Origin: a virus
Taxonomy: Duplodnaviria; Heunggongvirae; Uroviricota; Caudoviricetes
IMG/VR virus record: IMGVR_UViG_3300026224_000017
Strand: one strand, 5' to 3'
Length of the DNA stretch: 9,744 nucleotides
Part shown: positions 1-9,744 of the stretch, in pieces
How the letters are laid out: every line of letters begins with the position of its first letter
How positions within the stretch are numbered: the stretch's first letter is position 1
Position numbers and translations under genes: made by a program
Notes under the pieces: model-generated
What the model was told of the DNA's origin: nothing
Databases searched by the model: none
What the model saw: the letters and a program-made list of their open reading frames with translations, nothing else

Positions 1-887
1 TCACCCGTCCGCAGATTAATAGTGAACGGTCGAAGTGGACCAATATCGCCATTCTCGCCCTGATTTTCCCGGGTGGGAATAAGATGCAGGCACTCTTCCG
101 AACGACGAAAAATAAGGCCAAAAGTGTCGTTGAAAATCCTCAGCGCATTAACACCACGGATTTTCAGTTCCCCGGTCATCAAATCACCAGATTTTTTTAC
201 ATATCGCAGATCAAAATCTGAATAGATATTGCCGGGGTTTATCACGCTGAAATAGCTTTTCTCGCTATCAAGAAGGCAAATCAAAGGAATACCCTTAATG
301 ATATCGTTCGCTACCAGCTCGGACTTGTTCCCCTTATAAAGCGGGAACGTACCAAGAACCTTTCCGCCCAGTGTTAATTGAAGTGTCGCGGCATTGGTAT
401 TGTTCTGAACGGGGAAAACGATAATCGGGGTTCGTAGCGTCCAGTCTGTACCTCCATTAACAAAAAACGTCGCGGGAAGCTCCAGAGTCAGCGCGTTTGC
501 AGTGCCGCCAGCAACTCCCGCAATATAATGACCACTCTGAAGCTGCGCTATCTGTACGAAATGGTTTTCCGAACCACGCGTGGCAAAGTTAGCCACAACG
601 TCATTAAGGGACCAACCTTTCGCGGTTGTTCCTTCCTGCCCACGAATGACTTTCAACACATCACCGCTTACCGATACCAGGTGACAAATCTCAAATGCAG
701 ACTCTTTATTATCGGTAAGCGTAATTTTTGCATAGACACGTTGCCCGTTCGATTTATTTTCAAAATCGGCAGAAAGCAATTTTGCAAATTTAGCCCCTGT
801 ACCGGGCATTACCGGAATATCAGTCTGAATCGTGGTGATATCACCAGCCAGTGCTGAAACAACGTTATTGCCAAATCCAAGAATCAT
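1..887 (-). CDS. Tail fiber protein, N-terminal ~295 codons (partial; gene runs off the left edge of the window)
   Basis: ATG at 887-885 overlaps the TGA of the upstream gene (ATGA). I checked the frame codon by codon and it stays open down to position 3. Translation begins MILGFGNNVVSALAGD and contains KSGDLMTGEL (around 120-150), a G-D-x-M-T-G-x-L motif common in phage tail fibers. It sits directly after the J-like and I-like genes. Confidence 0.55.
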   Translation of the reverse strand, partial: MILGFGNNVVSALAGDITTIQTDIPVMPGTGAKFAKLLSADFENKSNGQRVYAKITLTDNKESAFEICHLVSVSGDVLKVIRGQEGTTAKGWSLNDVVANFATRGSENHFVQIAQLQSGHYIAGVAGGTANALTLELPATFFVNGGTDWTLRTPIIVFPVQNNTNAATLQLTLGGKVLGTFPLYKGNKSELVANDIIKGIPLICLLDSEKSYFSVINPGNIYSDFDLRYVKKSGDLMTGELKIRGVNALRIFNDTFGLIFRRSEECLHLIPTRENQGENGDIGPLRPFTINLRTG

Positions 888-1510
888 TTTTGAATCACCG
901 TTGTTGCATAGGAATAAATAAAAGGGAGTTTTACATATTTCTGGTCAATGGCATCTTTCAGAAAATAGCCTATACCATCGCCATACTCTGGTATCTGAAT
1001 AGAAAAAACGCTGTCCGATACTGTCACACTCACATCAAAAGTGTGCTGCAACGGCGGGTCTATTCCGTTTTTTCCATGAATGAACCGCGCCACACGTCGC
1101 TTTAACCAGTCAATGCAGAAATGCGAACCGTCAGCCTTATAAAAATTCCACGTTAATATTCGTTTGAAATAATCATCAGGTACATACGATGCCTGCCCCG
1201 GAACATAATTCCGCATTGCCGCATAAGGGATTGTATTGTATTCAATGGTATCGTATGCGCCGCGTGCAATAGCCTCCTCGGAAACCTGTAGTAAAGGCCT
1301 TTCAACGCCATAAATCCCGAGTGCAATCCAGTCCAGCAATTGCCCGGTTATTGATTCCGATGTCCAGCATGGCAATGCCAGATTGTTGAGTGAATCGAGG
1401 TATTCCTGAGCAATTTCATTGTATGCATCAAAGAACGCAACAACATTCGGATCATCTCTGTACTGCACAAATGGATAAGCAGGGAGAATTTTCTCAGTCA
1501 GATATTGCAT
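884..1510 (-). CDS. Baseplate wedge/tail protein, P2 gpI / Mu gp48-like (DUF2313-type), ~208 aa
   Basis: The six-frame ORF is 884-1618, but its first ATG would overlap the upstream gene by 125 nt. The internal ATG at 1510 (MQYLTEKILPAYPF...) has an AGGT about 8 nt upstream and overlaps the J-like stop by only 17 nt. Size, N-terminal pattern and position after J fit the I/gp48 family. Its stop overlaps the fiber start. Confidence 0.55.
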   Translation of the reverse strand: MQYLTEKILPAYPFVQYRDDPNVVAFFDAYNEIAQEYLDSLNNLALPCWTSESITGQLLDWIALGIYGVERPLLQVSEEAIARGAYDTIEYNTIPYAAMRNYVPGQASYVPDDYFKRILTWNFYKADGSHFCIDWLKRRVARFIHGKNGIDPPLQHTFDVSVTVSDSVFSIQIPEYGDGIGYFLKDAIDQKYVKLPFIYSYATTVIQK

Positions 1511-2720
1511 ACTTGTTGACCTGAACCTGTGATGCCACCGTTGAAAAATAGGAATAGGTATCGCCATAAACCAGGCTTGTGTCTTTCGCCGGAAGAACAA
1601 TATGGCCGTTAATACCAATGCTCACACTGATTGTTGAGATCAACGTCGCATCAACCAGCAACCTGACGGAACTGGTAAAAATATCCTGGATACGCAGAAG
1701 ATTTATCGGGTGTCCGACTTCAATTGAATTGATGTAATCAGCAACGTTTTGCTGCACAGCCATAGCAATACCCGCCGGATCAACATAATCATCAGACACC
1801 GTGTTCCAGGTGATTAGCACCATGACGTTTTGTGATGACGGGATAACGAACGGCACCTGATAAACGTCCGGTGAAACGGTTATTGAAACCGTGCGTTTTT
1901 CCACTGCCGCACCGGATGGATTGCTAACATCGTTGGTCAGTTTCGAAATATCCGGTACAGATTTGTAAATCGCATAAGCCACATCATACGGATCACCGCC
2001 ACCAACAACCGCAACCCATTTCCCCAGCGACGACTGCCGGAAAGAAATCAGGTTTTCTCGCACACCGCTTACTGATTTGAGCATCGCTTTAAAGCAATCC
2101 GGTGTTCCCTGCACACCAAACATGCCGGACTCCATAACTTCGGCGCGATATGATGCCCATGTCTGCGCCTCCTGACCGGGCATACCTGCGGTAAGGTTCG
2201 TGCATTTTACAGGCTGGTCTTTGGGTACTGATGTAATGACCTGCGTTACAGTCCCTTCCGGTACAGCCCATGAGCCTGACGTTGTGGCCACACAGTAGAC
2301 TGGCTCAGTCTGCCCGCTTTCCGGTACCACCGTATCGCGGGAAACCGCATACTGGTAGTTACCATCTCCAACCACAAATCCTTTAGGGATACCAAACCCC
2401 GGCAACGCCTCAAACACCACGTATACCGCCGTATTTGTACTTAATCCCTTCTGTGCTCCATAAATGTTTCCGAGTTGCATCAGTAACGGAATATTTGCGC
2501 CGTATGGGCTTACGGAGTTAATAAGGTCCACCCGCGCCTGGTCTATTAATGCCAGCGCCCCGACTGCCGTGCTGGCAAGGTCTGTAATAAGTCCCGCAGG
2601 AAGGTTGGCTGTATATCCAGGTACTTTTTCAGCAACTCTGGTGATAAGATTTGCGAGCAAATCATTGGGTGGCGTAGGCTGCGCACCCGCACTGGTCATA
2701 GTAATTGGTATTTCTGACAT
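1494..2720 (-). CDS. Baseplate J-like protein (P2 gpJ / Mu gp47 / T4 gp6 family), 408 aa
   Basis: 408-aa ORF. The N-terminal third (NDLLANLITRVAEKVPGY ... ANIPLLMQLGNIYGAQKG ... PGFGIPKGFVVGDG) follows the conserved pattern of baseplate J family proteins. It is followed by an I-like gene and a fiber gene. No Shine-Dalgarno is visible upstream of the ATG at 2720. Confidence 0.65.
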   Translation of the reverse strand: MSEIPITMTSAGAQPTPPNDLLANLITRVAEKVPGYTANLPAGLITDLASTAVGALALIDQARVDLINSVSPYGANIPLLMQLGNIYGAQKGLSTNTAVYVVFEALPGFGIPKGFVVGDGNYQYAVSRDTVVPESGQTEPVYCVATTSGSWAVPEGTVTQVITSVPKDQPVKCTNLTAGMPGQEAQTWASYRAEVMESGMFGVQGTPDCFKAMLKSVSGVRENLISFRQSSLGKWVAVVGGGDPYDVAYAIYKSVPDISKLTNDVSNPSGAAVEKRTVSITVSPDVYQVPFVIPSSQNVMVLITWNTVSDDYVDPAGIAMAVQQNVADYINSIEVGHPINLLRIQDIFTSSVRLLVDATLISTISVSIGINGHIVLPAKDTSLVYGDTYSYFSTVASQVQVNKYAISD

Positions 2721-2757
2721 ATTTATTTATCACTTGAATACATTATAAGGAGATATA

Positions 2758-3234
2758 ATGCGGTTCTATTTCAACAAAAAAGGTCTTTCTGGTATTTCTG
2801 TATCAAGCGGAAGGAGTAGTGGTGGCTGTGGAACATTAATTGGAGTTGTCTTTATACTTTATTTAATTGGCCATTTTTCATCACCTTCCGATGAAGATAT
2901 TAAAAATGAATCATCATCTTATAAGACAGCAGTCGTTAAAAGCGACAAAATAATTTCCGAAATCTGCGATCAGTTTAGCACTGATGATTCCGCAAAAATA
3001 TTTTTTAATTCAAATCTAAACAAACATTGGTATAAAACAAAAGTTAAAGTAAATTCACTATCAGATCAAAGATTATCTGCGATTGATTTCAAAAATCCAG
3101 AATTAAAGTATGAAATAAGAATGTCTGATTCAAGACCATTAAGAGTAGGGGATATTATTTCCGTTGAATTTGTACCTACTGAATTCAGTAAGTATTCATG
3201 CGAAATCAGTGGCACAATAGGTAAGTACAAGTAA
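2758..3234 (+). CDS. Hypothetical membrane-anchored protein (single N-terminal transmembrane helix, ~120-aa C-terminal domain), 158 aa
   Basis: Strong RBS AAGGAG 5 nt before the ATG. A basic N-terminus is followed by a hydrophobic helix (TLIGVVFILYLIGHF) and then a K/S/D-rich domain. The gene is very AT-rich (sampled stretches about 20-35 percent GC) and ends 4 nt before an intrinsic terminator. No recognisable family by eye. Confidence 0.6.
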   Translation: MRFYFNKKGLSGISVSSGRSSGGCGTLIGVVFILYLIGHFSSPSDEDIKNESSSYKTAVVKSDKIISEICDQFSTDDSAKIFFNSNLNKHWYKTKVKVNSLSDQRLSAIDFKNPELKYEIRMSDSRPLRVGDIISVEFVPTEFSKYSCEISGTIGKYK

Positions 3235-3238
3235 CCTC

Positions 3239-3272
3239 AAAAAAAACAGCCCGCTGAACGCGGGCTGTTTTT
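3239..3272. terminator. Bidirectional rho-independent terminator shared by convergent genes 2758-3234 and 3271-3660
   Basis: A-run 3239-3246, 8-bp GC-rich stem cagcccgc (3247-3254) / gcgggctg (3260-3267), 5-nt loop, T-run 3268-3272. The A-run/T-run flanks make it functional in both orientations. Confidence 0.75.
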
Positions 3273-3660
3273 AATATACGCCACGAATAAGATCTTGGGT
3301 AAAAACATCACATCCTTCGCTACCTAATTGCAGTCTTTTCTTAAAGTACTCAATAATACCGTCATTATGAACGCCATTTTTGGAAATTTTTAACCACGTA
3401 TTGCTCCATTCTATACTTTGGAGTTTTGTTAAAGCCGCTTTTTCATTTCCTTCACTAACCAAGCGACACGATTCTGATAGTTGATCAGTTACAATCATTT
3501 CATTTCTCATATGCTGAAGCAATTGTCGCTGTTCTTCGCTTAAAGTAACATCTTGATTAGTAATGAGTCTTTCTGATTTTTCAATTGGCGTACCAATCGC
3601 ACACCAAGAGACGAATAAAATTGTAAATAAAGGGAGTGTAATTTTTATACTGACCGACAT
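3271..3660 (-). CDS. Hypothetical secreted/periplasmic protein with N-terminal signal sequence and two cysteines in the mature part, 129 aa
   Basis: ATG at 3660 is preceded by GAGG with a 5-nt spacer; the GTG at 3666 suggested by the ORF track sits inside that Shine-Dalgarno. The N-terminus MSVSIKITLPLFTILFVSWCAIG has n, h and c regions of a Sec signal peptide. AT-rich (about 33 percent GC in a sample). The stop overlaps the terminator T-run. Confidence 0.6.
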   Translation of the reverse strand: MSVSIKITLPLFTILFVSWCAIGTPIEKSERLITNQDVTLSEEQRQLLQHMRNEMIVTDQLSESCRLVSEGNEKAALTKLQSIEWSNTWLKISKNGVHNDGIIEYFKKRLQLGSEGCDVFTQDLIRGVY

Positions 3661-3689
3661 AATCACCTCATTATCAAATGTTCATGCGG

Positions 3690-3717
3690 ATTTTATCAAC
3701 GGTTTCCCTCTATTCAA
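3690..3717 (-). promoter_or_regulatory. Candidate sigma70 promoter for gene 3271-3660
   Basis: On the minus strand: -35 TTGAAT (3717-3712), 16-bp spacer, -10 TAAAAT (3695-3690). Predicted start near 3683, about 23 nt upstream of the ATG. Found by eye only. Confidence 0.35.
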
Positions 3718-3724
3718 ATCAGAC

Positions 3725-3752
3725 TTTACATCCATGAGCTATTGAGTATGAT
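3725..3752 (+). promoter_or_regulatory. Candidate sigma70 promoter for the antirepressor-like gene, back to back with the minus-strand promoter
   Basis: -35 TTTACA (3725-3730), 16-bp spacer, -10 TATGAT (3747-3752). The two -35 elements are 8 bp apart, a typical divergent promoter layout. Found by eye only. Confidence 0.35.
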
Positions 3753-3979
3753 TATGCGCATGAGGCGTCGAAACCTCTTTCACGCGGCCTAGACCAACCC
3801 CGTCAGTGTTGGATTTTTTATGCCTACAATTCAGTGATGGCACAATGTGCGGTCACATCCCCGATCAATGTCGGGAGGGCGACGAATACAACACCCGAAA
3901 GGGAAATAAGTCCGCGGTTTCGTGAAGCCGTTTCGAACCTCCTGGCACCACAATTTCGAAAAAATTTCACGAGGTTTCT

Positions 3980-4537
3980 ATGACCAGCCAATTAATTCCC
4001 GTATTCAACGGCATTGTTTCAAACGAAACTACCCTTCTCTGCAACGCTCGCGATCTGCACACCTTTCTCGAAGTAGGTAAACGCTTTGCTACTTGGATCA
4101 CCGAGCGAATCGGCGAGTATGAATTCATAGAAAATCAGGACTACATAGCTATTTCCCAAAAACGGGAAATAGGTCACGGACGAGGGAAAAAGGACTACCA
4201 CCTCACCCTGGACACCGCCAAAGAACTGGCAATGGTCGAGCGCAACGAAAAAGGCCGCCAGATCCGCCGATACTTCATCGAGTGCGAGAAGAAGCTGCGC
4301 GAGGATACCACCAGCACACAATCCCCTCTGAATGTTGACATCATCATGCGCGTCAGAAACGGCTCGGTTACCCACATTGAGCACCACAAATCAGGCTCAG
4401 TTATAACCACAGAATGGGCAATTCACTTACTACGCAAAAGTGGATGGATTGTCATGCCACGCGATGAACTTCTTAACACGCCACTGGCCCAACTGATGCC
4501 CGAAAATTTGACTCAAACCGGAACCTGCGTCCGGTAA
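3980..4537 (+). CDS. Phage antirepressor-like protein (AntA/AntB-type N-terminal domain), 185 aa
   Basis: GAGG 5 nt before the ATG. The N-terminus (LIPVFNG ... ARDLHTFLEVGKRFATWITERIGEYEFIENQDY) and central segment (LTLDTAKELAMVERNEKGRQIRRYFIECEKKL) match the pattern I associate with AntA/AntB antirepressor proteins. The C-terminal ~70 aa are not recognisable. Confidence 0.6.
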   Translation: MTSQLIPVFNGIVSNETTLLCNARDLHTFLEVGKRFATWITERIGEYEFIENQDYIAISQKREIGHGRGKKDYHLTLDTAKELAMVERNEKGRQIRRYFIECEKKLREDTTSTQSPLNVDIIMRVRNGSVTHIEHHKSGSVITTEWAIHLLRKSGWIVMPRDELLNTPLAQLMPENLTQTGTCVR

Positions 4538-4860
4538 CTGGTCCCATTAAAAAACACAACATCGATGTTATAGGTGGGGTTCTCTGCCCCATCTACCTTT
4601 GAAATTGCCAGCGATGCAAAATACCCGGCAAACTGTTGCTGAACCATGTTCACATAGTAGTCCGGGTAAATTTGCTGCACGATGCACTGCTGCGCTGGAA
4701 TGCCGTAATTCGCGTAAAACGGCGACTCCCCCAACCCCAGCTTTAACGTCTGAATGAGCGTCGTCAGCCAGCCGTAGGAGAAATCACCGCTGGCGTCAGA
4801 TTCTACAGCAACCCATTTTTTGTTGCCGTTCGCGTCGGTGACGCGGCCCCATGTTCTCAT
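4513..4860 (-). CDS. Baseplate wedge protein, gp25 / P2 gpW-like, 115 aa
   Basis: Contains GESPFYANYG, which fits the G-x-x-P-F-x-x-x-[FY]-G core of gp25/W proteins (compare T4 gp25 GSRPFDPEFG). Size matches P2 gpW (115 aa). It lies between the spike and J genes. Its ATG is 3 nt after the stop of the preceding small ORF. Confidence 0.5.
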   Translation of the reverse strand: MRTWGRVTDANGNKKWVAVESDASGDFSYGWLTTLIQTLKLGLGESPFYANYGIPAQQCIVQQIYPDYYVNMVQQQFAGYFASLAISKVDGAENPTYNIDVVFFNGTSYRTQVPV

Positions 4861-4863
4861 GCG

Positions 4864-5028
4864 TCAACCTTTCAAGTAAATTAGGGTACCGGTAGCCAGA
4901 GCGGTACAAATGATCCACGCTACTGGAGTCAGAATATGCCGAATACCCTGACATACTGCGATTATTCTCGCAGCCTTATCAGCTCCTTGTGGGGTTGTCT
5001 CAGCCTTAAGAATCAGTTCGCTATCCAT
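4864..5028 (-). CDS. Hypothetical small protein with C-terminal transmembrane helix, 54 aa
   Basis: Translation verified by hand: MDSELILKAETTPQGADKAARIIAVCQGIRHILTPVAWIICTALATGTLIYLKG. Its ATG overlaps the stop of the upstream small ORF (ATGGATAG), and its TGA is 3 nt before the W-like ATG. Not in the ORF track, presumably because it is under the length cutoff. Confidence 0.35.
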   Translation of the reverse strand: MDSELILKAETTPQGADKAARIIAVCQGIRHILTPVAWIICTALATGTLIYLKG

Positions 5029-5188
5029 TTAGAACCTTTATGATCTCTGCGATTCCCGGAAGCGATTTAGCAACTGCAAACCCTCCGATAACTATAAGAA
5101 CTGCATAAAACATTCTTCTCAGAACCGGACTTCTTTCGAGCAATTTTAGAGCTTCCACAATCCAGTCTCCTCCGCTAAAATTAATCAC
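5021..5188 (-). CDS. Hypothetical small membrane peptide (single hydrophobic helix), 55 aa from GTG or 30 aa from the internal ATG
   Basis: GTG at 5188 is preceded by GGAGG (5199-5195) with a 6-nt spacer. Translation: VINFSGGDWIVEALKLLERSPVLRRMFYAVLIVIGGFAVAKSLPGIAEIIKVLNG. It lies downstream of the hairpin at 5244-5275 and is coupled to the next ORF. Confidence 0.35.
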   Translation of the reverse strand: MINFSGGDWIVEALKLLERSPVLRRMFYAVLIVIGGFAVAKSLPGIAEIIKVLNG

Positions 5189-5243
5189 GGAAGACCTCCA
5201 AACATACGTAATTATCCCTTGCCTTATTCAAGGTCAGAAACAG

Positions 5244-5275
5244 AAAGCCCCGACTGTTTGCCCAGTCGGGGCTTT
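5244..5275. terminator. Strong GC-rich stem-loop (terminator- or attenuator-like) just downstream of the spike gene
   Basis: 13-bp perfect inverted repeat aaagccccgactg (5244-5256) / cagtcggggcttt (5263-5275) with a 6-nt loop. Flanking sequence is moderately T-rich on both strands. It sits about 38 nt after the stop of the 5314-6027 gene. Confidence 0.5.
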
Positions 5276-5313
5276 CGCTTTATGGATAGAATTTAAAGTG
5301 AAATGAACCGGTA

Positions 5314-6027
5314 TTAACCCGGATTTGGTTTCTTTGACGTGATCGTGCTGTTGCCGCTTTGAACCCCAGTCACATCGTGGCTGTGACCGCTGGCGCTGAC
5401 ACCTTTTATCATCGCGTCGTTTTGCACAGTAAGCGGGCCAATCAGCGAAGCGGTTGTATCCTTCATCTGGGCTTTGTCCTGGACGATCGGTCCGTTGAGG
5501 TGAATTTTCCCGTTCAGGAAAATATCTTCGGCCTCGAGGTAAACAGCTTTCGACTTTTGCCTGATTTCTTCCGGTGCCACCGTTACCGAGCTACTGCCGT
5601 CCTCTGTTTTGAGGATCGCGCCATCCGGACCGTACAAAACGATCTTTTGCGGATCTTCGTCGGACCAGTCCTTGTTTGCCAGTGGCACGAAAAACAGTGG
5701 AGTGAGCGACATCGAGTAAGAGAGCGTCGCCATACCGGTTCCCAATCCGGACACACCGCGCAGGGATACATCAGCGGCAATTGTTACTCCTCGATCGCCC
5801 GGCTGTATCGGGTAACGAATATACGGGAATGTGGCGACAGGGATTGTTATCTGCGGAAAGTTGATCCCCTCCGGCAGCATATCAAACTGAACTGTCACTA
5901 TCTGCCCGCTGACACCGACAACATGGCAGGGCAATTCACGACCTTTAAGCTCGGCTTGCTGGTTACCAGAACTGGTCATCATCTCCGACAGCGTTCGGAG
6001 AAACGGTAATTTTTGAGCGTTTGACAT
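5314..6027 (-). CDS. Baseplate spike protein, P2 gpV / Mu gp45-like, 237 aa
   Basis: Size and position match. The C-terminal region has a His-containing apex-like motif (GHSHDVTGVQSG) and a Gly/Ser/Thr-rich beta-type sequence, as in gpV-type spikes. Its start overlaps the stop of the upstream hub-position gene. Confidence 0.6.
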   Translation of the reverse strand: MSNAQKLPFLRTLSEMMTSSGNQQAELKGRELPCHVVGVSGQIVTVQFDMLPEGINFPQITIPVATFPYIRYPIQPGDRGVTIAADVSLRGVSGLGTGMATLSYSMSLTPLFFVPLANKDWSDEDPQKIVLYGPDGAILKTEDGSSSVTVAPEEIRQKSKAVYLEAEDIFLNGKIHLNGPIVQDKAQMKDTTASLIGPLTVQNDAMIKGVSASGHSHDVTGVQSGNSTITSKKPNPG

Positions 6028-7034
6028 TACACCCTCGCCCAGTTCTCAGCATATGCCTCAAATACCGTCACCCAGGCATCGCCATCGGCTGTCAGATACG
6101 AACCAATGTGTCTGACCGATTTCACAAGAAATTTCCCGGTGAACGTGGTCGAATTTTTTGCGATAACGCTGGGTGCCGTTGTATTAGCCATCACAATCGA
6201 CGCAGCACCTGAATATAGCCCCTCCGGCAGTTTAACCACATCACCACATCTGATATCGCCCCTCATAGGGCATTTGAAGCTGACGGTAAACGGCGCTATC
6301 CATGTCGGCTGCCCGACCAGTTCATGGGCATGAATTGTTTTTGGCTCACCCCACTTTGCCGATGCGTTATCGTAGATTCGTATTCTGTCGGAAAGAATAC
6401 TGATGGCGATTCCGCTGTATTTCTCATCGCGCATCATTGCAATTGAAGCACTACGGAGGACCATAGCCAGCGAACCAATATCTTCGTAGGTTCCATTCCA
6501 CGGTTCCGGCAAAACGAGGCTGTCGCTGACAGTACAATCGATCAACTTATTCGGAAATGCCTTTTGCAACGCACGGGAGATTACATCACCAACCTTTTCC
6601 CCTTTAAGCCCCTCCCCCTCGATAGAGAACGGTTTACCATCATCTGTTTTGCGTACGGTTGGATTTATTACCAGGTTTAAGGTCTGGTTCGTGCCGATCC
6701 AGTTGGCATAGGCCAGATAAATTTCGCCATAAATAACCTCACCCTGTTGCTGTGGATTTGCCAAAGGCAATCCCTCAACAAAGCCCGCTTTCATACGGAC
6801 CAGACACCCCTGCAAACTCACGCTTTGCTTCAGCATGTCGATAGGCAAACCGTATATTGTGAGCATCGTTCCTGAATTCACTACATCAAGACCCGCTACC
6901 TCCACATCAAATTCAACATGTAGCCCACACCCGGGGGTTTTACTGGTATCAAAAGGCCCGATAGGTTTACCGTTGCAATCCACTGGCGGCTTGCCTGTTT
7001 TAGGATTGATGATTTCCAGTCGGTAATAGCGCAT
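6027..7034 (-). CDS. Tail protein in the baseplate hub position (gpD-like by gene order), 335 aa
   Basis: Translationally coupled to both neighbours (TAATG overlap at 7034, 1-nt overlap at 6027). It sits immediately upstream of the spike gene, as hub proteins do. The assignment is positional; I cannot confirm family membership by eye. Confidence 0.45.
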   Translation of the reverse strand: MRYYRLEIINPKTGKPPVDCNGKPIGPFDTSKTPGCGLHVEFDVEVAGLDVVNSGTMLTIYGLPIDMLKQSVSLQGCLVRMKAGFVEGLPLANPQQQGEVIYGEIYLAYANWIGTNQTLNLVINPTVRKTDDGKPFSIEGEGLKGEKVGDVISRALQKAFPNKLIDCTVSDSLVLPEPWNGTYEDIGSLAMVLRSASIAMMRDEKYSGIAISILSDRIRIYDNASAKWGEPKTIHAHELVGQPTWIAPFTVSFKCPMRGDIRCGDVVKLPEGLYSGAASIVMANTTAPSVIAKNSTTFTGKFLVKSVRHIGSYLTADGDAWVTVFEAYAENWARV

Positions 7035-7300
7035 TACGAAACCTCAAACTGATTAGAACTTTCACGAAAAACGAGTTTCCCCGGCGAGCAAGGCAGCGCC
7101 AGATTGATGTCGTAATTGTCAGGTGACGCGATCAACGGTGTGTACACAATCACGTCGCCAGAACTGTCTTTCAGTTCCAGATAGTAACGATTTGCATACA
7201 GATTAAACGGAACGCGGGCGAATGTTTCATATTTTCCGATTCTGGCCGTGAACTGAAACGGACCTCGCCCGTCCGGTTTGAAAGGAATTAACGTTGTCAT
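7034..7300 (-). CDS. Small tail protein (gpX-like position), 88 aa
   Basis: ATGA overlap with the upstream gene and TAATG overlap with the downstream gene. Small protein between tape-measure-proximal and hub genes, as in P2-type tails. No clear LysM motif seen. Confidence 0.4.
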   Translation of the reverse strand: MTTLIPFKPDGRGPFQFTARIGKYETFARVPFNLYANRYYLELKDSSGDVIVYTPLIASPDNYDINLALPCSPGKLVFRESSNQFEVS

Positions 7301-7965
7301 AAGCCAATACCAAACTCCTGCACGACCTGGTTCTTAATACCTGACCACGATAGCGGACCGTCTGACGGCATCCCTTTATCAAATTTATCCAGAACGCTCG
7401 CCAGCGTCTTTACTGTTTGTTCGACAGATGACAATGGTTGCTCAAATTCAATCTGCCAGGTGTGCTGCACTTGCTTGTTCTGCTCAGAGAAACCGGATGT
7501 ATCGATAAACGACCGCATCAGGCAACGCGTATAGATAAACGACGGAGTCAGAACGGTGTAACAACCGCCATACTGGTTATGCATATCAAGCGCCATTTTC
7601 AGCGCCGTGAACGTCATTCCCTTCGTGGTGTAGCCACCGTCCTCCGTTGATGCCGGACGGATCATCTGCATGACTACCCGGTTAGGCTTCCTGACGGTCG
7701 CATTCGCTGCCGTTACCTGGTTATAGAAATTCAGGTTGCAGATATCCTGCTGGACCAGCGTTGTCCCGGCCATTGGCGTGAATGCCGCCATCGAGCGTGT
7801 ACGAATCTCTCCATGCAGCAGACCGTTCGCGATGCTTAGTCCTTCGGTCAGAACAGCAATCGGCATCACCCCGCCAGGAATTTTCGACGCTATGCCATCA
7901 ACTAAAAGAATGGGCGAAACTTCAAACGCCAGTTTGAAAGCTTGTCCAAAGTAATTAAGTGACAT
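7297..7965 (-). CDS. Tail protein (gpU-like position), 222 aa
   Basis: Starts 3 nt after the stop of the SLT-domain gene and overlaps the next gene by ATGA. Function inferred from gene order only. Confidence 0.4.
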   Translation of the reverse strand: MSLNYFGQAFKLAFEVSPILLVDGIASKIPGGVMPIAVLTEGLSIANGLLHGEIRTRSMAAFTPMAGTTLVQQDICNLNFYNQVTAANATVRKPNRVVMQMIRPASTEDGGYTTKGMTFTALKMALDMHNQYGGCYTVLTPSFIYTRCLMRSFIDTSGFSEQNKQVQHTWQIEFEQPLSSVEQTVKTLASVLDKFDKGMPSDGPLSWSGIKNQVVQEFGIGL

Positions 7966-7968
7966 CTT

Positions 7969-9441
7969 TTACCCCGGTATTTGTTGCGTTCCGGCGAGTT
8001 GTGCCAGTATGTCGGAACCCGGCGATTGTCGCACCTGAAGCTCAATTATTGCGCGGGCATTTTTGCCAGCACCCTGAAGATTATCTCTGGCATTTCTTAG
8101 CTGATTCATAATACCAGGGTGTTGATCCAGGGCTCCCTGAATCTGAGGCAATAATTTAATTAAATATTTTACAGTCTCCATTCTCAAACTTAGATTTCCA
8201 TCTCTATCAATACGACCTCCGTTATATGCCGTAAGCATTTTTGCCACATCGCCTTTATAACGCCGATTCAGATCATTTAAAAAGCGGCCAGCCGCAAGAG
8301 TGGATTTATTTGGGTCATAAACATCATCACCCACCAGACCATACTGTTTTGCGGTGCTATCCCAGAATTGCCACAACCCCTTAGCGAATCTACCTTTTTC
8401 ATCAGGAGTTCCTCTTGCCAGAGGATTCCACGAAGATTCAACTTCTGCGATAGCTGACATCATATTTTTAGGAAGTCGATAAGTATTATTGGCTTGCTCT
8501 ACAAAGTTCTGAATATTTCTCTTTAAATCATTAGGCATACGGTAATTTTTATATACATCATCCTGTTTATAAAACTCACCCGTATACTGATTTGTCATCG
8601 GGTTTGCTCCCGGCAACGCACCACCGAGATATTTATTTCCAAATGCCGCAAGAACTGGATCTGCCTGTTCAGCACCAACTCCGGTTCCGGGGAGATATTT
8701 ATCTTCCCCACCGATCCATTTGATAGCTGACCATATTGCTTTTGCAATCCGGCTCACCGCCAGAGAAAAATCGTCAAGATCATTTTTAAATTGTTCGCTA
8801 TTCAGCCACTTACCAAGTTTCTCCAGCCCTTCGCCAGCCTCAGCGAGAATTTTCTGAAAATTTCCACCATTCAGAAAACCTTCAATATTGGATGTCAGCC
8901 CATCAGATGCACCTGTGATTAGTGGGTTATATCTGGCGAGAGCTGCATACCAGGAATTTGATATTCTGTTTCCATTTACCATCAGGTTACTCACCGTATC
9001 CTGATAACCTGACTGCATAGCTGGCGTGAGGTAAGCACCGAGCAACCTAGTATTTGATGCAAATTTCTCGTTCAGTTGGGGGATCTTGTCCAGATTCGCT
9101 TCCACCTGGTTAGTTGTCGCGACATCAACAAATCCAAGCCCTTGTCCGTTGAGAATCCCCTGAGTAAGTCCTGAACCTTTATATTGCTTAACGAGAGATG
9201 CAAGCGCGCTCATAAGTTTGGGCAGATTCTTTGCTGCACCATCTCGAGGATCAATTCCAAGACTGACCAGACCAGCATAGTTTGGATCATTTGGATTTTT
9301 CTGTGCGTTCGCCAGATGCTGAACCAGTTCTTCTGTGCCAGAAAAATATGGCGAATAGGTGGCACGTGCGGCCTGCATCTGTGCGGTTTCCATACCCAGC
9401 CCCTGAGCCACGCTGTATTGCGCTGCAACCTTGCTCGCCAT
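7969..9441 (-). CDS. Tail-associated protein with lytic transglycosylase (SLT) domain, probably tape measure or tail lysin; at least 490 aa
   Basis: Clear SLT catalytic region AIAEVESSWNP ... GLWQFWDSTA ... TAYNGG (approximately 8200-8480), verified by back-translation. The first ATG is at 9441, but the same frame stays open upstream to 9651 (about 70 more codons) with no canonical start codon. Confidence 0.7.
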   Translation of the reverse strand: MASKVAAQYSVAQGLGMETAQMQAARATYSPYFSGTEELVQHLANAQKNPNDPNYAGLVSLGIDPRDGAAKNLPKLMSALASLVKQYKGSGLTQGILNGQGLGFVDVATTNQVEANLDKIPQLNEKFASNTRLLGAYLTPAMQSGYQDTVSNLMVNGNRISNSWYAALARYNPLITGASDGLTSNIEGFLNGGNFQKILAEAGEGLEKLGKWLNSEQFKNDLDDFSLAVSRIAKAIWSAIKWIGGEDKYLPGTGVGAEQADPVLAAFGNKYLGGALPGANPMTNQYTGEFYKQDDVYKNYRMPNDLKRNIQNFVEQANNTYRLPKNMMSAIAEVESSWNPLARGTPDEKGRFAKGLWQFWDSTAKQYGLVGDDVYDPNKSTLAAGRFLNDLNRRYKGDVAKMLTAYNGGRIDRDGNLSLRMETVKYLIKLLPQIQGALDQHPGIMNQLRNARDNLQGAGKNARAIIELQVRQSPGSDILAQLAGTQQIPG

Positions 9442-9666
9442 ATATCCGTACCCGAAAGCACCGACCGAACCAAGCGCCGCAATTTTGCTCCCCCAGGATA
9501 CAGTCGTTTTAAACAGCGTTTTCAGTCGTGAATTGGTCGTTTTAAGCGTTGAATTGATCTGCTTGTAAGTTTTCAGCGTCCCCTGAGCGTTTTTACCCAG
9601 ACTACTGAGATACTTATCAAATGAACCGCCCCGGGTTTCCTGGAGAGTGTTTTATCTGTGAACTCA

Positions 9667-9744
9667 GGCTGCCAGATCAGTATTTCCGATGGAAGCATAA
9701 TAAGCTTTTTCTGCTTCTGCCGGAGGAATATGGCCCAGCCTTTC
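9667..9744 (-). CDS. C-terminal end of an upstream tail-module gene (partial; start lies beyond the right edge)
   Basis: Open frame from the window edge ending ...AEKAYYASIGNTDLAA at TGA (9666-9664), followed in the same frame by a second stop TAA (9654-9652). Identity unknown; tape measure N-part or tail chaperone are the candidates. Confidence 0.35.

Follow-up and report, generated by a model that had tools for sequence, protein, structure and literature searches.

A variable cargo slot between baseplate genes of a Rac-SA53-like prophage: three independently assorting modules and a candidate RNA controller of an antirepressor gene

Genes and flanks of the insert

The window, by which we mean the whole stretch of 9,744 nucleotides analyzed here (IMG/VR record IMGVR_UViG_3300026224_000017), derives from an E. 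coli prophage that resembles Rac-SA53 and has a contractile tail. This tail type, assumed in the initial annotation, is backed via the closest phage, Rac-SA53, by a sheath match (phrog_205 at 2e-54) and a hub match (phrog_196). An insert of 1792 bp (2721..4512), in agreement with the 1.8 kb first noted between the two baseplate-position genes, extends from the start codon (2720, minus strand) of the baseplate J/gp47-family gene on the right flank (1494..2720, minus strand; PF04865 at 8e-8; phrog_6 baseplate wedge at 4e-38) to the stop codon (4513) of a conserved 115-aa gene at the gp25/W position on the left flank (4513..4860, minus strand; phrog_7986, function unknown). The earlier W-like label for the latter could not be upheld by sequence: the protein has no GPW_gp25 match in Pfam even at an E-value of 10, a profile of its family built from 11 homologues retrieved nothing from the PDB up to that same E-value, and size and position alone back the name. 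Elsewhere in the prophage, an SLT/tape-measure-like gene carries an IS3-family insertion; the prophage may therefore be defective, and its antirepressor gene may have no repressor left to act on.

All three open reading frames first reported for the insert are present: orfA (2758..3234, plus strand, divergent from J), orfB (3271..3660, minus strand, as are the tail genes), and ant (3980..4537, plus strand), which overlaps the 115-aa gene tail-to-tail by 25 nt. The assignment of ant to the AntA type is confirmed. Its 185-residue product matches PF08346 at an E-value of 1.8e-27 over residues 22-89, and the score of 96.2 bits against a gathering cut-off of 27 places it within that family; PHROG anti-repressor families are matched at up to 7e-67. 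PADLOC-DB 2.0 returned no match for ant at E up to 1. An SOS-controlled antirepressor was rejected, as no LexA box was found near the gene.

The insert had been described as AT-rich. This is true of orfA and orfB (31.9% and 34.9% GC) and of region 2721-3700 as a whole (33.4%), where 200-nt windows fall to 27%, so that the lower bound of 20% given earlier was too low. It is not true of the half that contains ant (49.5%) and the intergenic stretch 3661-3979 (45.8%), compared with 49.4% for J and 51.7% for the 115-aa gene. A base composition unlike that of the neighbors, as is typical of morons, is thus found for orfA and orfB and not for ant.

A fixed moron position in the baseplate operon

We compared the interval between the 115-aa gene and J across 91 related loci and found it to measure between 0 and 3135 bp. 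In thirteen of them the slot is empty, the 0-61 bp present there usually amounting to no more than a terminator hairpin and the ribosome site of J; the 78 occupied loci hold 304-3135 bp of differing cargo. Together with the window, the occupied loci display 36 architectures, built from about 23 credible cargo gene families, 15 of which have N-terminal signal or anchor segments. The variable part runs from the 115-aa gene's stop codon to the ribosome site of J. Since related loci are either empty or hold different cargo, the slot is an accessory hotspot and not a structural part of the operon; it is a fixed moron position in the baseplate operon of an enterobacterial contractile-tail prophage family, and its cargo is dispensable for the tail genes. 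The notion that the insert consists of conserved baseplate assembly or structural accessory genes, to which its location inside the baseplate block might lead, is contradicted by this survey, with 13 relatives lacking the insert and others carrying unrelated genes in its place; two of the three genes, moreover, lie on the opposite strand, and we give this notion next to no credence. The proposal that the insert is foreign and accessory was thereby borne out, the related loci being the opposite of a tail module that always carries the same three genes.

A mixed foreign origin is supported, and slot content has apparently been swapped between phages by recombination in the conserved flanks. The ORF list and Pfam revealed no integrase, transposase, or recombinase gene in the insert, nor are there terminal repeats, the repeats found being short and at chance level. 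An integrated mobile element (insertion sequence, transposon, or satellite) was rejected on these grounds.

Lambdoid phages such as HK97 and HK022 reportedly carry morons, examples being lambda bor and lom and the HK97 exclusion protein gp15. The slot shares with these the placement of extra genes between conserved late genes that are adjacent in relatives (at 0-61 bp in the 13 empty loci), the deviant base composition, a terminator of its own, and often small envelope proteins. It differs in its site, which belongs to a contractile-tail module, with J on one side and the W-position gene on the other, and is undescribed in the literature that we searched; in its very high turnover, with about 23 cargo families; and in its proteins, which are unrelated in sequence. 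Furthermore, the lambdoid morons are expressed from the prophage, which is a prediction for the cargo here. P2/P4-like prophages are said to possess fixed-position defence hotspots, and there too a single conserved position accommodates many alternative cargos, including nucleases and toxin-antitoxin pairs. The present cargo, in contrast, consists mostly of small envelope proteins and has no match to catalogued defence systems; seven other slot cargo proteins searched against PADLOC-DB 2.0 gave none.

orfA, orfB, and ant assort independently

The initial annotation treated the insert as a single three-gene island. Across the related loci, however, orfA, orfB, and ant are three independently assorting modules. 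orfA occurs without orfB in five Salmonella loci (L095-L099), relatives of orfB occur without orfA in two loci (L076 and L086), and ant, present in 30 of the 91 loci, accompanies many other cargos together with its leader, a combination that also turns up in the early region of Stx phages. Because orfA and orfB assort independently, we rejected the idea that they form an obligate pair or a toxin-antitoxin system. All three genes do occur together in the window and in three further loci (L001, L016, and L055), and in phage P22 ant adjoins sieA within the late region; both observations favor the original suggestion that they form one imported immI/sieA-like unit for superinfection exclusion or prophage protection. 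Given the independent assortment, the unequal GC contents, and the separate life of ant and its leader in Stx phages, we consider this suggestion unlikely.

The comparison with P22 immI stands in part. Here, as in P22, a self-regulated antirepressor cassette would lie in the late (tail) region beside putative exclusion membrane proteins, and ant has a dedicated RNA element that resembles a translational controller (see below). The components of immI are nevertheless missing: the small ORFs near ant have no Pfam matches and none is Arc- or Mnt-like, no sar RNA is found next to ant (the sole sar-like match, at 5218-5279, falls below threshold and lies at a distance of 1.2 kb), and ant carries an AntA domain instead of P22_AR_N. 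Neither orfA nor orfB is similar to SieA.

orfA follows an AAGGAG Shine-Dalgarno sequence and encodes a predicted bitopic membrane protein of 158 residues, whose N-terminus is basic (residues 1-23) and precedes a hydrophobic helix (about 24-40); the C-terminal domain is beta-rich and predicted to face the periplasm. We take it to be a probable inner-membrane-anchored protein with a small periplasm-facing beta domain, although the AlphaFold2 model is of low confidence (pLDDT 59 overall, about 75 at residues 92-155). A word-indexed search retrieved close relatives only, in three clusters among 5.8 billion proteins. The best PHROG match is phrog_8815, a weak hit (E 0.0037) to a family of unknown function, and searches of Pfam, NCBIfam, PADLOC (to E 1), and solved-structure families gave no match. 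One family considered for orfA is that of the tRNA_anti-like OB-fold proteins (PF12869), which are anchored in membranes or by lipid.

The orfB product belongs to a secreted or lipoprotein family. Translation from the ATG that follows a GAGGTG Shine-Dalgarno sequence gives 129 residues, and from the GTG at 3666 it gives 131. The N-terminus is a signal-like segment; homologues with 60-66% identity carry the canonical lipobox LLSGC, for which the window protein has the non-canonical VSWC. As for orfA, a word-indexed search yielded close relatives only. An exhaustive profile search of 1.84 billion clusters returned 14 small, unnamed representatives with lipoboxes or Sec signals and two conserved cysteines, and the known range is confined to Enterobacterales (four named cluster representatives from Erwinia/Winslowiella and Serratia, in addition to E. 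coli and Salmonella). We take orfB to encode a probable periplasmic or lipoprotein family member. Its structure model is of low confidence (pLDDT 63), and no match was found in Pfam, NCBIfam, PADLOC (to E 1), PHROGs, or solved-structure families. An LprI/DUF1311 lysozyme inhibitor was rejected as an identity for orfB, there being no Pfam or NCBIfam match.

With families this small, an insertion sequence in a tail gene, and the orfA/orfB cassette present in only 1 of 5426 complete E. coli genomes, one might regard the two frames as decaying or spurious ORFs in the AT-rich junk of a defective prophage. Comparison of E. coli and Salmonella copies, spanning dS values up to 1.4, reveals purifying selection on both, with dN/dS of 0.13-0.24 for orfA against its Salmonella homologues and 0.22 for orfB. 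This, together with the strong Shine-Dalgarno sites, the conserved cysteines, and the signal sequences, makes such an origin very improbable.

As first proposed, orfA and orfB converge on one intrinsic terminator (3242..3272), a perfect 13-nt inverted repeat with arms at 3242-3254 and 3260-3272. Its folding energy is −22 kcal/mol on the plus strand and −29 kcal/mol on the minus strand (z −5.0 and −6.8), which none of 200 shuffled sequences matched, and since an A-run and a T-run flank the hairpin, it is bidirectional. A terminator pattern scanner missed it, probably owing to the A/T runs, which lengthen the stem. The divergent promoter region that had been postulated could be confirmed only as hexamers in suitable places: TTGAAT and a TG-extended TAAAAT, 16 nt apart, upstream of orfB (3690..3717, minus strand; 9 of 12 matches with TG), and TTTACA and TATGAT, also 16 nt apart, upstream of the ant leader (3725..3752, plus strand; 10 of 12 matches). 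As our consensus scan found five promoter-like sites in the region where 5.0 are expected by chance, these two are predictions that are plausible by position only; for orfA, the scan found no promoter. The site for ant would start the leader at about 3759, close to 3762, the left edge of the ant module that is shared at 77% with Stx phages, and its TATGAT is kept in several alleles.

The AT-richness, the strong ribosome sites, and the shared two-way terminator make it probable that the resting prophage expresses orfA and orfB. Transcription of the late genes, probably driven by a Q antiterminator (annotated in Rac-SA53), would pass the terminator and continue into J. The two proteins most likely work at the cell envelope, either by keeping other phages from adsorbing or from getting their DNA into the cell or by altering the surface of the lysogen. 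Superinfection exclusion is plausible in view of the envelope location. The two proteins have no similarity to any known exclusion or defence protein in Pfam, PHROGs, NCBIfam, PADLOC, or BFVD, where their models retrieved nothing significant, and, as initially stated, none of the three products falls into a characterized defence family. The genes of Cor, from phi80 and N15, lie next to tail genes. Cor and the T5 protein Llp, which are small envelope-acting prophage lipoproteins, may serve as functional analogs of orfB, although no similarity in sequence or fold was detected and the lipobox of the window orfB is degenerate.

Alternatively, orfA and orfB may be lysogenic-conversion genes that aid the host in its animal niche, conferring resistance to serum or envelope stress in the manner of lambda Bor and Lom rather than acting against phages. 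Their products are small envelope proteins, prophages of the Rac-SA53 type carry a toxin (LT-IIa) and occur in ETEC and STEC strains of pigs and cattle, and another cargo of the slot, distinct from orfB, is named an LprI-family lysozyme inhibitor by PGAP. Neither protein, however, resembles Bor, Lom, or a member of any virulence family, and further cargos of the slot, namely a YafO toxin pair and a stand-alone HSDR_N nuclease, point towards conflict functions. We regard lysogenic conversion as a tentative possibility and prefer the envelope-acting, exclusion-type role.

The ant leader and its sRNA-Xcc1 element

The ant mRNA would start about 220 nt upstream of the gene. The first part of the leader (3762..3819, plus strand) is kept in all alleles and comprises a small hairpin, GAGGCGUCGAAACCUC (3762-3777), a word that we call t1, UUUCACGCGG (3778-3787), and a terminator-like hairpin, CCAAC...GUUGG followed by U6 (3794-3819). 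Allele sequences reveal an additional conserved hairpin, GUGAUGGCAC/GUGCGGUCAC (3834..3856, plus strand); in the Rac-SA53 allele, it reads GUGGUUGCA/UGCAACCAC, with both sides changed. Downstream of it lies an sRNA-Xcc1 element (RF02221; 3870..3954, plus strand), whose covariance-model match covers model positions 1-87 at 69.7 bits (E 7e-13) against a gathering score of 53, placing it in this Rfam family. The element consists of a closing stem, hairpin 1, and hairpin 2 (3914-3930, loop 3918-3926), followed by the junction UUUCGAA (3931-3937) and ACCAC (3947-3951). In the window and 16 loci, all intact ant genes that we examined have the element 25-45 nt ahead of their start codon; of 19 matches in all, one precedes a second element instead of a gene. 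The element was found neither in the two scanned loci that lack ant nor in L015, whose ant has lost its 5' end.

The stretch just upstream of ant (3954..3974, plus strand) can pair with two parts of this element. The word UUUCGAAA (3954-3961) is complementary to the junction, and the word t2, UUUCACGAGG (3965-3974), which contains the ant Shine-Dalgarno GAGG (3971-3974), is complementary to the loop of hairpin 2. As MAFFT had set the variable loops and targets in different registers, we dropped a column-wise pair count and used a register-free duplex analysis for this helix. In the window, the loop binds its cognate t2 at −10.0 kcal/mol, compared with −5.1 kcal/mol for the best non-cognate pair; in 12 close alleles, the values are −11.4 and −5.4 kcal/mol; and in 47 elements with unrelated loops, they are −8.5 and −3.8 ± 2.2 kcal/mol, with the cognate being the best target for 29 of the 47. 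t1, too, varies together with the loop across alleles (cognate mean −11.3, non-cognate −8.0 kcal/mol). For t1, for the close alleles, and for the unrelated loops, 0 of 20000 permutations reached the observed value. Since the alleles are related, these tests overstate independence, and the case for an RNA mechanism rests on the number of distinct complementary pairs. The distance from the end of the target to the start codon is mostly 5-11 nt, and the same element-target layout is found upstream of genes with AntA, ORF6N, Bro-N, Phage_pRha, P22_AR_N, and KilA-N domains, six classes in all.

The pairing of loop and ribosome site is of the pseudoknot type or occurs in trans, and folding programs do not predict it: the minimum free energy fold of the leader does not contain it and instead pairs the 5' hairpin region with the Shine-Dalgarno sequence and AUG. 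The co-variation shows the pairing, and we infer its effect and direction, that is, repression or activation. It suggests that translation of ant is under RNA control and that the element appears to mask the start site. On this model, the short terminated 5' segment of the mRNA would be followed by the folded sRNA-Xcc1 element, whose hairpin-2 loop and junction would pair with the ribosome-binding stretch, leaving Ant untranslated by default. As a copy of the target, t1 might compete for the loop, either from its place in the mRNA or as a short RNA of its own, and thus act as an anti-antisense switch.

Earlier accounts present sRNA-Xcc1 as an HrpG/HrpX-controlled sRNA that acts in trans and as a cargo of vesicles (PMC2996969, PMC12189769). 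Following the proposal for Xanthomonas and Xylella, the element could be a free-standing sRNA that acts on host or plant genes, its complementarity to ant being incidental. Against this, the start region downstream changes in step with the loop across dozens of unrelated loop sequences, the target keeps a fixed distance from the start codon, and the element lies on the same strand upstream of SymE, ORF6N, and six antirepressor-type domains. We find this explanation unlikely and judge the odds to be slightly better than even that the sRNA-Xcc1 family is a standard, allele-specific translational controller of phage antirepressor-class genes rather than a virulence sRNA. It would then be a c4-like "immunity RNA", in which the hairpin-2 loop masks the ribosome site of the next gene and the t1 decoy serves as the switch.

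In its regulatory logic, ant thus seems to resemble P1 c4 or Gifsy-1 IsrK and not P22 immI. The c4 RNA of P1 has an a1b1/a2b2/a'b' arrangement and is processed by RNase P. A precedent is offered by P1 c4-icd-ant (PMC8198154). The P1/P7 immI regions resemble the present locus in that ant is directly preceded, within one transcript, by a structured RNA whose loops are complementary to the ribosome-binding region, that the target words recur further upstream, and that an NCCA-like sequence comes after the closing stem. Loop/target pairs differ between phages in both cases, so that control here would be allele-specific, as for the P1/P7 c4 RNAs. Unlike those, the present element uses one loop and a junction instead of two loops, there is no icd-like coupling ORF, and ant resides in the tail operon of a lambdoid-type prophage. 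The Rfam C4 model (RF01695) found no match at E up to 1 in 3660-4000; the sRNA-Xcc1 loops may work like c4, the complementarity not being evidence of homology. The second precedent is Gifsy-1 IsrK-orf45-anrP (PMC4825925), where a short terminated RNA likewise forms the 5' end of an antirepressor-like operon, the read-through mRNA is translationally inactive, and the short RNA competes for an internal partner to switch translation. Here, however, there is neither an isrK Rfam match nor an orf45, and t1 would mimic the ribosome-site target of a separate folded element.

Taken together, these results favor, with a probability of roughly 0.6, a moron slot that holds three independent modules, namely the envelope-acting orfA and orfB and an RNA-controlled ant cassette. 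The island belongs to a known kind, the morons; the new element is the RNA reading. The hotspot is a precise, recurrent slot in widespread enterobacterial contractile-tail prophages, including the toxin-carrying ones of ETEC and STEC, and it could be mined for phage-exclusion candidates among its small envelope proteins, its stand-alone HSDR_N nuclease, and its toxin-antitoxin pair. If the RNA reading is true, it would provide a mechanism for an Rfam family whose function has been suggested only indirectly since 2010-2011 and would explain how a dangerous antirepressor is silenced in many prophages. It would also predict specificity classes, in that loop/target alleles would define compatibility among co-resident prophages, and the baseplate cargo slot would be one place where such secondary-immunity cassettes travel.

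Cargo junction of the tail module

All tail genes of the window lie on the minus strand. They comprise a tape-measure-like gene with an SLT domain (7969–9441 and beyond; PF01464), three conserved genes including that for the baseplate hub (6027–7034; phrog_196), a V-like gene (5314–6027), two small ORFs, a conserved gene for a 115-aa protein of unknown function (4513–4860; phrog_7986), the Baseplate_J gene (J; 1494–2720; PF04865, phrog_6), and, beyond J, a 208-aa gene followed by the start of a tail-fiber gene. The block is 94–98% identical to E. coli chromosomal prophages and to phage Rac-SA53, a prophage with Q antiterminator and LT-IIa toxin genes; the tail is contractile, since Rac-SA53 carries a tail sheath gene (phrog_205, 2e-54). 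A further match, PP818812.1 (H2; Actinobacillus phage vB_Apl-pPE4), shows 94% identity over 66% of the tail module, which is unexpected given its Pasteurellaceae host. Homology of the tape-measure-like gene to its relatives includes 9441–9621 and ends there; the last 123 nt (9622–9744) come from the end of an IS3-family element, which is multi-copy and was found in 4090 of 5426 E. coli genomes. The gene is therefore interrupted, its ORF lacking the first ~170 codons, and the prophage is probably defective.

The 115-aa gene had initially been called W-like. Its position and size agree with this, but its sequence lends no support: the protein has no GPW_gp25 match, and a profile of 11 homologues retrieved no solved structure. 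Homologues extend to MAGs of Burkholderiales, Rhizobiales, and Bryobacterales. A second variable site (4861–5313) separates the V-like gene from the 115-aa gene. In Salmonella relatives (loci L097–L100) it holds a Rha-type regulator gene (PF09669 and PF10549); the only ORFs of the window at this site are two small ones, 54 and 55 aa long, with no family matches. A sub-threshold sar-RNA-like match is found there at 5218–5279 (+), scoring 24 bits versus 43.

The distance between the 115-aa gene and J, 1792 bp in the window and close to the 1.8 kb first estimated, was measured in 91 loci that have J alongside a gene for a relative of the 115-aa protein; the set is made up of 11 genomes, 77 viral contigs, and three annotated records. 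The junction is empty (0–61 bp) in 13 loci, all of them more distant relatives whose 115-aa protein is 51–90% identical, and in most of these junctions a GC-rich hairpin and its T-run are all that precedes the GGAG of J. Empty junctions are found in L004, L007, L071, L078–L082, L084, L085, and L087; in most relatives without cargo, 48–61 bp are taken up by the hairpin and T-run, which L004 lacks. The hairpin resembles an intrinsic terminator within the late operon, immediately ahead of the ribosome site of J. In the other 78 loci the junction holds 304–3135 bp, and 36 architectures, counting that of the window, are built from about 23 credible cargo families, 15 of which have a signal or anchor segment at the N-terminus. 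The variable stretch runs from the stop codon of the 115-aa gene to the ribosome site of J. Where the cargo has the orientation of the tail genes, it has entered upstream of the native hairpin, which is kept before J; cargo on the opposite strand directly abuts J. Neither a recombinase-like gene nor a terminal repeat was found in the window insert. The junction is thus a moron-type hotspot, and the view that foreign accessory cargo had entered the baseplate operon is upheld by relatives in which the two genes are adjacent or enclose other cargo.

The antirepressor-like gene ant is cargo in 30 loci. The commonest alternative (22 loci; L003, L029–L054) is a single stand-alone protein of 372–391 aa. 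Its N-terminal part is an HSDR_N domain (5.6e-14), known as the nuclease domain in R subunits of type I restriction enzymes, and its C-terminal half is uncharacterized. No PADLOC model matches this protein, a candidate for single-gene defense. Other cargo includes an LprI-family lysozyme inhibitor, so named by PGAP, many small ORFs, and a YafO-toxin pair; in L058, L066, L067, and L095 the toxin gene (PF13957) and an upstream gene for a 190-aa partner lie between ant and the 115-aa gene. L066 carries two tandem copies of the RNA element sRNA-Xcc1.

Separate modules within the insert

The three ORFs first recognized in the insert are present: orfA (2758–3234, +), orfB (3271–3660, −), and ant (3980–4537, +), the last with an AntA domain. 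As also proposed, orfA and orfB converge on one terminator, a perfect 13-nt inverted repeat between A and T runs, the hairpin of which is, on either strand, much more stable than the folds of shuffled sequence. Both are real genes, because their dN/dS against diverged copies is 0.13–0.24, with dS up to 1.4. Their GC contents of 32% and 35%, against 49–52% in the flanking genes, bear out the description of the insert as AT-rich for these two genes, but not for ant (49.5%) or the region upstream of it (45.8%).

The insert is several modules rather than one island. The exact orfA-orfB-ant order occurs in L001, L016, and L055, and orfA-orfB DNA in one of 5426 complete E. coli genomes. In Salmonella, orfA homologues (71–79% identity) adjoin J and are followed by an unrelated 200-aa ORF, and one further Salmonella locus has orfA and orfB together; in L076 and L086, more distant orfB relatives stand alone or next to other genes. 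The ant gene and its upstream region are combined with at least nine other cargos, and ant with its leader is also found in the early region of Stx phages, at 77% identity from window position 3762 onward. The initial picture of the insert, a single AT-rich island of three genes after the manner of P22 immI/sieA, was wrong.

In the orfA product, a basic N-terminus leads into a single hydrophobic helix, and the C-terminal domain should face the periplasm by the positive-inside rule. Its family comprises three clusters among 5.8 billion proteins, and nothing significant was found among viral structures. The orfB family, with 14 representatives in 1.84 billion clusters, is from Enterobacterales as far as its named representatives and the E. 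coli and Salmonella copies show. A canonical lipobox or Sec-type signal and two conserved cysteines fit a periplasmic or outer-membrane lipoprotein; the window copy has VSWC at the lipobox position. The predicted structure is helical and drew no match. Since neither protein matches a Pfam, NCBIfam, or PADLOC family, their function can be read only from location and context; as anticipated, no product of the insert matches a characterized defense family. Exclusion factors such as HK97 gp15, Cor, and Llp are classically of this format, small envelope proteins encoded in the tail operon of a prophage, and host-fitness factors such as Bor share it.

Of the three genes, only orfB has the orientation of the tail genes, orfA and ant being antisense. 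Late transcripts would have to traverse the terminator at 3242–3272 before reaching J, which polymerase modified by Q, present in Rac-SA53, could do; in the lysogen, the same terminator would insulate orfA and orfB. Promoter-like hexamers stand back to back at 3690–3717 (−) and 3725–3752 (+), in a scan whose total was no greater than chance; the plus-strand site falls precisely where the mobile ant module begins. This transcription scheme is what the sequence suggests.

A co-varying RNA leader before ant

The Rfam element sRNA-Xcc1 (RF02221) occupies 3870–3954, 25 nt ahead of the ant start, with 69.7 bits against a gathering score of 53. It precedes ant in 16 of 16 other scanned loci with an intact gene, including Salmonella and Stx phages and one locus that carries a different antirepressor, and is missing in two scanned loci lacking ant and in L015, where ant has no 5′ end. 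Read side by side, the hairpin-2 loop UUUCGUGAA (3918–3926) is complementary to UUCACGAgg (3966–3974), a target that lies just ahead of the Shine-Dalgarno sequence and reaches into it. Between loci the target changes to match the changed loop, as in the loop/target pairs ACUUGUA/UACAAG, UCUUUUUGC/GCAAAAAGA, CCUCACUGA/UCAGUGAGG, CUCGUUGA/UCAACGAG, and UUUGUUUGU/ACAAACA. For 12 close-family loop alleles, cognate duplexes average −11.4 kcal/mol versus −5.4 for non-cognate ones, and the observed sum was reached by 0 of 20000 permutations. The co-variation is three-way: a third, upstream copy of the target word, t1 (3778–3787), with a small hairpin on one side and, on the other, a weak terminator-like hairpin carrying a U6 run (3794–3819), also follows the loop (−11.3 versus −8.0 kcal/mol; 0 of 20000 permutations). 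The junction that follows hairpin 2, UUUCGAA, likewise has a co-varying partner 8–15 nt upstream of the target (UUCUGAA/UUCAGAA, UUUUGAG/CUCAAAA). Since junction as well as loop has such a partner, the 3′ half of the element and the ribosome-proximal leader can form one interrupted helix.

An extra hairpin at 3834–3856, upstream of the Rfam element, pairs GUGAUGGCAC with GUGCGGUCAC; in the Rac-SA53 allele (GUGGUUGCA/UGCAACCAC) it is altered on both sides, so the conserved RNA may be longer than the 87-nt Rfam model. The closing stem is followed by ACCAC (3947–3951), NCCAC in all enterobacterial alleles seen, which resembles a tRNA discriminator base plus CCA. It is reminiscent of the tRNA-like 3′ end through which the c4 precursor of P1 becomes an RNase P substrate, and this analogy hints at similar processing of the sRNA-Xcc1 leader.

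Two pattern scans of IMG/VR yielded 140 unique elements. In about 110 of these an ORF starts 60–110 nt after hairpin 1, and in most such elements the target ends 5–11 nt ahead of the start codon. Representatives of the downstream genes encode AntA, ORF6N, Bro-N, Phage_pRha, P22_AR_N, or KilA-N domains, all N-terminal domains of the antirepressor class. Among 47 elements whose loops share no common 6-nt word, the longest Watson-Crick run is mostly 6–8 nt for cognate versus 3–4 nt for non-cognate pairs, and duplex energies are −8.5 versus −3.8 ± 2.2 kcal/mol; the best partner is the element's own start region for 29 loops, and the observed value was reached by 0 of 20000 permutations. By these sequence comparisons, sRNA-Xcc1 is a conserved leader of antirepressor-class genes (3762–3974 in the window), and the complementary co-variation of its hairpin-2 loop, t1, and the ribosome-binding region extends over dozens of alleles of the loop and all six of these N-terminal domains. 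It had been noted, with no mechanism given, in Xanthomonas integron cassettes ahead of symE and in APSE phages ahead of an ORF6N gene. We found no paper tying it to antirepressor control in a literature search of incomplete coverage, which does not prove novelty.

Possible control of ant

Pairing of loop and target would cover the ribosome site and keep Ant off, and t1 would compete for the hairpin-2 loop. The MFE fold of the leader offers a different pairing, of the 5′ hairpin region with the Shine-Dalgarno sequence and AUG, so that ant control could run in either direction. No LexA box is present that would place ant under LexA.

The scheme is similar to that of c4 in P1 and P7 and of IsrK in Gifsy-1. 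As the leader matches neither the C4 nor the isrK model of Rfam, the likeness is one of logic, and shared ancestry does not follow from it. In 1990, Citron and Schuster reportedly showed that each c4 loop can pair with the region around the ribosome-binding site, that P1 and P7 have different loops, and that complementary copies lie upstream. Full repression of ant in P1 and P7 requires the c4 RNA, whose gene precedes icd-ant (PMC8198154). In Gifsy-1, the short terminated IsrK RNA and a read-through mRNA compete for an internal partner, which switches translation of the antirepressor-like AnrP (PMC4825925). The junction between the 115-aa gene and J is a hotspot of a known kind, the moron hotspot; it is the RNA preceding ant that was unexpected and lends itself to testing.

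Follow-up and report, generated by a model that had tools for sequence, protein, structure and literature searches.

A gene of 158 codons that lies antisense inside the tail module of an Escherichia coli prophage encodes a bitopic inner-membrane protein whose C-terminal domain is predicted with good support, from a confident structural model, to adopt an OB-fold. The gene is cargo of an exchangeable cassette, it is under purifying selection, and its small family is found only in the tail modules of contractile-tailed prophages. We propose that the protein may exclude superinfecting phages during genome delivery, in the periplasm or at the inner membrane, a reading to which we give a probability of about 0.4. 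The gene was analysed within a stretch of 9,744 nucleotides (hereafter the window), and the features discussed below are collected in Table 1.

Table 1 Positions of the cassette, its two genes and their predicted signals in the window
Feature	Position	Strand	Basis
Low-GC (33.6%) exchangeable cargo cassette, ~1 kb	2726..3721		blastn against sibling prophages, left-junction alignment, composition
Shine–Dalgarno sequence AAGGAG	2747..2752	+	Read from the sequence; kept in Salmonella orthologous loci
CDS, predicted 158-aa bitopic inner-membrane protein	2758..3234	+	ORF list, shuffles, dN/dS, RefSeq copy
Basic, predicted cytoplasmic tail, codons 1–23, charges +4/0	2758..2826	+	Family alignments, charge counts
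Predicted single transmembrane helix, codons 24–40, CGTLIGVVFILYLIGHF	2827..2877	+	Kyte–Doolittle 17-mer 2.06; helix 26–38 in model
Predicted periplasmic domain, codons 41–158	2878..3231	+	SPSDED linker, three helices, OB-fold barrel
Putative bidirectional intrinsic terminator, 13-bp stem (8 G-C core pairs), 5-nt loop, A8/T5 flanks	3242..3272		RNA folds, both strands
Convergent cassette partner, 129 aa (131 aa from GTG at 3666), signal peptide, lipoprotein-like	3271..3660	-	ORF list; paired in 8/8 E. coli contexts
Promoter-like site of partner gene: TTGAAT, 16 nt, TG-TAAAAT (extended -10)	3690..3717	-	Consensus match only; inside cassette

A cargo cassette in the tail module of a Rac-site prophage

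The window corresponds to the tail module of an E. coli prophage at the Rac site. Its best match is the prophage of strain ETEC1716, and 85% of it is covered by the sequenced phage Rac-SA53, on which our literature search returned nothing relevant. The minus strand of the window encodes an SLT-domain tail protein, a baseplate hub, a spike-like baseplate protein and baseplate J. The matching ETEC1716 prophage also carries tail sheath, portal and terminase genes, and the presence of the sheath gene implies a contractile tail. The copy of the prophage in the window is probably defective: positions 9603–9744 are the end of an IS3-family element, the homology shared with the intact SLT tail gene (662 aa) breaks off at 9621, and upstream of that come in-frame stops.

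The cassette sits between the start codon of baseplate J (2718–2720, minus strand) and the conserved leader of an AntA-family antirepressor gene (3980–4537), a leader that holds a full-length Rfam sRNA-Xcc1 element (3870–3954). In blastn comparisons with sibling prophages, homology stopped at 2725–2729 on the left and restarted at 3722–3743 on the right. The same slot is occupied by a 179-aa signal-peptide protein in E. coli M8, by a 163-aa signal-peptide protein together with a 227-aa cytoplasmic protein in W13-16, and by two signal-peptide proteins in Rac-SA53. Because the cargo in these sibling slots is unrelated, the slot is a hotspot for cargo exchange, mostly for exported (or membrane) proteins. 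Among 5,426 RefSeq complete E. coli genomes a single one carries the 158-aa gene, and the exact-protein index places it on many draft assemblies as well; the carrier strains are mostly animal or enteric isolates. The gene was present at one of the 88 related prophage loci in the RefSeq complete E. coli genomes and, given that about 87 of the 88 do without it, is dispensable for the phage.

These data identify the 158-aa gene as a horizontally acquired, cassette-borne prophage accessory gene, or moron. Composition (31.9% GC against about 49%) and presence or absence among collinear phages, with the cassette swapped in siblings, both mark it as one. Of the promoter and terminator that a moron may bring with it, a terminator is present but shared, and the only promoter candidates are weak and overlap the baseplate-J 5' end. 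The sequence-only reading had placed it among prophage accessory genes, and its position in a low-GC cassette of about 1 kb, exchanged for other cargo in siblings, and its orientation antisense to the late tail operon support that view.

We next considered whether the open reading frame is a gene at all. The frame given earlier, 158 codons at 2758–3234 of the plus strand, is an exact match in the ORF list, with an ATG start and a TAA stop at 3232–3234, and a 99.6%-identical copy in RefSeq is annotated as hypothetical protein WP_086590320.1. Its GC content, already singled out as very low, is 31.9% (23.3% at third codon positions); the window as a whole has 46.4%, and the baseplate-J and antA genes on either side have about 49%. 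Reading frames of at least 158 aa arose in none of 2000 shuffles of the cassette (mean longest, 58 aa; analytic probability, ~8e-6), and comparison with two Salmonella orthologues (79% and 71% identical) gave dN/dS values of 0.16–0.24. A length absent from the shuffles, combined with a low dN/dS, argues that the frame is more than a chance product of AT-rich DNA; the 158-aa ORF is a real coding gene under purifying selection. Constraint was stronger on codons 1–40, which encode the tail and transmembrane helix (dN/dS 0.10–0.17), than on the predicted periplasmic domain (0.18–0.28).

The AAGGAG motif at 2747–2752 lies 5 nt 5' of the ATG, and the stretch TAAGGAGAT matches eight of the nine bases of the anti-Shine–Dalgarno complement, in agreement with the strong ribosome-binding site noted earlier. 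At the other end of the gene, a hairpin at 3242–3272 folds with a dG of -22 kcal/mol (z = -5.7) on the plus strand, where it is followed by T5, and more strongly on the minus strand (dG -29.1 kcal/mol, z = -7.0), where it is followed by U8. A consensus terminator scan did not pick up this hairpin, probably because the A8/T5 flanks pair and thereby consume the T-run. Since the hairpin stands between the stop codons of two convergent genes, we interpret it as a common bidirectional terminator that also serves the gene at 3271–3660, and not as the dedicated terminator that had been suggested.

A consensus scan found no sigma-70 promoter 5' of the 158-aa gene. Its ATG is separated from the divergent baseplate-J start codon by 37 bp, and sequence common to other cargo variants reaches to about 30 bp from the ATG, so any promoter must overlap the 5' end of baseplate J. 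Inspection by eye yielded at best a weak candidate (TTGGTA at 2705–2710, a 17-nt spacer and TATCAC at 2728–2733), and its -10 element is poorly conserved, reading TATTAT in the Salmonella locus L004 and TATCGC in L008. Being antisense to the late tail operon, the gene cannot belong to the late tail transcript, and its expression in lysogens is plausible. With no promoter found upstream, however, the argument for the independent, probably lysogenic expression claimed in the sequence-only reading comes down to this orientation.

Predicted topology and fold

Residues 24–40 are the only hydrophobic segment of the protein. This segment is preceded by an invariant G23-C24 pair, and we considered whether C24 could be the lipidated cysteine of a lipoprotein; we rejected this reading because the cysteine precedes the hydrophobic segment rather than following it and because there is no lipobox. 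The tail in front of the segment carries a motif that is conserved in the family, M-R-x-x-x-N-x-[KR]-G-x-x-x-[IV]-S-x-S. The motif resembles that of DUF4236 (PF14020), a lead that we set aside: neither the N-terminal fragment nor any of the family members had an hmmscan match at E ≤ 10, and the one paper to mention DUF4236 was uninformative. Behind the segment, an acidic juxtamembrane linker (SPSDED) leads into a C-terminal part of 118 aa, which is net neutral.

The distribution of charge around the helix recurs throughout the family. In each of the seven full-length members the N-terminal flank has +4 to +6 positive and 0 to -1 negative charges; P0004, which is shorter at its N-terminus, has +1/0. 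The flank after the helix is acidic in all eight members, and their C-terminal domains range from neutral to acidic, with +14 to +18 positive and -13 to -22 negative charges. Agreement with the positive-inside rule in eight of eight members points to an N-in/C-out (type II) topology, which is predicted with good support from sequence rules. Two cysteines, C70 and C148, both in the C-terminal domain, are invariant across the family; such a pair fits an oxidising compartment, here the periplasm, and the domain is probably stabilised by a disulfide. One transmembrane segment, a basic N-flank, an acidic C-flank and two invariant cysteines together make up the pattern expected of a bitopic type II protein. 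The topology put forward at the outset, a short basic N-terminus (+4/0), one hydrophobic helix (residues 24–40) and a periplasmic C-terminal domain of about 120 aa (118 aa by our count), is thus upheld by the positive-inside pattern in 8/8 members.

In the AF2 model, pLDDT exceeded 90 for residues 41–158 and fell below 50 for the cytoplasmic tail (codons 1–23). The modelled domain comprises helices at 45–54, 62–70 and 76–87 and a five-stranded barrel at 90–157; this closed beta-barrel has the OB topology in the model, and we assign the C-terminal domain, with good support, to the predicted OB-folds. Structure prediction followed by a fold search, the check that had been proposed along with the sequence-only reading, thus yielded a confident OB-fold resembling structure 3f1z, at the level of the fold only. 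An earlier and weaker model (mean pLDDT 59) returned GFP-like noise only when searched against the PDB with Foldseek (TM <0.2) and was discarded, and a profile search of solved-structure sequences returned nothing below E = 1. The OB-fold is common and says little about the ligand bound.

The structure 3f1z, a Klebsiella 'putative nucleic acid-binding lipoprotein', belongs to PF12869 ('tRNA_anti-like'), whose members, like the protein modelled here, are envelope-anchored OB-folds, although they are without established function. The anchor there is a lipid, whereas the 158-aa protein would be held by an uncleaved transmembrane helix with a conserved cytoplasmic tail. One of the eight family members matched PF12869, at E = 0.21, and the window protein did not match it, so that by sequence the family does not belong there.

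A periplasmic OB-fold also raises the question of whether the protein protects its host from something other than phages. It could be an envelope fitness or stress factor whose OB domain binds a small ligand, a cationic antimicrobial peptide or an envelope protein, in the manner of the BOF family (YgiW, YdeI, Vibrio SipA), and which confers a phage-independent benefit. BOF proteins are periplasmic OB-folds of Gram-negative bacteria, as the domain here is predicted to be, and two papers describe such folds binding antimicrobial peptides and being needed for stress survival (PMC6370654, PMC5636140). Morons often encode host-fitness factors, and those of tail modules include virulence or fitness factors such as lambda Lom and the Salmonella phage effector SopE (PMC3594210). 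The small, lipoprotein-like partner gene and the mostly animal or enteric origin of the carrier strains would fit as well. However, BOF proteins are soluble, secreted through a cleaved signal peptide and encoded in the core genome, whereas the 158-aa protein is membrane-tethered, has a conserved cytoplasmic tail and is carried by prophages; the window protein has no HMM match to BOF, and no member of its family matches the Pfam BOF model or that of any other family. A fitness role would also leave the strict restriction of the family to contractile-tail modules unexplained, and we regard it as unlikely.

A small family confined to contractile-tail modules

To define the family we searched 5.8 billion clusters twice with word seeding and 1.84 billion representatives once, exhaustively, with HMMER. 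The family amounts to about eight clusters, and all identified members are from E. coli or Salmonella. It consists of the E. coli protein, three Salmonella variants (69–79% identity), a 43%-identical metagenomic form and a divergent subfamily at 31–36% identity (P0006 and P0008 from Salmonella and the metagenomic P0005). No relative was found by tblastn in 50,697 phage genomes (E ≤ 1) or in 72,556 plasmids, nor in 185,579 GTDB species-representative genomes, and IMG/VR holds only three loci with a family member.

Searches of annotated families were similarly sparse. The 158-aa protein has no significant match in Pfam or NCBIfam, and in PADLOC-DB neither it nor the neighbouring or alternative cargo proteins have a match at E ≤ 1, which places it outside the defence systems catalogued there. 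PHROG 8815, a family of unknown function, is weakly matched by three of the eight members (best E = 0.0037), and we did not treat it as an informative relative. A match to Pfam RHD_dimer (E = 0.02–0.04) is far below threshold and was taken as chance. Five matches between residues 112–152 and P0007, a 2,236-aa repeat protein (E = 2e-5), were dismissed as compositional, P0007 being a repetitive surface protein. At the sequence level the protein is thus the orphan that it had been called. We also looked for the result that would have spoken against an accessory role, a match to a housekeeping or virion structural family, and obtained none; the OB-fold comes without sequence membership in any family.

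The genomic context of the family proved more informative than any other result. Members always lie antisense inside a tail gene cluster, and they do so in two unrelated lineages of contractile-tail prophages; those of the divergent subfamily are located between gpX/gpD and gpU of P2-like contractile-tail prophages. The family is therefore confined to the tail modules of contractile-tailed prophages. The accompanying gene, in contrast, varies. In E. coli and one Salmonella lineage it is a convergent gene for a lipoprotein-like protein of 129–142 aa, and the Salmonella locus L026 retains both the OB gene and this partner, at 69% and 60% identity. Two Salmonella homologues of the partner (P0018 and P0017) have a canonical lipobox, LLSG/C, whereas the window copy has a non-canonical VSW/C. 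By its size and type this partner resembles lambda Bor. In other Salmonella the partner is a co-directional 200-aa protein with four transmembrane segments, and in the P2-like prophages it is a co-directional bitopic protein of 220–236 aa; P0004 is preceded by a signal-peptide protein, and P0005 has no accompanying gene. The partners are unrelated to each other, and hhalign showed no paralogy between them and the OB protein; on this basis we discarded the idea that the Salmonella co-directional partners are paralogues of it. As the partners vary and are mutually unrelated, the OB protein is the constant unit.

This arrangement bears on two further explanations. The first is a role in the phage's own lytic cycle, as part of a spanin-like pair or as an accessory of lysis or tail assembly. 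The gene does lie inside a tail module, and a type II inner-membrane protein encoded beside a lipoprotein-like gene has a superficial likeness to an i-spanin with its o-spanin. But the gene is antisense to the late operon, a separate lysis cassette is present at 40269–40873 of the locus L001, and, as noted above, about 87 of the 88 related prophages are without it. Two convergent genes with a common terminator would not be co-transcribed, which argues against a spanin pair, and the periplasmic domain of an i-spanin is expected to be a coiled coil instead of the OB-fold predicted here. We rejected a two-component spanin on the grounds that the convergent genes are outside the lysis cassette and that the domain is an OB-fold, and we consider a lytic-cycle role of any kind extremely improbable.

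The second is a function of the AbiP/PdpSau type, in which the protein would be anchored in the membrane as a sensor or an abortive-infection protein. On sensing a component of the phage, its OB domain would set off damage to the membrane, and the variable membrane neighbour, for example the four-transmembrane protein of Salmonella, might be the effector. Like the 158-aa protein, PdpSau of an S. aureus prophage and the lactococcal protein AbiP have an OB-fold-like domain anchored in the membrane by an N-terminal helix; these proteins are prophage- or host-encoded, and PdpSau causes abortive infection in which the membrane is depolarised (PMC10127798). It is also the case that a second membrane or exported protein nearly always stands alongside family members and that the tail and transmembrane helix are the most constrained part of the protein, as would be expected if they signalled or oligomerised in the membrane. 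In PdpSau and AbiP, however, the OB region is reported to be cytoplasmic, basic and nucleic-acid-binding (PMC10127798), whereas here it is predicted by the positive-inside rule to be periplasmic, is neutral to acidic and has two invariant cysteines, so that the protein would lack the cytoplasmic basic OB domain that defines the type. The sizes also differ (278 aa against 158 aa), the partner is not conserved (three unrelated proteins, and none at P0005), hhalign found no paralogy and there is no PADLOC match. An abortive-infection role therefore appears quite improbable.

A possible role in superinfection exclusion

Superinfection exclusion is the reading that we favour because of the architecture of the protein, the recurrent position of its gene in contractile-tail modules, the envelope-directed cargo of the hotspot and the precedent of other phage proteins. 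In the mechanism that we propose, the basic tail would lie in the cytoplasm, the transmembrane helix would serve as an anchor, and the three helices and OB-fold would be displayed in the periplasm. The tethered OB domain would bind a target that emerges on the outer side of the inner membrane when a phage infects; this target may be the tip of the incoming contractile tail, its tape-measure or lytic-transglycosylase end, or an inner-membrane host factor used by the tail. Binding would stop the phage genome from crossing the inner membrane and would thereby protect the lysogen. We infer the expression of the protein in lysogens, its binding target and its exclusion phenotype. Of the two activities that the sequence-only reading had offered as examples, blocking of DNA injection is plausible; masking of a receptor at the outer membrane is unlikely, judging from size, for a 118-aa domain tethered to the inner membrane.

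Precedents for such a protein exist. HK97 gp15 is a moron product encoded in the tail operon; it inserts itself into the inner membrane and prevents injection of the genome, and sensitivity to it depends on the tail region of the phage (PMC3594210). The membrane proteins SieA, Sie2009 and Ltp likewise prevent injection (PMC10883804), and T4 Sp prevents peptidoglycan degradation by modulating the (tail) lysozyme (PMC11436027). As Sp acts on a lysozyme and the tail protein of the prophage itself contains an SLT lytic-transglycosylase domain, an SLT domain could conceivably be one target of the OB domain. SieA, Sp and Imm are small phage-encoded proteins of the cytoplasmic membrane whose action follows adsorption and falls at the periplasm or inner-membrane step, as that of the 158-aa protein would by our proposal (PMC11436027, PMC10883804).

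The likeness to these proteins is one of kind and not of sequence. The YebO-related gp15 shares no sequence similarity with the 158-aa protein (no Pfam YebO match, and no tblastn relative in the 50,697 phage genomes at E ≤ 1), which is thus outside the gp15/YebO family. The 158-aa protein also differs from gp15 in its predicted folded periplasmic OB domain of about 118 aa and in the location of its gene, which is antisense to the tail operon and is found in contractile-tailed rather than siphovirus-type prophages. SieA, unlike the 158-aa protein, has three predicted transmembrane helices and no large periplasmic domain (PMC10883804). Neither SieA nor Sp nor Imm has sequence in common with the family, and Sp and Imm are from a virulent phage. 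The same tblastn search and PADLOC revealed no similarity to any known exclusion protein.

Variants of the proposal can also be envisaged. As the companion gene changes from one context to the next, two proteins may instead act together by a different kind of mechanism. We also considered that the protein might be a decoy of the phage's own spike protein, and rejected this idea after a negative hhalign comparison. A more specific and rather improbable version is that the family represents a new class of injection blocker specific to contractile-tailed temperate phages, in which the OB domain would catch the tail tip once it is past the outer membrane. The captured part would be the spike, the tape-measure or the SLT end, after the outer membrane has been pierced, and the conserved cytoplasmic tail together with the variable membrane partner would tune or relay the capture. 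Our literature search found no description of a moron-encoded injection blocker for temperate myovirus-type enterobacterial phages. If such a class does exist, the slot that separates baseplate J from antA would be a hotspot dedicated to envelope-directed exclusion genes. An appreciable minority of the odds goes to an envelope function of some other, unforeseen kind.

A low-GC prophage moron that encodes a small envelope protein in a tail-module hotspot is a well-known kind of gene, and this family is new only in being unnamed. Should the protein turn out to be a stress or fitness factor, or to have no phenotype, it would be one more uncharacterised moron. If it does mediate exclusion, it would add a structurally defined family of tethered periplasmic OB-folds to the few proteins that block genome entry at the inner membrane, and it would offer a handle on the poorly understood crossing of the periplasm by contractile-tailed temperate phages. 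The Rac-site slot in which cargo is swapped, with the small exported proteins that recur in it, provides a ready list of candidates when E. coli associated with pigs, cattle and humans, and Salmonella, are to be screened for prophage functions that act at the envelope.

Cargo between baseplate J and antA

Contractile-tailed prophages at the Rac site exchange cargo at a hotspot, the slot that runs from the baseplate J start codon to the antA leader. In the prophages compared, this slot holds at least five unrelated cassettes, almost all of them coding for signal-peptide or membrane proteins. In the window, the convergent 129-aa neighbour of the 158-aa gene is an orphan too, with a narrow range (E. 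coli/Salmonella), and the pairing of the two genes is kept at 60% and 69% identity. The neighbour has a canonical lipobox (LLSG↓C) in its Salmonella homologues, whereas the window copy reads VSW↓C. Downstream of the Salmonella family copies (L004, L010) we found co-directional membrane proteins without family assignment. The C-terminal part of the bitopic protein in L010 carries the pattern W...V, GDxVxF and, by eye, looks OB-like.

Feature coordinates (window unless a comparison locus is named; L001 is the ETEC1716 prophage, L004 and L010 are Salmonella loci)
Feature	Position	Strand	Basis
Cargo slot, window	2726-3721
Cargo slot, L002	6127-6688
Cargo slot, L003	6132-7430
Cargo slot, L025	3721-5052
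Cargo slot, L004	8478-9122
129-aa convergent neighbour	3271-3660	-
200-aa four-TM protein, small C-terminal domain	L004 8492-9094	+
220-aa bitopic protein	L010 8571-9233	+
Promoter-like TTTACA-16-TATGAT	3725-3752
sRNA-Xcc1 element (RF02221)	3870-3954	+	Rfam match
antA	3980-4537	+
115-aa tail-module gene	4513-4860	-
Second variable slot, between 115-aa and spike-like baseplate genes	4861-5313
SLT-domain tail gene (tape-measure-like), interrupted	7969-9621	-
End of IS3-family insertion sequence	9603-9744		Sequence match
478-aa 'anti-CBASS protein Acb1 family' (RefSeq)	L001 35694-37130	-

Second slot and tail genes

In the second variable slot, the window is about 204 bp longer than ETEC1716 and contains two small ORFs, one at 4864-5028 and one at 5021-5188; the second of them encodes a hydrophobic segment. 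In other genomes this slot is occupied by a pRha/ORF11CD3 gene or by a YafO-toxin pair. The match to an intact 662-aa SLT-domain tail gene stops at 9621, and in-frame stops are found at 9664-9666 and 9652-9654. The prophage copy in the window is probably defective. The 478-aa protein of L001 hits phrog_146, a PHROG family of portal proteins, at E = 2e-74 and, judged by its position, is the portal; its RefSeq name is therefore probably misleading.

The antA leader

The 3' ends of antA and the convergent 115-aa gene overlap by 25 nt (4513-4537). Upstream, the sRNA-Xcc1 match, which is full-length and scores above the Rfam gathering threshold (69.7 bits, E = 2e-11), sits within a conserved leader of about 260 nt 5' of the AntA antirepressor gene. 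This leader element may regulate the AntA antirepressor.

What the first reader, a model, noticed from the sequence alone, without database searches (positions are those of the whole stretch)
3271..3660. Secreted two-cysteine protein next to a phage that carries a tail-borne lytic transglycosylase
The product has a Sec-type signal peptide and two cysteines in the mature region (SESCRLV and SEGCDVF), consistent with a disulfide-stabilised periplasmic protein. Small periplasmic proteins encoded by prophages include inhibitors of cell-wall hydrolases and receptor-blocking exclusion proteins. Because the same element encodes an SLT-domain tail protein (7969-9441), an inhibitor or immunity role against incoming phage lysins is an attractive but unproven idea. 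It is convergent with gene 2758-3234 and shares its terminator, which suggests the two are a unit.
Basis: inference. Interest (0 to 1): 0.5.

Follow-up and report, generated by a model that had tools for sequence, protein, structure and literature searches.

The report
Exported two-cysteine prophage accessory protein
This is a real but rare prophage accessory gene for a small exported helical protein with an invariant cysteine pair; it sits in a swap-in slot of the tail baseplate operon, and its function is unknown, with blocking of other phages at the cell envelope the most likely guess.

Summary
Window 3271-3660 (-) encodes a 129-aa protein (RefSeq WP_000116545.1, annotated "hypothetical") with an N-terminal export signal and two cysteines, C65 and C117. 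Both cysteines are invariant in relatives down to 21% identity. A convergent 158-aa gene and a strong hairpin lie next to it, and the phage carries an SLT-domain tape-measure-position protein.

New findings:
- The family is tiny and matches nothing in Pfam, PHROGs, NCBIfam or PADLOC.
- Some relatives have a canonical lipobox and others a plain signal peptide. This allele has Trp at -1, so the lipobox pattern fails.
- A confident AlphaFold model (pLDDT >87 over residues 40-129) is a four-helix domain. It has no significant match in PDB or BFVD, including T4 Spackle and lysozyme inhibitors.
- The gene is accessory cargo. The slot between the 115-aa baseplate gene and baseplate J is empty in some phages and holds about 31 alternative cargo families, roughly half of them exported. 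This family fills 5 of 84 surveyed slots.
- The protein evolves 3-10 times faster than the tail proteins (omega 0.22).
- It and the 158-aa gene each occur without the other, and the hairpin belongs to the phage backbone. They are not a unit.

SLT inhibition is untested. Envelope-level exclusion of incoming phage is the best guess, at about 0.35.

The parts
3271..3660 (-). CDS of the 129-aa exported two-cysteine protein (called X here), stop codon included
   Evidence: dN/dS 0.22
3592..3660 (-). Export signal, residues 1-23. K6, then hydrophobic core ITLPLFTILFVSWCAIG. C20 (codon 3601-3603) aligns with the lipobox cysteine of relatives. W19 (3604-3606) breaks the lipobox. AIG|TP is a possible signal-peptidase I site.
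3274..3543 (-). Four-helix domain, residues 40-129. Helices at 42-69, 73-81, 99-110 and 114-126, with a conserved loop at 82-98 (IEWSNTWLKISKNGV). pLDDT is above 87.
   Evidence: conservation
3466..3468 (-). Codon of invariant Cys65, at the end of helix 1
3310..3312 (-). Codon of invariant Cys117, at the start of helix 4
3690..3717 (-). Sigma-70-like promoter TTGAAT-16-(TGa)TAAAAT upstream of X. Both hexamers and the TG are identical in the Salmonella locus.
   Evidence: The count of promoter-like sites is not above the shuffle expectation, so support comes from conservation only.
3242..3272 (.). GC-rich 13-bp hairpin with A/T runs on both sides. It is a bidirectional intrinsic terminator between X and the 158-aa gene. 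A hairpin in the equivalent position precedes baseplate J in related phages, including some with empty slots.
2758..3234 (+). Neighbouring cargo gene for a 158-aa protein with an N-in membrane anchor (GTLIGVVFILYLIGHF) and an outward-facing domain holding two conserved cysteines. It is separable from X.
3980..4537 (+). AntA/AntB antirepressor gene, a further cargo gene of the same slot
4513..4860 (-). 115-aa baseplate gene (phrog_7986), the upstream anchor of the variable slot
1494..2720 (-). Baseplate J gene, the downstream anchor of the variable slot
7969..9621 (-). 3' part of the SLT-domain gene at the tape-measure position (662 aa when intact), cut by an IS3-family element at 9621/9622

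Best explanation
X is a moron-type accessory gene of a temperate myovirus with a Mu-like tail (Rac-SA53 group).

Anatomy. It encodes a small protein that is exported across the inner membrane. Some relatives are lipid-anchored. This allele is probably released by signal peptidase I or stays tethered. About 15 residues of linker precede a roughly 90-residue four-helix domain, which an invariant C65-C117 pair probably locks as a disulfide.

Role. It is not a virion part. It is one of about 31 interchangeable cargo families in a hypervariable slot between the 115-aa baseplate gene and baseplate J. It is probably expressed from its own conserved promoter in the lysogen, and by read-through with the late tail genes.

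Most likely function. It acts in the periplasm as an exclusion factor against incoming phages, at a step after adsorption. That step is the crossing of the cell wall and periplasm by the tail tip, the tape-measure/SLT protein or the ejected DNA conduit. Receptor masking is less likely.

Shown here: the gene is real, it has export signals, the cysteines are invariant, it is accessory, its protein sequence evolves fast, and its upstream region is conserved.

Inferred: the disulfide, periplasmic residence, expression in the lysogen, the exclusion function and the target.
For: - Export signals occur in every full-length family member, as lipobox or AxA types.
- Only C65, I83 and C117 are invariant over 16 sequences down to 21% identity.
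- The model is confident and helical, and the two cysteines lie on helices 1 and 4.
- Accessory status: the slot is empty (15-59 bp) in 6 related phages, under 300 bp in 7 of 84 surveyed loci, and holds 31 cargo clusters in all. X fills 5 of the 84. Rac-SA53 and pPE4 lack X. The J gene is in 89 of 5,426 complete E. coli genomes, X in 1.
- About half of the cargo clusters have signal peptides, lipoboxes or membrane anchors, so the slot collects envelope proteins.
- GC content drops to 0.31-0.38 over 2600-3800, against 0.45-0.54 in the flanks.
- X evolves fast. Against Salmonella, dS is 1.09 (J 1.08, SLT 1.12), but dN is 0.238 against 0.015-0.084 in the tail proteins. In distant loci X is 28-40% identical where tail proteins are 40-85%.
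- X is 100% identical across prophages whose tail fibres differ strongly, which argues against a blocker matched to the fibre's receptor.
- The promoter-like element is conserved between E. coli and Salmonella.
- Precedents from the literature: HK97 gp15, a moron inside a tail operon that blocks genome entry depending on tail features (PMC3594210); T4 Spackle, a periplasmic disulfide-bonded helical bundle that inhibits the gp5 tail lysozyme (PMC7677548); and TP-J34 Ltp, a lipoprotein that targets the tape measure (Bebeacua et al. 2013, as cited in PMC3952083).
Against: - There is no homology or fold similarity to any characterised exclusion protein or hydrolase inhibitor.
- PADLOC finds nothing.
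- There are no expression or phenotype data.
- An omega of 0.22 also fits merely relaxed constraint, and dS is close to saturation.
- In the minimal arrangements (L019, L095) only about 20-45 bp of intergenic sequence lie upstream of the gene. Expression there may be late only, which suits a role during lytic growth as well as one in the lysogen.
- One relative (L015) lies outside any tail module.
- My export heuristic% of the control tail proteins exported, so the enrichment is only semi-quantitative.
Confidence: 0.35

Rival explanations
1. Specific inhibitor of the phage's SLT (lytic transglycosylase) domain. This is the first reader's idea and an analogue of T4 Spackle: X binds the SLT domain of the tape-measure-position protein of incoming related phages and stops local cell-wall digestion.
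For: X is periplasmic or lipid-anchored, helical, and has a single conserved cysteine pair, like Spackle (PMC7677548). Every phage that carries X in a tail module has the SLT protein. The mature protein is mildly acidic (pI 5.4). Another cargo family of the same slot has a sub-threshold LprI (lysozyme inhibitor) hit, E 0.003.
Confidence: 0.12
2. Receptor- or channel-masking lipoprotein of the Llp/Cor type. X binds the periplasmic face of an outer-membrane receptor and locks it against phage, and possibly colicin, use.
For: Five relatives have canonical lipoboxes with Ala at +2, which in E. coli implies outer-membrane sorting (sorting rule from my own knowledge). The gene lies close to the tail-fibre genes, as llp lies next to the T5 receptor-binding gene (PMC9586334).
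Against: The window allele fails the lipobox pattern, and at least seven relatives are plain secreted proteins. X is identical across prophages with very different fibres. No sequence or fold relation to solved structures was found.
Confidence: 0.12
3. Host-benefit moron unrelated to phage conflict. X would be an envelope protein that improves stress tolerance, colonisation or serum resistance of the lysogen, as lambda Bor and Lom do.
For: It is exported and has moron-like composition and a promoter. The hosts are gut E. coli and Salmonella, many of them porcine ETEC. The moron literature lists many such functions (PMC3594210).
Against: X is very rare (1 of 5,426 complete E. coli genomes). It diverges fast and is confined almost entirely to one slot of one phage lineage. 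This pattern fits phage-phage conflict better than a general host benefit.
Confidence: 0.2
4. Two-component envelope system made of X plus the 158-aa membrane protein, as the reader's 'unit' proposes.
For: The two are always adjacent and convergent in the E. coli/Salmonella clade. Both face the periplasm, each has two conserved cysteines, and both diverge fast (60% and 69% identity).
Against: X occurs without the 158-aa gene in L018, L019, L020, L022, L095, L103 and L109. The 158-aa gene occurs without X in L111-L114. The hairpin between them is a backbone feature.
Confidence: 0.07
5. Orphan periplasmic immunity protein against a wall-targeting bacteriocin or T6SS effector, or a periplasmic regulator of lysis timing like the T4 RI antiholin.
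For: Small exported helical proteins with disulfides are typical of both classes (my own knowledge). In the minimal arrangements the gene would be transcribed with late genes.
Against: No cognate toxin gene or holin is adjacent in any locus. There is no fold match to solved immunity proteins.
Confidence: 0.08

Closest known systems
T4 Spackle (Sp, gp61.3), periplasmic inhibitor of the gp5 tail lysozyme
   Same: Small exported phage protein with a compact helical domain and one disulfide-capable cysteine pair. The two cysteines are 52 residues apart in both proteins, which may be coincidence. The encoding phage carries a wall-degrading enzyme on its tail (PMC7677548).
HK97 gp15 (YebO-like), the prototype moron inside a tail operon; superinfection exclusion at genome entry
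   Same: An accessory gene inserted among tail genes. Its product is targeted to the envelope, and exclusion depends on the incoming phage's tail rather than on its receptor (PMC3594210). Both show deviating composition and independent transcription signals.
   Different: gp15 is a small inner-membrane protein, whereas X is a secreted or lipid-anchored helical domain. No homology: X has no Pfam hit at all. In topology, the 158-aa neighbour resembles gp15 more than X does.
TP-J34 Ltp, a lipoprotein that blocks DNA injection by binding the tape-measure protein
   Same: Prophage-encoded, lipid-anchored in part of the X family, with helical extracytoplasmic domains. A plausible shared target class is the tape-measure protein (Bebeacua et al. 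2013, as cited in PMC3952083).
   Different: Ltp comes from a Gram-positive host and has a different fold (tandem helix-turn-helix-like repeats, from my own knowledge). There is no similarity to any solved structure.
T5 Llp and phi80/N15 Cor, receptor-blocking outer-membrane lipoproteins
   Same: Small exported phage proteins with cysteines, encoded near receptor-binding genes (PMC9586334).
   Different: The window allele lacks a valid lipobox. X does not co-vary with the tail fibres. There is no sequence or fold relation.
Peptidoglycan-hydrolase inhibitor families Ivy, MliC/PliC, PliG/PliI and LprI
   Same: Periplasmic or lipoprotein location with conserved cysteines.

Membership tests
T4 Spackle family | Detectable sequence homology to Sp/gp61.3 | tested here: not met
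   hhalign of the X profile against T4 Sp gives probability 12.4%, aligned only over the signal peptides. tblastn of X against 50,697 phage records finds no match.
T4 Spackle family | Same helical-bundle fold with the disulfide in the equivalent place | tested here: not met
T4 Spackle family | Binds and inhibits a tail-borne peptidoglycan hydrolase | not testable with these tools
Bacterial lipoproteins (PROSITE PS51257 lipobox) | [LIVMFWSTAG](2)-[LIVMFYSTAGCQ]-[AGS]-C after an uncharged stretch | tested here: not met
   The window allele reads L-F-V-S-W-C, and Trp at -1 breaks the pattern. Relatives P0009, P0010, P0011, P0012 and P0023 match it.
Sec-exported proteins with a cleavable signal peptide | Basic n-region, hydrophobic h-region, small residues at -3 and -1 | tested here: inconclusive
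   K6, a 17-residue hydrophobic core and AIG|TP fit by rule-based inspection. No trained predictor such as SignalP was available, and no experiment was done.
Moron (independent accessory transcription unit in a prophage) | Present or absent between otherwise collinear phage genomes | tested here: met
   The slot is empty in L023, L025, L088, L090, L091 and L106. Other cargo fills about 70 loci, and X fills 5 of 84.
Moron (independent accessory transcription unit in a prophage) | Base composition that deviates from its surroundings | tested here: met
   GC is 0.31-0.38 over 2600-3800 against 0.45-0.54 in the flanks.
Moron (independent accessory transcription unit in a prophage) | Own promoter and terminator | tested here: inconclusive
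   The promoter-like TTGAAT-16-TGaTAAAAT is conserved in Salmonella, but site counts are not above shuffles. The terminator is real but belongs to the backbone junction, since it is present in empty slots.
Llp/Cor receptor-blocking lipoproteins | Co-variation or linkage with the phage's receptor-binding protein | tested here: not met
   X is 100% identical in loci whose fibre proteins are 54-100% identical over partial alignments and differ in length (440-503 aa and 604-1044 aa).
Known lysozyme/transglycosylase inhibitors (Ivy, MliC/PliC, LprI) | Pfam domain match | tested here: not met
   X has no Pfam family at E <= 0.01 and none in NCBIfam at E <= 0.1.
Known anti-phage defence systems (PADLOC) | Match to a PADLOC model | tested here: not met
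   No hit at E <= 0.1 for X, the 158-aa protein, rac61 or rac62.
Baseplate structural proteins | Conserved presence in all phages sharing the module; no export signal | tested here: not met
   X is absent from 79 of 84 surveyed modules and from Rac-SA53. An export signal is present.

The most novel reading that the evidence does not exclude
X founds a new-fold family of periplasmic inhibitors aimed at the SLT-bearing tape-measure or tail-tip complex of incoming myoviruses. That would make it a Spackle-like solution evolved independently for lytic transglycosylases. The 115-aa/baseplate-J junction of this phage lineage, with its resident terminator, would then be a dedicated reservoir of envelope-acting anti-phage proteins that no current defence catalogue covers.
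Probability: 0.12. Interest if true: 0.6.

Novelty: new variant of a known kind. Interest (0 to 1): 0.3.

Why it matters
Envelope-level exclusion proteins are short, fast-evolving and invisible to homology-based defence finders, and only a handful (Spackle, Imm, Llp, Cor, gp15, SieA, Ltp) have known mechanisms. This locus offers two things. The first is an uncharacterised exported family with a confident structural model and no detectable fold relative. The second is a mapped hotspot inside a baseplate operon in which about half of the 31 or so alternative cargo families are exported or membrane proteins. If even some of these block phage entry, the slot would be a practical hunting ground for new entry-blocking mechanisms, including possible inhibitors of tail-borne lytic transglycosylases. 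If not, X remains an ordinary hypothetical moron protein.

Tried and rejected
- Family scans of X and the 158-aa protein against Pfam, PHROGs, NCBIfam and PADLOC found nothing. The only hit was a weak phrog_8815 match (unknown function) for the 158-aa protein.
- A profile search against PDB sequences returned only spurious designed or TPR helical repeats.
- The first AlphaFold model, built from 8 near-identical sequences, was poor (pLDDT 64.7), and its Foldseek search was uninformative. It was redone with 16 diverse sequences.
- hhalign against T4 Spackle was negative.
- I first read X as a structural baseplate protein, because distant homologs sit in the same position and on the same strand as the tail genes. 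I rejected this after finding empty slots and the export signals.
- I first took the hairpin as X's own moron terminator. I rejected this after finding an equivalent hairpin in empty slots.
- The terminator scan tool missed the hairpin. Folding confirmed it.
- The LprI lead for other slot cargo was sub-threshold in Pfam, and PDB sequence searches found nothing.
- tblastn against 50,697 phage records found no isolated phage carrying X.
- Literature searches for a characterised homolog, or for periplasmic inhibitors of phage transglycosylases, found none.

Full report
**1. What is there**

Window 3271-3660 on the minus strand is an ORF of 129 codons. It starts at ATG 3660, with GAGG five bases upstream. 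It is 100% identical in DNA to a gene annotated "hypothetical protein" (WP_000116545.1) in a prophage of E. coli ETEC1716. The identical protein is on record in 144 blocks of the assembly collection.

The gene is real. Against its Salmonella ortholog, synonymous divergence (dS 1.09) equals that of the flanking tail genes (J 1.08, SLT 1.12), and dN/dS is 0.22. A full HMMER scan of 1.8 billion representatives found only 14 proteins at E <= 0.001. The word-indexed searches found 10-15 clusters. None carries a Pfam domain or an informative name. Pfam, PHROGs, NCBIfam and PADLOC give no hit.

**2. The protein**

In the alignment of 16 members down to 21% identity, only three columns are invariant: C65, I83 and C117.

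The N-termini are all export signals, but of two kinds. Five members match the lipobox pattern PS51257 (for example FLLSGC|ASS in Salmonella, the closest diverged relative at 60% identity). At least seven have AxA-type signal-peptidase I sites (AFA|QA, VSA|QD, VQA|VE, AMA|ID and others). The window allele reads FVSWC|AIG. The cysteine that is lipidated in relatives is kept, but Trp at -1 breaks the lipobox, and AIG|TP fits the -3/-1 rule. The caveats are that the family switches between lipid-anchored and soluble forms, and that the processing of this allele is unresolved.

With the diverse alignment, AlphaFold gives pLDDT above 87 for residues 40-129. There are four helices (42-69, 73-81, 99-110, 114-126) and a conserved loop at 82-98. 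C65 lies at the end of helix 1 and C117 at the start of helix 4. A disulfide between them is inferred from invariance and export, not shown.

**3. Context: a cargo slot, not a structural gene and not a two-gene unit**

The surrounding genes form a Mu-like tail module, listed here in the order of transcription on the minus strand:
- an SLT-domain protein at the tape-measure position (662 aa when intact);
- proteins of 222, 88, 335 (hub), 237 and 115 aa;
- the slot;
- baseplate J (408 aa), a 208-aa protein and the tail fibres.

Distant X homologs in Serratia and in metagenomic contigs sit at exactly the same place, between the 115-aa gene and J, and on the tail-gene strand. At first that suggested a structural role.

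I then surveyed 87 loci retrieved through baseplate J alone. Both anchor genes were found in 84 of them, and the result is different:
- The slot is 15-59 bp and empty in 6 loci (under 300 bp in 7).
- It holds a 391-aa HSDR_N/endonuclease-like gene in 22 loci.
- Antirepressor genes are present in 27 loci.
- In all there are 31 cargo clusters.
- X is present in 5 of the 84 loci.

Rac-SA53 and phage pPE4 are about 95% identical to the window in the flanks, yet they carry two other secreted proteins (rac62 and rac61) instead of X. Among complete E. coli genomes, the J gene occurs in 89 of 5,426 and X in 1.

By a crude hydrophobicity rule, 17 of the 31 cargo clusters are exported or membrane proteins. 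By eye, about 14 have clean signal peptides, lipoboxes or anchors. The rule also flags 20% of control tail proteins, so the enrichment is only semi-quantitative. GC content falls to 0.31-0.38 over 2600-3800, against 0.45-0.54 outside.

**4. The 158-aa neighbour and the hairpin**

The convergent gene 2758-3234 encodes a protein with an N-in membrane anchor and an outward-facing domain carrying two conserved cysteines. It accompanies X in every E. coli and Salmonella locus of that clade. The association is not obligatory, however:
- X occurs alone in L019 and L095.
- X occurs with an overlapping upstream cytoplasmic gene (the S119/S213 family) in L018, L020 and L103.
- X occurs with a different 219-aa gene in L109.
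- A 79%-identical 158-aa gene occurs in Salmonella prophages L111-L114 with no X anywhere in the locus. There it is followed by a 200-aa multi-pass membrane protein.

The hairpin at 3242-3272 is a strong bidirectional terminator (dG -22 and -24.7 kcal/mol, z about -6). An equivalent GC-rich hairpin with a T-run lies directly upstream of J in all seven diverged X loci. It also lies there in empty-slot loci L025, L088, L090 and L091 and after the 391-aa cargo. It is therefore a feature of the phage backbone junction. It does not show that the two genes form a unit.

**5. Evolutionary behaviour**

Between the window and the Salmonella locus L004, tail proteins are 88-97% identical, X is 60% and the 158-aa protein is 69%. 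In the distant loci, tail proteins are 40-85% identical and X is 28-40%.

With comparable dS, dN of X is 0.238, against 0.015-0.084 for the tail proteins. Omega is 0.22 for X and 0.02-0.07 for the tail proteins. X is thus the fastest-evolving protein of the region while still under purifying selection. One caveat is that dS is near saturation.

X is 100% identical in prophages whose fibre proteins differ greatly in length and sequence. This argues against a role matched to the fibre's receptor.

The 170 bases upstream of X are about 92% identical between E. coli and Salmonella. They include a TTGAAT-16-TGaTAAAAT promoter-like element at 3717-3690. This fits independent expression but does not prove it.

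**6. Most likely mechanism and rivals**

I commit to the following, with confidence about 0.35. X is an envelope-acting exclusion factor that works in the periplasm against incoming phages at a step after adsorption.

This rests on five points: export, the disulfide-type domain, accessory status in a slot that collects envelope proteins, fast protein evolution, and independence from the fibres. It also rests on precedents. HK97 gp15 is a moron inside a tail operon whose exclusion depends on the incoming phage's tail (PMC3594210). T4 Spackle is a periplasmic disulfide-bonded helical bundle that inhibits the gp5 lysozyme (PMC7677548). TP-J34 Ltp is a lipoprotein that targets the tape measure (cited in PMC3952083).

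Nothing here supports it directly, and most phages with the same SLT protein lack X.

Other rivals and their confidences:
- a host-benefit moron unrelated to phages (0.2);
- Llp/Cor-like receptor masking (0.12);
- orphan immunity against wall-targeting toxins, or a regulator of lysis timing (0.08);
- an obligate pair with the 158-aa protein (0.07, largely refuted).

**7. Novelty and verdict**

The kind of feature is familiar: a prophage moron encoding a small exported protein. The protein family and its fold are undescribed, and the slot itself appears uncharted. Literature searches for a characterised homolog, for Rac-SA53 and for periplasmic inhibitors of phage transglycosylases turned up nothing relevant.

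I rate it a new variant of a known kind with modest interest (0.3). The attractive inhibitor idea remains speculation, and the "unit" claim is wrong.

Noticed in passing
window 9622-9744 (junction at 9621/9622): Homology to all related prophages stops at 9621. The last 123 bases are the end of an IS3-family insertion sequence, found in 4,090 of 5,426 E. coli genomes. It interrupts the SLT/tape-measure-position gene, which is 662 aa in relatives, so the prophage in this window is probably defective.
   Followed up: yes
window 3870-3954 (+): Rfam match to sRNA-Xcc1 (RF02221), 69.7 bits against a gathering score of 53, in the leader just upstream of the antirepressor gene. The stretch 3762-4322 is also conserved at about 77% in many Stx-converting phages upstream of and into their ant genes. 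It may be a structured leader or sRNA that controls ant.
   Followed up: partly
window 3242-3272; L025, L088, L090, L091 around 5950-6000; L018-L022, L095, L103, L109 upstream of J: A GC-rich hairpin with a T-run sits immediately upstream of baseplate J in this phage lineage, even when the slot is empty. This is an intrinsic terminator in the middle of the baseplate operon. Cargo on the tail-gene strand accumulates upstream of it. It implies antitermination of late transcription and may define the insertion hotspot.
   Followed up: partly
L040-L075 (22 loci), slot between the 115-aa gene and J, e.g. L040:4785-5960: The commonest cargo of the slot is a 391-aa cytoplasmic protein with type I restriction HSDR_N domains (Pfam E 5.6e-14; phrog_4225 'endonuclease', E 1e-148). 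PADLOC has no hit for it. It is a candidate single-gene nuclease defence.
   Followed up: partly
L034:5212-5958 (also L036, L038, L039, L069): Another cargo family of the slot is a 248-258-aa secreted protein. Its N-terminal cysteine-rich region gives a sub-threshold Pfam hit to LprI (lysozyme inhibitor), E 0.003 and 18.2 bits against a cut-off of 22. No PDB sequence match was found.
   Followed up: partly
L018:7367-8008, L020:7658-8017, L103 (120-aa ORF upstream of X): In three diverged loci a cytoplasmic-looking gene (119-213 aa, with a shared N-terminal domain) overlaps the start of the X homolog by 8-17 bases, which suggests translational coupling. It has no informative family hit.
   Followed up: partly
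window 4864-5313: There is a second variable spot, between the 237-aa baseplate gene and the 115-aa gene. This window has two small ORFs there (54 and 55 aa, one of them hydrophobic). L004, L006 and L008 carry a 182-aa Phage_pRha gene, and ETEC1716 has a shorter gap.
   Followed up: no
L111:5492-6094 and L085:5372-5980: A 200-202-aa multi-pass membrane protein (phrog_12486, unknown function) with a C-terminal two-cysteine domain follows the 158-aa gene in Salmonella prophages that lack X. This is a further envelope cargo of the slot.
   Followed up: no
L015:8001-8396 (assembly GCA_017875465.1): One lipoprotein-type X homolog (P0011, 31% identity) lies outside any tail module. It sits in an island with a phage integrase, IS elements and a LuxR/GerE-type regulator.
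   Followed up: no

Follow-up and report, generated by a model that had tools for sequence, protein, structure and literature searches.

A probable antisense lock of the sRNA-Xcc1 family in the leader of a phage antirepressor gene

How is an antirepressor-like gene controlled when its long 5' leader carries several related short motifs, the last of them abutting the Shine-Dalgarno (SD) sequence? This question is raised by a 9,744-nt stretch of DNA from a virus of the Caudoviricetes (IMG/VR record IMGVR_UViG_3300026224_000017), referred to below as the window and used for all coordinates. The initial annotation, made from the sequence alone, had described the region between two divergent genes as a regulatory leader containing back-to-back promoters, a weak terminator-like hairpin, a 48-codon ORF and a symmetric array of four motifs (tttcgtgaa at 3918-3926, tttcgaa at 3931-3937, tttcgaa at 3954-3960 and tttcacga at 3965-3972). 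The motifs, the hairpin and the ORF all lie exactly at these coordinates in the sequence, and the reading of the region as the regulatory leader of an antirepressor-like gene is borne out. Absent from that description were an RNA at 3870-3954, two additional boxes upstream of it (TCGAAA at 3768-3773 and TTTCACG at 3778-3784) and a hairpin at 3834-3856. Taking all of these elements together (Table 1), we consider it probable that positions 3760-3980 form an ant-gene leader organized like immI of phage P1, in which an RNA of the sRNA-Xcc1 family replaces C4 and serves as an antisense lock on the ribosome binding site (RBS).

Table 1. Features of the leader and flanking region, in window coordinates.
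Feature	Position	Strand	Basis or remark
Candidate promoter of the divergent 129-aa gene (3660-3271)	3690..3717	-	Promoter scan; outside the conserved module
Predicted sigma70-like leader promoter	3725..3752	+	Scan and homolog comparison; predicted start ~3759-3762
5' hairpin GAGG[CGUCGAAA]CCUC, a-type box in loop	3762..3777	+	100% paired in 17 homologs
J'1, upstream a-type target box UCGAAA	3768-3773	+	Complementary to junction strand 3931-3936
X'1, upstream b-type target box UUUCACG	3778..3784	+	Complementary to P3 loop 3921-3926; duplex -6.9 kcal/mol
Terminator-like hairpin CCAAC 3794-3798 / GUUGG 3808-3812, 9-nt loop, then U6	3794..3819	+	97.6% paired, 17 homologs
Hairpin P0, conserved, GUGAUGGCAC-AAU-GUGCGGUCAC	3834..3856	+	13 nt 5' of the RNA
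sRNA-Xcc1-family RNA, predicted 77-80 nt	3870..3949	+	Rfam match, fold, homolog pairing
Closing stem P1	3870-3878 with 3938-3946	+	9 bp
P2	3881-3912	+	Internal loop AAUACAA; CCC-GAAA-GGG hairpin
P3	3914-3918 with 3927-3931	+	
b'-like box X, P3 loop, UCGUGAA	3920-3926	+	
a'-like box J, junction strand from P3 to closing stem, UUUCGAA	3931-3937	+	
3' tail ACC(A)	3947-3950	+	R-C-C-[C/A] after P1 in ~50/60 homologs
a2-like target box J'2, UUCGAAA	3955..3961	+	Complementary to junction strand 3931-3937; -6.3 kcal/mol
b2-like target box X'2, UUCACGA 3966-3972, overlapping SD	3966..3974	+	Complementary to P3 loop 3920-3926; -9.7 kcal/mol
Regulated gene, AntA/AntB antirepressor family protein, 185 aa	3980..4537	+	Pfam AntA PF08346, E = 1.8e-27

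Promoters, the regulated gene and its homologs

The coding sequence at 3980..4537 is also annotated by RefSeq in near-identical E. coli prophages, and its SD, GAGG, lies at 3971-3974. A promoter scan recovered both of the sigma70-like sites that had been proposed between the divergent genes, though comparison with related elements backs only one of them. The plus-strand site (-35 TTTACA at 3725-3730, a 16-nt spacer, -10 TATGAT at 3747-3752; 10/12) has a counterpart in about 15 of 17 aligned homologs, a -10-like TAnnnT hexamer placed 8-10 nt ahead of the conserved block, and it is at 3762 that sequence homology with Stx phages and others sets in. The minus-strand site (3717-3690, TTGAAT/16/TAAAAT with TG; 9/12) lacks such comparative support because that flank differs between related prophages, and the scan placed a second minus-strand promoter-like site at 3699-3670. 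The density of promoter-like sites is 5/kb, compared with 2.1 +/- 1.3 expected. By eye, neither a LexA box nor another operator was seen near the promoter (3700-3760), and no acceptable hexamers for an additional promoter directly 5' of the RNA were seen at 3830-3865, where the promoter scan likewise returned none.

Several other candidates were considered and set aside. A sigma54-like TGGCAC at 3943-3948 has the wrong spacing to GC (GG-N10-TC), coincides with the 3' strand of the closing stem and is not conserved in homologs, while an attC-like integron site was rejected by eye as the boxes do not fit GTTRRRY. A tRNA/tmRNA search found none, and the small neighbouring genes gave no matches to NCBIfam.

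To place the leader in context, we parsed 62 distinct homologous leaders from viral contigs; counts were made on about 60 homologs, and 17 homologs were aligned. Approximately 60 distinct leaders share the layout described here, and in the 62 parsed ones the median distance from the RNA to the SD-preceded start codon that comes after it is 46 nt. Nearly all downstream genes belong to a few domain types: among 75 in viral contigs, P22_AR_N occurs in 22 and P22_AR_C in 26, Bro-N in 22, KilA-N in 13, ORF6N in 6, AntA in 5 and Rha in 3. In bacterial genomes a Bro-N gene lies downstream in 27 of 58 cases, and P22_AR, Rha, KilA-N and SymE genes are also found. The RNA family extends across phages, prophages, integron cassettes and islands of Alpha-, Beta- and Gammaproteobacteria, with 15 copies in one Aeromonas strain, 7 in Xylella and tandem copies in Stx phages. 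Published members include those located 5' of an ORF6N gene in APSE phages and 5' of symE in Xanthomonas integron cassettes.

An sRNA-Xcc1-family RNA and the elements upstream of it

The Rfam model sRNA-Xcc1 (RF02221) matches 3870-3954 on the plus strand over model positions 1-87/87, scoring 69.7 bits where the gathering score is 53 (E = 2e-11 over the whole window, 6.5e-13 over 300 nt), and the isolated RNA sequence folds into the three-stem shape of the Rfam family. Among the 17 aligned homologs, 99.3% of P1 and 100% of both P2 and P3 are paired, and P1 and P2 each contain one pair that is changed on both sides. G-U pairs inside P1 and P3 are valid only for a plus-strand RNA and are the basis on which the strand was assigned; an excess of G:T over A:C beside the box helices was also tried as a strand test, proved uninformative (34 vs 55) and was dropped. 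In P2, the CCC-GAAA-GGG hairpin is near-invariant among homologs, as is the internal loop (AAUACAA / GAAU). When 15 homologous loci were scanned with Rfam, 14 contained sRNA-Xcc1 at or above threshold and one had no match; no riboswitch model from Rfam matched in the window. The closing stem together with the ACC tail is tRNA-like in its sequence. Folding of the whole leader gives a minimum free energy structure in which the SD pairs instead with the distant 5' hairpin region; both sides of this pairing are invariant in close homologs, and it is retained as a possible alternative conformation that speaks against the favoured fold.

Upstream of the RNA, X'1 is a direct repeat of 3965-3971, a second copy of the target box at the SD. 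The terminator-like hairpin that had been noted initially is present, and although it fails a simple terminator scan and is weak (a 5-bp stem and a 9-nt loop), 48 of 60 homologs carry a hairpin followed by a T-run at this place, ahead of the RNA and after the upstream boxes, and its stem differs among them (CCGC/GCGG, CCACGA/TCGTGG and ATCGC/GCGAT, for example). In P0, 86% of cells are paired across 17 homologs and both partners are altered in 4 of 10 pairs, with stem variants that include GUGGUUGCA/UGCAACCAC in L007 and AUGGUUGAU/AUCAACCAU in L030. This hairpin may provide a context for processing of the RNA.

Complementary boxes and the readings they allow

Within the window alone, the repeats that drew attention to this leader do not stand out statistically. 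TTTCGAA is present 5 times where 2.4 would be expected, a count reached in 28 of 200 shuffles, and TCGTGAA is present 5 times where 1.3 would be; a repeat search reported an inverted repeat with 18-nt arms (3920-3937 / 3955-3972) that are 78% complementary. The significance of the motifs derives from the comparison with homologs. The 62 leaders contain 48 distinct X (loop) boxes and 13 distinct J heptamers, the boxes of L006, for instance, being CUCGUUGA / UCAACGAG. Each of the 48 loop boxes has a complement 5-12 nt before the ATG, and each of the 13 J heptamers has a complement downstream.

Column-wise covariation of the box pairs on a MAFFT alignment scored poorly because the hypervariable boxes misalign, and it was replaced by a permutation test on 52 non-redundant representatives, in which complementarity to a leader's own partner was compared with that to permuted partners, both being given equal offset freedom. 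Own partners exceeded permuted ones in all four comparisons, none of which was equalled in 5000 permutations: X with the downstream box (6.63 vs 4.60, z = 15), J with the downstream box (6.71 vs 4.74, z = 12.5), X with the upstream box (7.02 vs 5.43, z = 13.3) and J with the upstream box (6.75 vs 4.93, z = 11.6). We take this test as the measure of covariation support for the box pairs. Conservation of the repeats in relatives, which the initial annotation had proposed as a check, thus takes a particular form: the box sequences themselves are hypervariable, while their complementarity to their partners is kept (z = 12-15). The Watson-Crick part of X' overlaps the SD-like core in 42 of 52 leaders; the a2-like box begins 5-9 nt past the closing stem, and an A-rich linker of 2-5 nt separates the two boxes. 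What had appeared as a symmetric repeat array is two boxes within the sRNA-Xcc1 RNA and two complements beyond it, part of a set of three copies rather than a palindrome, and the symmetry is a by-product of box complementarity.

These results bear directly on how the leader could work. A symmetric arrangement of DNA between a promoter and a gene could suggest an operator in which the inverted repeats bind a dimeric repressor controlling the ant promoter, as the initial annotation had allowed alongside an RBS-sequestering structure. The latter idea survives to the extent that the outer repeat targets the RBS at the RNA level, whereas the operator is unsupported and is the least credible of the readings considered here. 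The arms lie 190-220 nt past the promoter, within and after a structured RNA, and the spacing between them ranges from ~30 to 65 nt depending on an optional hairpin; hypervariable boxes nevertheless remain complementary, the G-U pairs in neighbouring stems point to a plus-strand transcript, and the three copies consist of one box and two complements. Hardly more credible is translation of the 48-codon ORF (ATG 3837, TGA 3981-3983) as a leader peptide coupled to ant through the ATGA overlap with the ATG at 3980. The ORF is present, and coupled small ORFs do exist in P1 icd-ant1, in Gifsy-1 orf45-anrP and in Pseudomonas members of the family. However, its ATG has no SD and lies within hairpin P0, the ORF overlaps the RNA, and it is not conserved: only 28 of 60 homologs have any open frame across the RNA core, with phases, starts (mostly TTG/GTG) and ends that differ. 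The ATGA overlap itself follows from a gene that begins with Met-Thr (ATGAC), as in 14 of the 17 aligned homologs, and lineages with a genuine coupled ORF have it after the RNA; in the Pseudomonas members a 25-30-codon ORF coupled to a Bro-N gene lies 3' of the RNA rather than over it.

The two remaining alternatives accept the RNA and differ on its target. In the Xanthomonas and Xylella literature, sRNA-Xcc1 is seen as an sRNA that acts in trans, is linked to virulence and has many targets by prediction; on this view the targets here would be unlinked host or plant genes, with proximity to ant incidental. A discrete sRNA under HrpG/HrpX control is reported in X. campestris, and the RNA is found in Xylella vesicles. 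We nevertheless regard this reading as very unlikely for the leader, as boxes that are nearly private to each homolog, yet always fit the RBS of the adjacent gene, make a conserved unlinked target implausible, and the class of adjacent gene is consistent across phyla-wide homologs. A purely cis-acting leader deserves more weight, though we still judge it unlikely. Here the RNA would stay in the ant mRNA as a pseudoknot or riboswitch-like switch, with a ligand or protein at the P2 loop gating the RBS. Since no more than 5-9 nt separate the RNA from its target, the pairing could take place entirely within one molecule, and the closeness of the a2-like box, together with a short A-rich linker facing the 3' strand of P3, makes a compact intramolecular pseudoknot topologically possible. 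Such a switch would also account for the near-invariant P2 loop and GAAA hairpin, and cofolding of the RNA with its target in trans yields a gain of only ~ -5.6 kcal/mol. Against it, conserved and covarying upstream boxes followed by a terminator would be pointless in a simple cis switch, the gene context suggests no ligand, and the R-CC tail is like the one on c4 after processing. The founding member, moreover, is a discrete RNA of 88 nt between mapped ends, as determined by Northern blot and RACE in X. campestris 8004 (PMC2996969), and in L044, L054 and L130 the RNA is followed by its own hairpin and U-run, with the next gene more than 200 nt away. The antisense reading, for its part, leaves the conserved P2 internal loop (AAUACAA ... 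GAAU) not explained.

A proposed antisense lock and its relation to known systems

In the antisense reading that we prefer, the sigma70-type promoter would start a leader transcript bearing, in order, an a1-like box in a hairpin loop, a b1-like box, the weak terminator hairpin with its U-run, P0, the 77-80-nt three-stem RNA, an a2-like box, and a b2-like box lying over the ant SD. The RNA is expected to expose two single-stranded recognition boxes, a' (the strand from P3 to the closing stem) and b' (the P3 loop), whose pairing with a2 and b2 would cover the RBS and block translation of Ant. By analogy with P1/P7 c4, P4 CI and Gifsy-1 IsrK, the RNA would be excised from a read-through transcript, probably with RNase P cutting its 5' end, and could act in trans as well, which would constitute an immunity function with its specificity set by the box sequences. 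A short a1/b1 transcript ending at the terminator may modulate the system, potentially as a derepressing decoy or as a site of pairing-promoted termination.

Extending this proposal to the whole sRNA-Xcc1 family, as a second and sequence-unrelated class of processed antisense immunity RNAs of the c4/CI type with private two-box addresses, is an idea that we favour by a modest degree. Each address would then fit both an upstream decoy and the RBS of the adjoining gene (Bro-N, KilA-N, Ant, Rha or SymE). Genomes with several copies, in tandem or otherwise, could hold a set of RNA locks that work orthogonally on genes with toxic or anti-repressor products, and the invariant P2 loop might be a common handle for a processing or chaperone factor. 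This matters since sRNA-Xcc1 is auto-annotated in many proteobacterial genomes and often treated as a virulence sRNA whose targets are unknown or lie in the host. The evidence suggests instead that its job is to lock an adjoining gene, usually of the antirepressor or Bro-N type and able to trigger prophage induction, through the two-box principle that the c4 immunity RNA of P1 also uses. If true, target prediction for sRNA-Xcc1 should turn to the adjacent leader, box variability would amount to specificity comparable to heteroimmunity, and RNA-based immunity would extend beyond the C4 family, including in E. coli prophages such as Stx phages. A 7+7-nt address that covaries with its targets would also offer a natural design for orthogonal translational repressors.

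The sRNA-Xcc1 papers that we found make no mention of covarying boxes at the adjacent RBS, of upstream copies or of a likeness to c4, none of the papers in the library that we searched connects sRNA-Xcc1 with c4, IsrK or CI, and Rfam gives no clan for the family. The closest parallel is the immI region of P1/P7 (C4, RF01695, clan CL00128; c4-a1b1, RF03163), for which c4 processing and the function of a' and b' have been described (PMC5320573). The annotated order in P1 is a1, b1, a hairpin with Us, the 77-nt c4, a2, b2 and icd, and the parts of the window are collinear with it at similar distances. The promoter P1c4/P51b of P1 is placed relative to the first target box much as the leader promoter is here, the P1 a1 site lies in a hairpin loop like J'1 (Rfam c4-a1b1 alignment), and the P1 hairpin with its U-run, to which the isrK model of Rfam aligns through its 3' hairpin, sits where 3794-3819 does. 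The two RNAs share their topology: a closing stem, P2 and P3, with a' on the strand that joins P3 to the closing stem, b' in the loop of P3, and an ACC end.

The locus contains several elements of a C4 system: two pairs of complementary boxes (3931-3937/3955-3961 and 3920-3926/3966-3972) with the b2-like box at the SD, a second box set upstream (3768-3773 and 3778-3784), and an antirepressor setting, with an AntA domain gene at 3980 and antirepressor, Bro-N and KilA-N genes in homologs. It also has an architecture like that of isrK and c4-a1b1 (the 3762-3777 hairpin, 3778-3784 box and 3794-3819 terminator-like hairpin) and the tRNA-like sequence feature of a closing stem followed by ACCA (3947-3950). 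However, the Rfam models C4, c4-a1b1 and isrK (RF01394) gave no match in 3700-4000 at E <= 10, and neither isrK nor c4-a1b1 matched at gathering score in 15 homologous loci, whereas P1 itself scores 68.8 bits against the C4 model. What these results show for P1 is therefore an equivalence of design rather than homology. The details differ as well: the closing stem has 9 bp here and ~17 in P1 c4, P2 is a plain UUCG hairpin in c4 but here has a GAAA tetraloop and an internal loop that is conserved, the gap between a2 and b2 is 2-5 nt instead of 22, and the window RNA is aimed directly at the ant RBS without an ORF like the icd of P1. In Pseudomonas members, the small ORF coupled to Bro-N resembles the icd-ant1 arrangement.

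Similar logic is found in Gifsy-1 of Salmonella (IsrK/STnc1160/orf45-anrP), in P4 (seqA/CI RNA/seqC) and in the CB RNA of N15 (IsrK-C4 and seqA-CI systems, PMC3632133; Gifsy-1, PMC4825925). In these systems a short 5' RNA ends at a terminator, a processed RNA derives from the read-through transcript, complementary sequences lie on both sides of it, and antirepressor or lytic genes are controlled; the 3794-3819 hairpin occupies the position of the IsrK/seqA terminator in P1, Gifsy-1 and P4. Gifsy-1 differs in that translation is switched on by its short RNA, by way of an ORF and of alternative structures in the mRNA, and the isrK model is unmatched here, while in P4 the outcome is transcription termination. 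The sar RNA of P22 likewise blocks translation of an antirepressor mRNA, though as a cis-antisense RNA from the opposite strand, whereas the window RNA lies on the same strand, 5' of its target. A sub-threshold sar match at 5218-5279, away from the leader, corresponds to a terminator hairpin. The variation of boxes together with their matched targets among homologous leaders recalls the heteroimmunity of P1 and P7 (PMC5320573).

The RNA in the antirepressor leader

A scan of the window with Rfam returned one match above threshold, to RF02221 (sRNA-Xcc1; 69.7 bits, gathering score 53, with the full model covered), in the leader of the AntA/AntB family antirepressor gene (ant) that starts at 3980. 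RefSeq holds no annotation within this leader. The initial annotation had described four TTTCG-type motifs arranged symmetrically at this place, and all of its coordinates are exact when checked against the sequence. The four motifs exist, but they are two boxes internal to the RNA and the reverse complements of these two boxes after it. The tttcgtgaa motif is the loop of hairpin P3 (box X), the first tttcgaa makes up the unpaired stretch joining P3 to the closing stem (box J), and the remaining two, 3' of the RNA, are the complements of both (X' and J'), the final one overlapping the Shine-Dalgarno (SD) sequence. The inverted repeat was recovered by a repeat search, with arms at 3920-3937 and 3955-3972. 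Judged within this window alone, the motif counts are unremarkable (five TTTCGAA against 2.4 expected; five TCGTGAA against 1.3).

Up to and including the closing stem, the RNA is 77 nt long; an ACCA tail comes next, and about 50 of 60 homologs have R-C-C-[C/A] at this position. In a MAFFT-based count, the closing stem, P2 and P3 are 99-100% paired, and G-U pairs in the stems fit an RNA of the plus strand only; box helices cannot be scored in this count because the variable boxes misalign. The segment CTGGCACCACAATTTCG (3943-3957) was considered as a sigma54 -24/-12 element and rejected, the spacing being wrong (GG-N10-TC) and the element not conserved; these bases are simply the closing stem's 3' strand and the ACC tail. 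In one homologous locus (L023, 3130-3175), repeats of CTAATACAA take the place of the 5' half of the RNA.

Features of the leader and neighboring regions
Feature	Position	Strand	Detail
Hairpin AAAAACAGCCCGC-GTTCA-GCGGGCTGTTTTT	3240-3288		GC-rich, flanked on each side by A and T runs; between genes 2758-3234 (+) and 3271-3660 (-)
Second promoter candidate	3699-3670	-	consensus scan
Predicted promoter	3717-3690	-	consensus scan 9/12, with TG
Predicted promoter	3725-3752	+	TTTACA/16/TATGAT, 10/12
J'-type copy UCGAAA	3768-3773	+	loop of GAGG/CCUC hairpin
X'-type copy UUUCACG	3778-3784	+	directly after GAGG/CCUC hairpin
Hairpin downstream of terminator	3834-3856		four pairs changed on both sides
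sRNA-Xcc1 match	3870-3954	+	RF02221
Closing stem	3870-3878 with 3938-3946	+	9 bp; Rfam fold
Hairpin P2		+	internal loop AAUACAA, tip CCC-GAAA-GGG; Rfam fold
Hairpin P3	3914-3918 with 3927-3931	+	Rfam fold
SD GAGG	3971-3974	+	ATG at 3980

Box complementarity and the upstream leader

Relatives were collected with the core pattern AATACAANACCCGAAAGGG from at least 120 viral contigs and at least 120 bacterial genome contigs, and 62 distinct leaders of the viral set were parsed among the matches listed. In these, the median distance from the closing stem to an SD-preceded ATG is 46 nt, and the boxes are variable, with 13 variants of J (including TTTCGAA, TTTTGAG, TTACGAA, TTCTGAA and TTTTCAG) and 48 of X. 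The complement of each box is nonetheless present downstream in nearly every leader, in the order J' then X', with 2-5 nt between them and the end of X' 5-12 nt before the ATG. We applied an alignment-free test, comparing the longest Watson-Crick run of each box in its own leader with those in leaders of other RNAs (52 non-redundant representatives, 5000 permutations). Downstream, X averaged 6.63 with its own partner against 4.60 when permuted (z = 15) and J 6.71 against 4.74 (z = 12.5), values that none of the 5000 permutations reached for either box. X' overlaps the SD-like core in 42 of the 52 leaders. It is very likely that these pairings are under selection and cover the ribosome binding site (RBS).

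An additional copy of both target boxes lies near the 5' end of the window's leader. Such copies are found in most homologs, about 100-130 nt before the RNA, and match the boxes of their own RNA (X, 7.02 against 5.43, z = 13.3; J, 6.75 against 4.93, z = 11.6). Between these copies and the RNA sits the ccaac/gttgg hairpin with T-run that had been called a weak terminator. It is present but too weak to pass a terminator scan; in this interval 48 of 60 homologs have a hairpin and then five or more Ts, with differing stems. The hairpin loop (3799-3807 in the window; also in homologs such as L124, 48285-48300) carries a CCCGNYAG motif (CCCGTCAG, CCCGATAG) that recurs in homologs with differing stems, and the phage P1 hairpin at the matching position has CCGATA in its loop. 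One homolog (L074, approximately 1-85 of the extracted leader) has eight tandem CCAAGCCA copies just 5' of the terminator hairpin.

The back-to-back promoters of the initial annotation were both found by consensus scan, in a 1-kb region with 5 promoter-like sites, where shuffled sequences give 2.1 +/- 1.3. The plus-strand promoter is further supported by homology to other phages, which starts at 3762, right after the predicted -10, and, in about 15 of 17 homologs, by a -10-like hexamer at equal distance. There is perfect complementarity between GAAACCUC (3770-3777) and GAGGUUUC (3971-3978), the SD plus spacer, and the minimum free energy fold of the whole leader favors this 5'-end-to-SD pairing (3764-3777 with 3971-3984), both sides of which are invariant in close homologs. 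Such pairing may hold the full-length mRNA in an inactive, IsrK-like conformation.

Genes and small ORFs associated with the RNA

The window is part of a Rac-SA53-type E. coli prophage, in which the RNA and ant form an insert among baseplate genes; of 5426 complete E. coli genomes, 162 carry the leader. The side of the insert with the two small genes varies among related prophages, Rac-SA53 having two plus-strand genes there. Neither small gene has a Pfam or NCBIfam match, and the 129-aa product of the minus-strand one has, by eye, a hydrophobic, signal-peptide-like N-terminus. The GC-rich hairpin between these convergent genes, which appears as sub-threshold Thr_leader and Trp_leader matches in Rfam, looks from its sequence like a bidirectional terminator. 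Sub-threshold rimP-leader and sar matches at 5212-5335 are due to a hairpin (AAAGCCCCGAC...CGGGGCTTT), a probable terminator lying between tail genes; this hairpin is not a sar-like RNA for ant.

Among the matches listed in a Pfam search of 75 distinct proteins encoded 3' of the RNA in viral contigs, P22 antirepressor domains (P22_AR_N 22, P22_AR_C 26) and Bro-N (22) are followed by KilA-N (13), ORF6N (6), AntA (5) and Rha (3). In bacterial genomes (Pseudomonas, Pasteurellaceae, Xanthomonadaceae, Rhodospirillales and others), Bro-N occurs in 27 of 58 downstream proteins among the matches listed, with P22_AR, Rha, KilA-N, ORF6C, SymE toxin and AntA less common. These classes agree with scattered remarks in the literature that place sRNA-Xcc1 before an ORF6N gene in APSE phages and before symE in Xanthomonas cassettes. 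Escherichia phage phiSTEC801-Stx1a has two tandem modules (2068-2157 and 2610-2695) whose junction and loop boxes differ from one another, each directly 5' of an 'antirepressor Ant' ORF, the first of only 96 aa. In Haemophilus-type loci (L044, L054, L130), the RNA is followed by its own hairpin and T-run (CCCTAATTTGTATTGACAGCGGATAGGGTTTTT), and the next gene lies >200 nt downstream, preceded by an apparent a1-type hairpin GGG[AGTCGAAA]CCC and another terminator. These sequences suggest arrays of modules and free-standing RNAs.

The 48-codon ORF that ends on the ant start codon (ATGA) had been proposed as a leader peptide or chance, and we regard it as chance. No SD precedes its ATG, which lies within the 3834-3856 hairpin; a frame is open across the RNA in only 28 of 60 homologs, differing in phase, start codon and end; and the TGA of the overlap results from the Met-Thr start of ant, common to 14 of 17 aligned homologs. 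Where related systems have coupled small ORFs, these are located 3' of the RNA. In ten Pseudomonas loci (L125, L139, L141, L150, L169, L171, L182, L203, L240, L243), the target box and SD that follow the RNA open a 25-30-codon ORF (MP...HV/HA) that contains the Bro-N SD and whose TGA overlaps the Bro-N ATG, resembling icd-ant1 of phage P1.

Mechanism and comparison with c4 systems

By analogy with c4, and with the discrete 88-nt sRNA-Xcc1 species seen in Xanthomonas (PMC2996969), the RNA would be excised from a longer transcript and act in trans as an immunity function, while the short 5' RNA may be a decoy or termination site. The segment duplexes in the window have modest energies (-9.7, -6.3, -6.9 and -8.5 kcal/mol). 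The main rival is a purely intramolecular pseudoknot switch, which would explain why RNA and target are so close together and might explain the invariant P2 loop, but leaves the upstream box copies, the terminator and the members with their own terminator unexplained. According to published work, RNase P processes c4, whose b' blocks the RBS and whose a' confers specificity (PMC5320573); P1, P7, P4 (seqA / CI) and N15 are grouped as IsrK-C4 type systems (PMC3632133); and in Gifsy-1 the antirepressor AnrP is controlled through the action of a short, terminated IsrK RNA on the read-through transcript (PMC4825925).

The papers citing sRNA-Xcc1 that were read present it as a trans-acting sRNA linked to virulence or simply name it in a list, and no link to c4-related systems emerged within our literature search. 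The Rfam C4, c4-a1b1 and isrK models have no match in the window (3700-4000) at E <= 10 and, at gathering score, none in 15 homologous loci, and Rfam gives no clan for sRNA-Xcc1; the RNA is therefore filed under sRNA-Xcc1, and the module is described as working like a c4 system, not as a C4 family member.

The GenBank annotation of phage P1 gives the order promoter P1c4, a1 (7 nt), b1 (8 nt), hairpin with U-run, 77-nt c4 RNA, a2, b2 and icd start, with the icd stop overlapping ant1. Setting this sequence against the Rfam C4 structure places a' (CUGUCAA, pairing with a2 UUGACAG) on the strand that connects P3 with the closing stem, and b' (UCACUAAC, pairing with b2 GUUAGUGA) in the P3 loop. The a1 site lies within a hairpin loop (c4-a1b1 model), the 3' end of the isrK model fits the hairpin with Us, and in mature c4 RNA the closing stem is followed by a terminal ACC. 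In every part, the window is collinear with phage P1, including the 77-nt RNA and ACCA tail. The design is the already known c4/CI immunity RNA, realized here by an RNA of another family, which gives a suggested function for the widely annotated sRNA-Xcc1 RNA.

Follow-up and report, generated by a model that had tools for sequence, protein, structure and literature searches.

Our analysis of a 9,744-nt stretch of viral DNA (the window) suggests that the antirepressor-like gene ant, which lies reversed among the baseplate genes, is probably part of a self-contained, mobile, RNA-gated module resembling immI of phage P1 and carried in a hotspot between two baseplate genes of a Rac-SA53-type lambdoid E. 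coli prophage. The 220-nt leader of ant contains an sRNA-Xcc1 family RNA, preceded by a predicted promoter and by a short leader that ends at a terminator-like site. This c4-type leader RNA, the most prominent control feature that the sequence shows, was missed by an earlier note on this DNA. What is new here is the proposed c4-type sRNA-Xcc1 gate, with its co-varying target and a putative decoy copy before ant; the position of the gene had already been annotated and is ordinary phage mosaicism, and the value of the locus lies in the control element that precedes the gene.

The ant gene has 185 codons and a GAGG Shine-Dalgarno sequence 5 nt upstream of its ATG. Its description as antirepressor-like in the earlier note is borne out by profile searches, in which the AntA domain (Pfam PF08346) scores 96.2 bits over residues 22-89, well above its cut-off of 27 (E 1.8e-27), and PHROG anti-repressor families match the product with a best E of 6.9e-67. 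Homologues are common and carry the name antA/AntB antirepressor family protein. Across 85% of its length, the window shares 95.6% identity with phage Rac-SA53 (KU052037), and the Rac-SA53 record contains “ant” and rac59 annotated with the identical overlap; the same pair of ant and baseplate gene is already annotated in RefSeq E. coli genomes. The arrangement is ordinary, previously annotated and far beyond chance. The features of the region are collected in Table 1.

Table 1. Features of the window in and around the ant cassette, ordered by position (nt).
Feature	Position	Strand	Description
Baseplate J	1494-2720	-	Pfam Baseplate_J and PHROG baseplate wedge; next core late gene past the island
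Variable cargo island	2721-4512		Separates the 115-aa gene from baseplate J; contains the ant cassette and two AT-rich genes
orf158	2758-3234	+	N-terminal hydrophobic segment; AT-rich
Strong bidirectional intrinsic terminator	3239-3274		CAGCCCGC/GCGGGCTG flanked by A-run and T-run; between convergent orf158 and orf131
orf131	3271-3666	-	Signal-peptide-like start; AT-rich
Sigma-70 promoter-like site	3725-3752	+	TTTACA-16-TATGAT, 10/12 matches; predicted transcript start ~3759-3761
5' leader	3762-3784	+	Upstream copy of both target segments of the ant ribosome-binding site
5' hairpin GAGG/CCTC	3762-3765 with 3774-3777	+	Loop holds a1, UCGAAA, 3768-3773
b1	3778-3784	+	UUUCACG; directly 3' of the GAGG/CCTC hairpin
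Terminator-like attenuator	3794-3819	+	Stem CCAAC/GTTGG, then T6; read from the sequence
Conserved hairpin	3834-3856	+	Between attenuator and small RNA
sRNA-Xcc1 RNA (RF02221)	3870-3954	+	69.7 bits against a gathering score of 53; E 2e-11
Target a'	3955-3961	+	UUCGAAA; complementary to junction strand 3931-3937
Target b'	3965-3974	+	UUUCACGAGG; complementary to loop 3918-3927 (10 bp, including Shine-Dalgarno GAGG 3971-3974)
ant	3980-4537	+	N-terminal AntA domain, long helix, C-terminal beta-hairpin/helix domain (~118-175), disordered tail
Convergent overlap of 3' ends, ant and 115-aa gene	4513-4537		25 nt
115-aa baseplate gene (phrog_7986)	4513-4860	-	W/gp25-like by position
Two small ORFs	4864-5028, 5021-5188	-	Hydrophobic segments
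V-like spike	5314-6027	-	
Baseplate hub	6027-7034	-	
Two unknown genes	Between hub and tape measure	-	
SLT tape measure	7969-9441	-	

A scan of the window with all Rfam models gave sRNA-Xcc1 as the sole match above a curated threshold. The match covers model positions 1-87 of 87, and the RNA ends 25 nt 5' of the ant ATG. It forms a three-way junction of a 9-bp closing stem, two hairpins and a single-stranded junction. The first hairpin contains an invariant internal loop and a GAAA tetraloop, and the second carries the variable loop; the junction strand reads UUUCGAA (the model junction is a 6-nt single strand), and an ACCA tail (3947-3950) follows the closing stem. The core AAUACAA.ACCCG.AAGGGGAA is invariant, and the window allele is without the extra hairpin that most alleles carry 3' of the ACCA tail. 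A pattern search of viral contigs yielded 120 extra loci, corresponding to 113 distinct RNA instances, most of them with NCC tails, and to 80 distinct cassettes with a callable downstream open reading frame. Since the structure was only partly recovered when RNAalifold was run on a MAFFT alignment, base pairs were counted on the stated structure instead. Among 62 diverse sequences, the helices showed 134 double changes compared with 47 in shuffles (none of 500 shuffles was as high), and the unshifted register scored best.

We predict with high confidence that this RNA and the ribosome-binding site of ant pair with each other, the variable loop with the segment that includes the Shine-Dalgarno sequence and the junction strand with the segment just before it. 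In an alignment of 17 distinct leaders from related loci, the RNA backbone is near invariant, and there are at least six loops, each of which matches the sequence immediately 5' of and overlapping the ant Shine-Dalgarno of its own locus. The pairs of loop and ant start region are UUUCGUGAA and UUUCACGAGG in the window, CUUUGUUUGUG and AAACAAACAGAGG in L057, UACUUGUAG and AUACAAGAGG in L001, UAUCUUUUGGG and GCCAAAAGAGG in L043, UAUCUUUUUGCA and GCAAAAAGAGG in L067, and CCUCACUGAG and AUCAGUGAGG in L064. Across the 80 cassettes, the predicted duplex between the 3' half of the RNA and the start region has an average energy of -21.3 kcal/mol for partners from the same locus and of -13.5 kcal/mol for mixed partners (p 2e-33), and the predicted duplexes are two-helical, with one helix from the loop and one from the junction strand. 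When the loop was considered alone, 57 of the 76 combinations, which carry 62 distinct loops, had their longest or joint-longest helix with the start region of the same locus (p 2e-25). The proteins encoded downstream in the 80 cassettes contain AntA (17), P22_AR_C (16), Bro-N (13), KilA-N (12), Rha (10), P22_AR_N (9) and ORF6N (8) domains; nearly all of these genes are thus of antirepressor, Bro, KilA or Rha type.

This covariation fits action in trans and purely intramolecular masking of the ribosome-binding site equally. The leader RNA could thus be a purely cis-acting translational switch, perhaps one that responds to temperature, a ligand or a protein, with neither a processed trans RNA nor an immunity function. 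RNA and target are on one transcript and only 11-50 nt apart, the invariant core resembles a binding pocket, and the Shine-Dalgarno region is sequestered when the entire leader is folded to its minimum free energy (z -3.25). We nevertheless regard such a switch as unlikely. The founding sRNA-Xcc1, which is integron-encoded in Xanthomonas campestris, is seen on Northern blots as a discrete species of 88 nt (PMC2996969), and the NCC(A) tail 3' of the closing stem is common to c4, whose precursor is described as an RNase P substrate (Hartmann 1995, as cited in PMC4919922). Moreover, the presence of a further target copy upstream would be understandable if it served as a decoy or competitor, and many specificity alleles on an otherwise identical backbone are the pattern of selection for specificity in trans, as between P1 and P7. 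The tail motif and the 88-nt species of the founding member therefore suggest, with moderate confidence, that the window RNA is released by RNase P and acts in trans.

The upstream part of the leader repeats both target segments, one in the loop of a 5' hairpin and one directly behind it. This copy co-varies with the downstream target: their longest common substring averages 7.15 for the same locus and 5.62 for mixed loci (p 2e-28). In 31 distinct leaders, a promoter-like -35/-10 pair of varying sequence ends 6-9 nt ahead of the GAGG hairpin, and this recurrent position supports the promoter-like site of the window. Downstream of the copy, the attenuator is conserved, with compensatory stem changes in diverse and distant leaders, and it would end a short leader RNA of ~60 nt. 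The hairpin that follows it is likewise compensatory between alleles (for example, GTGATGGCAC..GTGCGGTCAC versus GTGGTTGCAT..GTGCAACCAC). Three other candidate elements were rejected: a promoter immediately 5' of the small RNA (TACAAT, ~3825), which lacks both a -35 and conservation across alleles; a mini-ORF of 10 codons at 3760, whose ATG is absent in the Rac-SA53 and Stx alleles; and LexA control, as no CTGT-N8-ACAG site with up to 2 mismatches occurs in 3332-4207 and the total in the window is not above chance. The ant promoter differs in this respect from those of the LexA-controlled antirepressors GfoA of Gifsy, Tum of 186 and AntC of N15, and the search for input signals at this promoter, LexA box included, revealed no obvious one.

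Taken as an RNA-gated module, the cassette would work as follows. The sigma-70 promoter would start a transcript whose first ~60 nt carry the a1/b1 copy of the ant translation-initiation sequence. This leader would end at the weak terminator, and read-through would continue into the ~85-nt sRNA-Xcc1 RNA and then into ant. The variable loop and the junction strand would pair with the two adjacent segments over the ant Shine-Dalgarno and block translation of Ant. The small RNA would probably be excised and act in cis as well as in trans on incoming cassettes of the same allele, like c4 of P1 and P7. The short upstream RNA could be a decoy that titrates the small RNA and thereby releases Ant, which would then inactivate the repressor of its own or a co-resident prophage, or otherwise derepress phage genes. 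Action of the cassette on other prophages, which the earlier note had also raised for the antirepressor, is possible.

The module can be compared with isrK-orf45-anrP of Gifsy-1 in Salmonella, which also combines a short terminated leader RNA with a read-through, antirepressor-like mRNA whose translation depends on an RNA-RNA interaction (PMC4825925). There, short IsrK activates translation of the read-through anrP mRNA (PMC4825925), and by analogy the short leader RNA of the window might act as an activator, in line with the decoy role proposed above. The attenuator of the window is comparable to the IsrK terminator (PMC4825925), and the Rfam isrK model, which covers the a1/b1 hairpins and terminator of P1, has its counterpart in positions 3762-3819. 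Unlike Gifsy-1, the window is without an orf45-type coupling ORF, and the isrK model itself remains unmatched.

The closest architectural parallel is immI of P1 and P7. In the P1 record, the order is promoter P1c4, putative a1/b1, the 77-nt c4 RNA, and the a2/b2 targets before icd, ant1 and ant2; the window likewise has a promoter, a1/b1, an RNA, targets over the ribosome-binding site of the next ORF, and an antirepressor gene. The window RNA has the topology of the Rfam C4 consensus. Both are three-way junctions in which a closing stem encloses one hairpin capped by a tetraloop, one hairpin with a variable loop (12 nt in C4) and a single-stranded junction (7 nt in C4), and both end in an NCC tail (ACC in C4). 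The two recognition elements of the P1/P7 system, facing two co-varying targets at the ribosome-binding site, are found in the window, as is a counterpart of its upstream a1/b1 duplicate, and the variation of loop and target alleles among sRNA-Xcc1 cassettes resembles that between P1 and P7. The Rfam models C4 (RF01695), c4-a1b1 and isrK had no match in 3700-4000 at E up to 10, while P1 itself scores 68.8 bits with C4, so that the likeness to P1 is architectural and not a detectable homology. There are further differences from P1. The core of the window RNA is the sRNA-Xcc1 scaffold, unlike that of P1 c4. No icd-like leader ORF is present in the 25 nt between RNA and ant ATG, and it is the ant Shine-Dalgarno itself that is targeted, whereas the targets of P1 precede icd. 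Finally, the cassette lies within a late operon on the opposite strand, unlike P1 immI.

An antirepressor module among late genes and restrained by an antisense RNA is also present in phage P22, where immI (mnt-arc-ant, with the sar antisense RNA) lies inside the late region; P22 uses the protein repressors Mnt and Arc and a true cis-antisense RNA. For sar, the Rfam scan of the window gave only a sub-threshold match, at an unrelated hairpin (5218-5279; 24 bits against 43).

The cassette is mobile. The segment 3762-4322, made up of the leader and ~115 codons from the start of ant, shares 77-87% identity with int-adjacent cassettes of short-tailed Stx phages, indicating that the ant cassette moves between unrelated phage backbones. 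The cassettes of phi24B Ant and its relatives (such as antB1 of P13771) share the same small RNA, and their leader and first ~115 residues are 68-84% identical to those of the window. They differ in the remainder: the phi24B-type Ant is int-adjacent and has a P22_AR_C C-terminus, while that of the window is a different, unclassified module of ~60 aa. The AntA part and the long helix of Ant are highly conserved. Residues ~118-175 are modelled by AlphaFold as a beta-hairpin and helices with pLDDT 65-74 (G155 is invariant and W156 near-invariant), and residues 178-185 form a low-confidence tail with pLDDT <50. The last ~15 residues are confined to copies whose end extends into the baseplate gene; shorter homologues do not have them. 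The earlier note had pointed to ~70 C-terminal residues beyond the recognisable domain, and this stands: the C-terminal domain matched no Pfam family, a PDB sequence search gave nothing below E 0.7, and a Foldseek search of the model against the PDB gave no similar solved structure, with nothing below E 0.1. The last 70 residues are 96-100% conserved among hotspot copies, while identity of the entire protein falls to 82%, which indicates recombination at the domain boundary.

Ant has no similarity to Ant1 of P1 (BLASTP E 0.63), which carries a KilAC domain where Ant of the window has AntA, and it is without P22_AR_C, the domain through which phi24B Ant resembles P22 Ant (PMC3064807); antirepressor activity hence rests on the family name. 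For this domain combination we consider the activity plausible, with moderate confidence. Rac-SA53 encodes a 153-aa HTH repressor that lacks a peptidase domain, HTH-only repressors of this kind are the type inactivated by antirepressors (PMC3121763, PMC10448788), and phi24B Ant promotes efficient induction when present (PMC3064807).

Ant could instead be a toxic or DNA-binding regulator of the Bro/KilA/AntA class, with the cassette functioning as a type I toxin-antitoxin or abortive-infection module and the RNA as its antidote. According to Iyer et al. (2002), the function of the N-terminal domains AntA, Bro-N, KilA-N, ORF6N and Rha is reportedly uncertain but probably lies in DNA binding. To this can be added the missing similarity of Ant to the functional domains of the P1 and P22 antirepressors, as well as the observation that the same RNA family has been noted, with no mechanism given, 5' of the toxin gene symE in Xanthomonas integron cassettes (PMC12444791) and 5' of an ORF6N protein gene in APSE phages (PMC7313666). 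We find this reading doubtful: models of known defence systems gave no match for Ant, orf131, orf158 or the two small ORFs, the inducing phi24B protein is the nearest studied relative and shares both the N-terminal part and the leader, and AnrP, encoded 3' of IsrK, derepresses a prophage operon (PMC4825925).

In the literature searched, sRNA-Xcc1 appears as virulence-linked, with distant targets, or by position only (PMC2996969, PMC12444791, PMC7313666, PMC12189769), and none of these accounts gives it a c4-like role in which the target co-varies and lies at the ribosome-binding site downstream; Rfam places the family in no clan. Regarded for 15 years as a virulence-linked, trans-acting sRNA, sRNA-Xcc1 appears here as a regulator of the gene directly downstream, and its specificity code, loop against ribosome-binding site, can be read in many phages of Proteobacteria. 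We tentatively propose, as a serious possibility, that sRNA-Xcc1 RNAs form a second widespread class of c4-type phage immunity RNAs. They would be excised from leaders and use an allele-specific loop to block a downstream antirepressor, Bro, KilA, Rha or toxin gene, with alleles defining cross-immunity groups and the a1/b1 RNA serving as an anti-sRNA. If this is true, the targets of hundreds of annotated sRNA-Xcc1 copies become predictable, the logic of P1 immI and IsrK extends to a new RNA scaffold, and loop alleles set which co-resident or incoming prophages can trigger each other. The cassette offers a simple test of how prophages with non-cleavable repressors gate their antirepressors and talk together. 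Tandem copies also occur. Stx phage P13771 (L004) has two sRNA-Xcc1-type RNAs (4570-4658 and 5106-5194) that precede a 93-aa ORF and antB1, each with its own matching loop and ribosome-binding site, and five tandem copies have been tabulated in Xylella, together with adjacent sRNA-Xcc1, isrK and C4 matches (PMC12189769).

The tail module that surrounds ant is encoded on the minus strand and includes an I-like gene beyond baseplate J. As the earlier note had described, ant is on the opposite strand, convergent with its baseplate neighbours, and its end overlaps the W-like gene; the geometry of the 25-nt overlap is identical in Rac-SA53 and ~30 loci. The note had further taken this placement to be unusual for an antirepressor gene. 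This part is not supported: the site serves as a hotspot for cargo, Gifsy prophages are an established case of antirepressor genes located away from the immunity region (PMC3121763), and immI of P1 directly adjoins the LPsit late tail operon in the P1 record. We collected 96 loci through the 115-aa protein and located the V, W-like, Ant and J genes in each. The distance from the stop of the 115-aa gene to the start of J is only 23-64 nt, an empty site, in 10 distinct loci, mostly of more distant relatives. In the remaining loci, the gap is 300-3135 nt and filled with varied cargo. Some carry signal-peptide or lipoprotein-like genes, which may point either way; elsewhere there is a gene for a 391-aa protein, a pair of genes, another antirepressor-like gene, or ant. 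About half of the near-identical tail modules, and every distant one, have no ant gene, and six loci hold only a 5'-truncated ant without leader. About 25 near-identical E. coli-type modules, whose J is 99-100% identical to that of the window, have a 1350-nt insert and no ant. The site between the 115-aa gene and J is a cargo hotspot, and ant is one optional occupant of it, not part of the design of the tail operon.

The convergence of ant and the baseplate gene most likely follows incidentally from the site and manner of the cassette's insertion. The alternative put forward in the earlier note, that the antisense overlap is functional and that interference between convergent ant and late tail transcription couples tail synthesis to the lysogenic or lytic state, draws on the retention of convergence and overlap in ~30 loci and on the transcription expected here. 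No intrinsic terminator was predicted from the ant stop to a hairpin at 5243-5276, so that ant transcripts could run antisense through the 115-aa gene. In the other direction, late transcripts heading for J cross the whole of ant and the small RNA in antisense, and convergent transcription must occur whenever the ant and tail units are both active. We nevertheless consider a designed coupling very unlikely. The gene is patchy in its distribution, truncated in the six loci and replaced at the same site by other cargo in either orientation; the overlap encodes the low-confidence tail that shorter homologues are missing; and the same cassette works in Stx phages that have no such neighbours. The island moreover has a strong bidirectional terminator of its own, with which late expression needs a terminator-resistant polymerase anyway, and this argues against designed coupling; Rac-SA53 has a Q gene. 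This terminator, which stands in the path of late transcription to baseplate J, had been missed by a simple terminator scan.

With 29-36% GC, orf131 and orf158 differ from ant and the flanks (46-52%). Neither has a Pfam, PHROG or PADLOC match, and homologues of orf131 that are 29-40% identical occupy the same hotspot in L078 and L088. The interval 4861-5313, from the V-like spike to the 115-aa gene, is also an insertion, the V and 115-aa genes being adjacent in distant relatives, and the hairpin at 5243-5276, which has 14 bp and is GC-rich, lies inside it. At the right end of the window, positions 9597-9744 are the end of an IS3-family element. The SLT tape measure resembles its Rac-SA53 counterpart over residues 108-657 only; the similarity breaks off at 9621, past which there are in-frame stops. 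The gene is apparently interrupted, and the prophage may therefore be tail-defective. An IMG/VR contig that matches the window (L018) ends just inside its right end.

Several hotspot loci show other states of the site. Decayed copies of ant, with the first 25-53 codons and the leader gone, are present in L017, L025, L026, L028, L054 (~6327-6809) and L065. In the group L031-L056 (~1350-nt gap), which comprises the ~25 near-identical E. coli modules, a single 391-aa gene in the orientation of the late operon replaces ant. In the hotspot gap of L072 (6346-8027), the same type of leader (83% identical) precedes a different protein of 282 aa, whose C-terminus resembles the C-terminal domain of the window Ant (…TGWVVE…), and the gene of a secreted protein follows.

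Follow-up and report, generated by a model that had tools for sequence, protein, structure and literature searches.

A mobile cassette of two small predicted membrane-protein genes between spike and W in a Rac-type lambdoid prophage

The window analysed here is a stretch of 9,744 nucleotides of viral DNA (IMG/VR record IMGVR_UViG_3300026224_000017, Caudoviricetes), in which two small minus-strand genes, ORF1 and ORF2, lie between a spike gene and a baseplate gene. The best explanation of their arrangement is that they are two independent mobile genes which, together with a hairpin 5' of ORF1, form an accessory cassette that lacks a sense promoter and has entered a Rac-type lambdoid prophage between its spike and W genes. 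Both are real coding genes under purifying selection, and their modules shuffle and turn up in many phage contexts. As to function, we tentatively favour holin-like or type I toxin-like effectors that act on the membrane and are kept under tight guard, and consider superinfection exclusion to be the main rival.

Gene layout and coding capacity

A previous inspection of the bases (hereafter the sequence-only reading) had described a spacer with a strong hairpin, two small ORFs, the first of them with a GGAGG ribosome-binding site (RBS), and the chaining of ORF1 to ORF2 and of ORF2 to the next structural gene. All of these were recovered, with the ORF coordinates agreeing base for base (Table 1). 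Overlaps analogous to ATGGATAG join the genes of other arrays (ATGCATAA in L003, ATGA in L009 and ATGGTGGTGA in L007), and the junction with the 115-aa gene is equally tight elsewhere, consisting of TGA plus 7 nt after family E and of an ATGA overlap after A3. An equivalent of the ORF1 Shine–Dalgarno (SD) sequence was found in every homologue.

Table 1. Features of the spike/W junction in window coordinates
Feature	Position	Strand	Remark
Spike / baseplate V-like gene, 237 aa	5314..6027	-	ORF; upstream edge of insertion site
Spacer, 125 bp	5189-5313		Between spike gene and ORF1
Module hairpin, U-rich tails on both strands, stem 5243-5276	5233..5287	.	Terminator-like in scan
Leader stem CCTTG-N7-CAAGG	5217..5233	-	Predicted; immediately 5' of RBS
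Shine–Dalgarno GGAGG of ORF1	5195..5199	-	6 nt 5' of GTG start
ORF1, family A, 55 aa, GTG start	5021..5188	-	Coding by dN/dS
Antisense promoter-like site TCCACA-16-TAAAAT	5154..5181	+	Inside ORF1 codons 3-12
Internal GGAGGAG (5167-5173), 8 nt, GTG = Val11 (5156-5158)	5156..5173	-	Candidate second start
ATGGATAG, ORF1 stop / ORF2 start overlap	5021..5028	-	Sequence
ORF2, family B, 54 aa, ATG start	4864..5028	-	Coding by dN/dS
ORF2 TGA (4864-4866), CGC, ATG (4858-4860) of 115-aa gene	4858..4866	-	
115-aa baseplate gene, 'W-like' by position only	4513..4860	-	PHROG 7986; downstream edge of insertion site

The spike gene is labelled bppV or 'phage baseplate protein' in relatives and gave weak, sub-threshold matches to P2 V and the Apex motif. 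The 115-aa gene had been called W-like, and its position downstream of the spike agrees with the name; by sequence, however, it matched no GPW/gp25 family in Pfam but PHROG 7986 (function unknown), and had no sequence match in the PDB. It is 60% identical to the gene that abuts the spike gene in the related phage L007. The G+C content of ORF1 (0.41) and ORF2 (0.47) is below that of the spike gene (0.525) and the 115-aa gene (0.517).

Most substitutions between homologues fall at third codon positions in both ORFs, and dN/dS ranges from 0.08 to 0.25 for ORF1 and from 0.03 to 0.07 for ORF2, with synonymous sites saturated. For instance, 27 synonymous and six non-synonymous changes separate ORF2 of the window from its L015 homologue, and 24 and 11, respectively, separate ORF1 from that of L006. 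This upholds the view that the chained frames are not a product of chance. An explanation by chance or decaying ORFs without protein function in a recombination-prone spacer could draw on their omission by automatic gene calling in most genomes; however, it is contradicted by the substitution pattern, by protein motifs kept across genera and by RBSs and chained starts retained in every context, and we regard its probability as practically negligible. An overlapping ORF in an alternative frame (4796-4954) was judged to be a by-product, because synonymous variation is uniform along the whole of ORF2 and this ORF has no SD sequence.

Predicted proteins and their families

Each protein has a single 19-residue window with a mean Kyte–Doolittle hydropathy of ~1.9, as expected from the one hydrophobic helix per ORF of the sequence-only reading. 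This window lies near the C-terminus, and a tail of 4–8 residues follows the membrane helix. AlphaFold2 models place helices at residues 8–19 and 21–54 of ORF1 (pLDDT 84) and at residues 3–9 and 13–53 of ORF2 (pLDDT 70). Both proteins are thereby predicted to consist of a short N-terminal helix and one long C-terminal membrane helix, and their N-terminal parts are predicted to be polar or amphipathic and cytoplasmic. The family A motif, NFSGGDWIVEALKL.E.SPVLRRMFY, precedes the membrane helix in ORF1, and ORF2 carries the family B core motif KAETTPQGADKAA.IIAVCRGIRHILTPVAWIICTAL. Profile–profile comparison of the two families gave a probability of 1.5%, and they are therefore not detectably related.

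Homologous clusters numbered 20 in one search and 65 in another for ORF1, and 14 for ORF2. An exhaustive family A profile search of 1.84 billion representatives returned 20 proteins, 19 of them of 36–88 aa, and no link to any larger family. Neither the two proteins nor related peptides matched PHROGs, Pfam, NCBIfam or PADLOC even at E = 1, the Pfam Phage_holin families and YebO/gp15 included, and tblastn of ORF1 and ORF2 against 50,697 phage records found nothing. Family E (rac58) is the only mini-protein family present in a deposited phage genome. Membership of a holin, toxin or exclusion family thus found no backing by sequence, with no holin, Hok/Ldr/Ibs/TisB or YebO match. Full-text literature searches for Rac-SA53, small prophage membrane proteins and peptide strings yielded nothing on these genes.

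The exact ORF1 and ORF2 sequences occur in about 200 contigs each, some members of families C and E in at least ~1,000 contigs apiece, and families A and B in 79 of 5,426 complete E. coli genomes. Their host prophages belong to pig enterotoxigenic and Shiga-toxin-producing E. coli, near toxin, lysis and tail genes. Named members among the matches listed bear generic labels only, and most members are unannotated in RefSeq; the source names of ten related peptides are all of this kind (hypothetical/uncharacterised, putative bacteriophage, membrane/transmembrane protein, lipoprotein). The NCBI annotation pipeline leaves both ORFs uncalled in most genomes.

Mobility of the modules

The spike/W junction is a hot spot occupied by varied arrays of five unrelated mini-protein families (A–E). 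The contents include A+B, A+B+E2+E, B, E and A3, with or without a Rha-type gene, and at least 10 distinct contents were found among prophages with 94–99% identical flanks. The comparison of related prophages that the sequence-only reading had recommended thus identifies the ORFs as accessory, present in some and absent from others of near-identical prophages. Over 1,701 bases, the copy of the region in a prophage of E. coli strain P13-6 shares 99.6% identity with the window; P13-6 and ETEC1738 are examples of lysogens with this exact cassette. In the more distant relative L007, the junction is empty and the spike and W genes directly abut. Elsewhere, modules of families A, B and C come immediately 3' of the endolysin gene in three kinds of lysis cassette, and further modules were found downstream of tail-tip and tail-fibre genes, at prophage ends and, as a family A and family D pair in L036, between the chaperone and tape-measure genes of the tail. 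In L065 and L066, family A is located in the immunity region, adjoining a methyltransferase and a CI-like repressor gene.

The site between spike and baseplate genes and the translational coupling to the 115-aa gene would suit baseplate or tail assembly factors required for virion building, as the sequence-only reading had considered. However, prophages that are otherwise 94–99% identical hold different, non-homologous peptides here, the related phage L007 holds none, and the same modules reside in lysis cassettes, prophage ends and an immunity region. A tail-assembly role is very improbable, because the junction content varies freely and a related phage does without any.

The cassette resembles the morons of Juhala and Hendrix in being extra DNA at a gene junction, with a G+C content below that of its neighbours, that is present in some and absent from others of similar phages and has spread horizontally among them. 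It differs from them in that no promoter–gene–terminator unit is formed: the only terminator-like element lies 5' of the genes, and ORF2 runs directly into the next gene.

Small membrane peptides inside a structural operon had been called unusual, which was overstated, since the gene for HK97 gp15, which blocks DNA entry, is an earlier example of a small membrane protein gene in a tail operon (PMC3594210). ORF1 and ORF2 could accordingly be superinfection exclusion proteins of the gp15 type, harmless inner-membrane proteins that stop DNA delivery by incoming tails. Like gp15, they are small, single-pass proteins predicted for the inner membrane, and an accessory insertion in a tail operon that is missing from related phages. 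The genomic contexts also argue for this possibility: the A + D pair of L036 occupies exactly the gp15 slot between chaperone and tape measure, other copies adjoin spike, tape-measure, tail-tip and tail-fibre genes, the L065 copy sits in an immunity region, a frequent site of exclusion genes, and the fast shuffling of unrelated families would suit an arms race.

The 5' control block of ORF1

The stem of the hairpin in the spacer has 14 bp, nine of them G-C; with its 6-nt loop and the tail TGTTTCTGAC, the structure scores as an intrinsic terminator in the scan. Its tails read CUGUUUCUGAC on the sense and UUUCGCUUUAU on the antisense strand, and the hairpin pattern in front of the arrays is AAAGCCCCG..CGGGGCTTT. 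The 141-nt spacer RNA folds with -47.6 kcal/mol (z = -4.8 versus shuffled sequences). The homologues of this hairpin in L015, L003 and L007 are scored as terminators in both directions, and that of L065 in the antisense direction only; six of the 14 consensus pairs show compensatory changes. In L006 and L061, the hairpin comes on top of the upstream gene's own terminator. The predicted leader stem covaries as well, reading CCTCA..TGAGG in L065 and CCTC..GAGG in L036.

The sequence-only reading had found no convincing plus-strand promoter; our scan, however, detected a promoter-like site on this strand within ORF1. The site recurs at the same position in L015, L003, L036, L056 and L065, and in 13 of 16 distinct family A copies it reaches 9 or more out of 12 matches; it falls under the scan threshold in L005, L007 and L029. 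An antisense RNA from it would start on the ORF1 start codon, run for ~95 nt and end at the hairpin. Codons 3–12 of ORF1 vary synonymously in 16 of 263 pairs, versus ~55% elsewhere. The same stretch contains a candidate second start, which would give a 45-aa ORF1 isoform. Here GGAG, 8 nt and GTG are unchanged in all 15 aligned copies, including GC-rich relatives with different amino acids, the Gly6 codon of the family is GGA without exception, and gene callers occasionally begin homologues at the internal GTG (P0009, P0019 and P0038). Consensus matches and synonymous-site conservation are the support for both the antisense promoter and the second start; as the two elements overlap, each may partly account for the signal of the other. 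The block as a whole (hairpin, leader stem, antisense site, internal SD and GTG) is kept from E. coli to GC-rich metagenomic phages. When families C, E and long B head an array, they too are extended at the N-terminus and have an internal SD and start. Family B has no antisense signal of its own, nor do the mini-proteins further down the arrays.

No sense-strand promoter-like site was found in the scan of positions 4400–5500, or in scans of L001, L003, L005, L007, L009, L015, L036 and L065, from which we infer expression by late read-through. A hand search of the 56-nt leader turned up only CTGACC-15-GATAAT, which was rejected for its poor spacer and its absence from leaders of the Rac-SA53 type. 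This bears on superinfection exclusion: with no sense promoter and a terminator immediately upstream, expression in the repressed prophage, which gp15 needs, is not expected. Unlike here, gp15 is made in the prophage from a promoter of its own and also has its own terminator; the genes of the window are chained to the next structural gene and belong to shuffling arrays of several unrelated peptides. Neither YebO/gp15 nor any other exclusion family showed similarity to the two proteins, and a harmless protective protein would hardly call for a terminator together with an antisense guard. Exclusion, a known activity of gp15, is a candidate here that we consider unlikely.

In Rfam, no family matched at the gathering threshold, and permissive searching gave only the sub-threshold hits sar (24 bits, threshold 43) and ohsC (22.8 bits, threshold 50), both dominated by the hairpin and on the correct strand for an antisense RNA. 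The predicted arrangement is like that of the P22 sar RNA and its target ant, in which a short antisense RNA, whose promoter lies within the 5' part of its target, covers the RBS and ends at a hairpin that is terminator-like on both strands. It differs in that the target is a membrane mini-protein instead of an antirepressor and in that the sar match, being sub-threshold, is probably hairpin-driven.

These features also suit a canonical type I toxin–antitoxin system, in which a constitutive cis-antisense RNA represses a membrane toxin for prophage maintenance or abortive infection and not for the phage's own lytic cycle. In the SymR/symE pair, the antisense RNA starts at the toxin start codon, as it would in the layout here. 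Both products are hydrophobic peptides of fewer than 60 aa with one membrane helix each, similar to the toxins of Hok/Sok, Ldr/Rdl and ShoB/OhsC, the candidate RNA would initiate on the start codon and extend over the RBS to a hairpin that is terminator-like on both strands, and the weak sar and ohsC matches lie on the correct strand. Such systems are common on prophages, Rac-type phages among them, and hok/mok is annotated in Rac-SA53, a close relative. On the other hand, the supposed toxin lacks its own promoter, the genes stand in an operon in which their translation is coupled to that of an essential baseplate gene, family B and the later mini-proteins of the arrays lack antisense signals, the promoter-like site is below threshold in three copies, and no Pfam toxin or Rfam antitoxin family was matched at threshold. 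The type I layout raised by the sequence-only reading is thus strengthened by the recurrent plus-strand site, the synonymous block and the two-strand hairpin, while no toxin family match came with it, and a canonical system of this kind seems quite improbable.

Possible role as guarded membrane-active effectors

The reading that we tentatively prefer is that the products of ORF1 and ORF2 are tightly guarded membrane-active effectors. Sense RNA would come solely from the late operon, when RNA polymerase modified by the Q antiterminator passes through the hairpin; in the lysogen, the hairpin and the ~95-nt cis-antisense RNA covering the ORF1 RBS would keep the genes silent. Two starts would yield 55-aa and 45-aa forms of ORF1, and the peptides would enter the inner membrane and act like holins, antiholins or type I toxins, by which the membrane may be permeabilised or depolarised or the timing of lysis tuned. 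A terminator and an antisense RNA would together make a double lock, as expected for a product that is harmful at the wrong time.

Several results are consistent with such effectors. Both genes are real and have helix and membrane-helix models as well as matching hydropathy; the hairpin has a terminator-like score, and the stretch from there to the start yielded no promoter on the sense strand. The close relative Rac-SA53, a lambdoid phage, has a gene for Q. What the junction contains is variable, down to the empty junction of L007, and A, B and C modules directly follow endolysins in three kinds of lysis cassette. The conserved 5' block with its recurrent antisense promoter-like site, and the internal SD and start in extended families C, E and long B when these lead arrays, point in the same direction.

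A close comparison is with dual-start holin/antiholin genes (lambda S107/S105 and phage 21 S), which have two in-frame starts, each with its own SD sequence, as in the candidate arrangement of ORF1; ORF1 and ORF2 would likewise be small late membrane proteins, and their relatives directly follow endolysin genes. The layout is the reverse of that in typical holins, the single membrane helix being C-terminal with no charged tail after it, and 10 codons separate the two starts. Neither holin nor type I toxin families showed any sequence similarity, and the near-identical P13-6 region belongs to a prophage that already has holin, endolysin and Rz/Rz1 genes. Furthermore, the genes of the window lie in a baseplate cluster rather than in a lysis cassette, although relatives of both families adjoin endolysins elsewhere, the L065 and L066 copies in the immunity region are not in a late context, and the antisense promoter and second start amount to consensus matches plus conserved synonymous sites. 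A spanin substitute was also considered: neither protein has a lipobox or a long periplasmic segment, and the presence of Rz/Rz1 in the closely related P13-6 prophage led to its rejection here.

A broader reading, rather unlikely when all its parts are taken jointly, would make ORF1 and ORF2 members of an undescribed, widespread class of phage cargo, namely promoter-less modules of tail-anchored mini-proteins in which each array is headed by a conserved four-part control unit (bidirectional terminator hairpin, leader stem, cis-antisense RNA and dual start) and serves as a guarded membrane switch. The arrays would then shuffle between operon junctions of temperate phages across Gammaproteobacteria, and the switch, of a new kind, would serve to time lysis, to kill the cell abortively or to block superinfection at a late stage.

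Biological significance

These genes are common, yet nearly always unannotated or generically named. Their conserved 5' block is a compact case of overlapping codes, in which a protein motif, an antisense promoter-like site and an internal start share the same 30 bases. If the products are exclusion factors, they would account for part of the strain-to-strain differences in phage resistance. Guarded membrane effectors would mean a further layer in the way temperate phages time lysis or kill cells.

Genomic setting and predicted proteins

The window covers the tail and baseplate part of a Rac-type lambdoid E. coli prophage, read on the minus strand, with two small ORFs between the spike gene and a 115-aa baseplate gene that is W-like by position only. 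The closest deposited phage is Rac-SA53, which encodes a Q late antiterminator, and positions 4400-6100 are 99.6% identical to prophages of pig isolates, e.g., O141:H4 strain P13-6. The spacer, the hairpin, both ORFs and the chained start and stop signals described in the sequence-only reading were all recovered at their coordinates, and its single hydrophobic helix per ORF corresponds to one strongly hydrophobic 19-residue window in each product, near the C-terminus. AlphaFold2 modelled a short N-terminal helix followed by a long one (residues 8-19 and 21-54 in ORF1, pLDDT 84; 3-9 and 13-53 in ORF2, pLDDT 70). Because RR in ORF1 and RGIRH in ORF2 place basic residues N-terminal to the hydrophobic segment, the peptides most likely adopt an N-in, tail-anchored topology. 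G+C content is lower in ORF1 (0.41) and ORF2 (0.47) than in their neighbours (about 0.52).

Features of the window in and around the two-ORF cassette
Feature	Coordinates	Strand	Description
Tape measure gene		-	first in order; transglycosylase domain
Frame upstream of listed tape-measure ATG (9441)	9442-9744	-	matches P13-6 protein next to the ATG; in-frame stops further upstream
222-aa and 88-aa protein genes		-	next after tape measure
Hub gene		-	335 aa
Spike gene	5314-6027	-	237 aa
Spacer, spike to ORF1			125 bp
Module hairpin	5243-5276		14-bp stem, G+C-rich; scored intrinsic terminator; fold z = -4.8
ORF1 (family A)	5021-5188	-	55 aa; GTG start, GGAGG six bases upstream
ORF1 codons 3-12	5153-5182	-	low synonymous change
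Promoter-like site	5154-5181	+	T[TC]CAC[AG]-16-TAA[AT]AT
ORF1/ORF2 overlap		-	ATGGATAG
ORF2 (family B)	4864-5028	-	54 aa
ORF2 to 115-aa gene junction		-	TGA, 3 nt, ATG
Baseplate gene	4513-4860	-	115 aa
Mixed-strand island	2721-4512		after 115-aa gene; contains antirepressor gene
Antirepressor gene	3980-4537	+	25-nt overlap (4513-4537) with 3' end of 115-aa gene
sRNA-Xcc1 match (RF02221)	3870-3954	+	69.7 bits; gathering threshold 53 (Rfam)
Island ORF	3271-3666	-	131 aa; hydrophobic N-terminus; G+C 0.35
Island ORF	2758-3234	+	158 aa; membrane helix; G+C 0.32
Baseplate J-like gene			last in order, after island

Two further regions of the window were noted. Beyond the stretch in which the tape-measure frame runs on upstream of its listed ATG, in-frame stops occur in the window where the frame is open in P13-6, so the N-terminal part of the tape measure differs from that of the closest genome. 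The mixed-strand island is a second accessory island, and its 131-aa and 158-aa ORFs had no family matches. Its antirepressor gene, with the sRNA-Xcc1 match directly upstream, is convergent with the 115-aa gene; as no plus-strand terminator was found between it and the hairpin, read-through would be antisense to the 115-aa gene, ORF2 and ORF1.

Coding status and prevalence

Homologues of both ORFs from other contexts differ chiefly at third codon positions. Between the window and the related locus L015, ORF2 shows 27 synonymous and 6 non-synonymous differences (dN/dS about 0.03), and ORF1 shows 24 and 11 against locus L006 (about 0.08). Over all pairs for which dS could be estimated and substitutions exceeded about 10, dN/dS was 0.08-0.45 for ORF1 (0.08-0.25 where the window copy was included) and 0.03-0.07 for ORF2, with synonymous sites saturated in these comparisons. 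The reading frames, whose conservation in related elements the sequence-only reading had made a test of its claim, are thus conserved by substitution pattern. On these alignments ORF1 and ORF2 are real genes, and chance ORFs, the least probable of all readings, are effectively excluded. The window and L015 differ at 2 bases in ORF1 and at 33 in ORF2, indicating a recombination boundary between the ORFs, each of which is a separate module.

Neither ORF matched a family in PHROGs, Pfam, NCBIfam or PADLOC, and tblastn of both against 50,697 phage records gave no match. Family A comprised 20 clusters from E. coli and Salmonella, and a profile of distant members extended it to 65, with members in Cronobacter, Sodalis, Yersinia, Klebsiella, Acinetobacter and metagenomes. 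When 1.84 billion representatives were searched exhaustively by HMM, 20 proteins were recovered, 19 of them 36-88 aa long. Family B comprised 14 clusters and had no detectable relationship to family A. Three further families, C, D and E, consist of unrelated 28-65-aa peptides that share with A and B a polar N-terminus and a C-terminal membrane helix. Every source name listed was generic (hypothetical or uncharacterised protein, putative bacteriophage protein, membrane protein), and the NCBI pipeline left the region without gene calls in most complete genomes. DNA of the pair occurs in 79 of 5,426 complete E. coli genomes, 28 of which hold the full pair.

Mobility of the modules

The comparison of related prophages proposed in the sequence-only reading revealed at least 10 different contents at the spike/115-aa junction among prophages in which both flanking genes are 94-99% identical to those of the window: A+B; A+B plus a Rha-type gene; A+B+E2+E; A plus truncated B; long B alone; B+E2+E; an A variant with a stop codon overlapping the following gene's ATG; another A variant; E alone (rac58 of Rac-SA53); and E plus a Rha-type gene. 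In the more distant relative L007 the two genes abut without an insert, and D-, E- and A-type peptides sit between the tail tube and chaperone genes. The suggested role as tail-assembly factors is effectively excluded, since such variable junction content rules out an essential one.

Lysis cassettes of three types, namely lysozyme-[A,C]-Rz, lysozyme-[A,D]-Rz and M15 peptidase-[C,B,D]-small lipoprotein, also carry modules of families A-D immediately 3' of the endolysin. Others follow a lambda-type tail-tip gene at a prophage end or a tail-fibre assembly gene, and one metagenomic phage has them in its immunity region, where the neighbours are a methyltransferase, a CI-like repressor and the leftward early promoter. 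In a GC-rich metagenomic siphovirus they lie between the tail chaperone and the tape measure, the same slot that is occupied by the moron gp15 in HK97 (PMC3594210).

Several of these loci carry further features. In L003 (E. coli strain LH50-c, 4860-5420), an A+C pair is preceded by a complete lysozyme gene and followed by Rz; a 6-codon remnant of the Rz start and a 75-nt duplicate of the lysozyme 3' end border the pair, and the duplicate supplies the stop codon of the C peptide. This arrangement looks like the footprint of cassette capture. Unrelated families share the ending (R/K)WW (L001 7019-7030, L009 5222-5233, L007 5758-5769 and several A/D members), encoded by (CGN/AAA)TGGTGGTGA, which provides the following gene with an ATG or a Shine-Dalgarno-like GGTGGTGA and may be a reusable junction for module chaining. 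The M15-endolysin cassettes with C/B/D arrays (L009 5235-5417 and equivalents in L045-L055) end in a conserved 60-aa lipoprotein with the lipobox LVGC and three Cys within its 30-aa mature part; no Rz/Rz1-like gene was seen in them before the HNH and terminase genes, and the lipoprotein may be a non-canonical outer-membrane disruption function. At a prophage end, the B+A3 array of L056 adjoins a 643-aa protein (4927-7092, minus strand) that contains an Ala/Glu/Lys repeat and has a C-terminal region like those of colicins or pyocins, next to a 90-aa ORF that could encode its immunity protein. A 44-aa hydrophobic ORF also lies in the P13-6 lysis cassette (L060 30658-30792, minus strand), with an antirepressor-like gene on one side and Rz on the other, and adds a further small membrane peptide to those at endolysin-Rz junctions.

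Conserved control block of family A

The comparison covered 16 distinct 5' ends of family A (E. coli, Salmonella, Sodalis, Yersinia and two GC-rich metagenomic phages), 15 of which entered a multiple alignment. Four features were conserved at the nucleotide level: the hairpin, a leader stem, an antisense promoter-like site and an internal start. The hairpin (AAAGCCCCG...CGGGGCTTT) lies 40-75 nt upstream of the start codon and has 14 consensus pairs, with compensatory changes in 6. Its tails are U-rich on both strands (sense CUGUUUC, antisense UUUCGCUUUAU), and it received terminator scores for either strand in L003, L007 and L015 and for the antisense strand alone in L065. Loci L006 and L061 have the hairpin as well as a terminator belonging to the upstream gene, so the hairpin is part of the module. 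The leader stem CCTTG..CAAGG becomes CCTCA..TGAGG and CCTC..GAGG in GC-rich relatives.

Within codons 3-12 of ORF1, synonymous change was found in 16 of 263 same-residue pairs, compared with about 55% in codons 13-55. Our scan located a plus-strand promoter-like site coinciding with this block, contrary to the sequence-only reading, which had found no convincing plus-strand promoter. In 13 of the 16 copies the site matches at 9 or more of 12 positions (10/12 in L018, L061 and L065). The predicted antisense start falls on the ORF1 start codon, and the RNA, about 95 nt long, would be complementary to the Shine-Dalgarno sequence and stop at the hairpin. The putative antisense -10 is kept by codon choice: in aligned copies with these residues, AAT is the only codon for Asn3 and TTT the only one for Phe4, and the fifth codon always begins with A, Ser being AGY and never TCN. 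The same block holds GGAG, 8 nt and GTG, with Gly6 as GGA (GC-rich genomes included) and Val11 as GTG in 15/15 copies, an arrangement resembling an internal ribosome-binding site and start codon that would yield a 45-aa isoform. The antisense promoter and internal start overlap, and each would account for some of the constraint; a third explanation may be a recombination linker.

ORF2 has no comparable conserved block. As array leaders, families C, E and long B carry a 12-16 codon extension followed by an internal Shine-Dalgarno sequence and start, and family C has an antisense promoter-like site at the matching relative position, conserved between the L009 copy and the 35%-identical L013 copy. 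Rfam at curated thresholds contained no family in the control block region; sub-threshold matches to the antisense RNAs sar and ohsC were on the correct strand, weak and hairpin-driven.

Expression and putative functions

No sense-strand promoter was detected between the hairpin and ORF1 in the window and eight homologous loci, and Rac-SA53-type leaders leave no room for one, with only about 30 nt from hairpin tail to start codon. In every lambdoid context the cassette lies on the late-operon strand, and its last gene provides the ribosome-binding region of the next structural gene. From these features and established knowledge of lambdoid late transcription, we infer that late-operon transcription would be the cassette's sole source of mRNA, with Q-modified polymerase running past the hairpin. 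A type I toxin-antitoxin system acting on its own, which the candidate antisense RNA might suggest, would be without a toxin promoter and is improbable.

The module is predicted to produce small tail-anchored membrane peptides. Their synthesis appears doubly guarded, by the upstream terminator and by a candidate antisense RNA over the ribosome-binding site, and ORF1 output is possibly split into two isoforms. Such a double guard is expected for products harmful when mistimed and, together with the location in the late operon and how often the modules follow endolysins, favours membrane-active effectors akin to holins, antiholins or type I toxins. We hold this reading tentatively, because the peptides resemble no holin, antiholin or type I toxin family, their architecture is reversed relative to holins, a full lysis cassette is already present in the closely related P13-6 prophage, and one distant relative lies in an immunity region. 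That copy and the tail-gene neighbourhoods would fit superinfection exclusion on the model of HK97 gp15, the main rival; lacking a promoter for prophage expression, it is rather unlikely.

Phage accessory genes for small membrane proteins and antisense-controlled toxic peptides are both known. The particular mini-protein families described here appear to be undescribed, as do their organisation into shuffling arrays without a sense promoter behind a conserved hairpin and leader, and the overlapping codes in the first twelve codons of ORF1. Their value lies chiefly in offering a well-defined, testable system, one that is common in prophages of pathogenic E. coli and largely without RefSeq annotation.

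Follow-up and report, generated by a model that had tools for sequence, protein, structure and literature searches.

The window, which is the whole 9,744-nt stretch of viral DNA that was analyzed, raises the question of how a long reading frame can stand open without any place to start. On the minus strand, an ORF of 490 aa with an SLT lytic transglycosylase domain is bounded by an ATG at 9441 and a stop at 7969, and a preliminary description reported that the same frame continues upstream, without a start codon, as far as two in-frame stops. Translation places both stops where they had been claimed to be, the TGA at 9666-9664 and the TAA at 9654-9652, and a codon scan confirms that the 70 open codons of the minus strand from 9651 to 9442 include no ATG, GTG or TTG. 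The only near-cognate codons in this interval are CTG at 9600, 9576, 9525, and 9516, ATC at 9558, and ATT at 9483. In the frame of the 490-aa ORF, the region reads ...NTDLAA-stop-VHR-stop-NTLQETRGGSFDKYLSSLGKNAQGTLKTYKQINSTLKTTNSRLKTLFKTTVSWGSKIAALGSVGAFGYGY-MASK.... It had been proposed that a non-canonical start, the splitting of a tape measure gene by nonsense mutation, or a sequencing error could explain such an arrangement.

A megablast search with the minus strand from 9744 to 9000 reveals a sharp break in homology at 9622/9621, inside the reported interval of 9442-9666: bases 1-123 of the query are insertion sequence (IS) and bases 124-745 are tail gene. All of the matches to tail genes begin at one base, window position 9621, a result that holds when the whole window is used as the query, and homology to copies of the IS stops exactly at 9622. 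On the tail-gene side, 9621-9000 matches a gene called 'lytic transglycosylase' in Rac-SA53 (99.2%) and in 29 E. coli prophages (up to 100%). Alignment with the intact genes of ETEC6335 and Rac-SA53 gives the same breakpoint, with perfect identity to ETEC6335 from TTTGATAAG (9621) onward and none upstream. These results suggest that, very probably, an IS629-type element lies between codons 112 and 113 of the tape-measure-position SLT gene, in an E. coli prophage that is Rac-SA53-like and contractile-tailed; neither a non-canonical start nor a nonsense mutation nor a sequencing error is needed to explain the start-less frame. The features of the locus are as follows.

Positions 9622 to 9744, minus strand: right (3') end of an IS629-type element of the IS3 family, identified by nucleotide matches; the window ends inside it.
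Positions 9664 to 9744, minus strand: last 26 codons of the transposase OrfB, ERLGHIPPAEAEKAYYASIGNTDLAA, and the TGA at 9666-9664, from translation; the C-terminus is the same in the OrfB of E. coli HUE1.
Positions 9622 to 9646, minus strand: 25-bp terminal inverted repeat (IRR), TCTCCAGGAAACCCGGGGCGGTTCA, ending ...GGTTCA, from comparison of left (IRL) and right repeats.
Positions 9621 to 9622, no strand: breakpoint between the IS and the phage gene, from alignment with intact genes and megablast.
Positions 7969 to 9621, minus strand: 5'-truncated remnant of the SLT-domain tail gene, codons 113-662 and the stop, identical to ETEC6335 at 1653 of 1653 nt.
Positions 9442 to 9621, minus strand: codons 113-172 of the interrupted tail gene (FDKYL...GYGY), identical to ETEC6335 and Rac-SA53.
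Positions 9517 to 9558, minus strand: two-copy, 21-nt imperfect direct repeat, heptad-like, encoding INSTLKT/TNSRLKT, with 76% identity.
Positions 9439 to 9441, minus strand: ATG at which ORF finders begin the 490-aa ORF, corresponding to the internal Met173 of the intact 662-aa protein.
Positions 8209 to 8502, minus strand: SLT lytic transglycosylase domain (PF01464), residues 486-583 of the intact protein and 314-411 of the 490-aa ORF.

The intact gene, annotated 'transglycosylase SLT domain-containing protein', specifies a product of 662 aa in ETEC6335 (WP_247779618.1), where it occupies 2635137-2637125, and of 657 aa in Rac-SA53 (ALP46865.1). It runs 336 nt further upstream of 9621, in sequence unrelated to the window, to an ATG start, and the break falls between its codons 112 and 113; what is left is the 3' 83% of the gene. 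This remnant differs from the Rac-SA53 gene at 16 nt, affecting 13 codons synonymously and 3 non-synonymously. The intact protein aligns over its full length with the phage protein family phrog_7694 (1-662 of 675 positions, E=1.7e-271), and consequently the family includes the missing N-terminus. By alignment, the ATG at 9441 is not a natural start but encodes a methionine inside the protein, which ORF callers take by default, and the subtraction of 172 residues from the intact 662 leaves 490, which accounts for the length of the ORF. The preliminary description had rightly doubted that the natural start is at 9441 and had named homologues beginning at the equivalent position as counter-evidence; the opposite was found, since the intact homologues begin 172 codons upstream.

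Judged from the same alignment, the 70-codon open frame is a composite of 10 codons from the inverted repeat of the IS and 60 codons of internal coding sequence. The first part (9651-9622, NTLQETRGGS) is 30 nt of IS DNA that is open in the frame of the tail gene by chance. The other 180 nt, 9621-9442, differ from the E. coli W allele (90% identical) at 37 nt, with 18 synonymous and 8 non-synonymous codons, and at the protein level are 75% identical to Actinobacillus phage vB_Apl-pPE4; by these comparisons the stretch is genuine coding sequence, as internal codons. Thus, the earlier impression of a protein-like frame holds for the 60 codons of 9621-9442 but not for the 10 of IS origin at 9651-9622.

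Comparison of the intact alleles also brought out variation within the gene itself. Residues 1-112 of the SLT protein are 92.5% identical between the E. coli prophages and vB_Apl-pPE4, a phage of Actinobacillus pleuropneumoniae, whereas residues 173-662 are only 39.8% identical; the tail protein appears from these figures to be a mosaic, with an N-terminal module exchanged or conserved independently of the rest. The N-terminal part that is missing from the window includes a 15-nt (5-codon) in-frame indel in a Pro/Ala-rich linker (PAPVPAAP; alignment columns 295-309), and ETEC6335 and E. coli W have the insert, which Rac-SA53 and the Actinobacillus phage lack. In addition, the record NZ_CP026085.1, labelled E. 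coli DH5alpha, carries the prophage gene at 90.4% identity, as do E. coli W, LY180, and KO11FL. A K-12 derivative would not be expected to have the gene, and the strain label of this record may be at fault.

The DNA on the other side of the break is that of a common mobile element. The 123 nt of the window from 9744 to 9622 match the OrfB ends of IS629/IS3-family elements in 178 phage records and more than 4000 E. coli genomes (megablast). The IRR (9646-9622) ends in the canonical CA, in keeping with the TG...CA inverted repeats of the IS3 family and the IS629 group, and the in-frame TAA at 9654-9652 lies just inside the 3' end of the IS, 6 nt before this 25-bp repeat. The 'upstream gene' and the 'tandem stops' of the preliminary description are both IS629-type DNA, the first being the end of OrfB, with the TGA as its stop codon, and the TAA lying inside the IS. 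At the end of the contig from which the window comes, these 123 nt and a further 16 nt are identical, at 139 of 139 positions, to complete copies of 1310 bp. In E. coli HUE1, such a complete copy (1310 bp) splits acrR; its IRL, TGAACCGCCCCGGGAATCCTGGAGA, and its IRR, TGAACCGCCCCGGGTTTCCTGGAGA, are complementary at 23 of the 25 first positions, and it is flanked by a 3-bp TAG target duplication. Its transposase is annotated with a programmed frameshift and an AL1L pseudoknot, and its OrfB reaches 315 bits on NF033516 (IS3 family transposase), for which the cut-off is 160; the 26 OrfB codons in the window are identical to the end of this protein, as expected of an IS3-family DDE transposase.

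How closely the element is related to IS629 can be judged by two figures that refer to different lengths of DNA. Over the 123 nt in the window, identity to the annotated IS629 of phage BP-4795 is 98.4%, and a value of 96.2% over 1310 nt applies to the HUE1 copy, that is, to another, complete copy with an identical end. In ISfinder practice, the usual criterion for an isoform is a nucleotide identity of at least 95%. The gene interrupted in HUE1 by the IS with the identical 139-nt end, acrR, encodes the repressor of the AcrAB efflux system. Though unrelated to the window, this insertion shows that the IS variant is active.

The alignments with intact genes bear directly on two of the proposals mentioned above. 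If nonsense mutations (the TGA and the TAA) had split a tape measure gene, the upstream ORF would be its N-terminal half, and the two sides of the stops do share a reading frame. However, the upstream ORF is the C-terminus of an IS3-family OrfB with no similarity to the intact N-terminus, the shared frame of OrfB and the tail gene is a 1-in-3 coincidence, and the remnant, with 0 differences, shows no decay. A nonsense split is therefore refuted by the alignment, and we give it practically no credence. A base-level error of sequencing, in which an indel or substitution destroyed the start or shifted the frame, would account for the absence of a start codon taken by itself, but what the alignment with intact alleles reveals is not a point change: the upstream sequence has been wholly replaced by IS DNA. 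Such an error, too, is contradicted by the alignment and has next to no probability.

The third proposal, that a non-canonical start such as the ATT at 9483 or one of the CTG codons gives a functional, shorter SLT protein, draws on the presence of in-frame CTG, ATC, and ATT codons. In addition, a strong Shine-Dalgarno-like sequence, GGGGGAG, is present 4 nt 5' of the in-frame ATT (9483-9497, minus strand). The same nucleotides, however, are internal codons (SWGSKI) that are identical in the intact alleles of the 662-aa gene, and consequently the region of the ATT did not evolve as a start; the resemblance to a Shine-Dalgarno sequence is for this reason probably coincidental, yet it would be the best candidate if internal initiation happens. 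Furthermore, all homologues begin 172 codons upstream of 9441, and a search of 9300-9744 found no sigma-70-like promoter, including one directed outward from the end of the IS. The ATG at 9441 is itself in a poor ribosome-binding context, with no good Shine-Dalgarno sequence in the 20 nt 5' of it, GTGCTTTCGGGTACGGATAT. As a cause of the start-less frame, a non-canonical start is superfluous, the insertion of the IS being sufficient, and a functional protein made in this way is extremely unlikely.

Several other features of the region were considered. Between 9300 and 9744, the sole terminator-like hairpin is on the plus strand, inside the IRR. An ORF of 41 aa that starts with ATG (9573-9698, minus strand, in another frame) spans the junction between the IS and the gene and was considered as a frameshift partner; it was rejected, since its sequence is that of the IS in every copy, its start lies inside OrfB, and there is no slippery heptamer. 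Rather than a gene, this ORF is a junction artefact. A transmembrane helix in WGSKIAALGSVGAFGYGY was likewise rejected, as the 19-residue Kyte-Doolittle maximum is only 0.99; the sequence is a moderately hydrophobic, Gly-rich segment and not a demonstrated transmembrane helix.

The open frame had also been said to encode repeats of a kind typical of tape measure proteins. Repeats are indeed present, as the 21-nt unit at 9517-9558 (Tandem Repeats Finder: period 21, 1.9 copies, score 57) and as AGCGTTTT, GTTTTCAG, and GTCGTTTTAA, each of which recurs as an 8-10-mer, but they are small, and the unit has two copies only. Among 2000 codon shuffles, 13 had a best 21-nt self-match as good as that observed (16/21), and among 20000 residue shuffles, 2 had three LKT tripeptides; the repeat is thus modestly above chance. 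Extended tandem repeats have been described for some tape measure proteins. The two-copy, heptad-like motif found here is not a repeat of this extended kind.

The case for a tape measure function comes instead from the position of the gene. In the intact relatives, the order is sheath (phrog_205), a 143-aa gene, a 205-aa gene, the 662-aa SLT protein, 222-aa and 88-aa genes, baseplate hub (phrog_196), a baseplate-V-like gene, and a Baseplate_J gene. The SLT gene thus lies between the sheath/tube side and the baseplate hub, as a tape measure gene does, and the module is, by its gene content, that of a contractile tail. The SLT domain itself is secure: the intact protein scores 73.7 bits on PF01464 against a gathering cut-off of 21.3, the domain is also on record for the gene call of the contig, and an E-S motif (AEVESSW) is present in the sequence. 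Of curated tape-measure families, none was matched in Pfam, where only SLT was found, or in NCBIfam, where only transglycosylase families below threshold were found; phrog_7694 is annotated 'unknown function' and phrog_2013 'lytic tail protein'. In the PDB, the closest solved relative by sequence (phmmer) is the tape measure protein gp41 of Pa193 (9B45; E=3e-8). A putative functional analogy with tape measure proteins is well supported by synteny, and it is from gene order only that we infer a role as length ruler. Since no curated family was matched and synteny supports the analogy, the product is called here a tape-measure-position SLT tail protein. The suggestion of a disrupted tape measure gene in a prophage was correct as to the disruption and the tape-measure position, but the cause is an IS, and the tape-measure role is a putative one, by gene order only.

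Elsewhere in the module, the contig and ETEC1716 agree in the lengths of the other tail and baseplate genes. A variable island of small genes, 2758-5300, separates the baseplate-V-like gene (5314-6027, minus strand) from the Baseplate_J gene (1494-2720, minus strand), including a gene of the AntA/AntB antirepressor family on the opposite strand (3980-4537, plus strand). The content at the equivalent of 2758-5300 differs between ETEC6335 and ETEC1716, and the island looks like a moron or accessory slot within the baseplate operon.

The source of the window is a MEGAHIT metagenome contig, ENA ERZ27241745:k141_5382 (9838 bp), which contains all of it and for which the exact 490-aa product is recorded. 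This contig ends 139 nt into the IS; it covers the right junction of the IS alone, and consequently the left junction is not visible. Its terminal 141-mer consists of 139 nt of IS and 2 nt of unique flank, an end that would be expected where a de Bruijn graph with k=141 meets a multicopy repeat, and the IS is probably multicopy in the sample. No genome among 5,426 complete E. coli genomes has both sides of the junction, and there were 0 matches to a 50-mer across the right junction among the GTDB species representatives and 0 to a 31-mer across it among JGI metagenome contigs. These negative results, together with a junction that is only 139 nt away from where a short-read metagenome contig ends, are what a false joining of IS reads to an intact tail gene at the contig end would give. 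Against such an artefact, the break falls, to the base, on the canonical CA at which the inverted repeat ends, as transposition predicts, and a graph with k=141 requires real 141-mers across the junction. The junction is seen on this one metagenome contig; a second contig has been reported with the same truncated gene call of 490 aa. A false join is thus very unlikely, and a genuine insertion of the IS629-type element is the reading followed here.

IS3-family elements transpose by a copy-out/paste-in process and generate duplications of 3-4 bp. If the element in the window arrived in this usual way, a 3-bp duplication of TTT would be predicted, and the 5' 112 codons of the tail gene would be found past the other end of the IS. 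After a simple insertion, the left junction would read ...ACG ATG TTT/TGA ACC..., that is, ...GGCGAAACGATGTTT joined to TGAACCGCCCCGGGAATCC, and translation of an N-terminal fragment would end immediately at the TGA in the IRL. A search of genome contigs for the predicted left junction, with a gap of 0-6 nt allowed, gave 0 matches. A simple insertion and an IS-mediated deletion or rearrangement with loss of the upstream part of the gene would look alike here, given that the contig includes neither the left IS junction nor the first 336 nt of the gene, and that only 21 of 47 IS629 sites in O157 have matching duplications (PMC3271280).

Whichever of these occurred, the event was probably recent, since the remnant has 0 differences from the intact ETEC6335 allele. 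The IS is, as far as gene lengths can tell, the only visible lesion in an otherwise intact tail and baseplate set, no other gene of the set differing in length from its ETEC1716 counterpart. Polymerization of the tail tube needs a tape measure protein for its nucleation. Because such a protein is essential for tail assembly, a split of the tape-measure-position gene would abolish that process, and the prophage would be defective. It is highly improbable that the truncated gene is still alive, either by read-through from the IS and initiation at Met173 or at the ATT at 9483, or with the IS serving as a reversible tail switch. In the first of these cases, an N-terminally truncated, free SLT transglycosylase might be made, with a host-beneficial or regulatory role.

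Taken together, these results matter in practice for how the locus is annotated. What is called as a 490-aa 'SLT protein' is an artefact of ORF callers and should be labelled as a pseudogene fragment beside an IS rather than as a protein with an unusual start. An IS hit in an E. coli prophage gene is an ordinary event, already known in kind, and an IS629-type hit can be regarded as a routine step in the decay and domestication of prophages in E. coli.

The closest known systems are the intact SLT genes of the E. coli prophages ETEC6335 and Rac-SA53. They are followed by the same downstream tail and baseplate genes as in the window, and they differ from it in having codons 1-112 where the window copy has the end of the IS. 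A wider comparison is with tape measure proteins that bear a peptidoglycan-hydrolase domain, such as gp41 of the Pseudomonas myophage Pa193 and Tmp of mycobacteriophage TM4. What is shared with these hydrolase-bearing proteins is great length, a place after the sheath/tube genes and before the hub, and an internal or C-terminal lytic transglycosylase domain. The similarity of Pa193 gp41 to the SLT tail protein is mainly confined to the SLT region; in gp41 the transglycosylase domain is at residues 491-582 (PMC11456595).

The element itself is to be compared with IS629. With about 96% identity in the complete copy that has the identical end, it is probably an isoform and not the BP-4795 reference copy, a comparison in which only 123 nt of the element are in the window and 139 in the contig. 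Among the prophages of E. coli O157:H7, IS629 is the prevalent IS. The features that this complete copy shares with it are a length of 1310 bp, imperfect 25-bp TG...CA inverted repeats, a transposase made by frameshifting, and a 3-bp duplication, IS629 being known to make target duplications of 3-4 bp (PMC3271280). Finally, 62% of IS629 copies are found in prophages, and the element in the window, like most of them, sits in a prophage (PMC3271280).
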